In this document: positions 1 through 64,000 of the stretch, piece after piece | Layout of the letters: every line of letters starts with the position of its first letter | How positions within the stretch are numbered: the stretch's first letter is position 1 | Assembly: GCF_006345805.1 (NCBI RefSeq) | Contig: NC_043002.1 | Span: 12,462,001 to 12,526,000 of the forward strand | DNA: 64,000 nt | Source: Octopus sinensis | Taxonomy: Eukaryota | Reading direction: 5' to 3' | The notes under the pieces: model-generated | Seen by the model: the letters and a program-made list of their open reading frames with translations, nothing else | Told to the model about the DNA's origin: nothing | Databases searched by the model: none | Translations under genes and position numbers: made by a program

Positions 1-221
1 AACAAAATGTTGTATCCTTAAATTCATAATATATAATAAGCTATTTATCCCTGCGTAATAATATAAAACTTGCCTTCAAACAAACATGTTGGGGTGTGTC
101 TGCATTTATATATGTTGCTTATTTTGATTATATGTGTGTCTGTGTGTGTGTGTGCGTGTAGATGTGTATGTATAATAGCCATGTGAGTATATATGTGTGT
201 TTGTGTATTTGTGTCTGTATT

Positions 222-357
222 TGACAACCGATGTTGGAGTGTTTATGTTCCTGTAACTAAGCTGTTCTGCAAAAGGTCCTGATAGAATAAGGAGCAGGCT
301 TGAGAAAGAATAACTCCTGGGGTCGATTTCAGAAGGTGGTGCTGCAGCATGGCCGCT
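222..357 (+). mobile_element. SINE family A, 3' half only (degenerate)
   Basis: GACAACCGATGTTGGAGTGTTTATG...GATAGAATAAG...GGGGTCGATT...GCAGCATGGCCGC matches the 3' half of the full copies at 21928 and 44201. Confidence 0.75.
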
Positions 358-395
358 ATATGTATACGCATACTCACACAGACACACAGACACAG

Positions 396-441
<46 letters not shown>

Positions 442-520
442 TAACATACGTATAAAATATATATATCATTATATGTATATACATATATATATTACTCAAA
501 TATATATATATATAATATAC

Positions 521-583
<63 letters not shown>

Positions 584-1874
584 ACTCAAAGAAATTTAAA
601 TTTTGTTTTGATTTTCACGTTTTATTTACAATTTTATAATAATATTATATAGGATAATATAATATAATGAAATGACAGAATATCAAATGTCCATTCTGAT
701 TGAACTAGTATTTTCATGCATTGAACTAGGCAATCTTCAGGTTCATGTAGTAGTGGTGACAGCTATGTTTTACCATCTACAACTGTACCAAGATGAGTTA
801 AACTGTGTGCCTTATGGCTCCAGAATGTTACTTTTTGCAAATTGTTTTCTGACCAATCAGTATGTGACTTTACTTAATTACTTACGTTGATTGGTGTTTG
901 GATTAGGCGTTAAATATGTGAAGAGACATGTATTTTGATCCTGGCCATACATTCCTTATACCATTCATATTACAGTATTATATCGACCCTAATTGCACTC
1001 GTCCAGAACTACTTACCTCCCTTATACAAACTTTTTACCCAGGGACTAATAGACCCGACACCGTTTGATAATCGGGGCGCATTCAAAGCCAGTGAACAGC
1101 AATGACGATACCGGTTTGACTTTGAATCTCTTTAACAATTCAAAATAATGAATTTAATTCCTCTTAATTCTACTTCAGTTCATCTAATTGTATTTATTTA
1201 GCGCTACTTTTCATAAAAAAAGCCTTTAACTGTTTTGATATTCAATGTGCATTTTCGCTCTTTTCTTTCTGACTTTCCCCATATCTTTTCCACGTGTAGT
1301 TTCTATTTTCTTTTTGAAACATATTTCTATTATATATGTTTATATATATATGTATGCATGTATGTATGTATGTATGTATGTATGTATGTATGTATGTAGA
1401 GAGAGAGGGGGGAGTGATACATTTGTGTATTTGTGTGTGTGTGGGAGATGAGAGAGAAAGAGAGAAACCAGTATATGCTTGGTACTCTTTTATATCACAT
1501 TTTACGTATGTTTCAGCACTCTTTCAAACTCCTCAGCAGAACAGCATGCATAATCCTTCAGGACCCTTTTTCGCACAGACGAGAAATACATAAGTGCGCG
1601 GTGTATTTATGAGGGACATCTAACGATTGCATTTATAGTGTGACTTCATGTATTGTCGACTACAAGAATTTATATAACTGGTAAAATCAAGCGGTGTTAG
1701 TACACAACCGGGGTCCAACTATCCCTTGGGGTTCGTATAAAATTTGGGGTGAGGTGGGGCCACAGTAGTATTTTATGGGTTCATAGAAAATGTTTACCTT
1801 GGGTGTATTTATTAAAAGAAACAGTTTGGTTTCGTTCTATTTCAACCTATTCAAGTGAATGTGTGATCAAATAA

Positions 1875-2370
1875 TATAGGTGGAAAAGAGAAAACCTATG
1901 ATGAACTATTGAAAAATCTGCAGTTACGCAATCCAGACTACAAGTTCACGTTTATATCTGTAATTATTGAGGTATTGGAATATCTAACACAATGCCTAAA
2001 TACCAATCTTGAAAAATTAGGGATCTCAAAACCAGAAAGGAGAAAGCTGATTCGAAGACTACAGATACAATCTATCACTGAAATTGTAAAAACCTAAAAT
2101 TTTCAGAAGTTTATGATTGAATTATATATGAGCATGTCTAGAAAAGCAAGCATATGCATGAGAAGACACACATAAAATAAAACATACAAATCTTCACGTA
2201 TACATAGATACATAAATACATACATACATACATACATACATACATACATACATACATACATACAAACATAACTTGTTGATATTGAAATTCCAATGAAGGA
2301 GCCTTGGATCTAAATTAGAAACCGGCCCTTTCTCTATTGGCAAAAATCTTGAAATATAAGTGAACAATGA
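1875..2370 (+). mobile_element. 3' end of an RLE-type (R2/R4/NeSL-like) non-LTR retrotransposon, ending in (CATA)n
   Basis: Translates EKEKTYDELLKNLQLRNPDYKFTFISVIIEVLEYL...LEKLG...LIRRLQIQSI, resembling the C-terminus of a restriction-like endonuclease domain; a UTR-like stretch then runs into a CATA tract. Confidence 0.6.
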
Positions 2371-2446
2371 CATACATACATACATACATACATACATACA
2401 TACATACATACACACATACATACATACATGCATGCATGCATAATAT

Positions 2447-2680
2447 CTACCTTATGTAGTTTGCCCAGGCCCTCTGAGAGGTTAATGAAGAGCTATGCGC
2501 TCTTGAAACCCAAGCTGATGCAGTCTCTGCTCCGGTATCCTGATGTCCTCCACCTACCTTTGTATTGCGTCCAACTCTTACTGTGTGTGTACAGCATCTC
2601 CAGGGTTCTTTATCCTCTGAGAGACTTATGTACTGTACCCATAGTTAGCAAGGTTGATTATGTGAGCAACTGAAGGAATG
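2447..2680 (+). mobile_element. Probable Penelope-like tail fragment with decayed hammerhead motif
   Basis: TAATGA-AGAGC-TATGC-GCTCT-TGAAAC at ~2484-2510 (degenerate core, stem II, GAAA). Confidence 0.3.
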
Positions 2681-3461
2681 TATACGAGGGCCCCTTTGAG
2701 AAACAGTGAACTGAAACACAGCTCCCTGTCTCTTTATGTATATCATAGCACAAAGATGAAAAAGAAACCGGAAGAACATTGCAGTGTTTTATGATTTTTA
2801 ATGTAATCTGAATATTTCAATAACTGCTATTCCGTATTTCACGTGTAAAAGCGCACACATACATACACACACACATACATATATGCAAATACAAATAAAA
2901 TTCAGATATACACCTTGTAGATTTATGCAAAGCACGTGCACAGTTGTTAGCCACCGGATGTCATCATATACCGTGGATTTTCCTGCTACTGTATATGCAT
3001 CAGTAATTCCATAATGTCCGCAGAGTTAACAAATTAACAAATAAACAAATAAATTAATAAGCCAGCATGTAAATAAATAAATAGCAGGAAATGGATTGAA
3101 CGCCATTCTATATATCTATCTATTTACCTATCTATCGATCTTCCTCCAGCATGGGAAGTTCTCAGTCTTATTATTAATGGTGCGAAACTGGGCTATACCA
3201 TCTGGTTGATAACCGATGAAGAATTAGGGATCTTGTGAGCCTGTCTCCCGACCGGTTGTACACTCGGTATACATTACACGTCTTTTACCTGTTGTTTCCT
3301 TTTTTTACAATAAAATTTTTCATTTATATATATATATGTATGTATGAATGTATGTATGTCTATATATATATATATATAGTTGAGTGCAGAAATTCGGGGT
3401 GAGTACTTGATAATTATAAGCACCTGTATATACCGTTTGGTGGTGTAGGTGGTGGAGTAAA

Positions 3462-3704
3462 TTCGGACCTTTATTAGACAGATTTATAACAGCATTGAGA
3501 GATTCTACATTGAGAGAAGAAAGAGATGGACGCTTCAATTCTATGCTGTTGCTGCATTATGTCGTACGCGAATGAGAGGATTTGCATCTCCAACCAAGAA
3601 TTCTTGATGTAACACATGTCCTTGTGGAAATTGTTGTGCGCGGCTGAAGAAGGCCACAGACATACGTTATGCATTGTTATAAATCTGTCTAATAAAGGCC
3701 CGAA
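3462..3704. repeat. 30-bp inverted repeat flanking a ~185-bp Penelope-like fragment
   Basis: TTCGGACCTTTATTAGACAGATTTATAACA (3462-3491) vs TGTTATAAATCTGTCTAATAAAGGCCCGAA (3675-3704), 29/30 complementary; CTGAAGAAGGCC inside. Confidence 0.7.
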
Positions 3705-3780
3705 ACATATGTACCGCTGAATCCTTGGCATCATGTTTTTATTTTGATCAATATATATATATATATATATATATATAAGT

Positions 3781-4175
3781 GCAGGAGTGGCTGTGTGGTA
3801 AGTAGCTTGCTTACCAATCACGTGGTCCAGGATTCAGTCCCACTGCGTGACACCTTGGGCAAGTATTTTCTACAATAACCTCGGGCCGACCAAAGCCTTG
3901 TGAGTGGATCTGTTAGACGGAAACTGAAAGAAACCCATCGTTGTATATATATATGTATGTGTGTGCATATATTTGTGTGTCTGTGTTTGTTCCCCTAACA
4001 TTACTTGACAACCGATGGTGGTGTGTTTACGCCCCAGTAACTTAGCTGTTCGGCAAAATAGACCGATAGAATAAGTACTAAGCTGACAAAGAATAATTCC
4101 TGGAGTCGATTTGCTCGACCAAAGGCGGTGGTCCAGCTTGGCGGCATTCAAATGACTGAAACAAGTAAAAGAGTA
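3781..4175 (+). mobile_element. SINE family A, full length (tRNA-like head, internal TA/TG linker, 3' half)
   Basis: GCAGGAGTGGCTGTGTGGTAAG A-box-like head, GATTCAGTCCC B-box-like, CCTTGGGCAAG core, tail GACTGAAACAAGTAAAAGAGT; many copies in the window. Confidence 0.9.
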
Positions 4176-4188
4176 TACATATATGTGT

Positions 4189-4235
<47 letters not shown>

Positions 4236-4424
4236 TGTGTGTGTGCGTGTGTGTGTGTGTATTTAGGATATTAGTGGAAGAAAACACAGAGTACTCTCTC
4301 GTCCGGTTGCAATCATAGGTGTATGTATGTTACATATACATACGCATCTTTGCCTACACAAACACACAGATACACAGACATACACATACATGAATATATA
4401 TGTATCATCGTCATCGTCGTCGCC

Positions 4425-4810
4425 GGATCTTCCTTCTTTTGAAGTATTTCTTTCTTCGATGAAATGCCAGGAGCTGTGGTTTTGCTTACGTGGGATCCCT
4501 AGCTGCCAGGAAGTACTCTTATCTCAAGGGTATCATGTCCGGCACATCTGAGATGCTACATGCAGTATCAGGCACAAACACTACAACACACTGCTCTCAG
4601 CATCAGCTGTTGGTGGAGCTGTGCCTCCATAGCCAGTCCATCTGGCATTACCTTTTTCCACCAGTTCAGCCCTTCATATCATAGGACTTCATCCATTTGT
4701 TTTCCCGTTGGGAACTTTCTTTTTTTCTTGCGAGTTATGCCTCTCTAGACCCTCTTAAGTCAGTTACAACAGGTTGGCTTCGTGAAGGTTTATGCCGGAG
4801 CAGTCTTGCT
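4425..4810 (-). mobile_element. Possible decayed RTE-like LINE 3' fragment
   Basis: Non-repetitive composition; the minus strand gives RKKRKFPTGKQMDEVL-like text resembling RTE C-termini; heavily decayed. Confidence 0.25.
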
Positions 4811-4958
4811 ATTCAATCAGAATATCGGTTCTTTCCGTGAGCATGAATTGTCGACCACGTTTGTGAGCATCTGATAAAAGTTGATATGTCGTTCGGCACT
4901 GAGTGATGGGTACTTACCTCCACACGGCCTATATATACGTTTGTGTGGTACATATATA

Positions 4959-4989
<31 letters not shown>

Positions 4990-5065
4990 CATACATACAT
5001 ACATACATACATACATACATACATACATACATACATACAAACACACACACAAACACACAGATATA

Positions 5066-5343
5066 TTCTTTTATTTCATTCTTTTATTTGTTTCAGCCAT
5101 CTGATTGCGGCTATGCTAGAGCACCGCCTTTCGTCGAGCCAGTCGACACCAGGACGATTCTTTGTAAGTCTATTACTTATTGTATCATTTTCTTTTATCG
5201 AACTGCTAAGTTACGGGGACGTAAACACACCAGTACTGATTGTCAAGCAATGTTGGGGGGACAAACACAGACACTCAAACACACACACACGCACACATGC
5301 ACGAACACACGCATGCACACACACGCACGCACACACACACACA

Positions 5344-5374
<31 letters not shown>

Positions 5375-5488
5375 CACAAAGAAACATATATATACGTAAA
5401 TATATACAACGGGCTTCTTTCAGTTTCCGCCTACCAAATCCACTCACAAGGCTTTGGTCGGCCTGAGGTTATATTAGAAGACCCTGCC
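5066..5488 (-). mobile_element. SINE family A, 5'-truncated, expanded CA linker
   Basis: Reverse complement of the family A 3' half and middle (GGGCTTCTTTCAGTTTCCG...CAAATCCACTCACAAGGCTTTGGTCGGCC). Confidence 0.85.
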
Positions 5489-5506
5489 TGTATACATACA
5501 TACATA

Positions 5507-5551
<45 letters not shown>

Positions 5552-5637
5552 CACACTCTTAGAACTGTCTTCCACCTCAGAGCACCATTCTCTTCATATT
5601 TTTGCCTTACACCTCAACATCCCACTTTATCATTCCC

Positions 5638-5796
5638 ACAAATCCACTCACAAGGCTTTCATCGGCCCAAGGCTATAGTGGAAGACACTTGCTCAAGGTG
5701 CAATAAATTAAGTACCAGGTGCATACAATGAGATCGATCCAATCAACTGTCCCCTTCCCCAGAATTTCGGGCCTTGTGCTTACAGTAGAAAAGAAT
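5638..5796. mobile_element. Fused SINE fragments: family A middle (-) joined to family B tail (+)
   Basis: CAAATCCACTCACAAGGC...GAAGACACTTGCTCAAGGTGC then TAAATTAAGTACCAG...AATTTCGGGCCTTGTGC. Confidence 0.7.
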
Positions 5797-6523
5797 GTGT
5801 CCTGATGTTCCATAACCTACACCCTAATGGCGATATATTTCATCGTTGTTGTGAATTGTAGAGAATTTTTGCAGGGTATTCATTCGTGATGGCTTGCTTC
5901 TGAATCACAAATGCTGTTGTTCCTGTTTGTTCTTTTCAGAATAAAATTCTTCATCAAAGCCAAAATGTATTTATCGTTTCTCTTTTTACTTGCATCCCTC
6001 CCTGGACTGTAGTCAAACTGGGACACTTGCTTCAAGTGTACAGTCCTTTTTTGTTAAGACTGGTACATAAACGAAACAACACCCGTTGCCGAGTGGTAGT
6101 GGGAGAAGAAACATAAAAACGCAAAAATTCACACATAGATACATACGTACACACACATACACACACACACACACACACATACACACACACACACATACAC
6201 ACACACACACACACATTGTTGTATTTCCAACAAGTCGAACAAGAGCACACACGAGGACGGAAAATTTCACTGAAGAGGTCACAGATCTGTGACGAAAGCT
6301 TTCCAGACAATGGTCATGAGTTAGAATAAGAAAAGTAATAAACGAGTGAAGAACAAATAAATAGTGCGAGTGTTTATTTGGCAAAAATAAAATAAAAATG
6401 ACCATCCCGAAGTACAACAAAATCTGTTTCAACACACGGTATCGTATCAGGAATCTTGCAACACAAATTCACAAACGTATACACACACACACACACACAT
6501 ACAAACACACACACATATATATG

Positions 6524-6608
<85 letters not shown>

Positions 6609-6641
6609 TGTATGTATATCTATTTTTGTTTTTGTATGTGT

Positions 6642-6768
6642 ATCTTTCTGTAGAAGAGCGTAGGCTCGAAACGTAAAAGACTTTTTCTATTCCTGAGCGT
6701 TATACTAATACATTTGTTTGTTTGTACACCACCTGCTTTCGTCTTTTGTTTATTTTCGTAAACTTTCC

Positions 6769-6770
<2 letters not shown>
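6642..6770 (+). mobile_element. Penelope-like tail family P1 with minimal hammerhead-like motif
   Basis: TCTTT-CTGTAGA-A-GAGC-GTAG-GCTC-GAAA-CG-TA-AAAGA; the same family recurs at 14097(-), 34725 and 51765; abuts (TA)n. Confidence 0.65.
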
Positions 6771-6817
<47 letters not shown>

Positions 6818-6993
6818 CATACGTCAGACTTCATTCAGTTTTCATATACCAATTCGGAAGAAATAACACTAAGCATTTTATCTGGCGAGGGTAACGCTGC
6901 TTGCCGCTCGCTGTCTTATACAACGTAACGAACGTCATCATCTCCCTAGCCATCGCCCTCGTCGTTCTCATCGACAACAGAAACATCACCACC

Positions 6994-7025
<32 letters not shown>

Positions 7026-8274
7026 CACCACCACCACCATCAACATCATCATACTTAACAATGCTATATTGAAGAACAGGGCTGGGTAAAACATCTTCCC
7101 TATTCTCTATGGTTATTTGTTTGACGTCACTAAAGTTTAGCTGGTTAAAATGGTATCTTTATGCATCTAATGCTTTTTTCTTCAGTTAAAATTATGGTTT
7201 AGTTTGTTGCACACCATGCCTTTGTTGTTGACGCGTTTTTTGTTACACTTCGAGCCTCCACCCCATCTTTCAGAAATCACACATATTTGGAATGTTCGGC
7301 ATATTTTAATATTGATATCGTTTTACAATAAATAAAATGATATATAAATAATATTTTATTAAAAGCACATAGACCAGTGGTAAAGTGGGTGCCACTTACT
7401 ATCGCAAGATCGGACTCACAAGATCGTATTTAAGGAGTGGGTTGTGCGTTATGATCATGAGAAAAACATCTCCTTTGACATTGGTCCACTCCAGTCAACA
7501 GTAAATGAATAACTTCTTAAATAGCTATCACCCCGCCCAGGGGTAGTAGTGTGATCTTTGTCATATATACGGTATAGAAGCAGGATAAATGACCCACTGA
7601 TTTCTTGAACTCAAAGCAGTTATTCTTAGCGATTGCTGTTGTTGCTTGTGATGATGATGATGATGACAATGACGATGACGACGACGACGATGATGATGAC
7701 GATGGTGATGATGATGATGATGACATATTTTAATAGCGTCTTAGCTGCAGCATAAATAGTATTTTGCTCGCGTATGTGTATATTTCTGCGTTCAAATTAC
7801 AAAGGCGTCGAGCACAGAGTTAATGTTTACGTGGAACCACAAAAAAAAAAAAAAAATAATATAAAGAAAGAAAAAAGTCATTAAGAGGAAGATGTGTGTT
7901 CAATCAACTGTACATACGCGCCGAAAAATTTCCAGCGAACATCCGACCATATTGTTGAGGAAACATGATAATTATGTAAGAATTTCAGAAGAAATCAAAA
8001 GTGAAAGACACACTCAAACACACGCAAACATGCACACACATACATACGTATATGCGTACATACTAACATAACAGGTGCACATACAGACACACTCACACAG
8101 ATATATTAACTTAGACATATGTTTATGTTTTTGCGTATATGTATATATTGATATTATATATATATGTATATATATATACATGGATAGATGTATTTGTGAG
8201 TGTGTGTGTGCGTGTCTGTGTGTCTATGCTTATGTGTATATGCAGAAAGTATATATAAGTATATACACGCACAT

Positions 8275-8313
<39 letters not shown>

Positions 8314-8835
8314 TCCATCTATCCATCCATCAGAACATACATACTACATACTTATCCACACATATACATTATAAACACACGTATATACACACATGAATTC
8401 ATACATACATATATACATACATATATACATACATACGTGCATACGTACATCCATATATACATGCATAACTGCGTACGTATGATCAAGTTATATAAACAAA
8501 TTGATCGGATCCTGCGTAAGTTTGGAATTATAGACAATAAAATGAAACAATATTTAAAAGATCAAATAAAACGCACTTCCGTCTATAATGCCTACACACA
8601 TCTGTCACTGTTGTTTCTCTTTGTGTATATGTATTTACGCAGGATTTCAATCTAAGTGTGGATGTTGTTGTTGTTGTTGTTGTTTGTGTTTGATGGAGTT
8701 TTTCACATGTTCTTCCAGATGTGCGTAAATATATGTACATATGTACGTATGGACATACACATGCATAGATGCAATTACATACATGCATACATACATATAT
8801 ACATACATATATATATATACACATATATATACCTC

Positions 8836-8868
<33 letters not shown>

Positions 8869-10002
8869 CATTTATACATACATATACATATATATGTATA
8901 TATAGATACACAGTCGCGCGAGCATGTTTGTGTATATACAGGCATGTTTCCATGTAACATAGGGGAGTGAGCTTAATATACATTCTGATTATTTCATATA
9001 TATATATATATATGTTATGTATGTGAGCATGTGTGTATTTGTGCTGTGTGTATGCATTTGGATGTGTGTATTTGTGATTGTATATGTGTGTGTGAATATC
9101 TACATATAGCCATCCATATTTACATATATATATATATATATATATATACATACATATATATATACATGTGTATATGATTTATATGCATATATATACTTAC
9201 ATATACAGCTATGTATATATGTGTGTGTTTGTGTGTCCATGTGTGCATGTTTGTGTGTTTGTACGTATAAATATAGTGTATAAAGCATACACGTATTAAT
9301 AGATATATATGTGTGTGTGTGTGTGAGTACATGTGACTGTATGAATGTATTTGTATGTACATATGAATATATGTTTGTGTGTAGGTACATACATCAATGA
9401 GGATGTATCTCACATGCTGGATTCATTCGAATGAATTGCGTTCCGTTGGGCAAAAATTCACAAACACATACGTGCAGATACCCACGCACGTATACACATA
9501 CATACACAAAAAAGATAAATGAAAACAATACAAAACATACACAAAAGGAGTCAAATAAAACAAGATAGAAATAAAGACGACAACAACACGAACAAGAAGA
9601 AGAAGAAGAACGACAACATCGACAACAACATCAATAATAATAACGACAGGATTTGTAAGTCGGGGAAACAAAACAATGAAGAAAGCGAACATTGCTTATC
9701 ACACCCAATATGAGAGAATGATTCGTTTAATGAAAGCAATTTTCTAAAATCAATTAATTCTGTCTTTGAAAATATCTTCCAAATTCATTCATTCTGCTAT
9801 TTAGAATGTCTTTTACTAAGGCAAGCTGCCATTTCTTTTCACCATCATAATTCTTTCACCAGCAACAGAAGGAAATTAACTCATTGCAAAACTGTAAAGA
9901 AGAAATACGTACAACAGAAGAGGAAAAGTGAGGAAAACAAAACAAACAAAAAAATAAATAAATAAATAGGAAAAAAACAAAAAAATAAACAAACAAAAAA
10001 TA

Positions 10003-10102
10003 NNNNNNNNNNNNNNNNNNNNNNNNNNNNNNNNNNNNNNNNNNNNNNNNNNNNNNNNNNNNNNNNNNNNNNNNNNNNNNNNNNNNNNNNNNNNNNNNNN
10101 NN
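10003..10102. other. Assembly gap (100 N)
   Basis: Run of exactly 100 N. Confidence 1.
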
Positions 10103-10293
10103 AAGGAAAGAGAAAGGTCGATACCGCTTGGCACCAGTGACGTCGCAACTCATTTCTACAGCTGAGTGAACTGGAGCAACGTGAAATAAAGTGCCTTGCT
10201 CAAGAACACAACACCCAGTCCGGTCCGGGATTCGAGCTCACAACCTCACGATCGTAAGCTGGACGCTCTAACCACTGAGCCATGTGCCTTCAC
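10103..10293 (-). mobile_element. tRNA-derived SINE family C (head and core), cut by the gap
   Basis: Minus strand GTGAAGGCACATGGCTCAGTGGTTAGAGCG (A box)...GCTCGAATCCC (B box)...TTGAGCAAGGCACTTTATTTCACGTTGCTCCAG. Confidence 0.85.
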
Positions 10294-10308
10294 TAGAATA
10301 ATATATAT

Positions 10309-10386
<78 letters not shown>

Positions 10387-10430
10387 TATATTAATTATAT
10401 AATAATATATATATATATATATATATATAT

Positions 10431-10520
<90 letters not shown>

Positions 10521-10539
10521 CATATATATACATTATATA

Positions 10540-10590
<51 letters not shown>

Positions 10591-10646
10591 CTCTATATAT
10601 ATATAATATAATATTTAACAGATATATATATATATATATAATATAC

Positions 10647-10726
<80 letters not shown>

Positions 10727-10733
10727 TATATAT

Positions 10734-10815
<82 letters not shown>

Positions 10816-10817
<2 letters not shown>

Positions 10818-11435
10818 GTGGATAACTCTCTAATAATTTATGTATAAATTTGTATTTTCTCCGTAGTTTTTTGTGCTAAGCCACTTGGTGTTAAATTGAC
10901 GTAAATTATTAAGTAATATCGATTTTTCACCCTCATTATAATTTTAAAATTAACCATGCGGCAGTTAATATTTTATGATGCGGCATACGTTTCCAATGGA
11001 GTCTAGCATGCTTTGGCGCGGAATTTGAGACATAACTAAAAATGTAATTGGTTGGACCGCTCGTGTTTTTGACGCCCGAATCGATCTAATTAATTGCCAT
11101 TTCTGACAAAACTCTACCGAAGATTTATGGATGCAAGTGTAAGTAAAACTCATATTGCATTATTAATGAAACAATTGTATAGAGTCAATCTATTTTATTC
11201 GTTGTATTTCACTTTCCTTCAGTTAAATGTGTGTTGATTCTAGTTGGAAAACGGATCTCTGTGTTGCTTCGGAGCTATTTTTAGCACTAGAGTTATCCAC
11301 TAGTGGATAACTCTCTAATAATTTATGTATATAAAATTTGTATTTTCTCCGTAGTTTTTTGTGCTAAGCCACTTGGTGTTAAATTGACGGTATTATTAAA
11401 TTAATATCGATTTTTCACCCTCATTTATAATTTTA
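10816..11435. repeat. ~130-bp direct repeats flanking a ~350-bp interior, 26-bp palindrome at the second junction, embedded in (TA)n
   Basis: TAGTGGATAACTCTCTAATAA...CACCCTCATT at 10816 and 11301; AGAGTTATCCACTAGTGGATAACTCT (11289-11314) is a perfect palindrome. Confidence 0.8.
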
Positions 11436-11454
11436 TATATATATATATATAAAT

Positions 11455-11507
<53 letters not shown>

Positions 11508-11519
11508 TGTGTATGTGTC

Positions 11520-11715
11520 TCTTTTTGTTGGTCTTCTACCACCTGACATTCGGTGTTGATGTGTTTATGTCCCCGTACTTGGAGGTTAGCTAAAAGAACT
11601 AAACAGTAAGTACCAGGGTGAAGAAAAAAAAGAGTTACAGGACTCGAATCATTCGATTAAAAACTCTTGAAGGCAGTACCTCAGCATGACCGCAGTCGAC
11701 TGAAACAATAGGAAT
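11520..11715 (+). mobile_element. SINE family A 3' half, old copy
   Basis: GGTGTTGATGTGTTTATGTCCCCGT...AAGTACCAGG...CAGCATGACCGCAGTCGACTGAAAC. Confidence 0.65.
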
Positions 11716-11759
11716 ATAATCGATAAAAGATGCATGTGTATTTCTAATATAACTGACAC

Positions 11760-12050
11760 TGGCCCACGTCGGTTACGACGACGTGGGTTCCAGTTGATCC
11801 GATCAACGAAACAACCTGCTCGTGAAATTAAAGCGCAAGTGGTTGAGTACTCCACAGACACGTGTACCCTTGACGTAGTTGTCGATGAGATTTAGCGTGA
11901 CACAGAATGTGACAAAGCTGGCCGTTTGAATTACAGGTACAACTCATTTTTGCCTGTGAATGAACTGGAACAATATGAAATAAAGTGTCTTGCTCAAGGA
12001 CACAATGATCGAGAGCCGGTTACCTTAACTACTAAGCCACGCACCTCCAC
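11760..12050 (-). mobile_element. tRNA-derived SINE, C-type core with a distinct 3' tail
   Basis: Minus head GTGGAGGTGCGTGGCTTAGTAGTTAAGG, core TGTCCTTGAGCAAGACACTTTATTTCA shared with 10103 and 51345. Confidence 0.75.
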
Positions 12051-12720
12051 GTTTCTAACTTAGCTCTTCAAATTTGAAGGGAATTAATTAGTGGATTAAA
12101 TCGACCTTGATGTTTGATAGGTAGTATACTTTATCGACCCCCGAAGAGTTAAAAGGCAAAGTTGGCATCATTGTAGCGGAACTCGGAGTGAAAAGAAACA
12201 TAAATAAATTCTTTAAGGAATTTGTCCGACCTGCTTACCATTCTGCGAATTTACAGTCCTGAATTAGAGAGGATTAGAGAGAACCTTATCAGGACGTTAC
12301 GATTGTCTGATCTTTCAGGCAATTACTAATCAAATAGACGAAAAATGTATGAATCTCATTGGCGACAGCCTTTGACGGTAGATTTACGTAAGAGACATGT
12401 TCCGTACCTGAAAACTTTGATGATGTTGGAAGTATTAAATCTATTTTCACCGGAGACTTTCAGGACTAAGATGTCTGTGAAGAGAGCATAACTGCGGGAA
12501 CGAAATTTGCTTAGGGGGGCTCCAACCAAGATGTTCAAAGCGTTTTTGTTGTACCCCAACGACCAGTTTTAGTGGGGTAGCTTGCAACCCCTGCACCCTC
12601 TCTTCCCGAGCTAATGGAAGAGAGAAGTTGAAAGGCATAGTCGTGTGTTTAAGATGCTCGCTTTACAACCACGTGGTTATAGTAAAAGACCCTTGCTCAA
12701 GTGCTGAGCAGTGGAATTGA

Positions 12721-12888
12721 TACAGTTCTATATTTAAGAGATGAGGAATTAAGTACATTATTTACATTTGACGGGTATTTGTCCTCATCTTGTCTGTTGT
12801 TAACACAACGTTTCAGCTGATATACCTTCCAGCCTTCATCAGGTGTCTTGGGAAAATTTCGAACCTGGGTTCTCATTTCTAAGATATT
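12721..12888 (-). mobile_element. Penelope-like tail family P2 with minimal hammerhead (12802-12847), nested in a SINE A remnant
   Basis: Minus: GACAC-CTGATGA-A-GGCTG-GAAGGTATAT-CAGCT-GAAA-CG-TT-GTGTT; second copy at 52180-52320. Confidence 0.75.
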
Positions 12889-13199
12889 GAAACCAAAACC
12901 ACGTGGTTTCAAAACGAGGCTCTCACCCACACAGCCATGACCGACCAATTCTTAAATGAGATCTCCGTTAAGATAGAAACCGCATATGCAAATGCGAGTC
13001 CTGCTTTTAAAAGTACAAATATGGAGATAAGATTGTTGTTAGCGAGATCTAAACTAGTTGAATGAGATTTAGGTTAGTAAAAGAGCAACTAACCAAAGGA
13101 AGACTCTGATAGTAACTATGTAACTGATATGCGTGTGTACGTGTGTGTGTGTGTGTGTGTGTGTGGCGTGTGTGCTTTTGTGCGAGCGCGCGCGTGTGT

Positions 13200-13512
13200 G
13201 TATATGCTACAGAGACAGATATATGTAAACCAGATTAATGATTCCGAAGAAAAAATTATGTCAATGAGATTCCATGCGCATGTGTGTCTATATGCGTCTG
13301 TATATGCACATATGTATGCGTGTGCATGTGTGTGTGTTAGAGAGAGAGAGAGAGAGAGTGTGTGTGTGTGTGTGCGCGCGCGCGTGTGTGTGTGTGTATG
13401 CCACAGAGATAGAAATATGCAAACGAGATTAATGATTCCGAAGAAAAAATTATGTCAATGAAATTCTATGCGCATGTGTGTCTATGTGTCTGTATATGCA
13501 CATATGTATGCT
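13200..13512. repeat. Local tandem duplication (~120-bp core, ~190-bp period) between GT/GA tracts
   Basis: GATTAATGATTCCGAAGAAAAAATTATGTCAATGA occurs at ~13233 and ~13426. Confidence 0.85.
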
Positions 13513-13896
13513 GTGTGTTTATATGTATATGTATGTGTGTGTGTGTGTACAATGTATGTGTGCGTTCTTTGTTATTTTCTGTTTGCTTGGTCAGAAGGAA
13601 TGGTTTTTGAAGATGGCTTTCACAGATCCTCCAAGACCGATGATATCGATGCGGTTAGCGTCTTGTTTTTTATCTTTTGAAACATTTGCGACTTGGCAAT
13701 TTCAGGAAAAAGCAATGCTTTCTTCTTGTAGCAGAAAGCCGACAATTTTGAGACGATTCCAGTACTCAACTGGTGTATATTTTATCGTCTGCTGAAAGGA
13801 TGAATGGCAAAATCGAACCCAGCACCTGAAGAAATGCTGTTGGGTATTTGTTTTTTGCGTTGCTTTAACAGTTCTGTCAGTTAAAATAAGTAAAAC

Positions 13897-13950
13897 GATT
13901 TACTGAAGAGGCTAAGGAAATAGCCGAAACTGAAGGTTCAGTCCAAGGAA
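13897..13950 (+). ncRNA. Type I hammerhead ribozyme motif (canonical core, weak stem I)
   Basis: CTGAAGA(13903)-GGCTA-AGGAAA-TAGCC-GAAA-CTGAA-GG-TTCAG-TC(13943): complete conserved core, perfect stems II and III, GUC cleavage triplet. Confidence 0.65.
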
Positions 13951-14096
13951 TTCTCTAGTCGATCTTTTTGGGCGATTGCAGCCCCTGTGAGCATATCTGT
14001 ATACACATATGAGCTTTTCCTACAGCATTAGAGTATTTTAGCTCTTATTTCTACCGATGTTGGTGTCTTGACACCCTTAGTTGCGTATATATATAG

Positions 14097-14208
14097 TGAG
14101 AATTTACAAAAAAAGAAAAACAAAAGACGAGGACGGGTGTGTAAACAACAAACAGGTGTATTAATTTAACGCTCGGGAAGTGAGAAAGTCTTTTACGTTT
14201 CGAGCCTC
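14097..14208 (-). mobile_element. Penelope-like tail family P1 (truncated inside the hammerhead)
   Basis: Reverse complement of GGCTCGAAACGTAAAAGACTTTCTCACTTCCCGAGCGTTAAA. Confidence 0.7.
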
Positions 14209-14209
14209 A

Positions 14210-15510
14210 AAAATGCCCGCTCTCACCCGTTCTGTACGTACTGGCTCTCGAGCCATTACTAAGGAAGTTGGATATTTCGATGGACATACCGCGTAATCTA
14301 TGATGCGGAAGGTTCGTGACGGCTTATGCGGACGACGTCACCGTAATAGTATCGGACTGGGTAAAAGTCCTTTGTACTATAGATATACAGGCTGAAATTT
14401 TCGGGAAGTGGATTAGTCGATTACTCAACTAGTACTTAATTTATCGACCCGAAAGGATGAAGGCAAAGTCGACCTCGGCGGAATTTGAACTTAGATCATG
14501 GCGTCAGACGAAATACCTATTTCTATTTCTTTACTGCCCACAAGGGGCTAATCACAGAGGGGACAAACAAGGACAGACAAAGGGATTAAGTCGATTACAT
14601 CGACCCCAGTGCGTAACTGGTACTTAATTTATCGACCCCGAAAGGATGAAAGGCAAAGTCGACCTCGGCAGAATTTGAACTCAGAACGTAACGGCAGACG
14701 AAATACCGCTACACATTTCGCACGGCGTGCTACGTTTCTGCCAGCTCGCCGCCTTTCGGACACCGTAATACTATCAGAAATCGAGGTGTGGGACACTGTC
14801 TTAAGGGTGTACGAAGCAGTGACCGGAGCAAAGATTACTCAGGACAAGTTAGTAGGCAGGCACTTGGAGAGGTAGCTCTATGCCAACCGATATCGTTGTA
14901 GGGCGTTTGACAGCAGGTCCGGTTAAATTGCTGCGGGTCTGGAGGAAGGCGACGAGTATGGTAACTAATCTCACTCAGATATAGACAGAGAGGAAGTTGT
15001 CCCTGAAGGATCGGGCAGAGGTGGTGAATGCGTATATCGCTTCCATCATCTACTACTGCCTGACCATCGTCCCTTGCTCTGCTTCGTGGCCGATCAAGCT
15101 TGAGGACTTCTATGGTAGGACGTGTTCCGCTCGTCAGACGGTCCATCTGCTGTTAACAGCCGCTGAGCAAATGTCTGGGCATGCTGTGGCTAATGATGCA
15201 CAGACACGCACTGAGACTGCGACTTCGCCAGCGTTTTCTTAACGGTGAGCAAGAGTGGTTACTGCTTGTCAGACGGTTTTTTTTGCAGCTCATCTGATTA
15301 ACAGAGCTAAAGTCCTGGATCAAGCATAGACCAAGAAAGGGCGCTTGGCACGTGGAGTGTCGGCAAGCGCTCATAGCTTTCTGTCAGTCAGGCACCCGGT
15401 CGGTAGAAGTTTTATTATGTACCATAGAGGATTAGTGGCGGGCAAGAGTGACGACGTCATCGGAGAAAATCTAGATCTCGGGAGGGATCAATTAACTGTT
15501 TTTTCCGGAG
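14210..15510 (+). pseudogene. L1/Tx1-clade LINE reverse transcriptase fragment, interrupted by SINE B
   Basis: AYADDVTVIVSD at 14322; resumes after the SINE as ...YEAVTGAKI... and LSLKDRAEVVNAYIASIIYYCLTIVPC, typical of Tx1/L1 ORF2; stops and frameshifts. Confidence 0.85.
14368..14754 (-). mobile_element. SINE family B, dimeric copy
   Basis: Two copies of the core (rc of GAGGTCGACTTTGCCTTTCATCCTTTCGGGGTCGATAAATTAAGTAC); head GGCGGCGAGCTGGCAGAAACG at 14754. Confidence 0.9.
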
Positions 15511-15514
15511 CCTA

Positions 15515-15716
15515 TGAATGCACATATCGTCAGCAACTAAGGGACATGGTCAACTTGTTATGGTCAAACAAGTGACAAGCAAATCTGTGGTATTGAGCAG
15601 AATATTTGCTGTAGCCCATCTTTTATACCAAGACAAAATAATGTACATGATAACACTTCCAATCAGTTAAGATGAGAAGCCATGAGAGCCACTGCCTGGT
15701 ACTGCATCAGGGCATT

Positions 15717-15718
<2 letters not shown>
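15515..15718. mobile_element. Unclassified repeat fragment abutting a (TAA)n tract
   Basis: Complex sequence ending ...GCCACTGCCTGGTACTGCATCAGGGCATTT directly at (ATA)n; class not determinable here. Confidence 0.35.
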
Positions 15719-15770
<52 letters not shown>

Positions 15771-15826
15771 TATTATTATTATTATTAGTAGTAGTAGTAG
15801 TAGTAGTAGTATTATTAGTATTGTTA

Positions 15827-15869
<43 letters not shown>

Positions 15870-16008
15870 CATTGTATTTTAAAAGGATTGACGTAACTCT
15901 TCGCGAAGGTAAACAGTCAAGACGAAGAGCGCGATTCGATTATAATAGATATTGTATTGGTTCAACCAATACAATATCTATTACGATCGAATCGCTCTCT
16001 TCGTCTTG

Positions 16009-16069
<61 letters not shown>

Positions 16070-16147
16070 TTATTATTATTATTATTATTATTATTAGTAG
16101 TGTAGTAGTAGTAGTAGTAGCAGCAGCAGTAGTAGTAGAAGTAGTAG

Positions 16148-16206
<59 letters not shown>

Positions 16207-16270
16207 GTAGTAGTAGTAGTAGTAGTAGTAGCAGCAGCAGTAGTACTACTAGTAGTAGTAGAAGTAGTAG

Positions 16271-16329
<59 letters not shown>

Positions 16330-16421
16330 GTAGTAGTAGTAGTAGTAGCAGCAGCAGTAGTACTACTAGTAGTAGTAGAAGTGTTATTATTATTATATTA
16401 TTATATTATTATTATTATTAT

Positions 16422-16453
<32 letters not shown>

Positions 16454-16490
16454 TAGTAGTAGTAGTAGTAGTAGTAGCAGTAAGTTAGTT
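15718..16490. repeat. Compound trinucleotide microsatellite (TAA/TTA/TAG/CTA/CAG) with a ~120-bp higher-order repeat
   Basis: The block GTAGCAGCAGCAGTAGTA...AGAAGTG(TTA)n recurs three times between 16110 and 16400. Confidence 0.95.
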
Positions 16491-17049
16491 GGAATATATG
16501 AAGTGATCTAACAGAAAATAAAAATTAAAAAAACAAAACATAACTACCCGTATTTAAAAATAGAAATGATTGATATTATTAAGACACGAACCAGTTTCCA
16601 CCCCACTCAAAAAAAAACAAACAAACATAAATACATAAATAATACCAAATTATTTTGTGGCTTATTTATTTAAATATATTCAAAGATGCTGGGTTGTTAT
16701 TTCGTTTTATTGAATTTTCGACAGAGTGTGTATATAATTCGATGTTGCAAAGAAAAGGTGAAAGACCTCATAAAGTTTTGCTGACGAACATAGGTGTTGT
16801 ATTACGTTATATCGACATTTGCATCGATTTATATAAACTTGTGTGTGTGTGTGTGTGTGTACATGTATTACCTGCGTTTGTGCTTTTGAGTGCATGCATG
16901 CGTGTGTGTGGATACTGTGTGTTTATGTGTGTCTGTATGTTAGTGGTATATATATGTACACATATATGCATATATAGATTTATATGTGTGAATACTTATG
17001 TAATATAGAAATTCTTTCATATATACTATATATATATATATATATATAC

Positions 17050-17084
<35 letters not shown>

Positions 17085-17196
17085 TATATATATGTCTACG
17101 TATATGTATATACATATGTGTACACATCTGTGTCTACAGAAAAATATATATTTATACGTATATATACGTTATGCATATATACATACATACATATAT

Positions 17197-17230
<34 letters not shown>

Positions 17231-17797
17231 ATATATATAAACATATATATATATGCATATATACGTATATATATATGTGTGTGGCGTTTGTGTGTTTGTG
17301 AGTGTGTGTGTGTGTTGTGTGTGCGTGTGTGTGGAATATATGAACATATGAAGAAGATAGATAGAGAATATTTATTATTAGCAAAGGCAATATTTCAGTC
17401 CGTAAAATATAGAGAGAGACCAATATTTTACACTTCCATCAGATAAACACACAGTGGCTAACATTCACTATAAATAGTTTACTATGTATGGAACTGTTGT
17501 TGACAGGGTGGGAGAGAGTATGAGTGGAGGTAGACGCTTTCATTGAACGTAATGGCGGTGGTGGAGAGAGGAGTGGAAATGAAAAGAAAGAAGGAAAAGA
17601 AAGAAGGAAAAGAAAGAAGGAAAAGGTGGAAGAAGAATATAAAAGAATAGACGATGTTAAAAAAACGGTGAAGGAGACGAGAAGGAAGAGAAGTCGATGA
17701 AAGGGGAGAAGAAGGAGAGGAAGAAGAGGAAGAACACGGGAAAGGTGAAGAACATTTTTGATTATGCAGCGTAGCAATGTGAAGAATATCCAGAAAA

Positions 17798-17799
<2 letters not shown>

Positions 17800-17836
<37 letters not shown>

Positions 17837-17843
17837 GTGATGG

Positions 17844-17875
<32 letters not shown>

Positions 17876-17882
17876 GTGATGG

Positions 17883-17917
<35 letters not shown>

Positions 17918-17941
17918 GTGATGATGATGATGATGATGATG
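17800..17941. repeat. (GAT)n microsatellite with periodic TGTGATGGT interruptions
   Basis: Direct reading. Confidence 0.95.
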
Positions 17942-19489
17942 AAAAGAAAAATCAGAATGAAGAATTAGGGGATATATGGAAATCAACAGTCAAATCTGAA
18001 CAACACTTGCACCAACAGCGGTAGCAGCAGCAGCAGCATAAGCGGTATAAACATCGACGCCACACTTAACATCAGCAAAAACATCAACATCAGCATCAAC
18101 ATTAAAGTTGACTTGTAACAGAGGTACAAGGTCTCTAATTCTTAGAAAGTTCTGTGCTGATTTTATCGTGCCATTTTTAAAGATACTGAAAAGAAATTTT
18201 GTCATTTTGTATTCTTGTTAGGTAAATATATAAACACATACGAAAACACACACGTGTACACATACGGTTAGTCTCTGCACAGTTTACAATTACCAAATTT
18301 AACTTACATGTTAGGTGTAGACTGAGGGCTGTAGCAAGTATCTAGGAGTGATATCGAACTCAGAGTCACGTACGTCCGAAGCGAACTTCTTTACTATACG
18401 TTGACAGTATATTGAGTAAATATAGAATCGGTATTCTCTATAGTGAGATATACATCAGATTATCGATATATATTTTTAAAGCGGGACATACACTAAAAGC
18501 TCTCATTTAAGTGCTGAAAGAAGTGCGATGATACATCCGTTTCGAAATATATTTGGTCTCTAAAACACAAGATAGAAATAATATCGTTGTAAATAGAAAG
18601 GCATACAATAGCCGTGGCAACAAATACTTAGATTTGGTTTCTTCTTGGCCATATCACAAGTAGGAGAGAAAAACTTCTTCACTATGCTTTCATGTAAAAA
18701 AATATGAACATCAAACTTCCAAAATATTTCTTCGTCAGTAGATTTGAGCAAATTAGTTGAACCTACAAGCAACACAGAGTAATCAGAAATTTAACAAGGA
18801 AAACGAAGCTGAAATTTGAGGCGTATATTGACAAATAAAGGCAAGTCAAATGCAATAACCTCTTAAGTAAGACATGATTTTATGTGAAATACACGGAATA
18901 CCGAAAACCCGAGCTCAAATTCCAGTCAAACTTAATTCAAGTGGTGTATTGTAATCTCATTGTAAAAACATTATTTTCTTTTATCAATTGAATGTTTCAC
19001 ATCTTCAGTTATTGGCATTCGAACTGTGTCGTCTGAGCGCCATCTTAAACAAAGACATCTTTTTTCATTATAACCCATCTGGTTCATCTAGCATTGATGA
19101 AGTAAGTGCAGTAGGCTTCAGCCGAATAATTATAATTATACTCTATACTGCTTATTGAGTACTTTTCCTCTAGTTTTTTTATAAACAACATACATTTTAC
19201 TCTCGATTAGTAGAACATTGCAAATAATTTGAGATTATGAAGATATATGAGAGAAAAATACCCTGTAATCAAATCATCATAATAGTGCAAATCAACCATC
19301 AAAAGCCCGTTTTAGGCTCCCAATAGAAAAAAAACGACCAAACGAGTGATAATATATTAAGAAGAACAAAAAGAGAAGCATATTTTTTTTCATTATAGTA
19401 TCATCACTGTCACCACATACGAATAAATCAGGTTCAAAATTAAAAGAATCAGAAAAACTAGGAATTTTCCATGGCGTAATCAGGTTCCA

Positions 19490-19690
19490 GGCCGGTAATT
19501 TTTTGAAGGGTGGGGACAAGTCGGTTTCATCGACCCCAGTAATTGACTGATACTTTATTTTATTGACCTCGAAAGGGTGAATGGCAAGGCAACTGACTTC
19601 AGTGAGATTTGAACCCAGAACGTAAAGAACTAGAAGAAATACTGCTAAGCATTTTGCCCAACATATTAACAACTCTACCAACTCGCCGCC
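19490..19690 (-). mobile_element. SINE family B, diverged
   Basis: CATCGACCCCAGT...ATTTGAACCCAGAACGTAAAG...GCTAAGCATTTTGCCC...CTCGCCGCC. Confidence 0.75.
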
Positions 19691-20349
19691 ATCTTAGCGA
19701 GTCTCATGGGACAAAGAAATTCAAAGTTATCCTTGGTGTTATTTGAACTCACAAACTAAACTATAACATGTATCATAGCATATTATATTACCCTTTAAGA
19801 GCGTTTACATTTTAGTTGGGGCGGTGTACAAGATCGTGTAACATTTGTGAATTTCTCTTGCATATAATGCAAGCGAAATAACATTCCCTTGAAATTTAAA
19901 CAAAATACACCAATCAGCGTACAGACAATATGGCTATCACTAGTATTTCTGTACTCTACTCCTGCAGTTGTATAAACTACAACTGCTAAATTCGTTCCTT
20001 CACAATCTCACTTCATTAATTTTGTCTATTTTTCGCACCTCAATTTCAGTGAATTCTCAATCTTAAGTTGCATTATTAAAGTGCACGAACTAAGATTTAT
20101 CTAACAGCATAACTGGATATCTAACGTAGTATTAGATATATTTGTTATCTGATATGGAAGAATGTCGACAAGATAGATAACTGCCGTGTTGTTGCTTTAT
20201 TTGAGCTCCTCTTATGTGACTTCGGTATCTTTGGTTAATCTGTAAAAGTTATACATTTACATGGACGAAAATAAATAAATATAGTAATACTGTACAGAAT
20301 TTATTCTAATTAGAAGGCCCTGTCTGTAAACTACCGAAATGAAATACGT

Positions 20350-20580
20350 TAGTATATTGTAGTCGGTAAAAGAAGTGAAACGGAGCTCTGTGTATGTAGT
20401 TGATAGACCTGCTAGAAATAGCAGCCAAATACCTCTAAGAACATATCCTGTTGTTTTATGTAAGAATATGATGTCTTAGGTAACCTACAACTATGTGCGG
20501 CCCTAAAAAGAAGGTTGGTTACGGCTAGAATGGCTATTGTTCAATGGTATGACCTAGGGTTAAACAGCAATAACAGCTGA
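20350..20580 (+). mobile_element. Old dispersed repeat family D (also at ~39105, ~43020 and ~58790)
   Basis: Shared motif GACCTGCTAGAAATAGCAGCCAAAT in several diverged copies. Confidence 0.5.
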
Positions 20581-20689
20581 GGTATACAAAGCGGGAAAAT
20601 GAATAAAACTCATTGCAAAATAAAAAAAAAAACATTCTTAAAACCGGAGATTGGTGTTGATTAGGGGGAAAAAGGGCTTGTATCATCCA

Positions 20690-21115
20690 TGACGACGACA
20701 GCGACGACGATGACGACTGTGAAGTCCCTAACGAACACGATGATGACGACGACGACAGCGAAGACTAATACTACTACAACAATTACTACTACTACTACTA
20801 TTAGTGCCGCTGCTACTACTACTACTGCAGCCTTAACTGCTGCTGCAGTTACTACTACTACTACTACTACTATTAGTGCTGCTGCTACTACTACTACTGC
20901 TGCCATTACTGCTGCTGCAACTACTAGTACTACTTCTACTACTACCACTATTACTACTACTACTGATGCTGATGCTACTACTACTACTACTGATACTGTT
21001 GTTGCTGCTGCTACTGCTAGTAACATTACAACTACTACTATCGTTACTGCCGAGGCTACTACTACTTGTATTACAACTAAGGCTACTACGATGACGAGCA
21101 TGACGATAGTGACCA
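20690..21115. repeat. Cryptic trinucleotide array (ACT/GCT/ACG)
   Basis: Degenerate triplet repeat that keeps frames open on both strands. Confidence 0.85.
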
Positions 21116-21570
21116 GATTGTAAGTTGAGCAGTAACAACTAGGATTATAATATTTGGTTCAAAGACGGAGTTTTAGACTTTAATCAATTGCTCGGTTTAA
21201 TAACATAACCTCTCTCTCTCTCGCTTTCAGCTGCCTTCAGAGAAGTCTAATCCGACGTAAGTATTTAGGAAAGGTCTCTGGATAAAGAATGATTCCGTAT
21301 ATTGAGATTCTTCTTGTATTAACTCGTCGATATCGCCAGTTTTTCAGTCATAGAGACTGTATTCTGTCTTTGTCAAATTTTCCCTTGAAGAAGTACTCTG
21401 TCCGAAACGTTATATGTTGCACATTTTACAACAAATACACTGAAATCATTCTACCGATTTTTCCAAATAATACCAGCCTTGTCACCGCAGACTGCTACCG
21501 GTCTCGATGCGCATGCATAGGTATTTACATGGAGAGAGAGAGAGAGAGTGGGAGGGTAAGAGATGAATGC

Positions 21571-21614
<44 letters not shown>

Positions 21615-21842
21615 ATATATATATATACCTGTATACCTTTCTTTTGTTATTTACTTTTACTTGTTTCAGTCGTTAACCTTCCCGAGCAAATAGTAAAAGA
21701 AACTTGCTTAAGGTACCGCACAGTGGGAATGAGCTAGAAACCATGTGGTTAGAAAGAGCTTCTTAACCACACAGCCAGAAATGCACCTATATGCATATGC
21801 ATGCATACATACGTACATGCACACATTATATATATATATATA

Positions 21843-21882
<40 letters not shown>

Positions 21883-21927
21883 TGGGGGTATATTTATATA
21901 TATATATATATAACTATATTTATGTAT

Positions 21928-22338
21928 GCAGGAGTGGCTGTGTGGGAAGTAGCTTGCTTACCGACCACATGGTTCCGGGTTCAATCCCACTGTGTGGCTC
22001 TTTGGGCAAGTCTCTTCTACAATAGCATCGGGCCAACCAAAGCCTTGTGAGTGGATTTGGCAGACGGAAACTGAAAGAAGCCCGTCGTATATATGCATAT
22101 ATGTATATATTTATATACATGTGTGTGTATGTGTGTGTCTGTGTTTGTCCCTCCAACATTGCTTAACAACCGATGCTAGTGTGTTTACGTCCCCATAGCT
22201 TAGATGTTCGGCAAAAGAGACTGATAGAATGAGTACTAGGCTTACAAAGAATAAGTCCTGGGGTCGATTTGCTCCACTAAAGGTGGTGCTCCAGCATGGC
22301 CGCAGTCAAATGACTGAAACAAATAAAAGTGTAAAAGA

Positions 22339-22340
<2 letters not shown>
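21928..22340 (+). mobile_element. SINE family A, full length
   Basis: Head GCAGGAGTGGCTGTGTGG, B box GGTTCAATCCC, TA/TG linker, tail AAAAGAGT. Confidence 0.92.
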
Positions 22341-22395
<55 letters not shown>

Positions 22396-22401
<6 letters not shown>

Positions 22402-23467
22402 GATACATATATGTATATATATTTTTATACATATATACTTACATACATATATATATATTCATATATCTATCAATCAATCAATCAATCTATCTATCTATCT
22501 ATATATATATATATCAAGATGTACGTATATATATGTGTATGTGTGTGTGTGTATATATACATATACACACACATATACACACATATATATATATAGACAC
22601 ACGCACATATATATATATATGTATGTATATATGTTTTTGTGTGTATATGTGTGTATGCATGTGTGTGTTTGTGTGTATATGAAAGTCTATAAAGACCAAA
22701 CTCACAGGAAAACTGAAAAAGGGGTCCCGTTTCATCAAGACAATGCTCCAGCACACAAGCCCTTCGTTTCAATAGCTGTTGTGCGTTGAGTGTTTGCTTT
22801 GAACTGGTTGATTACCTTATCTATGCTCCTGATTTCACCCCATCTGTCTGTCTATCTATCTGTCTGTCTGTCTGTCTGTCCGTCCGCCTGTCTGTCTATC
22901 TATCTTTATACATGCATACATAGCTCGCTTTCTTCTTGTATCGTTTAATTGTTTCAGTTATTGGACCGTGGCCATGCTGGGACACCGATTTGAATATATC
23001 GGCGTCAGTACTTCGTTTCAAATTTGGTATGTTAGCAATCGATCTGTTTCGTGGAACATTTGAGTTACTGGTACATAACCAAAGCAACACCGCACATACA
23101 CAAGCACACACATAGGCGCACTTTTTGACTCAAATTCATGTGTGTGTATGTGTATCTGCGTGTACACATATGTGTGTATGGGTTTACATGTGTATATATG
23201 TGTGTATGTGTATGTATATGTGTGTGTGTGAGTGTGCATGTGTATATGCGTGTGGGTATGCATATATATGTGTGTGTGTATGAATGGGCATGTACATAGA
23301 TATGTGTGTGTGTATCTCTATAAGTGTGTGTATATATGTGTGTGTATGTGTGTGCATGTGTGTGCATGTGTTTACATATATATATATACTTATGTGTGTA
23401 TGCATACATATGTGTGTGTATCTGTATAAGTGTGTGTATATATGTATGTGTATGTGCGTGCACTTGT

Positions 23468-23517
<50 letters not shown>

Positions 23518-24590
23518 GATACATATATGTATATATATTTTTATACATATATACTTACATACATATATATATATTCATATATCTATCAATCAATCAATCA
23601 ATCTATCTATCTATCTATATATATATATATATCAAGATGTACGTATATATATGTGTATGTGTGTGTGTGTATATATACATATACACACACATATACACAC
23701 ATATATATATAGACACACGCACATATATATATATATGTATGTATATATGTTTTTGTGTGTATATGTGTGTATGCATGTGTGTGTTGTGTGTATATGAAAG
23801 TCTATAAAGACCAAACTCACAGGAAAACTGAAAAAGGGGTCCCGTTTCATCAAGACAATGCTCCAGCACACAAGCCTTCGTTTCAATAGCTGTTGTGCGT
23901 TGAGTGTTTGCTTTGAACTGGTTGATTACCTTATCTATGCTCCTGATTCACCCCATCTGTCTGTCTATCTATCTGTCTGTCTGTCTGTCTGTCTGTCCGT
24001 CCGCCTGTCTGTCTATCTATCTTATACATGCATACATAGCTCGCTTTCATCTTGTATCGTTTAATTGTTTCAGTTATTGGACCGTGGCCATGCTGGGACA
24101 CCGATTTGAATATATCGGCGTCAGTACTTCGTTTCAAATTTGGTATGTTAGCAATCGATCTGTTTCGTGGAACATTTGAGTTACTGGTACATAACCAAAG
24201 CAACACCGCACATACACAAGCACACACATAGGCGCACTTTTTGACTCAAATTCATGTGTGTGTATGTGTATCTGCGTGTACACATATGTGTGTATGGGTT
24301 TACATGTGTATATATGTGTGTATGTGTATGTATATGTGTGTGTGTGAGTGTGCATGTGTATATGCGTGTGGGTATGCATATATATGTGTGTGTGTATGAA
24401 TGGGCATGTACATAGATATGTGTGTGTGTATCTCTATAAGTGTGTGTATATATGTGTGTGTATGTGTGTGCATGTGTGTGCATGTGTTTACATATATATA
24501 TATACTTATGTGTGTATGCATACATATGTGTGTGTATCTGTATAAGTGTGTGTATATATGTATGTGTATGTGCGTGCACTTGTATATATA
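22396..24590. repeat. Near-identical tandem duplication, period ~1116 bp
   Basis: 22396-23470 is repeated at 23512-24590, including a mariner scrap and a SINE A tail; units are separated by (TA)n. Confidence 0.95.
22695..22835 (+). pseudogene. Mariner transposase fragment (duplicated at ~23810-23950)
   Basis: GVPFHQDNAPAHK...FELVD...YAPD(F) corresponds to the mariner HDNA and YSPDL motifs. Confidence 0.85.
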
Positions 24591-24783
24591 TATATATATA
24601 TATGTATATGTTTGTGTGTGTGTATGACACTTTGTTTCAATAATGTCGATATTGCAGATTTTTCACATCATAGACTTTATCCCGAAATTATCAACACACA
24701 CACACGGACACACACACACACACATACGCACTCACGCAACAAACGCACAATTCAGTCCACTAAACAGTCACCGACCACTTGCT

Positions 24784-24797
24784 GTCGCCATGGCAAC
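24784..24797. promoter_or_regulatory. Candidate RFX X-box
   Basis: GTCGCCATGGCAAC, 13/14 match to the palindromic GTTGCCATGGCAAC, in non-repetitive sequence. Confidence 0.35.
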
Positions 24798-25073
24798 TTA
24801 ACTTAGTGACTATCATGTAATCCTGCTGATCTATACAATTCCCAACGACGGCGATTTTATTACAACAACTGAGGCCGCTGACACGTTTCACAATTGATTA
24901 CGGAGATGGACATTCATCTATTTATCTAAATGATCCACGTCTCTCACTTCAGTAAGAGATGAACACCGCCCAACTGATTCAATAAAAAACGCAAACTGCT
25001 GCTGAAGTGGTTTCCAGGTGTTACTAATCGTCGTTACAGTGGATCAGTTGTTGCTTCTTCTTCTTCTTCTTCT

Positions 25074-25170
25074 GCTCAATAAACACTCACAATGCCCGGT
25101 CTGAGAATCGAAACTGCGTTCTTGCGACCGCGCGTCCGCTGCCCTAACCACTGGGCCATTGCGCCTCCAC
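25074..25170 (-). mobile_element. tRNA-derived SINE head (C-type)
   Basis: Minus GTGGAGGCGCAATGGCCCAGTGGTTAGGGCAGCGGAC...GTTTCGATTCTCAGACCGGGC. Confidence 0.8.
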
Positions 25171-25583
25171 CCATGATTCTATGAGTACAACAATGATTTT
25201 ATTTCTTTAAGAAATATTGCTTAATTCTATTTGATCATTTATTTAACTATTATTGTTATTATTGTTGACCTGATGAGAGTAACTATACCTTTAAATTGGA
25301 TTGATTTTCGATTAAATTTAAATTTAATTGTAATTCGAATTGAAGTTATAGCCTCGAAACGTTACTTATTATATATTGTTTATTCATTTTTTGTCCTTTT
25401 TGTGATCTTGTTAAATGTTTTATAATATATTTTAATTTTTCTTTATGATTTGGTCTATGTCTATCATTGTTTGAATTACATAATAGTGTATTTTCTCTAA
25501 TTTATATATATATATATTTATATTGTGAAATTTGATTTAATACTAAATAGAATTTTTCCCTGGAAGTTTGGAGTTATACTCAC

Positions 25584-25627
<44 letters not shown>

Positions 25628-26347
25628 ATAATATATATATATATATTATATATATATATATATATATAAATGTATATATATTTATGTAAAAATAAACTAT
25701 TACTTCTAAATCCCTGAACGAGAAACATGCAGTGACAGAACGTTAGAGTAATGTGGAAGTCGTGGTTAGGACGAAGGTTGCTGCTACTTAGCTCCAGGTG
25801 TCACTTTGAAAAGTATATATTTCGAACAAGAACTAGTGCCGCCATCTCTAGCCAAGCGATTATTCTGTGCTGATGAAGAGAAATAACCTAGAAACCATTG
25901 GTACAAAAATATTGCTTTGAGCTGAGTGGAGACACTAGTTCCCTTGTTCGAAAATATGAGGGCGCAGTTAGTGCGCCGATTGTCAGCTGGAGAAGATGCC
26001 TTCCTGGTGCTAAATCGCAGCAACATTCATTCCAACCAGGACTGCCACTTTACGTTGGCAAATAAACTTTGCTATATATATATAAACCAAACTAGAGACG
26101 AACACTATTCCTGCATGTAATCGGCATGAATAATTGTTATATTCAGATATTTTTTGTAACATGAAACCAATGGTAGTTTTAATATACAAATGAAAACATT
26201 CTATGCAACAATTCAGTACTGAGCACCCGTTCTCATCGTTTGACATTTACCGTGTATAAATAAATAAATATATATATATATATATAATATATATATAATA
26301 TATATATATTATATATATATTATATATATATATATATATATGTGTGT

Positions 26348-26392
<45 letters not shown>

Positions 26393-26489
26393 ATATAAGA
26401 CACAAATATATAAATATATATGCATACATACACATATATATGTACATATATATATTTGTATATATATGAATATGTGGGCACAGGAGACG

Positions 26490-26940
26490 TCGGAACGTAA
26501 ATGATAGAAAATAAGCATAAAATACGAAAACAACATGAAATAAAAAATAGGAAAACATGGTATACGAACCTTTTTTCGAACAACGAAAGAAACAAACGGA
26601 AGACAAGAAGCACGAACAAAATACCCTTCATCAGTTATTGGCTTTTTTTCTACTTCGTATTTCGAGCTTGTCACAAGAAGATACGTTTTCGACATAACAT
26701 TTGCTTCCGCAAAGCAAATTAAGTAAAATTTGAGATTTTGCCAAGGGTCAAAGTTGGTAACAAAAGCAAGACGGTGAAAACAGACGGGAAAGACTGCTAA
26801 GTCTAGACGAGTTGAGTTGGTGTACGTAGAGAAACAAGCTCTGTCAGGGGACAGAGAAGAATGTGACCAATCCCTGTGAATGATCAGAGAGAAAGAAGAA
26901 AATTCAAGTTAGGAGAAGAAAGATGGCCGACGGTCACGTG
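26490..26940 (-). mobile_element. Probable Penelope-like fragment, related to 62185-62315
   Basis: ACAAG.AGCACGAA...TCTACT.C..ATTTCGAGC shared with the 62230-62280 segment. Confidence 0.4.
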
Positions 26941-27023
26941 CGAGAGAGAGAGCAAAAGTGGCAGAGTGCGGGAGAGAGAGAAAGAGAGACAATATACATA
27001 CATACATACATACATACATACAT

Positions 27024-27120
<97 letters not shown>

Positions 27121-27522
27121 AAAACTCTGAGCGAGGTATAAACAGTAGCTGCACGACATCGTGAAGTATATTTGCCACCTAAATGTGGTTAATCCTTAGG
27201 GGTCAATTCTATTCTAGCTTGTAGCCCAAGAAGACATCCATCCAGCTGGCTATTGACATACTACCTGTGCTCTATAAATATTTGCAAAGGGAAGTCATCG
27301 TTCCGAGCTAGAAGCCTGACGTATTACACACGGACCCGAGTTCCTGAGTATTTATTCGTCATCAGCGTGAGACAACCACAGGTTCGCGATGGGAGATCAT
27401 TTTCAATGCAAATATGTATATATACTTTTTCCAGTGAAGAAAAAGTCACTGATCTCGAAAAAGTGGAAACAAGCCATAATAAATCTCTGAGTGAGTTATA
27501 AACAGTAGATGCAAGACATATA

Positions 27523-27596
<74 letters not shown>

Positions 27597-27614
27597 CATA
27601 TATGTGCATACGTA

Positions 27615-27743
<129 letters not shown>

Positions 27744-27860
27744 TATCCATATATACTCACACACCACATTTACATGGACACATACATAGCGCTGTCGGTA
27801 GGCATTTAATCTGATTGACACGGGTTGAGTTGACGCTGTGGGTGCACGCTATAATTGTAT

Positions 27861-28210
27861 AGGTGCAGACATGACTGTGTGGTTAAGGAGCCTTTCCTTG
27901 CAACCTCGTCATTTCGAGTTCATTCCAACCGAGAGGCAAGTGTCTTCTACTCTAGCACCGGGCCTACCAAAGACTTGCGTGTTTGTGTTTGTACATTAGT
28001 CTTTGTCCATCCCACCTCTTCACACCTGGTGTGGGTTTGTTTACTTCCGCATAACTTAGGTGTTCTGACAAAAGAGACTGAGACCGATAGAATAAGAACC
28101 AGATTGTAGAAATAAGAACTGGGTGTCGACTTGTTCGAATGAACCCCTCAAGGCAGTGCCCCAGTAAGGCCGCAGTCCAATAACCGTTAAAAGCAAAGGT
28201 AATAAGATAA
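27861..28210 (+). mobile_element. SINE family A, old diverged copy
   Basis: GACTGTGTGGTTAAG head, GGCAAGTGTCTTCTACT core, GACCGATAGAATAAG, GGCCGCAGTCCAA tail. Confidence 0.75.
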
Positions 28211-28237
28211 ACGATGTTTATAAATCAGTAGGTACGT

Positions 28238-28602
28238 TTTCTAGAAGATTGATAAATGAGGCAAAAGAGATTTCTATTGCAACCATTAGAGATATTTTTG
28301 TAGTTCCCAGGACAAAATAATTGATTTAGTCAAGATACTGAAAAGAGATAGACATCGACAGATCGTTGTAGATATGTTCAATTGATACGTGGTTAGTATT
28401 ATAGTTGTTGTTATCAAACTTGTACAGCTATTGCTATCAGCAGAAGATATCAAAAGCGATATAGCAATGACGTAGGAGGCCCAGTTATAAATCATTCAGA
28501 CGACCTTGTCAGGTTACCAGGGAAACAAGTGTGGATATAAACACACGTAGAAGTTCTCTATAACTTTAATCTAATCTCTAATTCTACTCTAACTGTAGAT
28601 GG
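28238..28602. repeat. 365-bp direct repeat, copy 1
   Basis: Matches 34152-34516 with ~4 mismatches seen. Confidence 0.95.
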
Positions 28603-28667
28603 CTATTATGTATAGGCATATATGTATGTATGTATATATATATATATTATATATATAGGCATATATG

Positions 28668-28740
<73 letters not shown>

Positions 28741-28979
28741 ATATATATACATATATGTGCATACGTATGCATATATATATATATACATTTATACATACAT
28801 ACATGCATACATACAAATACACACACATACACACATATATAGATTAGTTAATGGACAAACGAAAGGAGATGGTACACAACAAATTTGATTCGGTTACATG
28901 TATCTTGAAGTTTCGTAGGCTCATGAAAGAAATTTAACATGTCAGAATGTTATCAACCAATATCTATGTATCTGTCAAG

Positions 28980-29054
<75 letters not shown>

Positions 29055-29055
<1 letters not shown>

Positions 29056-30720
29056 GACAACAACAATTCCCTTCAACCACTGCTCACTCCATCACCAACA
29101 AGTGAAAAATTAACGACGACAAGCAAACGAAATGCCGAAATTTGCGCTAATGCAGGACTAAATTACGCAGGCAATTTTCCACCCCTTGCTAGTTGCATAA
29201 TCAGCAACCACAAACCTACACCCCACACCCCTGCCATCAAACCAACACCACCGGCAGTAGTAACAACAATAACAAAACAACAACAAACTTCGCCGAGGCG
29301 ATAAAAGAAAAGGTAACAAAAGTTTCGTTACTACACAACAGATTAAAGATTGCAGAAACCTTATTACAAATGAAAACGGAAAAATACTCTTACACATACC
29401 TCAGCACATACTGAATGAGGAGAAAAAAAGACAATTGTATATAAAATCACAATAAAAAAACTAAAAGTCCAGAAAAGGCAAGCACAGACAAAGTCGAAAA
29501 GTGCTTACGCCCCATCTGGGGATACAAGGATTGTGTGACTTGGGCGAACAAGTTCGCACACGTACAGGTGGTTTTTCAGAATGAAGAGTTGGCGAAGAAA
29601 TTCTCAACGATAACCCTTCATTCTGATGAACTAACTTTGTCCCGAGTTACCTCGGCCAGAAGGTGACGAAAGTCATTATCAGTGGTGTCCCCCAAGTGAC
29701 TACAACACTGTGGATAACATCCGCCTTAACATCCGAAATGGAGGACTTAAACATCCTAGATATCGGTGTTTCGGAAAACAAGGACTGGCTGGGAAAGAGA
29801 ATAGAGTTCCTCTTCCACATAAGTCAAGAGGACATAAATAAAATTCCCACCCACGTACATCTTGAAGATGGCCGCAAGTTATACGTAGTAGTCGAGGGCA
29901 GAAGGCCACGATGCTATACATGTGGCAGTGAGGCACACCTCAAAAAGGAGTGCAAATCTGCCGCAAAATTACAACAACAACAATAGCCACAGGAAAAATC
30001 ACAAAAGCAGGATTATTGCCCACACCACATATGGACAGCTAGTCAAGAAGCTGTATGCGGAAATGCAGGAAAAACAACAAGAACAAGCCAACCCAACCAA
30101 ACAACACCAAAACCCAGCGCCAAGAACAGAATCATCACCACCAACAACAAATAAACCAATTCCAACACCAAGAACAACAGCAAAACCCAAAGGAACAGAA
30201 AAACAAAGAAAACAACACAAACTGATCCCCCATCCCTTATACCGCACTCAACACACACAACACTCAACAACCAACAACAACGAAAACAACAACACAACCA
30301 CTTACACAGACATACATAGAAGCCCACAACATACCCTACCCCCTTCTGATTCCTCAGAAATTCGTCGGTCGGAAGACGAAACCAGTGAGGAATGGCAAAT
30401 AGCTACAAAAAGAAGGAAAATAAAGAGCAGAAACACAACCAAACCAAATGCAAACACGAACAAAGCAGGGGGAAATACAACTCCCGAAGACATTTCAAAA
30501 CCCAACGCAAACAACAGCCACACCAACACCACAAAAACATATACAGCAAACATGCTCACAGCCATAGACACCAAAAACACAAATTTGATGGAATACATCC
30601 AATCAAAAACAAATAGGAATAAAAGGAGGGCTTTCATTCGTCGGGAAATATATACCATACAGTGTTATTTTACGTTCAATAATAAGATTTATTAACTTTG
30701 AAAGAAAAGTTCTTTGGATT
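29055..30720 (+). pseudogene. L1/Tx1-like ORF1 (gag-like, CCHC zinc knuckle), frameshifted
   Basis: YLGQKVTKVIISGVP...KIPTHVHLEDGRKLYVVVEGRRPRCYTCGSEAHLKKEC (CX2CX4HX4C), then a low-complexity T/N/Q/P region and EEWQIATKRRK; starts right after a (TCTA)n tract. Confidence 0.8.
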
Positions 30721-30758
30721 GTCACTATTCTGCTTCTCACAAATGGAATGAAATAATA

Positions 30759-31979
30759 TTGGGTTGTCCGGAAAGTTCGTGTCGATTTATAGTAGCTTAA
30801 CTTTCGACTTATTTTAGAACATGTTTGAGTCCATAAAATAGGATTTGACCACACCTCCATTTAGAGCACAGTTTAAGCTACCTTTTCGTGGAAGAAGGTT
30901 TATGTTTCTATAACCTGTGTTAATTGTGTAACCCTTTAAAATGGAAGATAAGAAAGTTCATTTTCGGCACTTGGTGCTTTTCTTTTTCCGTAAACTGAAA
31001 AATGCCTCACAAGCAACCAAAGAAATATGCGCAGTTTATGGTGATGTTTCTTTATCAGAAAGAACTGTATGGAAGTGGCTCGCAAGGTTCCGAGCTGGAA
31101 ATTGTAGCCTTATTGATAAAGAGCGATCAGACAGACCATCCACTACAGATGATGACCAAATCAAGTCATTATTTCAGAGTAACTCACATTGCACAACACC
31201 AGAATTGGCAGAAGCCGCAACCTATCAAAATCCGTCGGTCGTGAGCACCTGGTAAAACTTAGATACACAAATCGCTACAATGTTTGGGTACCACATGAGT
31301 TGAATGAGAAGAACCATTTGGATCGCATTTCCATCCGTGATTCGCTTTATAAACGGAATGAAAACGCGCCTTTTTTAAAGCAAATTGTGACAGGTGATGA
31401 GAAATGGATTATCTACCGAAATGTTCAGAGAAAGCGATCCTGGAGTAAGCAACATGAGCCACCCTTAGCCACCCCAAAAGTCTTGCTTTGTATCTGGTGG
31501 GATTGGAAAGGAATACTGTACTATGAGCTTCTTCCAAGTAACCAGACAATTAATTCTGAGAAATACTGCACAAAACTGGACGAGTTAAAAGCAGCAATTC
31601 AAGAGAAACGTCCAGAATTGGCCAACAGGAGGGTGTTGTTTTCCAACATGATGCAAGACCGCACGTTTCTTTAGGAACCAGACAAAATTTGCTGCAGCTC
31701 GGCTGGGATGTGTACCCCCACCCTCCCTATTCATCAGATATTGCTCCTTCGGATTTCCACTTATTCAGGTCTCAGCAGAAGTCTTGGATGACGTAAAAAG
31801 ATACGTTGATGAATTCTTTGCCTTGAAACCACCTCAATTCTGGGAAGAGGGTATTTTCTAGTTAAAAGAAAAGGCGGAGACATATTGTGCAACAAAATGG
31901 TTCATATTTGGTTGATTAAAAATGTAATAGCAAGTATTTATTGACTTTTTTCTTTCCTTTTTCTGTCCGGACAACCCAG
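30759..31979 (+). mobile_element. Mariner (DD34D) transposon, near full length, defective
   Basis: TA|TTGGGTTGTCCGGAAAG ... CTGTCCGGACAACCCAG|TA inverted termini with TA target duplication. Confidence 0.95.
30941..31919 (+). pseudogene. Mariner transposase pseudogene
   Basis: MEDKKVHFRH start, WVPHEL, IVTGDEKW, VLLCIWWDWKG, HDARPH, YSSDIAPSDFHLF; several frameshifts. Confidence 0.95.
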
Positions 31980-32317
31980 TAGAATGAAACGAAATGAAAT
32001 AAAATTGAATAAAATAATATTCTTAATAGGTTTAACGACTTTCTAGCCAATGAAAACGTTCGTACTTCAAGCAAATTATTAAAAGTAGCGACGTAGATAT
32101 AGTGAAATATAGTTATCTCCCATTGCTTTTGAACTTTTCTATCCGAGAAGACACGGAAGAGGTGCAAAAGGAAGCAGCTAACAATTTGATGTTCTACAAT
32201 TGTTTATATATACATATTTTATATACATTTTTATATACATACATGTTAATATACATTTTATAGCCTGTACCCATGTATGAGCTTAACACGGTAACCTCGA
32301 AGCTTACATCTGGATGG

Positions 32318-32318
32318 A

Positions 32319-32396
<78 letters not shown>

Positions 32397-32552
32397 ATTG
32401 TTGTTGTGATCATCATCATCACCACCACCACCACCACAATCTTCCTCCTCCTCATCATCATCCTCCTCCTCCTCCTCCTCATTATTATCATCATTATTAT
32501 CATCATCATCATCATCATCATCATTATTATTATTATTATTATTATTATGATT
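32318..32552. repeat. (TTA)n/(TCA)n/(CCT)n compound microsatellite
   Basis: Direct reading; adjoins the 3' end of the RLE LINE. Confidence 0.95.
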
Positions 32553-33665
32553 ATATAACTGTTCAATATTTGGTAGACTGAGGCAAATTTCTACTGCATC
32601 CCCTGCTACACCTCCGAGTTTCTGGAGTGTGTGCAGCATTGTGTGTTCTTTTCTGCTGTTGGGAGAGGGGAAACTCTTCCCGGTACTGTATTGTGACAGC
32701 TTTTTTACCTTGAGATGTGCTGCTGTCTTTTGTTGTGTTAATGCTTGTATTGCGTATTGAGTGTGTAACGCCTTGGTTTTGAGGTTTGCTGGTGGGAGTT
32801 TATTTCACTGGGTAAATGCTGAATGCTGTATAGAGTGTGTCTTTTATTTGTGGGTTGGTTTGTTTAGCTTGTATTATTGGATTCATAGTGTTTTGAGTAG
32901 GATGTGGGCTGTTTCTAGGGGGACTATTTTTTGCACAGTGTATAGTCTTGAGGATCCAGGTATAGCTTTTACGTTTTTGTCATGCCCAATGCTCCAGTTA
33001 TTATTGGCGTTGTTTTTATCTTCATGCCCCACATTTTGAATACCTCAATTTCTAGTTCTTTGTTCTTCGACAATTTCTCCACTTCTTTTTCGACCAGAAG
33101 AGACTGCAATGTCTATCAGTAAGCAAGTGCTTTTCTCCCCAATCCTTGACTTTTATGTCTGAGCGATTCGCTGTTATTTCTTATATCTTGCTTGGCACAT
33201 GTTTATACCACCTGATGTCAGTTTTGATATTGTAATGTTGTTCCTTCTCGAGCCATGCCTGGCTCATAAAGGCCGGTTTCCCGGTTTCCTTGCCGTATAG
33301 GTTCCCCACCTGGACGGGACGACAGTCCATCGCAGGTGGGCTGCAGGATGCAAGAGGAAAGAGTGAGAGAAAGTTGTGGCGAAAGAGTCAGCAGAAGTTC
33401 GCCATTACCTTCTGCCGGAGCTGCGTGGAGCTTAGGTGTTTCGCTCATGAACACACACATCGCCCGGTCTGAGATTCGAACCCGCGATCCCTCGTCAGCG
33501 AGTCCGGTGCTCTAACCACTAGGCCATGTGCCTCCACATTGTAATGTTGGTATATTGTCCAGTGGATATAACTGCTTACTTTGTCGTGTCTGTGTACATA
33601 TTGAGACACGTCAAGGACTGGGCAGTCCGAGATGATGTGGCCAATTGTCTCATTGTGTTGTCCTA
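32553..33665 (-). mobile_element. R4/Dong-like RLE non-LTR retrotransposon 3' fragment, SINE-interrupted
   Basis: ETIGHIISDCPVL...RHDKVSSYIHW (knuckle region). Removing the SINE gives YQHYNIKTDIRWYKH...NRSDI...CLLIDIAV...EKLSKNKELEIEVFKMW...PIITGALG...QKIVPLETAHIL. The 3' end runs into (TAA)n. Confidence 0.85.
33241..33537 (-). mobile_element. Full-length tRNA-derived SINE with 12-bp TSD (V-SINE-like central segment)
   Basis: TSD ATTGTAATGTTG at 33229-33240 and 33538-33549; A box TGGCCTAGTGG, B box GGTTCGAATCT; CCTGCGATGGACTG..CCCGTCCAGG segment. Confidence 0.9.
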
Positions 33666-34151
33666 GATATAAGTAGTAATCCAAAACAACATAATTTAAT
33701 ATAAAATATATAAATGTACAAATGATAATTTGTTATTGTTTTAAGTGTGTTTCGTAAATCAGAAATTATGTCTCATGACAAAGTGCAGACTAGTTAGACA
33801 AACTGGAGCTTGATTGATATATGTTACAGAAGCTGTATAAAGCGTAAGAGAACAAGTAAATTTCATTTGGTTGATTATATTCGTAGACAGGAAGCATAAG
33901 AACAACAACGAAGTCGATAGTTCTGAAAACGTTATATCGACAAAGAAGAAAAAAACCTAAGTGAGATGTTTGGCGGGGACTAAGATAATAAATCAGAAAA
34001 AGGCAAAAAGCAAAATAAAATAAAAGAAGAAAAATTAGGATTTTGGTTGCGTACTTATTGGAAATTTTGTTATATAGAAAAGAGATGAGATAAAAAGTTG
34101 TAGGAAAGAAAGCACAGGCGAACGTGGATAAATAAATAGAAGCAGATATGA

Positions 34152-34516
34152 TTTCTAGAAGATTGATAAATGAGGCAAAAGAGATTTCTATTGCAAACAT
34201 TAGAGATATTTTTGTAGTTCCCAGGACAAAATAATTGATTTAGTCAAGATACTGAAAAGAGATAGACATCGACAGATCGTTGTAGATATGTTCAATTGAT
34301 ACGTGGTTAGTATTATAGTTGTTGTTATCAAACTTGTACAGCTATTGCTATCTGCAGAAGATATCAAAAGCGATATAGCAATGACGTAGGAGGCCCAGTT
34401 ATAAATCATTCAGACGACCTTGTCAGGTTACCAGGGAAACAAGTGTGGATATAAACACACGTAGAAGTTCTCTATAACTTTAATCTAATCTCTAATTCTA
34501 CTCTAGCTGTAAATGG
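34152..34516. repeat. 365-bp direct repeat, copy 2
   Basis: Matches 28238-28602. Confidence 0.95.
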
Positions 34517-34724
34517 GAATTAGTTGAGGCTAGTCAATATAGTATATCAATACGCATTATTTGATTTTCCATTCAAACTTCCAGGAAAAACATTAACTGC
34601 ATAGAAAAACGTCTACATTTATGAATACATTCAAAAACATATATATCTGTGTGTGTGTGTATGTATATATATGTATATGTATATGTATATATGTATGTAT
34701 ATGCATATGTATAGCCACTACACA

Positions 34725-34883
34725 TTCTTTATTTTCTCTCCTTGTTTCTTTCAGTGTTCCTTTCTGTGGAAGAGCGTAGGCTCGAAACGTTAAAGACCTT
34801 TTCACTTCCCGAGCGTTAAACTAATACATCTGTTTCTTGTCTACACCACATGTCTTTGTCATTTTTTTTTTGTTAATTCTCAC
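34725..34883 (+). mobile_element. Penelope-like tail family P1
   Basis: CTTT-CTGTGGA-A-GAGC-GTAG-GCTC-GAAA-CG-TT-AAAG. Confidence 0.7.
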
Positions 34884-35336
34884 CTATGTATCAATATATA
34901 TATATATATATACACATCCATATACACGCACACACACATAGTTGATTGTTAATGTGTACTTATACAAAGTTAACACACAAGTGTGCATATAATTGTAACA
35001 TATTCGCATGCACATACAGAGGTGTAGCTGCATGGCGGTCGTCATATAACCAACATGCGTACGTACATAATGTACGGACACTCACATACACACACATGCA
35101 CACACATACACACATACACACACACATGTATATTTAATACAAAATGAAGGAAGACAATACAGGATTGCCAAGTTCTAACAAATTTATTAACTTGAAAAGG
35201 AAGGGCAAGAGTTTTGACGTTTCGGTTTCTGATCCTTTCTCATAAAGAAATATAGAGAAAAGTATAGGTAGGAAGGAACAGAAAAATACAACTCTCTGTC
35301 TCTCTCCTTCTCTCTGTCTCTCTTACTCCTCCTTCC

Positions 35337-35363
<27 letters not shown>

Positions 35364-35367
<4 letters not shown>

Positions 35368-35441
35368 AATTACCTGTATCTTGAAGAAAGAAAAAAAAAA
35401 AAATATATATATATTTATCTTCAAGATACAGGTAACTCTTT
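35364..35441. repeat. 24-bp inverted repeat (hairpin)
   Basis: AAAGAATTACCTGTATCTTGAAGA / TCTTCAAGATACAGGTAACTCTTT, 23/24 complementary, 30-nt A/TA spacer. Confidence 0.85.
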
Positions 35442-35947
35442 CGCATTATTTAAATAGCTTCCACACCACCATATCAGCTAATTCTTCCCCAGTTACAACT
35501 TCAATCTTTTTGCTCTCCAATACCGTTTGCTTTTCACCAACATATTAAGCTGTTCCCGAGAAAAAGGATGCGTAAAATCGTCAAGAGTAACACTGAAATC
35601 TTCCCTCCCTCACTCCCTTCCTCCCAATCTCTTTCCCCTGTCTCCCCTTCTCTCCGTCCCTCCCACTCTCCCCATCTATCCTCTCTCTCTCTCTGTTTCT
35701 CTATCTGTCTACATGTATGTGCTCATACACACACGTATACGCACGCATGCACAACAAACACACACACACACACACACACGAAAATACACACACAAGTTTG
35801 TATATATATATGCATACACATATGTTTGTATATATGTATAAATGAATGTGTACACACACATATGTACAAATATATATATGTGTGTGTGTATGTACGTGCG
35901 TATGTATGTATGTATGTATGTATGTATGTATGTATGTATGTATGTAC

Positions 35948-36285
35948 GTGTCAAGTCCTCGTTAAAGGCCTTTGATATGCAGGACACTGACTGGGAGAGC
36001 AATGCCTGTCATCGCCACAGATGGAGAAAGCAGCTTAAGGAGGGGATCGACACTTTTGAGAGAGCACGTATCCAGCATGAAGAACTTAAGCGTGCTGCGC
36101 GAAAGCGCACGGCTCGTATAGTGAATGGGGAAAGCTTGGTCTGCAATGTTTGCAGTCGTGTATGCTTGTCAAGAGCAGGGCTAATTAGCCATCAACGCAA
36201 ATGTAAAATCTAAGTTAGTCCTAGAGCGCACAATGTTCCTGAAGGTCGGCAATGGTCTTCCTCGGTCACGAGTGGACGGCCATCA
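35948..36285 (+). mobile_element. RTE-clade LINE 3' end inserted in (TATG)n
   Basis: KSSLKAFDMQDTDWESNACHRHRWRKQLKEGIDTFE...CNVCSRVCLSRAGLISHQRKC, the typical RTE/BovB C-terminus. Confidence 0.85.
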
Positions 36286-37151
36286 TGTATGTATGTATGT
36301 ATTATGTATGTATGTATGTATGTATGTATGTATGTATGTATGTATGTATGCATGCATATATGTACACCTTTTGAAACCCGTAAGTACAGAAAGTAACTTA
36401 CTGGAAATCAGGGTAAGACCACATAATGTTAGTCCTCTGAGAAAAGTGTCTGATAGCCAGTCCTCTCCTGAGACCAGTGTACAAGAATATGTGTCACCTA
36501 TTTGTCTCATAACTGAGGGCCTTTGCAGGCAATACCGTCCTAAACCAGAGCTGGTTTAGTAGTAAAAAGACGGGGTAATTCCACACTTACCTAAATTCTT
36601 AAGCTCTCGAACGACAGCCTCGTTGCAAGCCGAAAGCAAAGCTAAAAAGGGAAGTAAAGAAACAGAAGTGTTCCAATGTCAAACTTGCATGTTTATTCAT
36701 AAAACATTCCGGCAGATTTGAACATGAATGTGCCAATCGTTGTTTTGTTTTGTCACAGGAGAATGACTTCTTTCTGACAAATACATGTTCGTAACATACT
36801 CGATTCATTACTACAAGGGGTTTCTAGCACAGCCGGTACCTTGAACACTTTGTATCTCGTCAGCCAGAGGCACCTCGGACTAATGAATCTAACGATGATC
36901 TTGTTTATTAGCTTCAGCTAGCAAACTTCATTGTATTCATTAGGTCACGTTACAACTTCATTTGTACTTTATCAGAGCCCAGTCCTGGGCGCCAAAGGGC
37001 AAAAATTTGTCCCTTCTCAAAGGGGCGTAAAGTGAAAATCGTAACGTATTTCTACTTAATCCAATAATCTACCGACTTGGTCACTGTACTGTCTTCAAAA
37101 CAGTAAAATATTATATGCGCTGTCTTACCCACGTTATATGGGCTGCGATAA

Positions 37152-37387
37152 GGCGGCGAGCTGGCGAAAACGTTAGCACGCCGGGCGAAATGCTTAGCCG
37201 TATTTCGTCTGCGGTTACGTTCTGAGTTCAAATTCCGCCGAGGTCGACTTTGCCTTTCATCCTTTCGGGGTCGATAAATTAAGTACCAGTTACGCACTGG
37301 GGTCTATATAATCGACTTAATCCGTTTGTCTGTCCTTGTTTGTCCTCTCTGTGTTTAGCCCCTTGTGGGTAGTAAAGAAATAGGTAT
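37152..37387 (+). mobile_element. SINE family B, young monomer
   Basis: GGCGGCGAGCTGGCG.AAACGTTAGCACGCCGG head, GAGTTCAAATTCC B box, core GCCTTTCATCCTTTCGGGGTCGATAAATTAAGTACCAG (resembles the Meta/MESC-type domain, from memory). Confidence 0.92.
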
Positions 37388-37461
37388 ATGGGCTCTTGAT
37401 ATCATCAACGTTTGACGGCAAATAATAAGAAAAACGAAAAATTCCAATCAGCTTTTTACAA

Positions 37462-37765
37462 GCGAGCATAACTGTGTGGCTAAGAAGCTAGCCTTGCAAC
37501 CACATGATTTCGGGTTCAGTTCCCCTGCACAGTACCTTGGGCAAATATTTCCCCGCTACCACATAACGATCAGTGTTGGTTTGTTTGTGTCCCTCGTAAG
37601 TTAGCAGTTCGGTGAAAAAGCCCTGCAATATAAGGATAAGATTTACAAAAGAAAAAGAAAAAAAGAAAAAAATGGGCTGAAGTCGATTTGTTTAACTAAA
37701 AGTTTTAGGGCGGCGCTCCAGTATGACCGTAGATCAACAAGTGAAGCAAGAAAGGATAAAAGAGA
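37462..37765 (+). mobile_element. SINE family A, old copy
   Basis: ACTGTGTGGCTAAGAAGC, GGGTTCAGTTCC, CCTTGGGCAAA, GGCGCTCCAGTATGACCG. Confidence 0.7.
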
Positions 37766-37993
37766 ATATCATATGTCCGGTTTCTGTTCTATTCTTGTTT
37801 TCTTTCTTCCTTTCTTCGTTCTATGGTTTTATTTTTTTTTAATTAGTTGATATAACCTATTCAGTTAAGTAAACGCGGTGTCATAATTTATTTGTCCTCA
37901 TATCAATCAAATGTAATTTCACTCTAAATCAAACACTCACATATTACATAGTTAACAATTAACCGAAAGGCAACGACATAATGACGGAACATA

Positions 37994-39093
37994 CAGGGTG
38001 GTGCAAAAGTAGGCTTAAAGTTGTATAGTTGTATATTTTATTTAATTTTTTTATTTAAAAAAAACATACAATGTTAGTCCCGTAAATTGCTCAAAATATC
38101 CGCCCTGAACATTGACACAATCTTGGAGTCAATAAGTCATACTGCGACACATATGTCGACACAGGTCGAGGTCAGTGTTGATTTCCAGGTAGCACTCTGT
38201 AATGAACCCGTGTAGTTGAGGTCAAGTGCGTGGTTTTCGCTGGAAAACCTTCTCTTTCACAAAAGCTTAGAAAAAAATCTATGGCCGTCTACCTCCCTGG
38301 GAACGTTTCACTGAGGAAATTACGCAATCAATAGTATAATGCTGTAGTGCCCCATCCTGTTGGAATAACACATCACCAAAGTTGGGCATAGCCGGCATTG
38401 CGGGCACCACCTCATTGCGCAAAGTTTCAAGGCGGTTGTCACCATTAAGTGTGCCCTCAAAAATGACAGGCCCAGGGGTTCCCGAACACGACAGACCTGC
38501 CCAAAAAGTGACACCTGGTTAATTCACCTCAGTTGTTAGTGTTAGGTGGGGTTTTTTCTTCATACCAGGAAATAAAGACATGTCGGTTGACATGCCCTGA
38601 TAACTTGAAACATGCCTCATCCGACCAAACAATCTTGTCAACGAATGTCGGGTTTTCACGAATCTCATTCTGCATGACTTCTGCGAACTCCATACGACTA
38701 TTTGGATTAACCTCTGTTAGGTTTTGCAGAAGTCTAGACCGGCATCGTGAGATGCCCAACTCAGCCGATATACATCTGGAAAACTTCTTAGGGCTAGTCA
38801 CGAAGGTCAGTGTTTTCTACGTTGAGTTTTCCTTAGTGGTAACAGTTCGAGAACGTCCGGATTTCGTGGCGTTCTTTACTGAACCTGTCTCTTCAAATTT
38901 CTCTCTTATTTTGTAAATCGTCTGTCGTAATGACGGTACAGTGTGAAAGGTTTCTGCCCACTTCCGGTGCACTGTTTCAGCATTTTCAAATTTCCAATAA
39001 TTCTTTAGGATCCACTTTTTTTCCCTCGTCTGTCAGCTTGCCCGCCATTATAAAAAAAAAATACAACTGTTAACCTACTTTTGCAGCAGCTTG
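37994..39093 (-). mobile_element. Tc1/mariner-superfamily transposon (DD37D/DD41D-like), defective
   Basis: TA|CAGGGTGGTGCAAAAGTAGGCTTAAAGTTGTA ... TACAACTGTTAACCTACTTTTGCAGCAGCTTG|TA; minus-strand transposase from the ATG at 39048: KFEETGSV, SGRSRT, IVWSDEACFKLSGHVNRH, C-terminal GGYFEQ. Confidence 0.9.
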
Positions 39094-39309
39094 TATATAT
39101 ATGTGGTCGAAAAACCTGCAAGAAATAGATGTTATATCTCCCATAAATAGCAGCTTTCGGTGTTTAAAAATGAAGCACGCTTTGAATGTTGTTTAAAATA
39201 TTTTTGTTTTTGAGTTCAAGGAGTCATAAGGATGCTTACCTCTTTTCCACGGTAACCAAGGCAACATTTCCTCTGAATGGGTCACCGGTCAGATGCAGGA
39301 TCAAGGCCA

Positions 39310-39915
39310 GCAGCTTTGAGGGAAGTGTGGTTACCTCTACCTTAGTGCTTGACTGGTATTTTATCTTATTGGCCCCGAAAGGATGAAAGGCAAAGTCCAC
39401 CTCAGCGGAGTTTGAACTCAGAACGCAAATCCAGAAAGACTGCTGTGAAACATTTTGTATGAAGCACTAACGATTCTGCTAGCGCGCCGTCTTAGGTTTT
39501 GTTATAGTATAATATATAAAATTAAAAAGCTTATAAGTTCTCGGTAAGAATGTTTAAAGACCTGAGGGTACTAAAATTGAATTGTCATTAAATTGTCAGA
39601 AGAAATAAACTTGTAGTATATGTATACTTGTCTTGGTCGCTGACTTATGAGGCATTGAAGAACGGGTGTGGCATTAATACATGAACTGAGCTTTCGTTTC
39701 CAGGTCAGGAATATTGATTTCAAATTTTGGCACAAGGCCAGAAATTTGGAGGGATTGAATCGACTCTAGTATTCAGCTGTTGCTTGTTTTATCGACTCCA
39801 AAAGTATGAAAAGCAAAGTCGACCCCGAGGGTTTTTGAACTCAAAACGTAAAGTCGGAAGAAATGCTGCCAAGCATTTTCTCCGGTACGGTGACGATTCT
39901 GAAAGTTCGCCGCCT
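39310..39915 (-). mobile_element. Two diverged SINE B copies (39310-39492 and 39725-39915)
   Basis: GAAAGGATGAAAGGCAAAGTC...TTTGAACTCAGAACG and AAAAGCAAAGTCGACC...TTTGAACTCAAAACG. Confidence 0.75.
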
Positions 39916-40114
39916 TCCGAACCAGGAATATCATGCTCACATTTCATCTCTTGACACCAGATCGAAAACAAAATAACAAAATAACAAAATAACCCCCCCC
40001 CCAAAAAAAAAGCGCATCGTCATTGTCTTCAAACGATAACAGTAAGTGAGAGAAGACTTCCACCATTTTCTTCTTCAAAACCCAAGTCAACTTCCGAAAT
40101 ATTCACTTTGTCCT

Positions 40115-41390
40115 TGCCATTTTTCTCATTACCATCGTTCTAATCGTATTCATTATGTTAGCCATCATGATAATCTCCATCCTGGTACTCGCCATTTTTG
40201 TCGTCAATACTTTTTCATCGCCTTCGTGATAGTCGCCATCTTGATAGTCATCATCTTGATAGTCGCCATTTTTGTCATCGTCATCATAGCAATTACCATC
40301 GCGGCAGTCACCATTTTATCGCCGCCATCTTAGTAACTGCTATCGTGGTAATCCCAATATTTGTCATCACCGCCATAACGGTCACCTTCTTTGTAGTCAC
40401 CGTTTTGGTCGACACTATTTTAGTAATCACCATCTGCGTGGTTCATCTTCAATACTGGTGACTCCTTCTTTAACCTTCTTCATTTGTCTGTGCTCAATAC
40501 TCCTTTGAATAGTCTCATCTTCGTAAACAACCTCTAGCCTTCTCTAGTCGTCGGACATCATGCATCCTACCTTTATCAAAAGCTTAAAGTCACTTCTGCT
40601 TTGAATCTACTCTTTGCCTGCAAAGCAGAACGGAAGAGTTACTCTAGAGAAAGAGTTACTCTACTTATACATGCAATCTGAGCGTCCTACGTCATTTACT
40701 AAAAAAGCTATGCTCACTTCTGCTTTATTTTCGTGTCAAATCTCGTAATTTCGGAGCCAGCTTAATCCTTGACTGCATCCGCAAACTGCAGAGTTTTGCC
40801 TTTTTAAACAATACGCCGAAATTTTAGTGTAACGATACACAATGAAACTTCAAGCCAGCACTAGTTTGTTAGACTAAATTTTTCACAATTTAAAAACATT
40901 CATAACGTCCACCATGATGGCAACGACAAAGATGGTGACTACCACGATGACGATGACGAATATGGCGACTACCACGATAGCCTTTACCAAGACGGCGTTT
41001 ACCCAAATTGTGACGACAAAAATTGCGGCTATAAAGAAAGCGACTACTATGACGATGATAACAGATATTGCAACTACCACGATAGCAACTACCAAGATGG
41101 CGGCGACAAAATGGCGACTACCAAGATGGTGAATACTAGGAACGCAATGACAGAATGGTTACGACAAAAGTGGCGACTAACAAGATGGCGATTACCACGT
41201 CGCTGATGACAAAGTGGAGACTAACACGATGACGACTACCACGAGGGTCTTTACGAAGATAACGATGACAAAAATGGTGACTATCAAGATGAGGGTTGCC
41301 AAAATAGCGAGGGCAAAAATGGCGACTACCAAGATGGCGACGAAAAAAAAATTGTTAACACTCACAATGGCGCTGACCTAAAATTGCGTC
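40115..41390. mobile_element. Foldback-like element: inverted arms of degenerate 15-bp repeats around a ~470-bp spacer
   Basis: Left arm units GTCGCCATCTTGRTA (40115-40440); right arm units ACCAAGATGGCGACT (40908-41390); the arms align colinearly as reverse complements. Confidence 0.75.
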
Positions 41391-41832
41391 GCTCATTAAA
41401 CAAAATCTTTGACATGCTAAAATAAACCCAAACCCACTAAAAACAACAGTACAATATTGTGTACACAAGTACAATTTTACTGATGGAATTTGATGCTAAT
41501 TTTCTCTGATACAAAGATCAGTGGTACTAGAGTTTAAGGTCGGTTCCAAAATACAGTCTGAACTGCGGCTTATCATTTGTGCTTCCATATATTTCAGTTT
41601 TTCATAGATTATTCCCGGCCGTAAGATGTTTTGTTCTCATCTAATCTAGATAAGCAATCTTATCTGGATAAACAAACTGGTACTGTCTCTGCTTATATCT
41701 GCTACAGGCAGATTATAGATTGATAAATATGAAACGAAGTGTTACGTAAATAACAGAATGGTATTGAAATACACATTGCTGTTTAGATAAGAAACAGTAA
41801 CAACAACAAAAACAAAAATAAGCAGACATACA

Positions 41833-41866
<34 letters not shown>

Positions 41867-42393
41867 ATTATTATTATTATTATCATATTAATATGCACAT
41901 ATTCATACATGTATAAATACACATACGCACATACATGTATATTATTACATATATGAATACACATACACATATACATGTATATATAAATATATTATATTAT
42001 ACATATATATATATATATATATATACACATACATGCACATATACATACATATATATAATATATATATATATATATATAAACACACATATATATATATATA
42101 TGTAAAAGTTGATATTTGTTTAGATACACTGACATATAAGTATGTGCGAATGTGTGTGTGCGTGTATGTGTGTGTGTGCATGTGCGTGTGTGTGTGTGTG
42201 CGTGTGTGTGTGTGTATGTATGTGTGTGTGTGTGTGTATGTGTGTGTGTATGTGCTTGTGTGTTTGTGCGTAAAAGGATTATCAAATAAAGAATACACTG
42301 TTACTTAAACATATTTCATATTTCAGAACCAGACCGACATAACACAACACACCCACACACATATATTCTTGTGTTATGTGTGTGTAGGTATAT

Positions 42394-42425
<32 letters not shown>

Positions 42426-42736
42426 ATATAAAAACCTACATATAGTCATAAATTTATAGACATGCACACACAATATATATATATATATGTTTAGATAATT
42501 AGATATAGCTATACATACGTACATACACACATGCATATACATATATGTATTTACGTCTGTACGTGTGAATACACATATATATATATATATATTTACATAT
42601 ATATATATATTTACAACTATGTATATATATATATATATGTATGTCTATATATATATTTTTATATACATATATATGTATGTGTATACATATATATGTCTAT
42701 ATATATATACATACATATATACATATACATACATAC

Positions 42737-42770
<34 letters not shown>

Positions 42771-42841
42771 TATATACATATATATATTGCATATATATAT
42801 ATATATTGCATATATATATATATATATATTGCATATATATA

Positions 42842-42917
<76 letters not shown>

Positions 42918-43244
42918 TACAGTTATAATTGGCAGAGTCGGTAAGGTGGTAGTACCCATGGCGTTGCAGGCTGCTGCTTAGGGGAAATAAGACAAATGTG
43001 GTTGTCCTACTTCGGTAACCTCCGCTTTTCGACGCCTGTGTGAAATATGAGACAGCGTGGGAGCTTCTACATGATCGAACGACCTGCTAGCAGTAGCAAC
43101 CAAATTTGTCTCATGGGTACCATGATAATTGCAGTCCTCGCTATACAAATGGCAAAACTGATTGAAATGATCATGGTTATTGGTCTGTCTGAGACTGACC
43201 TGGTGTTATACAACAAATACATTACACATGGTAACTAGGTCCTC

Positions 43245-43276
<32 letters not shown>

Positions 43277-43284
43277 TTCATATT

Positions 43285-43752
43285 TTATCTCTTGCTTGTT
43301 TCAGTCATTGGACTGCGGCCATGTTGGGGCACCGCCCTGAAGATTTTAAGTCGAACGAATCGATCTCAGTCTGTTAACATATTATGTTGGTCTCTTATGC
43401 CAAACTGCTAAGTCACGAAAAACGGAAGGACAGTAACACCGGCTGTTAAGAGGTGGTGAGCACAAACACATAGAGAGAGAGACACACACACACACACACT
43501 AATACAAACACAATCTCTCACACACAAACTTACACATGTCTGTCTGTATGCATGTATGTATGTGTGTATATATGTGTGTGTAGGTATGTATGTGTATGTG
43601 TGCGTGCGTGTATGTACGTATGTGTATATGTATTTATGTATGTTTGTGTACATGTATGTACGTGTGTGTGTATGTATTGTGTGTGTATGTACGTGTGCGT
43701 GTATGTACGTGTGTGTTTGTATGTATGTGTATGTATGTGTTATGTGTGTATG

Positions 43753-43800
<48 letters not shown>

Positions 43801-44030
43801 ATGTATGTGTGTGTATGTGTGTCTGTATTTGTTTCCCACCACCACTTGACAACCGGCGCTGGTGTGTTTACTTCCCGATAACTGAGCAGTTCGGCAAAAG
43901 AAAACGATAGAATAAGTTCCAGGTTTTAAAAAAGCAAGTACTAAGTACTGGGGTTGATTTGTTCCACTAAATTTCTTGAAGGCGTTGTTCCAGCATGACC
44001 ACAGTCTAATATCTGAAAGAAGTAAAATTT
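43285..44030. mobile_element. Divergent inverted pair of SINE A 3' halves (43285-43470 -, 43820-44030 +) around TG/TA tracts
   Basis: TTTCAGTCATTGGACTGCGGCCATG on the left; CTTGACAACCGG...CCAGCATGACCACAGTC on the right. Confidence 0.7.
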
Positions 44031-44200
44031 AAAAAAATTAAAATAGAATAAAAAGAATAATTTTAGTAGAACCATTAAAACACTTCCATTTGGAATCCAT
44101 TGGTGACAAAGACGTCGACTGATAGATCTCAACTCTAAGAGATACAATGACTTGTGGGAGTTGTAAAAACAGTTTATGGACATCACATCTTCACGGAATA

Positions 44201-44606
44201 GGCGTAGGAGTGGCTGTGTGGTAAGTAGCTTGCTTACGAACCACATGGTTCCGGATTCAGTCCCACTGCGTGGCACCTTGGGCAAGTGTCTTCTAATTTA
44301 GCCTCGGGCCGACCAAAGCCTTGTGTAAGGATTTGGTAGACAGAAACTGAAAGAGGCCCGTCGTATATATGCATATATATATATATGTATGCGTGTGTAT
44401 GCGTTTGTGGGTTTGTGTTTGTCCCACCAACATCGCTTGACAACCGATGCTGGTGTGTTTACGTCCCCGTAACTTAGCGGTTCGGCAAAAGGGACCGATA
44501 GAATAAGTACAAGGCTTACAAAGAATAGATCCTGGGGTCGATATGCTCGACTAAAGGCGGTTCTCCAGCATGGCCATAGTCAAATGACTGAAACATGTAA
44601 AAGAGT
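44201..44606 (+). mobile_element. SINE family A, full length, young
   Basis: Near-consensus head, linker and tail. Confidence 0.93.
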
Positions 44607-45233
44607 AGTACATAGAGTACCACAAGTAAAAAAGTACTACATAGGAAGACATGGTTGCCTTCTTTGAGGCCCTTGGTTGGGAAATATCCCTAACCATATC
44701 GGCAAAGGTGGTGGAACGATGCATTCAATGGTTGTCATTTACGACGCAAAGTCGAAAGCGACATCGTTAAATATCCGCTCTGTTGACGTCTTCTGTGTTT
44801 TCTGTGACACTATGTCATGTAAAGACTTGTAGTCATGATGTTTGAGAGATTGAGATAGAGGGAGTGGGAAAGAAAAACAGAAAATTTACATCACGATTTT
44901 CTGATGAACAAAGGCCACAACATGTGCGTGCGGTGGCGGACAGGGTCTAAAAATATGGGTTGCTAAGAGACTGAGAGGCCCAATCGCAACTACAAAGGGA
45001 CCCACCCGCAACTATATTGCTATCATTTTAATTTTTTATTGTGAAAAATATTCTTTTCAACTGTCTACAAACACAGCCAAGCTGAAATAATTCATGTAGT
45101 CTTCCAGGAGTGAATATAAAATTCCCAAACTTGAAGGAATGGGCCGCCATATATGGATTCTAATGGCACAGGGGCCCACTTGCCATCGAGCACGCTGACA
45201 ACCTGGCCAGTCCGCCAACTGCGTGTATGTATG

Positions 45234-45267
<34 letters not shown>

Positions 45268-45353
45268 TGTATGTATGTATGTATGTATGTGTGTGTATGT
45301 ATGTATGTATGTATGTATGTATGTATGTATGTATGTATGTATGCATGTATGTA

Positions 45354-45563
45354 CGAGGGGTGCTGAAAAGTTTCTGCTTTAAGGGTATCGCGAAAGATCT
45401 GGTTGGAGGCCCAACCTTCCGAGTTCTGTTACAGGGTTTAGAAAAACTGAAGGACTGTTGCAAGTGTGTGAATCTGAAAGGGGAATATGTTGAATAGGAC
45501 CATAATTAACTGATTCGCCTATATTTTCTTTTACCCAAAAGCAAGAACTTTCCAACACACTCG
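45354..45563 (+). mobile_element. Mariner-derived MITE (~210 bp)
   Basis: TA|CGAGGGGGTGCTGAAAAGTTTCTGCTTT ... AAAGCAAGAACTTTCCAACACACTCG; keeps the transposase C-terminus GLEKLKD..KCVNLKGEYVE*. Confidence 0.8.
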
Positions 45564-45594
45564 CATATGTATGCATGTATGTACGTATGTATGC

Positions 45595-45905
45595 TTTTTT
45601 TTCTGTGCACAATTTGTGACGGACCATGCCTTTCGGTTGCTGACCAAATCTCATTTACGGACACAGGAAAAACGAACTTTCACCAACTACTCAGCGCATT
45701 TATGTGTGCATATTTGTCAATGCCATGTATGTCATAAGGTGTGCAAATCTAGCGGGGGCCTCATTGGTGGCCCTAAGCAGATATGCAATCTATTTAGGAG
45801 TCTTTTCAAAACATTGTCTGGTTTAAAAAGCCACATCAGACGCCATTATAGATCTAGGGTGTAAGTACAAAAGGTGATCAAACTCTGCATTAGGAGTAGA
45901 CAACC
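45595..45905 (+). mobile_element. RTE-like LINE 3' fragment in a (TATG)n context
   Basis: CHVCHKVCKSSGGL and FKTLSGLKSHIRRH zinc-finger-like C-terminal motifs. Confidence 0.6.
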
Positions 45906-45982
45906 GTATGTATGTATGCATGTATGTATATATGTGTGTGTGTATGCGTGTGTGTGAGTGAGTGTCTGCATGTGTATATATA

Positions 45983-46190
45983 CAGTAATCCCTCGATTAT
46001 TTCGGGTGCTACGTTCCAAAAACCCCCCACAGAAATAACTAAATTCTAAAAAAATATAAATACCTACAGGCCGCAAAAAACCGCGATATTTTGAGGTGGC
46101 CGCGATTTACATTTACATATATTAGCCAGAAAAATCCGCGATGTACTGAGTGTGCGGATAGGTGAACCGCGATATGGCGAGGGTTTACTG
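45983..46190. mobile_element. pogo/Tigger-type MITE
   Basis: TA|CAGTAATCCCTCG ... CGAGGGTTTACTG|TA; internal CCGCGA repeats; second copy at 55974. Confidence 0.85.
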
Positions 46191-46659
46191 TATATAAAGT
46201 ATACACCACCCACACACACACAGACGTACACAAACGGACACAGATACATATTTATGATTCATAAAGGTGACTTGTGGTCCGACAATTTCGTACAAGTCAC
46301 TTGTCAGCGATGCAGGAAACTCTTAGCCCTTGCGTCACTTTCATATGATTCTGCCGGTCAATATGTGTGTGTGTGTGTGTATGTGTGTATGTGTGTGTGT
46401 GTGTGTGTATGTGTGTGTGTGCGTGTGTGTATGTGTGTGTGTATGTGTGTGTGTATGTATGTGTGTATGTGTGTGTGTGTGTGTGTGTGTATGTGTGTGC
46501 GTGCGTGCGTGTTTATGTGTACATATATGCATACATGCATACATACAGACACAACTACGTATATATACACACATGTGTGGGAGACCATGTGCGCTGGTGC
46601 ATGTGTATGCATCCCTGTATGCATTCGCATGCGTGCGTCAGCTTCATACAGCCTCTTAA

Positions 46660-46794
46660 TTTACTCTTTTATTTGTTTGTCATTTGACTGCGGCCATGCT
46701 GGAGCATCACCTTTAGTCAAACAAATCGACCACAGGACTTATCCTTTGTAAGCTAGTCTCTTTTTACCGAACCGCTAGCCAAGTTACATATGTG

Positions 46795-46828
<34 letters not shown>

Positions 46829-46921
46829 ATTATATATATATATATATGTATGTATGTATATATATATATGTGCTCTTTGTTAAGTGATGTTTGGGGGACA
46901 ATCACAGACACACATACATAA

Positions 46922-46956
<35 letters not shown>

Positions 46957-47075
46957 ATATATATATACGACGGGCTTCTTTCAGTTTCGGTCTACCTAAT
47001 CCACTCAGAGGGCCATGGTCGGCCCAAGGTGCTACGCAGTGGGACTGAACTCGGAACCATGTGATTGGGAAGCAA
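46660..47075 (-). mobile_element. SINE family A, internally deleted, with TA expansion
   Basis: CATTTGACTGCGGCCATGCTGGAGCA...GGGCTTCTTTCAGTTTC...GCAGTGGGACTGAAC. Confidence 0.85.
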
Positions 47076-47489
47076 AAGAATTCATATGCGCTATGCCTTG
47101 CTGTACAATGTATACACCCGCAACAAAGTATGTAGTATCTGTGTGCGCTCACGCATGCGTGTATGTATGCGTGTATATGTGTTTGCGTGTTTGCTTATAT
47201 AAGTGTTTGTCTCATATTTCTATGTATATACTAAACAAATTGAAAAACGGTGATTCGTCTTTACCATATATGTAATGGATATGCAATCAATAGTTGCGTC
47301 AGATATATATTGCATTATTAATGCTATGATATTATATGTGATAATAACTATTATATATACAGGAAGAATAGCTATCTATAAACTATTGTATGTAATATTC
47401 GTATTGTGCATGTCAAATGTAAATATCACAAAAAAATACCATTATGCCTGCATGCACACACACACACACACACACACACACAACTCTCT

Positions 47490-47905
47490 CTTTACTCTTT
47501 TACTCTTTTACTTGTTTCAGTCATTTGACTGCGGCCATGCTGGAGCACCTCCTTTTGTCGAGCAAATCGACCCCGGGACTTATTCTTTGTAAGCCCAGTA
47601 CTTATTCTATCGGTTTCTTTTGCCGAACCGCTAAGTGACGGGGACGTAAACACACCAGCATCGGTTGTCAAGCAATGCTAGGGGGACAAACACAGACACA
47701 CAAACATATACACACACACACTTATATATATATACATATATACGACAGGCTACTTTCAGTTTCTGTCTACCAAATCCACTCACAAGGCATTGGTCGGCCC
47801 GGGGCTATAGCAGAAGTCACTTGCCCAAGATGCCACGCAGTGGGACTGAACCCGGTACCATGTGGTTGGTTAGCAAGCTACTTACCACACAGCCACTCCT
47901 GCGCC
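47490..47905 (-). mobile_element. SINE family A, full length
   Basis: Reverse complement of 44201-44606. Confidence 0.93.
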
Positions 47906-48139
47906 TCACATAAACACAAACATATCTATGTTACTTAATATATGAGCTATATATATGTATACACATACTCACACGAGGGCAAGTCAAAAATTACCCGCAC
48001 TTTTCCCATAACATATCTTTATTATTGTCACCCTGCCTTCTGCGCATGCGTGCTTATAGTTGGTACTACTGTGGTCACGTGTTTCAAGTTTGAGTCTGAT
48101 CGCCCCATTTTTTCTTTCTGCTTTTACAGTGTAAGCACG

Positions 48140-48470
48140 GGTTCAGCACTTGGCCACCCCAACGGTCGCGGGCTTGTCTACCCTTACATGTGAGGAACGT
48201 CTCCAACGCCTGGCATTACCTTCACTCAAACGACGGAGGAATCGGTGAGATCTCATCTTGGCTTTCAACATCTTGAACGGGTATGTAAACCTACCATTTG
48301 CGGAGTTTTTCACCCCTGCGCTGAATAGAGGTCTCCGTGGGCATGATCGGAAAATCGATCCCTGACACTTTCGACCGCAATCTCCGTCCGTATCGCAACC
48401 CCGTGGAACAGGCTACCACAAGATGTCATTCAACTGCCCACCTCTTCAAAGAAGTTCTGGACAACTCTGG
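48140..48470 (+). mobile_element. CR1-clade LINE ORF2 3' fragment
   Basis: LTCEERLQRLALPSLKRRRNR*DLILAFNILNG...LRGHDRK...WNRLPQDVI...FKEVLD. Confidence 0.8.
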
Positions 48471-49802
48471 CGACTATATATAAAACTGTATATAACAATA
48501 ACTGTTTTTTCTTATATATATATATATATATGCGTACGTGCACATGTGTATTATGTATGTACATGTGTGTGTGTGTTTGTGTGTAAGTTAGTAAGTATGA
48601 TAGTGTACGTGCTTGCACGCGCGTGTGTGTGTGTATGTATACTCAAAGCCAGTCGTTAAACCTGTTTCTTCTTGATATGTTCTTGTAATCTACAATGTTT
48701 AACTCCTGTCAGTATTAAGTGCTTTCATTCAGAGATCCATTTCACATGAAACCAAAACAAACAACTAATTATAACAATAAAGAACGAAGAGCCGAGCTAA
48801 AGCAATGCCTGCGGAACAAATTTACTAAAAGTTGAACACATTAAGTAAGAAGAGTCTCTCCTGCATGTACATATCTCTGAATAAATCTTGTTGTACCTTG
48901 GGACGGTCATTACGACAATAATAATAATAACACTTGCACTGGTTCAAATTCGCTTCTTTATTTTCATCTACTTGGTTAAATATCTAACCAATTAAATAAT
49001 CAATTGTTTGTTTAATGTGCTTTAGTTAGTGGGTTAGAGATTTGGTCAACTGACTAAGAATAAAGATGTGATACTGAGACAGTGTGTGTGTTATTACTAG
49101 CATGATGACCCATCCAAGACACAGAAAGTTTTGTTTCAAAACATGATTTCACGAGAAGAATCTTCCACAACTAATGCATAAACGTCTGAATGCATTTTTT
49201 TATCTTTTGACAACCACCTCGAAGGGTGTTGATCACATAAATCGATTCTGGTATTATTTATTATAATTCCTTTAGTGGGTGTGGGGAGGCTTAAGTTTGG
49301 AACTCATTCTGTCGTTCTCTTTTGCCGAACTGCTAAAATAGGAGGACGTAAACAAATCAACACATGTTGTAAAGCGGTTGTGAGTCACACACACACACAT
49401 ACACACACATGCATTCACACATACACATATGCACTCACACACACCCATACATTCACACACACATACAAACACAAAGACACAAACGCATACGCACAAACAC
49501 ATACAAACACACACCCATACATTCACACACACACACACACACACGAAGATATGCACATACAAACACACACCCATACATTCACACACACGTACACACACAC
49601 ATGTAATTTTGTGGGGTCTAACGGGTGTATATCAATCAGTGTATTGATGTACTGAATAGAGCACTGGCGTGGTTTGAGCTACCTGGTGTCATCCGCAGTT
49701 TGGGTATATTCCCACTGGATCTACTTCAGGAATTCCGCAGTATTAGTTGAGATAATAATCGATTAAAGAAACAGAAGATAGATTTGGTATTAGTCTTTAT
49801 TG

Positions 49803-49897
49803 TGTACTACGATCGTTTCGACCCATCCTGCGACTGTCCCATGTGGGTGGGATACTATACATAATATTATATTGCAGGCTGGGTCACATCAGGTACA
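49803..49897 (-). ncRNA. Type I hammerhead ribozyme motif with extended stem II
   Basis: Minus: TGTAC-CTGATGT-GACCCA-G-CCTGC...GCAGG-A-TGGGTC-GAAA-CGATCG-TA-GTACA; 5-bp stem I, palindromic stem III, GUA triplet; A9 is replaced by U. Confidence 0.7.
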
Positions 49898-50539
49898 TTC
49901 ATGCATAAAGTGGTGTCTCACTAAAGATCTTGACTTTGGGCAGCCACGTTTTTTGCCCGCTTCAGTTAGGGAATGATGCGTTGCTATAATCTACATACAA
50001 CGGATTTCTTTCAGCATTCAACAACGAGATGAACTCAGGAGGCTTCGGTTTGCCCGGGGCTATAGCAGAAAACTCTTGTCCAAGGTTTTCCCGCACTCAG
50101 CTCGAACCCGAAACCATGTGGTTGGGAAGTGAGCCTCTTATCTACACAAACATTCTTGTGTCTATTGTAGAAAATAATAGTGCAGCTAGTCACCGAAATA
50201 TGCACATACACTTAGACATGCTGATAAGAACTAATCGGGCTGGTATTATATTCAAGGATAAAGCAATCAGGACTTAAACCCAGTTTGATAAGACATGTCC
50301 ATCTGATAAGAGCGTATCAGTGTAGGAGATAAGGACAATTACAAAATACAAGAGTTTGAAAATAATGATAGGGTGAGTAAGAAGGAGTCTAGAAAATAAA
50401 GCTATATCTTGTTTGTGGGAAATGTTGCGCTTGTGTGGCCATGTGGATAGGAAGCTCATGTGACAAGCATTTGTTGTTCGGTTCAGTTCGACCACGGTGG
50501 TGGGACTTTTGGGAAATGTTTCGTACCGTATAAAGTCTT

Positions 50540-51185
50540 GGACCGTATAAAGGCGGATGAGGAGAAGAAGAAGTAGGAGGGGAAGGAGGAGAAGGAGAAG
50601 AAATAGAAGAGGAGGAAGAAGGGGAAGCAGAGGAGAAATAAGTAGAAGAGAAGAGAAGGTGTAAGAAGAAGAAGAAGCAGAAGAGGAAGAAGAAGAAGAA
50701 GCAGAATGGGGAGAGGGAGAAGAAAAAGAAGAATGGGGAGAGGGAGAAGAAGTATGGGGAGAGGGAGAAGAAGAATGGGGAGAGGGAGGAGAAGAAGAAG
50801 AAGAAGAAGAAGAATGGGGTGAGGGAGAAGAAAAAGAAGAATGGGGAGAGGGAGAAGAAGAAGAAGAAGAGGAGGAGGAAGAAGAAAAAGAAGCAGAATG
50901 GGGAGAGGGAGAAGGAAAAGAAGAATGGGGAGAGGGAGAAGAAGAAGAATAGAGATAGGGAGAAGAAGAAGAAGAAAAAGAGTGGGGAGAGGGAGAAGAG
51001 CAGTAAAAGTGGGATGAGGTGGAGGTTAAAGAAAGAAGAAAGGGAAAAAGTGGGAAGATGGTTAGAAAGGGGTGGAGGTACAGTGGACAGAGGGCGAAGA
51101 AGAGGGGAGAAACAGGTCGAAGAGTGGATAGGGGAAAAGAGAGAAGAAGGAGAGGAAGAGGCGAAGGAGGAGGAAAAGGAATAGA
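50540..51185. repeat. Polypurine tract/minisatellite (GAA)n plus GAATGGGGAGAGGGAGAA units
   Basis: ~640 bp almost purely A/G on the + strand. Confidence 0.95.
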
Positions 51186-51206
51186 CGAGGAACGTTGAAG
51201 AATATA

Positions 51207-51250
<44 letters not shown>

Positions 51251-51344
51251 GCGCATATGTGTATGTGTATTTACACACACACTTGTGTCGATAAGGGGGA
51301 CTGCACCCAAAAAGTGCCCCCCCCCGCCCCGACGCACAAGTCTG

Positions 51345-51586
51345 AACACGATTGTTTTTATGGAAGACCAACAGTCACCTATGCATACCGGTTTTCCGTC
51401 TCTGTGTCAATGATGGCCGATACAGCTTGGCACCAGAGACGTCTACAGTTGAGTGGACTGGAGCAACGTGAAATAAAGTGTCTTGCTCAAGAACAAGAGC
51501 ACAACACACAACCTGGTCTAGGAATCGAGCTCACTACCTCATGATTGTGAGCTCGACGCTCTAACCACTGAGCCACGCTCCTTCAC
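51345..51586 (-). mobile_element. tRNA-derived SINE family C
   Basis: Minus head GTGAAGGAGCGTGGCTCAGTGGTTAGAGCG; core shared with 10103-10293. Confidence 0.85.
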
Positions 51587-51764
51587 TATATACACATACA
51601 TAATATCTGACAGTCAATAGTTGACAACAATTTGATAAAAACAATGTTACATTAATCTACATCAGTGGGTCCCAACCTTTTCCCAGTGGTCCCCAACAGT
51701 GCTTCCCAACTTTATTTAAATGAGTTTTCCCACGGAACCCTTTTTGACGGCTACATCCATACAT

Positions 51765-51922
51765 TTCTTTATATTCTCTCTCTTCTTATTTCCTCGTGTT
51801 CCTTTCTGTTGAAGAGCGTAAAATCTTGCTCACGTTCCTGAGAGTCAAAGAGTCAAACTAACATGCCTGCTTGTTACTTATACACCTGTCTTAGTCTTTC
51901 GTCTTTCCGTAAATTTCAACTT
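51765..51922 (+). mobile_element. Penelope-like tail family P1, hammerhead internally deleted
   Basis: GTGTTCCTTTCTGTTGAAGAGCGTA then a deletion; tail ACACCTGTCTT...GTAAATTTC. Confidence 0.6.
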
Positions 51923-52049
51923 TATACACACACACACACACACGCACACATATATATATATAGGGTGACCCAAAAGTAGGTTTACAATTATCACGTAGGC
52001 ACTTACAATTTCTTTTAAACCGTGTTATTACATTTAAATTTCTATCTTA

Positions 52050-52109
52050 CAATTATTATTATCATTCAGGTCACTGCCTGGAATCGAACTAGGAATCGAA
52101 CTCAGAATG

Positions 52110-52164
<55 letters not shown>

Positions 52165-52320
52165 CAACAACAACAACATCGAAAAATACCTTAGGAATGA
52201 GAACCCAGGTTCGAAATTTCCCCAAGACACCTGATGAAGGCTGGAGGGTACATCAGTCAAAACGTTGGTGTTAACAACAAGCAAGACGAGGACAAATATC
52301 CGTCAAATGTAAGTAATGTA
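52050..52320 (+). mobile_element. Penelope-like tail family P2 preceded by (TAA)n and an inverted B-box-like piece
   Basis: GACAC-CTGATGA-AGGCTG-GAGGGTACAT-CAGTC-AAAA-CGTT (GAAA mutated); homologous to 12721-12888. Confidence 0.7.
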
Positions 52321-52513
52321 AAGGTATTTATTTGTTGGACTAAAATCTTTCAATCCGTGCTCCAGCATGGTCGCAGTCCAATGAAAGAAAATACAGGAAG
52401 ATATAAAATGGAGGTTGAATATTATTATGTTTTTAAATACTTACGTAATGGTAAATATCATAACCCCCAAACACACCTTTGTAAAATTGTCATTTAATAT
52501 AAGTATATATGAA

Positions 52514-53122
52514 GGCGGCGAGCTGGCAGAACCGTTAGCACGCAGGGTAAAAGCTTTAGCGGTATTCCGTCTGCCGTTACGTTCTGAGTTCAATTTCCGC
52601 CGAGGTCGACTTTGCCTTTTATCCTTTCGGGGGTCAATAAATTAAGTACCAGTGGCGTACTAATGACTGGTTCCCTCCCCCAAAATTTCGGGCCATGTGC
52701 CTAGAGTGGAAAAAATTCAGGCGGCGAGCTGGCAGAGACGTTAGCACGAAGAGCGAAATGCTTAGCAGTATTTCGTGTCTTTACGGTCTGCGTTCAAATT
52801 CTGCCGAGGTCGACTTTGCCTTTCATCCTTTCGGGGTCGATAAACTGAGTACCAGTTACGCACTGGGGTCGATGTAATCGACTCAATCCCTTTGTCTGTC
52901 CTTGTTTGTCCCCTCTATGTTTACCCTCCCCCCTTCCCTGTGGGCAATAAAGAAATAATTATTATTAAGGCAAGCGAGCTAGCAGAGTCATTACTTTGCC
53001 GGAAAATATGCCTCGAAGCATTTCTTCCGGCTCTTTACGTTCTTAATTGACTTTCAGCTTTGGGTCGATGTAATCGATTTGTCCCCTCCCCTCAAATTAA
53101 GTGGCCTTGAGACAAAATTAGA
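52514..53122 (+). mobile_element. Three tandem SINE B units
   Basis: Heads GGCGGCGAGCTGGCAGA at 52514, ~52720 and ~52968. Confidence 0.88.
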
Positions 53123-53739
53123 GCTATTATGTCATAGAACCATTGTTCTTTCGCCTCCACACCAGACGTCTCATCACAACAACCCATTATAAGAACTACT
53201 GATATTTATCATCTTCTCAGTTTTTATCGAAGCTAGATTCACTTACACTTCCTCTATGCCATCCTCTCTTCCATTATCTTTATCTTTAGCAACTTTCATA
53301 ACATAACCTCATTGTTACCTCCAAAACTTCTACCTAACAACAACATTTAAATTAAGTTAATTGCAAACAATCTAGTCTTTATTAAGAAATCTCCAAACTA
53401 CAATAACTTTTAATGTATTTTTAACTCACTTTATCCTATTTTATCTATTTTATTTCATCTAACTTTCTATTCTCCAATTTATCTTAGATCATTCTATGAT
53501 TTAAGTTCTTCGAAACACTTTAAATAATAATATGTTTTCTTAACTGTTATCGTTAAATTATTAATCTAAATGAATTACCTCCCTTCTGTTATCCTCTTCG
53601 TTGACAGAGTATCACTAGTGACTATTCTTCACATTCAATTTTTTTTTAAACGAAACATATATGTTTTTATGATGCTAAAAACTCTTGGAAATTTGCAGAA
53701 TCAATCATTTCTTTTAGTTCTAGCAGCCCAACTTTAATA

Positions 53740-54609
53740 CGTGGTCTGATCAATAAGTATCCGGACTAGTGCCATAGTAACGAAGCTAAAGAATGCAGGG
53801 TAAAGCTGCTTCGCACAAATTGATCTTGAACTTGGCTGTGCATGTCCACTAAGTTTTAACGTTCTAACTCACTTCCGCTGTTTACAGCAGTGCTTGGAAG
53901 GAAGGAGTGTAGCGTGTGATCGTCTCACTGACCATTAAAGAGGGAGTTGAGCAGAGAATTTGCATCAAATTTTGCTAAAACCTTGGCGATATCTGCTCAG
54001 AGGCCTACACAAAGTTTTCAGAAAGTTTTCTTTCTTGACACAATCAAAGGTATCTTGTGCAACTGAAACCCGAGTCTTCTTGGTCAGCTGAAAGCGGTTT
54101 TGGCACAAACTTGACAGACACGTGTCTCATACCAAAATCTTCAGTGATAAGAGCCTGAACTGAACCGTAACTAATCTGCACATCCTCTGATAACTCACGG
54201 ATGGTGATTCGACGATTTCCCCCTCACAGCTGCACTCGCATCTGCGATGTTTTTCTAAGTTCTGATAGTTGCGGGTCTCCCAAAACGTTCGTCAATATCG
54301 ACATCTTTGTAGACCATCTTGGAAACGTCTGAACCACTCATACCCTTCTCCCCATACATTTTCTGCAACGTTGCGTAGGCCTCTGAGCAAATATCACCAT
54401 GACAAACTTCGCCATGGTCAATGCGATGATCACACACTACGCACGTTCCTTCCAACCACTGTTGTAAACAGCTGAAGTGATCTAGAACTTTAAAACTTAG
54501 TGTACATACATAGTAGAGTACAAGATCAATTTGTGCCAAGCGGTTTTACTCTGCGTACTTTAGCTTCATTACTATGGTATCAGTCCGGATACTTATTATC
54601 TAGACCTCG
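53740..54609. mobile_element. Non-autonomous mariner derivative made of two inverted 5' ends
   Basis: TA|CGTGGTCTGATCAATAAGTATCCGGACT ... AGTCCGGATACTTATTATCTAGACCTCG|TA; inverted homology extends ~270 bp; the minus strand encodes ERFGRPAT, NRRITIREL, VSVKFVPK. Confidence 0.88.
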
Positions 54610-54625
54610 TATATTTTCCATATAA

Positions 54626-54857
54626 TTCTTTTATTCTTTATATGTTTTAGTCATTTGACTGCGGCCATGCTGGAGCACCGCCTTTAGTCGAATCAAATCC
54701 ACCCTAGGACTTATTCTTTGTAAGCCTGGTACTTATTCTATCGGTCTCTTTTTGCCAAACAGCTAAGTTACGGGGATGTAAACACACCACTATCGGTTGC
54801 CTATCGATGTTGAGGGGGACAAATACAGATACACAAACACACACACACACACACACA

Positions 54858-54909
<52 letters not shown>

Positions 54910-55072
54910 CGATGGGCTTCTTTCAGTTTCCGTCTACCAGATCCACTCACAAGACTTTGGTCGGCCCGAGGCTGTAGTTGAAGACACTTGCCCAAGGTGC
55001 CACGCCGTTGGACTGAACCCGGAACCATGTGATAGGTAAGCAAGCTACTTACCACACAGCCACTCCTGCGAC
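54626..55072 (-). mobile_element. SINE family A, full length, CA linker
   Basis: Reverse complement of the family consensus. Confidence 0.93.
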
Positions 55073-55184
55073 TATAATACACACTTTTATCAATGTGTAC
55101 ATCGGTCTTCCCTCTCTCCCAGTTCATTTTCCCCTCTATGCATCTACTGGTGTGGGGATGTATTTCTAATAGGAAGAATATTAA

Positions 55185-55330
55185 GTTCTCGAGATCGTGA
55201 GTTCAATTCCAGGCCCAGGTGTGCGTTGCATATTTGAGCGAAACACTTCACCTCATGTTGTTCTCTGATCACTTGGACACCTGACGTACACTACAACGTG
55301 TACTCGTTCAGGCAACGTCGATTTCAAAGG
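55185..55330 (+). mobile_element. tRNA-derived SINE remnant (C-like)
   Basis: GAGTTCAATTCCAGG B box, TTTGAGCGAAACACTTCAC core. Confidence 0.55.
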
Positions 55331-55935
55331 AAAGAAAGTGAGCTAAAATAGAGTACATACATTTATTCATTTGATGCCTTTTAAAAAAATCCTTTGTGAA
55401 TGTTGTTCAGCCAGAAATTGCAGAACTGTCTGTCTCGAACTTCGAAAGACGAGAGACGGGAGACTACCTTCATATCTAATGGTGCAGAGGACTCAGTGTA
55501 GAGAGGGCTCAGTGTAGAAAGGGCTCAGGGCATAGAGTGTCCCTTTGATGTCTAGGGCTCTGGGGCTTGCAGTGGAGTTCTCTCCGTTGCAAGCATTCGT
55601 ATTAGGTTTATAACCAGACTATCATTTACGCTCTTTTCTCTTTCAGGTAACGGAGATTCCGGCAAAGGATAATAGTTTACCCTCCCCTTTCTTCCGTAAT
55701 GACTTTACCACAAGAAATTAAAAAAAGAAGCAGCACATATGCTAGGACACAACATCTTCCTAAGCAGACCGAGTGCAGATATGAATAGCATATGGGAACA
55801 GGTATTAAGGATAGGAGAATATTAGATTTATAAGCCCTAAAAATTCACTCCATAATTTCCCACGGGCTTAGTAGTGGTGAACCACGATATGGCGAGGGAT
55901 TTCTGTATGTATGTATGTATGTATGAATGTATGTA

Positions 55936-55973
<38 letters not shown>

Positions 55974-55974
<1 letters not shown>

Positions 55975-56211
55975 AGTAATCCTCCGACTACCGCGGGTGT
56001 TACGTTCCAAAAAAACCCGCAATAGGTGAAAATCCGCGAAGTAGAAACAGTACTGTATATTTTTTAAAATATTTTTATAACTTATATTTATTTTATTATA
56101 CATGCAAAAGAACATGGAGGTATCGACATAAGCTTAAGTAATAAACCGCGATAAGTGAACTGCAATAGGTAAACGGCGTTAGGTGAACCGCGATATGACG
56201 TGGGATTACTG
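55974..56211. mobile_element. pogo/Tigger-type MITE (same family as 45983)
   Basis: TA|CAGTAATCCTCCG ... CGTGGGATTACTG; an extra orphan right end at ~55876-55904. Confidence 0.8.
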
Positions 56212-56249
56212 AATGTATATATTTCGTATATGTTTACCCTTCATCGCTT

Positions 56250-56655
56250 ACTAGTTTCAGCCATTGATCTGTGGACGTGCTCAGGGCACTGCCTTGAAGA
56301 GTTTAGCCGAATACATCGTTCCCCCGTCCCAGAACTTAGCTGTTGTTTTTAGTATCTGGTACTTAGTCTATTAGTTTCAGTTTCTTTTGCCGAGCCATTA
56401 AACTACGGGGACGTAAACAAACAAACACGGGTTCAAGCGGAGTGAGGAGGCAAACACAGACACAAAGTCACACACACACACATTTACACACGCATATGCG
56501 ATTGACTCCTACACAGTTTTCGCCGACTAACGACTCGCAATTCATTAGTCAGCATAGAGCTACAGTAGAAGACACTTGCTCAAGGTGCTGTGCAGTGAGA
56601 CCGAACCCAAAATCCAGTGGTTGCAAAGCGAATTTCTTAACCACACAGCTATGCT
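56250..56655 (-). mobile_element. SINE family A, old copy
   Basis: GTAGAAGACACTTGCTCAAGGTGC, TTCTTAACCACACAGC, ACGGGGACGTAAACA. Confidence 0.75.
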
Positions 56656-57017
56656 TGTGCTGTTAATTCCAATCGGATCTATGATAATCTTTCTCTTCAT
56701 TCTTCCTCTCTGTACAGCTACATATTGATAGAGCCTGACACAGCAAGCGTTACCACTGTCGCCGACTGCCAAACCAATTTGTTGCCACAAACACGAAGCA
56801 GATATCGCTGCACTTGTCGTTTGAAATATATTCGCCCGATGGCGAAGATAAAATAAACCCTTCGTCGATTTACTGGTGACGCAAGTTAATTCTCCTATGG
56901 AATTACATTAACAAAATAAAAATAATAGACCAGACGTTAAACCGGCAGTGGGAAATAAAAAGAAGGGTTCTGGGAACAAACAGCCTTGAAAATAAAATAA
57001 ATATAGCATTTTGGTTT

Positions 57018-57790
57018 AGGTGGCGAGCTGGTGGAATCGTTAGCACTTTGGACAAATGCTTAACGGCTTTTTAGCAGATTCCTTACGTCGTGGTCGATAT
57101 TTTGTCATCGCTCCACCAGTTCCTTTTCGGTGACTTTATCACCAATCCCCCTTTTTCATTTCACTATTACTCTACACTAAGGTGGCGAGCTGGCAGAAAT
57201 GTTAGCACGCCGGGCGAAATGCTTAGCGGTATTTCGTCTGCCGTTACGTTCTGAGTTCAAATTCCGCCGAGGTCGACTTTGCCTTTCATCCTTTTGGGGT
57301 CGATTAAATAAGTACCAGCTACGCACTGGGGTCGATATAATCGACTTAATCCGTTTGTCTGCCCTTGTTTGTCCTCCCTGTGTTTAGCCCCCTGTGGGTT
57401 GTAAAGAAATAGGTATTTCGTCTGTCTTCATGTTCTGAGTTCAAATTCCGCCGAGGTCGACTTTGCCTTTCATCCTTTCGAGGTCGATAAATTAAGTACC
57501 AGTTACGCACTGGGGTCGATGTAATCGACTTAATCCGTTTGTCTGTCCTTGTTTGTCCCCTCTATGTTGAGCCACTTGTGGGCAATAAAGAAATAAGAAT
57601 CATTAGCACGTCGAGCGAAATGCTTATCGGCATTTCATCTGCCTTTGTGTTCTGAGTTCAAATTCCGCCGACGTCGACTTCGCATTTCATCCTTCCGAGG
57701 TTGATAAAATAAGAACCAGTCGAACTCTGAGGTCGATGTCATCGACTTAACCTTTACCCCCAAAATGTTGGCCTTGTGTCAAAGTTTGAA
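57018..57790 (+). mobile_element. Multimeric SINE B array (head fragment plus three core units)
   Basis: GTTCTGAGTTCAAATTCCGCCGA at ~57248, ~57432 and ~57649. Confidence 0.9.
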
Positions 57791-57979
57791 AACCTTTCTT
57801 CCCTCCACTTTGTAACTCCTCCATTTCTTATTAGCTTTGTGTTTTGTGTTGCCATTTCCCATCAACCCTTTTGAAATACATATCACTGAGTTGATGTAAT
57901 CCACTGGCCCCTCTCCTCAAAATCTTAGGCCGTGTGCCTATACAAGAAAGGCTTATTATTATTATTAGTTTCAAATGTA

Positions 57980-58385
57980 GGCAAAAGTCAGTATTTTCGG
58001 GGTCGGCGGCAGGGGTCAGTTGATAAGATTTGACCCTAGTCTTCAACTGTTACTTATTTCAACCTCGATTGGGATGAAAGGCAAAGTCAACCTAGGAGGA
58101 TTTTGGAATTAGAACATAGAGACGGACGAAATGCTGCTAAGCATTAAATCCGGCATGCCACCTTATAAAAGGATAATTAATATTGTTAAGGCGTCGAGTT
58201 GGCAGAATCGTGAGCACGCCGGACAAAATGCTTAGCAACATTTCGTCCGTCTTTACGTTCAGAATTCAAAATCCGTTGAGGCCGGCTTTGTCTTTCTTCC
58301 TTTCGGAGTCGATAAATTAAGTTCCACTTGAGATTAGAGGTCGATTTAACCGACGTATCCCAACCCCACCAAAATTGCTGGCCGT
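57980..58385. mobile_element. Head-to-head SINE B pair (57980-58162 -, 58189-58385 +)
   Basis: GGATGAAAGGCAAAGTCAACC...GACGGACGAAATGCTGCTAAGCAT vs ATGCTTAGCAACATTTCGTCCGTC. Confidence 0.75.
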
Positions 58386-58597
58386 GAATACTGAAACTGA
58401 CTGGCGTCGTCTTCCTGGGGTGGACGAGGTAGTTGTAATCTCGGTTACAAATACACCATAGAAAACGGACCACTGGCCTTATGACACCTAGACCTCAAGA
58501 GAGAGTAACAAAAACTTTTGTTAGTAGAAAAGGGGGCTCAACTTATAGACTTGTGTTATCTGTCTGCGACCCTGCTTAATACAGCTTTGAATTTTTT

Positions 58598-58762
58598 CAT
58601 CTGTCTTTATGTTCTGAGTTCAAATTCTGCCGAGGTCGATTTTGCCTTTCATCCTTTCGGGGTCGATAAATTAAGTACCAGTGGCGTACTGGTGTCGATC
58701 TAATCGACTGCTCCCCTTAACCCACCAAGATTTCGGGCCTTGTGCCTAGAATAGAAAAGAAT
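58598..58762 (+). mobile_element. SINE B core plus terminal tail
   Basis: GTTCTGAGTTCAAATTCTGCCGAGGTCG...TTTCGGGCCTTGTGCCTAGAATAGAAAAGA. Confidence 0.85.
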
Positions 58763-59045
58763 ATAGCATTGCATTTTGAGAAAATGTTTTCCGTACGTAG
58801 GCATTACACTTAGTGGTTTATATAAATTCCTGTGACCGGGATTCATTTAAGCGGCTACGCACTTAAGACAGCTGAATACCTGACGCTTATAACTGGCAGG
58901 CCATTAAACCTGCTAGAAATAGCAGTTAGATATCCCCAAATACAAACTCTTATCACTTTTTAAAAATAGATTACGTTAAGTCTGAGGAAATAGTAGTGCC
59001 CCAATGAATGAAGCTAGTGAGTGTATATATATATATATATATATC

Positions 59046-59080
<35 letters not shown>

Positions 59081-59376
59081 TATATTATATATATATATAT
59101 GTGTGTGTGTGTGTATATGTATGCGTTTATGTATACATATATACATACATACATGCATATCTATCTCTCTCTCTCTCTACATATACATTATATATGTGTT
59201 TTGCTTATGTTTGTTATATACATGGATGTAATGTGTGTGTGCGTTTGAATATACGCACATGCATATAGGTACATATGTATATATTTATAAATATATATAT
59301 ATATAAATATAATAAATATAATATATATAAATATATAAATATATAATATATATAATATGTATATTATATGTTTATG

Positions 59377-59411
<35 letters not shown>

Positions 59412-60020
59412 GCACACACAACGGTGCATTATCTATGCTTGCTTAGATGTGTGTCTTTGCAAATGCCATCTAAACAGAATGATAGCGATGGAGATGTAGA
59501 CAATGAGCAGAAAAATGCCCAGGTATAGATAGACAGGTAGATAGAGAGTGAAGGGGAGATAAAGAAGAAGAAGGAGGAAAGAGAGGGGGAGATAATTAGA
59601 GAGAAAAGAAAACAGGGGAGAGACAGAAAGAGGAAGAGTAGATAAAATTCAACGATAGAAAAAGGCAACAGGAAAGGAAAGATAAAAAAAAAGGGGTAAG
59701 AAATAGAAGAGTTACAAAGAGGAGAGTATTATAGAGAGATAGTGTAATGAAAAAGAGGATTAGAAATATAGATAGAGGAGAGGAATTGATGGAGAGATGG
59801 AGAGATGACGAAAAACTTATTTGTAAATGAGAGAGGGGTACTACGATAAAGATAGCGGGAAATGGAATTAAGACGTTGAACGAACGGACATGATGGAATT
59901 ACTTGAGAAAAAAGGAAATACAGAACAACAACAACCAGAAACATACTACATACATACATACATATATATATGTGTATATATATATATATATATAATATAT
60001 AATATATATATATATTAATA

Positions 60021-60078
<58 letters not shown>

Positions 60079-60103
60079 GGTGTGTAGATATATATATATA
60101 GTG

Positions 60104-60152
<49 letters not shown>

Positions 60153-60640
60153 ATATTATATATATACGTATAAAAAATGCTGTGAAGAATACATGGAGGA
60201 AAGCACTAACCTAACTACATATAGATTATAGAAGTACGTTGAGTAAACTATCAAATAGAAAAGAAAAGAATAATGCCAAAACAAAAAAAATAATAAATAA
60301 TAATAATAAAGAGGCAGCAGGAATAAGTAAAACGTTGTAAATATATATATACGGTAAGTAGAGAACAAGAAATGGTAAAGAAAACAACATAAACGAGAGT
60401 AAAAATAAAAATCAACAATCGCCTGTTTTAAGAGTGAACAAAAAAAGGGTAATTATAATGTAGGAACTTCTACGATTCTTATCTGAGAGAAGACTTGAAT
60501 CGTAGACAGAAATCTGCAAAAGTAGTTGATTTTCGCATCTGATATTGGAAGAGAGAAATATACATACACATACATTCATACCTACATATATATTATATAA
60601 TATATATATTATATATTATATATATATATATATATAGATA

Positions 60641-60691
<51 letters not shown>

Positions 60692-60700
60692 GTATTTATA

Positions 60701-60744
<44 letters not shown>

Positions 60745-60769
60745 TATATATATATGTATGTATATATAT

Positions 60770-60801
<32 letters not shown>

Positions 60802-61394
60802 AGAGAGGAAACGGTAGCAAAAATGTACAAAGTAGTCTCGATTAAAACATAAATTATCGCCTGGAAAATTACTTATTTCCTGTCTTATTGTTTGAAGAAT
60901 TTACTTACATATCGCTAACTATCTTTCCTCACTTTATTGATTTCCAGGTGTAGGAAAAATAAAGTAAAGTAAAATAAAATAAAGGATAATACAAAAAAAA
61001 AAGCAAAAATGAAATAAAAATGAAATGAAAACAAATAAGAGACGAAACAAGCAATTCATTGGATTCTGTAAGTATTTGTGTGACGTCTTAATTTTACTGA
61101 TCTGTGATGTTTAAAGGCAAAGTAAAGACGTGTGTGCATGAATATATACATATGTATATATGTGTAAGTTGATCAAAGGTCGTGTACGTACGTTTCCTAA
61201 ACAGGCGATTCAGTGTCTCTGTAAGCACAGACAGTGTGGTTATACCACAGGGCTCACACAGCGAGGAGATTTGACTCAGCGAAGCGGAATGCAAATGCAT
61301 TAAGTATGAGTCTACGAACGCAATCCCGGTTTAGTCACACATACAGAAAGGTTGTTACAGTATTTTAGTTGCATATACGTATTGTGTGTGTGTG

Positions 61395-61433
<39 letters not shown>

Positions 61434-61547
61434 TAAGTAGATAGATTGATAGATAGACAAATAGATAACTAGTTAAAGAGAGGTGCTGCATGGCCGCAGT
61501 CGATTGACTGAAACAAGTAAAAGAATAAAAGAATACATACATATATA

Positions 61548-61827
61548 TATTCTTTTATTCTTTTACTTGTTTCAGTCAATCGACTGTGGCCATGCTGAAG
61601 CACCGCTTTTAGTCAAGCAAATCGACACCCGTACGTATTGTTTGTATGCCTGGTGCTTATTTTACCGGTCTCTTTTTTCAAACCGTTAGGTTACGGGGAC
61701 GTAAACACCACCAGCATCGATTGTCAAGTGATGGTGGGGGAACAATCACAGGCAACAAACATATACACACACACGCATATATATATATATATATATATAA
61801 TATATATATAATATATATGTATATATG

Positions 61828-61883
<56 letters not shown>

Positions 61884-61886
61884 ATG

Positions 61887-61921
<35 letters not shown>

Positions 61922-62125
61922 TATATATATATTATATATATATATATATTATATATATATATATATATACGATGGGCTTCTTTCAGTTTCCGTCTACCAA
62001 ATCGACTCACAAGGCTTTCGTTGCCCCGAGTTTATAGTAGAAGATGCTTGCCCAAGCTGCCACGCAGTGGGACAGAACCTGAAACCATATGGTTAAGCTT
62101 CTTACCACGCAGCCACTCTGGCGCC
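61548..62125 (-). mobile_element. SINE family A with a greatly expanded TA linker
   Basis: Both halves present, separated by ~200 bp of (TA)n. Confidence 0.88.
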
Positions 62126-62319
62126 CATATATACACACACACACCCACATGCACATATGTGTACAGGACATCACCAACAGTGCAAATAACATGAAATACG
62201 TAAACAACAATAAAAAAAATAGAAAACAGGACAAGTAAGCACGAAGAGTTGTCAGCTGTCTATCTACTCCTCATTTCGAGCATTCAACGACAATATGAGT
62301 CTTCAGTGACAGTTGCTCC

Positions 62320-62455
62320 CGGTTCAGCAAAAAGAGACCGATAGAATAGGTATTAGGCTTACAAAGAATAAGTCATGGGATTGATTTGTTCGACTAAAGG
62401 CGGTGCTCCAGCATGACCGCAGTCAAATGACTGAAACTAGTAAAAGAACAAAAGA
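62320..62455 (+). mobile_element. SINE family A 3' end
   Basis: CAAAAAGAGACCGATAGAATAGG...GGCGGTGCTCCAGCATGACCGCAGTCAAATGACTGAAAC. Confidence 0.85.
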
Positions 62456-62499
62456 ATAATACTTTTATCCAGTAAATATAAATGTAAACGGAAGTCGTG

Positions 62500-63030
62500 T
62501 ATTCCTTCCTTCCTTCATTCATTAATTCTCCCCTGTCCCTTCACCGTGTGGTCCCTGGGGCATTCGTCAATGACGTTGTAACTAGATTTCACCACTTCCG
62601 TCAGTCTTCTGTTTGCTGTCCGCTGAAGACGTTAACCCGGGTGACGACCTCTTCAGTGGGAGTCCTGGTCTGGCAGTCATCATCATAAAGGTATCATGAA
62701 TGAATAAGTTCGCTTGGCTACACCCATTCCTCTCCAAGCTGTTGGCCACAAGCGTATGCCTCTAACTGAGGCATAGTGTCCTGGCTCCGAACACCAGGCT
62801 GTTAACTTGAGCAGGTTGCTCCGCCCTTAGCGGTGACTCCTTGCGAAGACTTACCCGAAATCTTTCCCCTTTTGGTGCAATATTAACATGATGTCCTTAC
62901 ATGGTTTAGCTCCCCAGCTGAATGTATTAGAGTATGACTCTAGGAGCCATCGAATGAGAGATTAAGAGTTGAATGAGGACCCGAGATGTCTTACCAGGTA
63001 ACCATCCATTGCTGGGTACAGCTGTCAGAC
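62500..63030 (-). mobile_element. Possible RTE-related non-autonomous retroelement
   Basis: GC-richer block ending (minus strand) in a short GAAT/GAAG repeat tail; no protein motif recognised. Confidence 0.25.
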
Positions 63031-63556
63031 ACTATGTTATTGCAGTGCCATAATCTGTGTTTACTGCACATGCTGCAGTTGTGCTTTAGCTTAAGATTGT
63101 AGGCTTATAGCTGCATATCCCACCTTTTTAGACATAGTGTATCTCGTATTATACTGCTTAACGTGTTCTCTGTTCTTTAAAGGAAGATTTGCTTCTTCGT
63201 TCTAACACGTTCGTGGCAATGGCTTTCTTGTTAGCATGCATAGAGAGCAAAAGAATATAAACGAATGTCTAACTACGAGAAATAAAAGGATTGTGAATGA
63301 TGGCGATGAGGTTTCAAGTGCAATCCACTAATGTAGGTTTCTGCATGCCTTCAATCACACACCATAGCAATTCATGGCACCTCTTTTAGGTGAACAAGGT
63401 TTTGTCCTTTTACGAGATATTCAGTTTCTACCTTATTCTGCTCTTTTCTCGACCGACGATTCCACATGCACTGCTCCTATGTCATTTAGTAAAGAGAATC
63501 AAGGTTAACGACTCGTAGAACTACGGCATTTCGTTATGTCAGTGATGTTGGTTTTC

Positions 63557-63820
63557 TTTTATTCTTTTACTTCTTTCAGTCATTTGACTGCGGCCATGCT
63601 GGAGCACCGCCTTTAGTCGAATCAAATCGACCCCAGGACTTATTCTTTGTAAGCCTAGTACTTATTCTATCGGCCACTTTGCCGAACCGCTAAGTTACAG
63701 GGATCTAAACATACCAGCATCGGTTGTCAAGCGATGTTGGGGGGGACTAGCACAGACACACAAACATATATACACACATATATATACGATGTTGGGGGAA
63801 CAAACACATATACACAACAT

Positions 63821-63859
<39 letters not shown>

Positions 63860-64000
63860 AGCATATATACGACGGGCTTCTTTCAGTTTCCGTCTACCAG
63901 ATCTACTCACAAAGCTTTGGTCGGTCCAAGGCTGTAGTAGAAAACACTTGACCAAGGTGCCACGCACTGGGACTGAACCCGGAACCATGTGGCTGGTAAG
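63557..64000 (-). mobile_element. SINE family A, nearly full (runs off the window), internal duplication in the linker
   Basis: CGATGTTGGGGG..AC occurs twice (63733 and 63788). Confidence 0.92.

What the first reader, a model, noticed from the sequence alone, without database searches (positions are those of the whole stretch)
13897..13950. Canonical hammerhead ribozyme core in unannotated DNA
Seen: CUGAAGA, a perfect 5-bp stem II (GGCUA/UAGCC), GAAA, a perfect stem III (ACUGA/UCAGU with a short loop) and a GUC triplet, all in correct type I order. Stem I is poor (AUUUA vs CAAGG), which suggests the upstream strand was truncated or mutated. Known: Penelope-like elements and retrozymes carry type I hammerheads. 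Inference: this is a relic of a ribozyme-bearing retroelement family different from P1/P2, one with a real stem III that could cleave as a monomer.
Basis: partly seen in the sequence, partly recalled or inferred. Interest (0 to 1): 0.7.

Follow-up and report, generated by a model that had tools for sequence, protein, structure and literature searches.

The report
Broken hammerhead of a Penelope-type retrozyme
This is a damaged copy of a hammerhead (self-cutting RNA) motif from an old 352-base protein-free repeat scattered through this animal genome; the repeat was likely spread by Penelope-type jumping-gene enzymes and is predicted to cut mainly in pairs, a known kind of element, and this copy is predicted to be inactive.

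Summary
The hammerhead core is real (13903-13943; 1 equal match in 300 shuffled windows). It is the 5'-broken remnant (13900-14085, 16 substitutions in 186 bases) of a dispersed, non-coding 344-352-bp repeat with at least four subfamilies. Family stem I is CCUUA/UAAGG, extended by about 10 pairs, with compensatory changes in stems I and II. Units join head to tail; insertions show Penelope marks: head-to-head inverted parts, two end sites about 50 bases apart, microsatellite targets. No link to a coding element was found. The window copy has lost stem I (pairing 0.00) and is predicted dead. Verdict: new member of a known kind (non-LTR retrozyme / non-autonomous Penelope-like element). The scan reported this kind, probably this family, on other DNA before (e1-9531557). 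Cleavage is untested.

The parts
13900..14085 (+). Remnant of one 352-bp repeat unit (subfamily A): ribozyme plus about 140 bases downstream
   Evidence: Genome matches start at 13899-13903 and end near 14084; 16 substitutions in 186 bases against the script consensus. BLAST extends to 14104, but those last bases belong to the next repeat.
13900..13902 (+). Only 3 bases left of the 5' strand of stem I (family has CCUUA plus a distal arm of about 10 pairs)
   Evidence: Alignments A1-A3; pair counts
13903..13909 (+). Catalytic core C3-A9 (CUGAAGA)
   Evidence: Sequence; each core base kept in 100-106 of 112 copies, N7 free
13910..13925 (+). Stem II (5 bp) with 6-nt loop 2; C-to-A change at 13915
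   Evidence: pair 4 is U-A in 85 and A-U in 14 of 111 copies
13926..13942 (+). G12-A14 and helix III (13929-13933 / 13938-13942); loop 13934-13937; 14-nt palindrome in the family, broken here by C-to-G at 13935
   Evidence: paralogous contigs read C at 13935
13943..13944 (+). Predicted cleavage site after C17 (GUC); 13944 is U in the family, C here, which breaks the first pair of stem I
   Evidence: H17: C 49, A 45, U 7, G 5, gap 6 of 112
13944..13963 (+). 3' strand of stem I, internal loop and distal arm; no partner left upstream
   Evidence: distal helix 80.5% of cells paired in 64 copies; stem I pairing 0.00 in three window contexts
14086..14095 (.). (TA)5 microsatellite at the 3' end, the likely target site
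   Evidence: Sequence; 59 of 99 family 3' ends precede a microsatellite against 11% background
13875..13899 (+). Flank unrelated to the family; supplies an accidental type III reading (UCAGU-U upstream)
   Evidence: Rfam 30.3 bits; this pairing has probability 0.01-0.08; no family homology; other individuals' contigs continue differently after 13900

Best explanation
The motif is the broken remnant of a type I hammerhead carried by an old, dispersed, protein-free 344-352-bp repeat that was likely copied and inserted by a Penelope-like retrotransposon enzyme, whose intact ribozyme is predicted to cut mainly as a pair within tandem transcripts, and whose copy here is predicted to be inactive. 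Shown: family membership, unit size, head-to-tail continuity, covarying stems, palindromic helix III, inverted 5' parts, two end sites, microsatellite targets, and the lesions in this copy. Inferred cycle: (1) a longer-than-unit transcript brings two ribozymes together; their helix III palindromes form a 12-14 bp duplex and both sites would be cut; (2) the unit-length RNA would be ligated to a circle, in which the 3' strand of helix III (UCAG) is predicted to pair with the core CUGA and block re-cutting; (3) a Penelope-type RT/GIY-YIG protein would start cDNA at either of two sites about 50 bases apart and copy round the circle, giving 1-2-unit permuted inserts with inverted partners at (TA)n/(CA)n. 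The window copy then decayed and lost its upstream part, possibly by a later deletion.
For: Family: 53 matches from 40 scored of 905 candidates; further sets (250, 219, 1246, 814 candidates, 40 scored each); 112 distinct ribozyme copies in 142 loci. Unit 352 (A, D) or 344 (C) bp, GC 39%, longest stop-free frame 44-50 codons; tandem periods 347 and 331 in L003, L017; longest colinear run 742 bp. Structure: 83.8% of cells paired against 27-41% for slid controls; double changes at stem I pair 3 (U-A 63, C-G 20 of 110), stem II pair 4 (U-A 85, A-U 14 of 111), loop 3 outer bases (A..U 32, C..G 34 of 109). Insertions: 26 of 73 have inverted parts, all 26 head to head; 16 of 26 end once at unit 129-164 and once at 188-207, 0 of 26 twice in one cluster; 77 of 99 3' ends lie in the two clusters; 59 of 99 precede a microsatellite against 11.4%. 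These are the PLE marks described in PMC8557442 and PMC11167929. Intact RT plus GIY-YIG frames of 775-781 aa exist in the genome. Folding: circle core-blocked P 0.88, 0.92, 0.95 (A, C, D) against active monomer 0.048, 1.5e-5, 0.017; tandem MFE is the double hammerhead in all three, P 0.28, 0.11, 0.027 against single fold 4e-7, 2e-9, 6e-4; non-palindromic test loops lower the dimer 3.5-fold or more. Window copy: stem I pairing 0.00.
Against: No cleavage, transcript or circle was shown. Subfamily D spread with an imperfect palindrome (loop ends C..A in 24 of 37, C..G in 8 of 37; C..A 22 of 109 overall), so a perfect palindrome is not required. Each compensatory change is probably one or two events inherited by many copies; 'pairs with a change on both sides' did not exceed shuffles (229 of 500). 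ViennaRNA ignores loop 1-loop 2 contacts and Mg2+, which could rescue a monomer whose fold is only about 2 kcal/mol down in subfamily A. No long arrays were seen (at most about 2 units). The unit shares no real similarity with the 6 coding PLE loci fetched (one 21-nt AT-rich match), so the helper enzyme is not identified. A few GUG triplets (5 of 112) would not cleave. L012, L018 and L025 share junctions and are probably duplicates of one insertion.
Confidence: 0.75

Rival explanations
1. Same element, but its ribozyme cuts efficiently as a monomer like coral and mussel retrozymes; the palindrome and the core-blocked fold are side effects.
For: Helix III has 5 pairs (hairpin -3.2 kcal/mol); stem I is extended with an internal loop and loop 2 has a GAAAUA-like end as in the Rfam consensus, which could give tertiary contacts; active and blocked folds are within 0.1-0.2 kcal/mol in 91-nt A and B consensus fragments; subfamily D tolerates C.A mismatches; invertebrate retrozymes cut well as monomers (PMC7229834).
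Against: Loop ends switch A..U to C..G around a CG pair that cannot close a 2-nt loop within one molecule; ensemble probabilities of the single active fold are 0.05 or less in circles and 6e-4 or less in tandems.
Confidence: 0.3
2. The unit is the pseudo-LTR of a coding Penelope-like element not yet seen, and the copies are its 5'-truncated stubs.
For: All insertion marks are those of PLEs; most PLE copies are 5'-truncated (PMC8557442); only two query proteins and 1.5-kb flanks were used.
Against: The 3' end of one unit runs straight into the start of the next with no frame between (L003, L017, L112); PLE protein pieces were found in 3 of the family loci searched (L104, L108, L199) and in all 3 they are separated from the unit by microsatellites or other repeats.
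Confidence: 0.12
3. The window copy has been rewired into a working type III hammerhead using upstream flank as the helix III partner.
For: Rfam Hammerhead_3 at 13875-13935, 30.3 bits, E 0.00049; the flank holds UCAGU.
Against: Below cut-off 48.5; first stem I pair is A.A and the triplet is GUU; this pairing has probability 0.01-0.08 and a flank hairpin captures C3 with probability 0.6-0.67; the junction is absent from the two DNA runs laid; no other copy has this flank.
Confidence: 0.02

Closest known systems
Metazoan non-LTR retrozymes (Cervera and de la Pena 2020, PMC7229834; seen: passages, sections 13 and 14), above all the mussel units of 350-390 bp
   Same: Non-coding unit of 150-450 bp, GC under 45-50%, one type I hammerhead per unit, head-to-tail repeats, well-paired predicted circle (-94 and -103 kcal/mol against -74 and -78 for shuffles), coexisting autonomous PLEs.
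   Different: Here dispersed 1-2-unit inserts with inverted parts rather than long arrays; helix III of 5 pairs inside a 14-nt palindrome; old, no young copy seen; expression and circles not shown.
Non-autonomous PLE derivatives (Li, Clavereau, Pollet, bioRxiv 10.64898/2026.07.22.740005; seen: parts 1-3 of 5) and PLE insertion structure (Craig et al. 2021, PMC8557442; PMC11167929; seen: passages)
   Same: Partial tandems, inverted 5'-truncated copy, a tail present at one end only, two initiation sites, microsatellite bias.
   Different: No sequence link to a pLTR of a coding element was found here; tail about 50 bases rather than 30-40.
Dimeric type I hammerheads with palindromic helix III/loop 3 (Cervera and de la Pena 2014, PMC4209133, seen: passages and Discussion; Perreault et al. 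2011, PMC3088659, seen: passages and the legend of Fig. S8)
   Same: Palindromic 15.2-16.2 region, bulged base between 9 and 10.1 in subfamilies B and C, predicted double hammerhead that would spare the monomer circle.
   Different: Published cases have 1-2 bp helix III (10 bp in the Aedes dimer); here 5 bp (14 bp as dimer), and the monomer is predicted to be held off by core pairing rather than by a weak helix III.

Membership tests
Type I hammerhead ribozyme (family level) | Conserved core C3-A9, G12-A14, U16-H17 in type I order | tested here: met
Type I hammerhead ribozyme (family level) | Three helices with covariation | tested here: met
   double changes in stems I and II, none clear inside the 5 pairs of stem III
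Type I hammerhead ribozyme (window copy) | Stem I able to form | tested here: not met
   Pairing probability 0.00; first pair A.C; 5' strand lost
Type I hammerhead ribozyme (family level) | Match to an Rfam hammerhead model at gathering score | tested here: not met
   None in the window; none at E 0.05 in 8 family loci; the models miss this shape
Type I hammerhead ribozyme (family level) | Self-cleavage at H17 | not testable with these tools
   Needs a bench assay
Metazoan non-LTR retrozyme | Non-coding unit of 150-450 bp, low GC, one type I hammerhead | tested here: met
   344-352 bp, GC 39%, longest frame 44-50 codons
Metazoan non-LTR retrozyme | Head-to-tail repeats with two or more ribozymes | tested here: met
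   Two ribozymes in tandem in L017 and L112; longest run 742 bp, no long arrays; the window copy is a partial monomer
Metazoan non-LTR retrozyme | Expressed as linear and circular RNA | tested here: inconclusive
   No RNA holder listed; only contigs of guessed-RNA runs, which cannot show circles
Metazoan non-LTR retrozyme | Target site duplications, when present, longer than 4 bp | not tested
   Ends lie in microsatellites; not analysed
Penelope-like element, non-autonomous | Partial tandems, inverted 5' copy, tail at one end, microsatellite bias | tested here: met
   26 of 73 inverted, 16 of 26 with the two different ends, 59 of 99 ends at microsatellites
Penelope-like element, non-autonomous | Sequence similarity to the pLTR or 3' end of an autonomous partner | tested here: inconclusive
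   None with 30 GIY-YIG loci and 6 longer loci; these cover few of the genome's PLE families
Penelope-like element, autonomous | RT plus GIY-YIG frame within the element | tested here: not met
   No frame in the unit or window; 3 nearby protein pieces are separate insertions

The most novel reading that the evidence does not exclude
A natural hammerhead with a built-in copy-number switch: helix III repeats the core's own CUGA, so in a single unit its partner strand blocks the catalytic core, and only pairing of two 14-nt palindromes in a tandem transcript frees it. I found the weak-helix-III route to dimer dependence in print, but not this core-blocking route with a strong helix III.
Probability: 0.3. 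Interest if true: 0.55.

Novelty: new member of a known kind. Interest (0 to 1): 0.3.

Why it matters
The copy itself is a dead relic. The family adds an invertebrate case in which a retrozyme carries clear Penelope insertion marks, which supports the 2026 proposal that animal retrozymes are non-autonomous PLEs (that study was mostly on vertebrates). Four subfamilies with natural compensatory changes give ready-made constructs to test whether a hammerhead with a strong helix III is still dimer-dependent. Rfam models miss the family altogether.

Tried and rejected
Rfam at gathering score: nothing; E-value mode on 8 family loci: no hammerhead. Type III reading: rejected as an accident of the flank. 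Young copies: a 38-nt core stretch had only 2 genome matches with up to 1 mismatch; best non-self identities 86-89%; median non-CpG distance to consensus A 12% in 50 copies, window 7.3%. Helper element: no similarity to fetched coding PLEs; a 21-nt AT-rich match near the 3' end of one PLE family, in opposite orientation, was judged chance. PLE pieces beside L104, L108, L199: separate insertions. Expression: no RNA holder listed; contigs of guessed-RNA runs X3 and X12 laid on the repeat at 85% likeness, none of X4 and X6 at 95%; not evidence either way. An X1 contig that seems to give this copy an intact upstream arm was rejected as a probable chimera with locus L008, which shares 33 bases with 13899-13931. 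The sequence that follows 13900 in runs X1 and X2 is not in the window and has only chance-level matches in the assembly (5 against 12 for the control). Corrections: the 347-bp consensus had a seed deletion (352; unit positions use the 347 numbering, add about 5); one search had the distal helix out of register (fixed); one search was repeated with the corrected consensus. Alignment A3 left out 12 of 76 extracted copies that had deletions or truncations in the ribozyme, and the window copy.

Full report
Observation. The motif is as described: core 13903-13909, stem II 13910-13925, GAAA, stem III 13929-13942, C17 at 13943. It is the only such site in the window and arises once in 300 shuffled windows. 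Rfam gives nothing at gathering score and a sub-threshold type III match that uses upstream flank.

Family. The window lies in a 2.7-Gb animal genome; earlier scan notes call it octopus-like, which I did not test. A search with 13840-14100 returned 53 matches from 40 scored of 905 candidates, at 76-89% identity apart from the self match, nearly all starting near 13900 or downstream of it and ending near 14084. Four more searches gave 142 family loci with 112 distinct ribozyme copies; the true number is unknown, probably around a thousand by candidate counts. The downstream end of one copy continues into the upstream part of others, so the unit is circularly permuted: 352 bp (subfamilies A, D) or 344 bp (C), 39% GC, no frame over 50 codons. 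The family is old: 2 genome matches to a 38-nt core stretch with up to 1 mismatch, median distance 12%, 13 of 64 aligned copies with all core bases and stems.

Ribozyme of the family. Stem I is CCUUA/UAAGG, followed by an internal loop and a distal arm of about 10 pairs. Over 64 copies 83.8% of cells pair, against 27-41% when slid; the score exceeds all 500 shuffles, but the number of pairs with double changes does not (229 of 500), and copies are related. In 112 copies double changes occur at stem I pair 3 (U-A 63, C-G 20), stem II pair 4 (U-A 85, A-U 14) and the outer bases of loop 3 (A..U 32, C..G 34, C..A 22); H17 is C or A in 94. Each is likely one or two events. Helix III with its loop is a perfect 14-nt palindrome in subfamily A and self-complementary with G.U pairs in B and C; subfamily D has two C.A mismatches, which counts against strict selection for the palindrome.

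The window copy. It spans 13900-14085 with 16 substitutions and falls among subfamily A/B copies in a tree of the non-ribozyme region. Three changes hit the ribozyme: 13915 (loop 2), 13935 (breaks the palindrome) and 13944 (breaks the first stem I pair). Everything upstream of 13900 is missing; stem I pairing is 0.00 and a flank hairpin captures C3. In two DNA runs of one study the left flank continues after 13900 into other sequence (50 and 135 letters) and no contig bridges the junction; that sequence is absent from the window and at chance level in the assembly. So the break may be a deletion private to the assembled haplotype; this is not proven. The 3' end is a (TA)5 shared with the end of another repeat.

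How it moved. Of 73 distinct insertions, 26 have inverted parts, all joined head to head; 77 of 99 3' ends lie in two clusters about 50 bases apart; in 16 of the 26 one end is in each cluster and in none are both in the same; 59 of 99 ends precede a microsatellite against 11.4% of random flank. Craig et al. 2021 describe partial tandems, inverted 5' copies, a tail at one end and microsatellite bias for PLEs (PMC8557442, passages); the two initiation sites behind the tail were shown in vitro (PMC11167929, passages). Coding PLEs with intact RT and GIY-YIG frames are present but share no sequence with the unit, and the 3 protein pieces near family copies are separate insertions. Mobilisation in trans is therefore inferred, the partner unknown.

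How it would cut. Because helix III begins with CUGA or CUGG, its 3' strand UCAG also fits the core CUGA. In circular consensus units this blocked fold has probability 0.88-0.95 and the active monomer 0.05 or less; in tandems the minimum-energy fold is the double hammerhead in A, C and D. Both natural palindromic loops give the same dimer probability; single-change or unrelated loops lower it. This matches the logic stated for dimeric hammerheads (PMC4209133, passages and Discussion; PMC3088659 Fig. S8 legend). These are secondary-structure predictions; monomer cleavage helped by tertiary contacts remains a rival (0.3).

Known or new. The element meets the testable sequence features of metazoan non-LTR retrozymes (PMC7229834, sections 13-14) and fits the view that these are non-autonomous PLEs (bioRxiv 10.64898/2026.07.22.740005, parts 1-3 of 5). 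Four searches showed no paper on this family; Repbase, Dfam and supplements were not seen. The scan's own notes describe a 352-base repeat with a subfamily-preserved palindrome (e1-9531557) and paired insertion ends in related elements; my sequence look-up of those notes found no look-alike, so identity with that family is likely but unconfirmed. My reading of the unit, the palindrome and the two end sites was noted before that look-up.

Verdict. Observation confirmed; interpretation partly supported; new member of a known kind; interest 0.3.

Noticed in passing
window 12715-12890, minus strand: Truncated copy of a different, younger hammerhead family (4646 candidates, 93-95% identity): minimal PLE-type core with bulge, 6-bp stem II, ACGU palindrome and GUU triplet. 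Other copies carry an upstream tRNA-like head and an (AAT)n tract; the window copy lacks the head. No similarity to the 352-bp unit.
   Followed up: partly
window 14096-14207, minus strand: 3' end of a very high-copy repeat lying tail to tail with the finding at the same (TA)n; holds the 3' half of a minimal hammerhead at 14190-14207, and paralogous contigs continue into a core-like sequence; same end seen in L199.
   Followed up: no
window 13900: Structural difference between the assembly and two DNA runs: their left flank continues into sequence absent from the assembly. They also carry an 18-base insertion after 13753.
   Followed up: partly
window 6270-6300, plus strand: Weak hammerhead-like core with bulge and 6-pair stem II; not examined.
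   Followed up: no
L093:1721-4066, L095:1753-4095, L097:1532-3877, L096:1742-4069: Intact 775-781-aa RT plus C-terminal GIY-YIG frames of Penelope-like elements, many near-identical copies; L097 has an upstream 479-aa frame; no canonical hammerhead found next to the 781-aa family's 3' end.
   Followed up: partly
L107, L112 (ribozyme copies): A branch of subfamily C combines the compensatory stem II change with a GUG triplet, which should not cleave.
   Followed up: no
window 22340-24621: Tandem-repeat rows recur with an offset of about 1116 bases, suggesting a local duplication.
   Followed up: no
L012, L018, L025; L121, L122; L188, L189: Loci with the same junctions or identical scores, probably segmental duplications or haplotigs.
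   Followed up: no

What the first reader, a model, noticed from the sequence alone, without database searches (positions are those of the whole stretch)
49803..49897. Hammerhead with long branched stem II and palindromic stem III
Seen (minus strand): stem I UGUAC/GUACA, core CUGAUGU, stem II GACCCA/UGGGUC extended by CCUGC/GCAGG around a ~45-nt insert, GAAA, self-complementary ACGAUCGU and a GUA triplet, followed shortly by AATAAA. Known: palindromic stem III is the hallmark of PLE hammerheads that cleave as dimers. Inference: a distinct family with an unusually large stem II insertion; A9U may be decay or a family variant.
Basis: partly seen in the sequence, partly recalled or inferred. Interest (0 to 1): 0.72.

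Follow-up and report, generated by a model that had tools for sequence, protein, structure and literature searches.

The report
Long-armed hammerhead with altered catalytic core
This is a decayed end-piece of a Penelope-type jumping gene that carries a hammerhead (self-cutting RNA) motif with an oversized branched arm and a changed core letter shared by a whole lineage of copies, and its relatives likely record the core letter being restored and the arm later deleted; whether it cuts RNA is untested.

Summary
The motif is real: a type I hammerhead at 49803-49897 (-), inside a solitary, 5'-truncated, ~390-bp 3' end of a Hydra-clade Penelope-like retrotransposon. Walking upstream through other genomic copies reached a decayed GIY-YIG endonuclease and RT with Hydra motifs. 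The long branched stem II is family-wide (77 nt in family majorities, 66 here). It is shared, with compensatory changes in stems I-III, by a sister family whose upstream flank no longer aligns; published Hydra hammerheads have loop 2 of 3-10 nt. A9U is not decay: it marks an amplified lineage (30 exact genomic hits versus 39 for A9) linked to ten diagnostic sites. An endonuclease tree puts U9 long copies basal, then A9 long copies, then a clade with a 59-nt deletion of the arm. The arm's loss is well supported; the U9-to-A9 reversal only weakly. Copies decay neutrally (~11%), the GUA triplet is private to this copy, and there is no tandem partner, so cis dimer cleavage cannot occur here. Earlier scan notes already reported long-armed Hydra hammerheads on other DNA; the U9 lineage and arm-loss series were not in the notes I saw. 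New variant of a known kind; activity untested.

The parts
49603..49990 (-). 5'-truncated 3' end (pLTR part) of a Hydra-clade Penelope-like element, U9 long-arm subfamily; no ORF
   Evidence: homology to family copies ends at 49990-49996 on the 5' side and at the shared long 3' end near 49603
49803..49897 (-). type I hammerhead motif
   Evidence: Rfam RF00163 27.4 bits, E 4e-4, below gathering 34; strict scan hit
49893..49897 (-). stem I, 5' strand
   Evidence: sequence; 92.9% of cells paired in 28 copies
49886..49892 (-). core C3-U4-G5-A6-U7-G8-U9; U at 49886 replaces conserved A9
   Evidence: T at position 9 in 25 of 28 closest copies, A in 0; 30 exact U9 and 39 exact A9 20-mer hits in G000
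49820..49885 (-). branched stem II domain, 66 nt here (11-nt deletion), 77 nt in family majorities: 6-bp stem, second helix, two inner hairpins
49809..49819 (-). GAAA plus palindromic stem III ACGAUCGU
   Evidence: sequence; predicted self-duplex -10.0 kcal/mol
49803..49808 (-). position 17 (A here, C in 47 of 70 U9 copies) and stem I 3' strand; predicted cut between 49808 and 49807
49755..49766 (-). the family's short 3' end site, about 50 nt past the cut site; this copy runs on through it
   Evidence: 59 of 142 alignments end here
49603..49754 (-). about 150-nt 'tail' between the two family 3' ends
   Evidence: 47 of 142 alignments end at the long end
49386..49601 (.). degenerate CA/TG microsatellite directly 3' of the element (likely target site)
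   Evidence: TRF; family copies end in (TA)n or (AC)n
49991..50148 (-). unrelated high-copy SINE-like repeat abutting the 5' truncation point (not part of the element)
   Evidence: 9 further matches in the window; very high contig depth at 50042-50145; 'SINE' label recalled

Best explanation
The stretch is a solitary, neutrally decaying 3'-end copy of a Hydra-clade Penelope-like retrotransposon whose hammerhead motif has a lineage-wide U at position 9 and a conserved 77-nt branched stem II; in the source element the motif likely cut weakly, as a dimer or with help from the element's protein, and cutting was likely not needed for insertion. Shown: family membership, link to a GIY-YIG/RT ORF, two 3' ends, inverted 5' partners, microsatellite targets, linkage of U9 to subfamily sites, cross-family covariation. 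Inferred: the RT-endonuclease nicked AT-rich microsatellite DNA and began reverse transcription at one of two internal sites about 50 or 200 nt past the hammerhead, as shown in vitro for the anole PLE PAc; early termination left this 390-bp fragment. The arm likely served as a folding aid or protein handle that let lineages tolerate core changes (A9U here, U4C in the sister family) and was dispensable, because one descendant lineage deleted 59 nt of it and kept spreading with a canonical core.
For: Family: 43 matches, 581 candidates, 40 scored. Colinear walk over a 1.2-2.4-kb non-coding 3' UTR to a decayed GIY-YIG C-terminus. L121/L149 holds the endonuclease end, the long hammerhead about 1.2 kb downstream on the same strand, and an inverted copy 5'. 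L150 shows RWK, DKT, RT motifs, CxCX5C and CxxC-E in order next to an inverted long hammerhead. U9 versus A9: ten linked sites, Fisher p 4e-18 to 1.6e-5, 33 A9 and 70 U9 copies. Sister family F2: same 77-nt length, 45 of 77 identical ungapped, alignment score 66 versus shuffles 11.5+-6.9 (0 of 300), upstream 70 nt unalignable (53 of 300); three double changes in stem I, one each in stems II and III. Short form: 31 exact hits, nested inside long forms with starred support; long F1 monophyly rejected, AU p 0.0053; one long/short change on the tree. Neutral decay: in 16 copies found through the upstream flank, core 17/160, stems 34/317, inner arm 138/957, flank 149/1182 changed. PAc: hammerhead protein-assisted and not needed for insertion in vitro (PMC11167929). 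Outside contacts can offset variant cores; U4C stays infectious in a viroid (PMC3088659).
Against: No cleavage assay exists. Covariation within the family is weak: score 0.116 versus 0.104 shuffled, 22 of 500; RNAalifold covariation term -0.14. Inner hairpins are not the same pairs in F1 and F2: only the 6-bp basal stem II is pairable in all four majorities in ungapped register, so conserved sequence is better shown than a conserved inner fold. Pfam does not recognise the decayed ORF pieces and the homolog search found none, so Hydra assignment rests on motifs compared by eye with PMC8557442. The tree is midpoint-rooted. For 5 of the labelled long-arm loci (L117, L135, L150, L157, L263) the hammerhead lies upstream or inverted, not downstream, of the endonuclease, and L117's fragment lacks position 9. 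No intact ORF of this family was seen among 150 scored hits.
Confidence: 0.8

Rival explanations
1. The U9 hammerhead was catalytically dead. The element spread anyway because cleavage is dispensable, and the stems were kept only as a structural signal for the RT or by inertia.
For: A9 is part of the consensus core used to reject candidates (PMC3088659); all 26 Hydra rows in File S2 of PMC8557442 have A9; PAc catalytic mutants still insert in vitro; the unconstrained fold mispairs the core in U9 majorities. Each long-arm lineage carries a different blemish: U9; non-palindromic stem III with GUU in the A9 lineage; U4C in F2.
Against: U9 copies keep GUC (47 of 70, the other 19 T fit CpG decay), the perfect palindrome and the other core letters as majority. 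If the tree order holds, A9 returned and the palindrome was rebuilt with a double change in the short clade, which a long-dead motif would not easily do.
Confidence: 0.45
2. It is a non-autonomous retrozyme that spreads through small circular RNAs from tandem arrays.
For: Type I hammerhead with palindromic stem III; most copies are short and ORF-less; animal retrozymes are 300-400-nt repeats with type I hammerheads (PMC7229834, passages).
Against: Variable 5' ends, colinear extension into a PLE ORF, inverted rather than head-to-tail partners, two fixed 3' ends.
Confidence: 0.05
3. This particular copy has been co-opted by the host and is an active, selected ribozyme.
For: It keeps all three stems and the core and passes the strict scan; the locus junction is present in contigs of organisms B and C and the motif is unchanged in contigs of C and D.
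Against: It is 12% diverged from its subfamily majority with an 11-nt deletion; those organisms are too close to be informative (1 difference in 447 flanking bases in B); no host gene was recognised in 12 window ORFs tested; no dimer partner in the window.
Confidence: 0.04
4. The conserved arm is a DNA-level element (a promoter or a tRNA-derived piece inside the pLTR), not an RNA structure.
For: The inner sequence is conserved between F1 and F2 (29 of 42) while its pairs are not; pLTRs carry promoters (PMC6765202, passage).
Against: No Rfam tRNA or other family match at E<=10 in this copy, an F2 copy or an A9 copy; six unrelated sequence types in the fetched DNA also have 43-64-nt stem II domains, which points to selection on length or shape rather than on one sequence.
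Confidence: 0.1

Closest known systems
Hammerheads of Hydra-clade C-terminal EN+ Penelope-like elements (Craig et al. 2021, PMC8557442, section 11 and File S2), including Hydra-1_Obim
   Same: Type I hammerhead near the 3' end; short, mostly self-complementary stem III; (TA)n-type targets; RWK, DKT, CxCX5C, CxxC and CxH motifs, no CCHH; inverted 5'-truncated partners.
   Different: Loop 2 is 3-10 nt and position 9 is A in all 26 Hydra rows; here the stem II domain is 77 nt and one lineage has U9. Hydra-1_Obim's hammerhead has another sequence. The 3' UTR here is over 1.2 kb and the tail about 150 nt rather than 30-40.
Minimal and palindromic PLE hammerheads of animals (Cervera and de la Pena 2014, PMC4209133; Lunse et al. 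2017, seen only as cited in PMC6765202)
   Same: PLE pLTR location, palindromic stem III, helix II larger than usual, family-level core variants (U3-A8), many solitary truncated copies, low activity even as dimers.
   Different: Described helix II is 6-8 bp with a small loop; they carry an extra base between 9 and 10.1, absent here; no A9U variant in the parts read.
PAc (Poseidon of Anolis) hammerhead (Frangieh et al. 2024, PMC11167929)
   Same: Two 3' ends with a tail between them downstream of the hammerhead; AT-rich targets.
   Different: Different PLE clade; PAc's hammerhead overlaps the start codon and has a normal stem II; overlap with an ORF start was not shown here.
PLE-X1_sMoe and PLE-X1_sTam hammerheads (File S2 of PMC8557442)
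   Same: Enlarged loop 2 (35 and 29 nt), flagged as deviating from the canonical structure.
   Different: Plant EN-less Chlamys-related elements; loops about half the size; A9 intact.
Animal non-LTR retrozymes (PMC7229834)
   Same: Type I hammerhead in a repeated non-coding unit.
   Different: Retrozymes are tandem 300-400-nt units without an ORF; this family is dispersed and ORF-linked.

Membership tests
Type I hammerhead ribozyme | Three stems around the core, stem I open | tested here: met
   (86.9% of 779 cells paired, 20-40% in slid controls)
Type I hammerhead ribozyme | Core C3 U4 G5 A6 N7 G8 A9, G12 A13 A14 A15, U16 H17 | tested here: not met
   All met except A9, which is U in this copy and its lineage; met in the A9 long and short relatives
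Type I hammerhead ribozyme | Rfam RF00163 gathering score (34 bits) | tested here: not met
   27.4 bits; of 10 family loci scanned at E<=0.05 only the short-arm L143 matched, 28.2 bits
Type I hammerhead ribozyme | Self-cleavage 3' of position 17 | not testable with these tools
   needs an in vitro assay; only contigs were available
Dimer-cleaving PLE hammerheads | Short palindromic stem III | tested here: met
   perfect 8-nt palindrome in U9, F2 and short majorities; broken in the A9 long lineage
Dimer-cleaving PLE hammerheads | Second hammerhead in the same transcript | tested here: not met
   single copy in the window; tandem partner in 8 of 90 loci
Penelope-like element | RT plus GIY-YIG endonuclease upstream of the hammerhead in long copies | tested here: met
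   L121/L149, L150, L157, L265; by motif, not by Pfam; absent from the window copy itself
Penelope-like element | 5' truncation, inverted or tandem partial copies, optional tail | tested here: met
Hydra clade | RWK and DKT motifs in the N-terminal region | tested here: met
   L150 positions 1785 and 2464
Hydra clade | CxCX5C linker, no CCHH, CxxC and CxH around E and N of the endonuclease | tested here: met
   translations of L119-L146, L150 and L157, compared by eye with section 11 of PMC8557442
Hydra clade | Insertion into (TA)n | tested here: met
   copies end in (TA)n or (AC)n runs; judged by eye, not counted
Hydra clade | RT phylogeny grouping with described Hydra families | not tested
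Non-LTR retrozyme | Tandem ORF-less monomers bounded by hammerheads | tested here: not met
Non-LTR retrozyme | Abundant circular RNA | not testable with these tools
   no raw reads offered

The most novel reading that the evidence does not exclude
The branched 77-nt arm is a new kind of peripheral hammerhead domain that rescues cores thought to be crippled: one retrotransposon radiation ran an active U9 ribozyme for a long stretch of its history (and a C4 one in the sister family), then reverted U9 to A9 and only afterwards could delete the arm. The genome would then hold a complete natural series (U9 long, A9 long, A9 short, C4 long) for testing how PLE hammerheads trade core chemistry against outer structure, and whether PLEs tune their ribozymes down on purpose.
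Probability: 0.2. Interest if true: 0.68.

Novelty: new variant of a known kind. Interest (0 to 1): 0.4.

Why it matters
What PLE hammerheads do is still open: they cut poorly, and in the one element tested cutting is not needed for insertion. A lineage that amplified with a substitution at a 'conserved' core position, next to sister lineages with and without a large conserved arm, gives ready-made constructs to ask whether cleavage, the fold or protein binding is what selection keeps. It also shows that descriptor and Rfam searches undercount hammerheads: this family scores below threshold. The window copy itself is an ordinary fossil, and the long arm had been noted by this scan elsewhere.

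Tried and rejected
First guess Nematis or Neptune clade: rejected; no blastn or tblastn link to 30 Neptune-like GIY-YIG loci, motifs fit Hydra. First guess that the arm is a recent insertion into a short hammerhead: reversed by the sister family and the tree. A reading of the upstream region as an antisense GIY-YIG was wrong; the ORF end lies on the hammerhead strand further up. One search used a mis-registered structure string and is discarded (redone). One search's pattern had one letter too many (0 hits; redone). PF26215 is not in the library. Pfam and the homolog search did not recognise the decayed proteins. A tRNA origin of the arm: no Rfam support. ORF start inside the tail, as in PAc: no shared continuation past the long 3' end and no overlap with the N-terminal pieces of L150 or L155. 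Expression: no RNA holder listed; family-like pieces lie in contigs of three guessed-RNA runs of one study, which show neither ends nor strand and may be DNA; neither is used as evidence. U9 monophyly was not rejected on 29 rows (AU p 0.066) and only marginally on 50 rows (0.049 and 0.038), with groups named after the tree was seen. Organism E: its flank contig stops matching at 50113, so presence of this insertion there is undecided. Literature searches that found no report of A9U or of a long stem II in PLE hammerheads: (listings only; subscription papers are not covered). Lunse 2017 and the Scott 2013 review are not held; either may bear on A9 variants.

Full report
Observation. Rfam gives Hammerhead_1 at 27.4 bits, E 4e-4, below the gathering score, and nothing at gathering level in the window. 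The fold is better than 198 of 200 shuffles (z -2.74). The window is microsatellite-rich animal DNA from a 2.72-Gb assembly, G000. I take it to be an octopus, from my own recollection of such repeats and from earlier scan notes; this was not established here.

It is one copy of a dispersed family. A 141-nt query gave 43 matches at 76-84% identity from 581 candidates, 40 scored. Thirty aligned loci share variable 5' ends and two 3' ends: of 142 alignments to the downstream region, 59 stop about 50 nt and 47 about 200 nt past the cut site, mostly running into (TA)n or (AC)n. Of 90 loci (some overlapping), 57 are single, 25 have an inverted partner, 4 a tandem one and 4 both. The window copy spans about 49603-49990, has the long end, abuts an unrelated high-copy repeat at its 5' break, and has no second hammerhead or endonuclease in the window.

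The family is a Hydra-clade PLE. Walking upstream crossed 1.2-2.4 kb of non-coding, TG-rich sequence and reached a decayed GIY-YIG C-terminus. That piece (P0001) has 150 scored hits from 7146 candidates, most with stops. L121/L149 carries the endonuclease end, the long hammerhead about 1.2 kb downstream and an inverted copy directly 5'. L150 shows RWK, DKT, RT motifs, CxCX5C and CxxC-E in order beside an inverted long hammerhead. These are the defining motifs of the Hydra clade in PMC8557442 (section 11 read; passages; supplement searches). Pfam and the homolog search did not recognise these pieces, so the assignment is by motif. File S2 of that paper (part 2 of 59 read) lists 26 Hydra hammerhead rows, all with A9 and loop 2 of 3-10 nt.

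A9U is a lineage trait. Position 9 is T in 25 of the 28 closest copies and A in none. Exact 20-mers give 39 A9 and 30 U9 long-arm hits genome-wide, 0 in reversed controls. Among 110 full-length copies (enriched by those two searches) there are 70 T, 35 A (2 of them F2 copies, dropped), 3 C, 1 G and 1 gap. Ten other sites segregate with position 9 (Fisher p 4e-18 to 1.6e-5), though not perfectly. U9 copies have the palindrome and GUC; A9 long copies have a broken palindrome and GUU. So source elements with U9 amplified. All three F1 subfamilies are about 11% from their majority outside CpG sites. In the 16 copies found through the flank, and so least biased, core, stems, arm and flank changed alike (10.6, 10.7, 14.4, 12.6%): the copies are fossils. 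GUA and the fifth pair of the second helix are private to the window copy.

The arm is old and conserved. A sister family, F2 (2538 candidates, 40 scored; 5.8% diverged), has the same 77-nt stem II domain, 45 of 77 letters identical without gaps, while the 70 nt upstream no longer align. Between the families stem I shows three double changes, stem II one and stem III one that keeps the palindrome. F2 has C at position 4 in 27 of 30 copies, a variant known from a viroid (PMC3088659; passages and section 8 read). Limits: covariation inside F1 is weak (22 of 500 shuffles as high), and only the basal 6 bp are pairable in all four majorities in ungapped register, so the inner fold is predicted, not shown.

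Order of events. Other relatives have the same stems I and II but lack 59 nt of the arm and have a canonical core and palindrome (31 exact hits). On an endonuclease DNA tree of 50 loci the short forms nest, with starred support, inside long forms; F2 and a third group lie outside; U9 loci branch first, A9 long loci next (29-row version). Monophyly of the long F1 loci is rejected (AU p 0.0053) and one long/short change suffices on 30 labelled rows. Arm loss is therefore well supported, given a midpoint root. A U9-to-A9 reversal is weaker: p 0.066 on 29 rows, 0.049 and 0.038 on 50 rows, groups named after seeing the tree, few U9 loci, and several labels taken from upstream or inverted hammerheads. 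One U9 long hammerhead with F2-like stems sits beside an endonuclease of the third group (L263), which would make U9 old.

Mechanism. By analogy with PAc (PMC11167929; passages and second half of the main text read), the element's protein nicks AT-rich DNA and starts reverse transcription at two internal sites, which explains the two 3' ends; the hammerhead there cuts only with protein and is not needed for insertion in vitro. Animal PLE hammerheads cut poorly even as dimers (PMC4209133, parts 1-2 of 4 read; PMC6765202 passages). That A9 pairs with G12 next to the active site is recalled, not read here. I therefore expect weak or no cleavage from U9, put about even odds on a dead core, and think the arm most likely a folding aid or protein handle that is useful but dispensable.

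Context. A strict scan of 1.27 Mb of fetched DNA found 35 hammerheads, 9 of them from six unrelated sequence types with 43-64-nt stem II domains, and none in shuffled DNA. Long arms are thus common in this genome. Six earlier scan notes report long-armed Hydra-type hammerheads on other DNA; none matched this sequence and none of the lines shown mentions A9U or arm loss. My searches found no paper on A9U or long-armed PLE hammerheads, but Lunse et al. 2017 could not be read.

Verdict. Real motif, known kind of host and ribozyme, new variant in arm and core; this copy is a fossil. Interest 0.4.

Noticed in passing
L050:2174(+), L059, L119, L179, L305, L156, L174, L187, L198: Six unrelated type I hammerhead sequence types with 43-64-nt stem II domains and mostly palindromic stem III turned up in flanks of fetched loci; two have C at position 4.
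   Followed up: partly
L227-L256 (family F2): Younger, more abundant sister family (2538 candidates) with U4C in 27 of 30 copies, the homologous 77-nt arm and a classical ~40-nt tail.
   Followed up: yes
L277-L306, L147, L148, L158: Short-arm sister clade with fully canonical core and palindromic stem III, derived by a 59-nt deletion.
   Followed up: yes
L068, L077, L080, L086 3' ends: A young Neptune-like PLE family (open frames up to 781 aa) ends in a hammerhead-like motif that by eye has U3-A8 and a palindromic stem III; some members carry tandem internal repeats in the 3' UTR.
   Followed up: no
L155:1-1631: Near-complete N-terminus and RT of another Hydra-type family with an inverted long-armed hammerhead of different sequence directly upstream (seen by eye).
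   Followed up: no
L263:936-1089 (-), L165:7323-7447 (-): Hammerheads intermediate between F1 and F2 (F2-like stems I and II, F1-like stem III); L263 has U9.
   Followed up: partly
window 49991-50148: High-copy SINE-like repeat abutting the 5' break of the element on the same strand; 9 more matches in the window.
   Followed up: partly
window 22349-24609: Tandem duplication of about 1117 bp at 98.6% identity; real or an assembly artefact.
   Followed up: no
window 31183-31671 (+): Mariner-type transposase fragment (Pfam Transposase_1, E 1.7e-22).
   Followed up: no
window 40911-41341: Degenerate 15-nt tandem array, about 29 copies.
   Followed up: no
window 50559-50999: Long purine-rich GAA/GGA tandem array 600 bp from the element.
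   Followed up: no
L027/L028 (G000:C12 near 68.895 Mb): A 1158-bp tandem duplication, each unit holding a full hammerhead plus two partial copies in opposite orientations.
   Followed up: no
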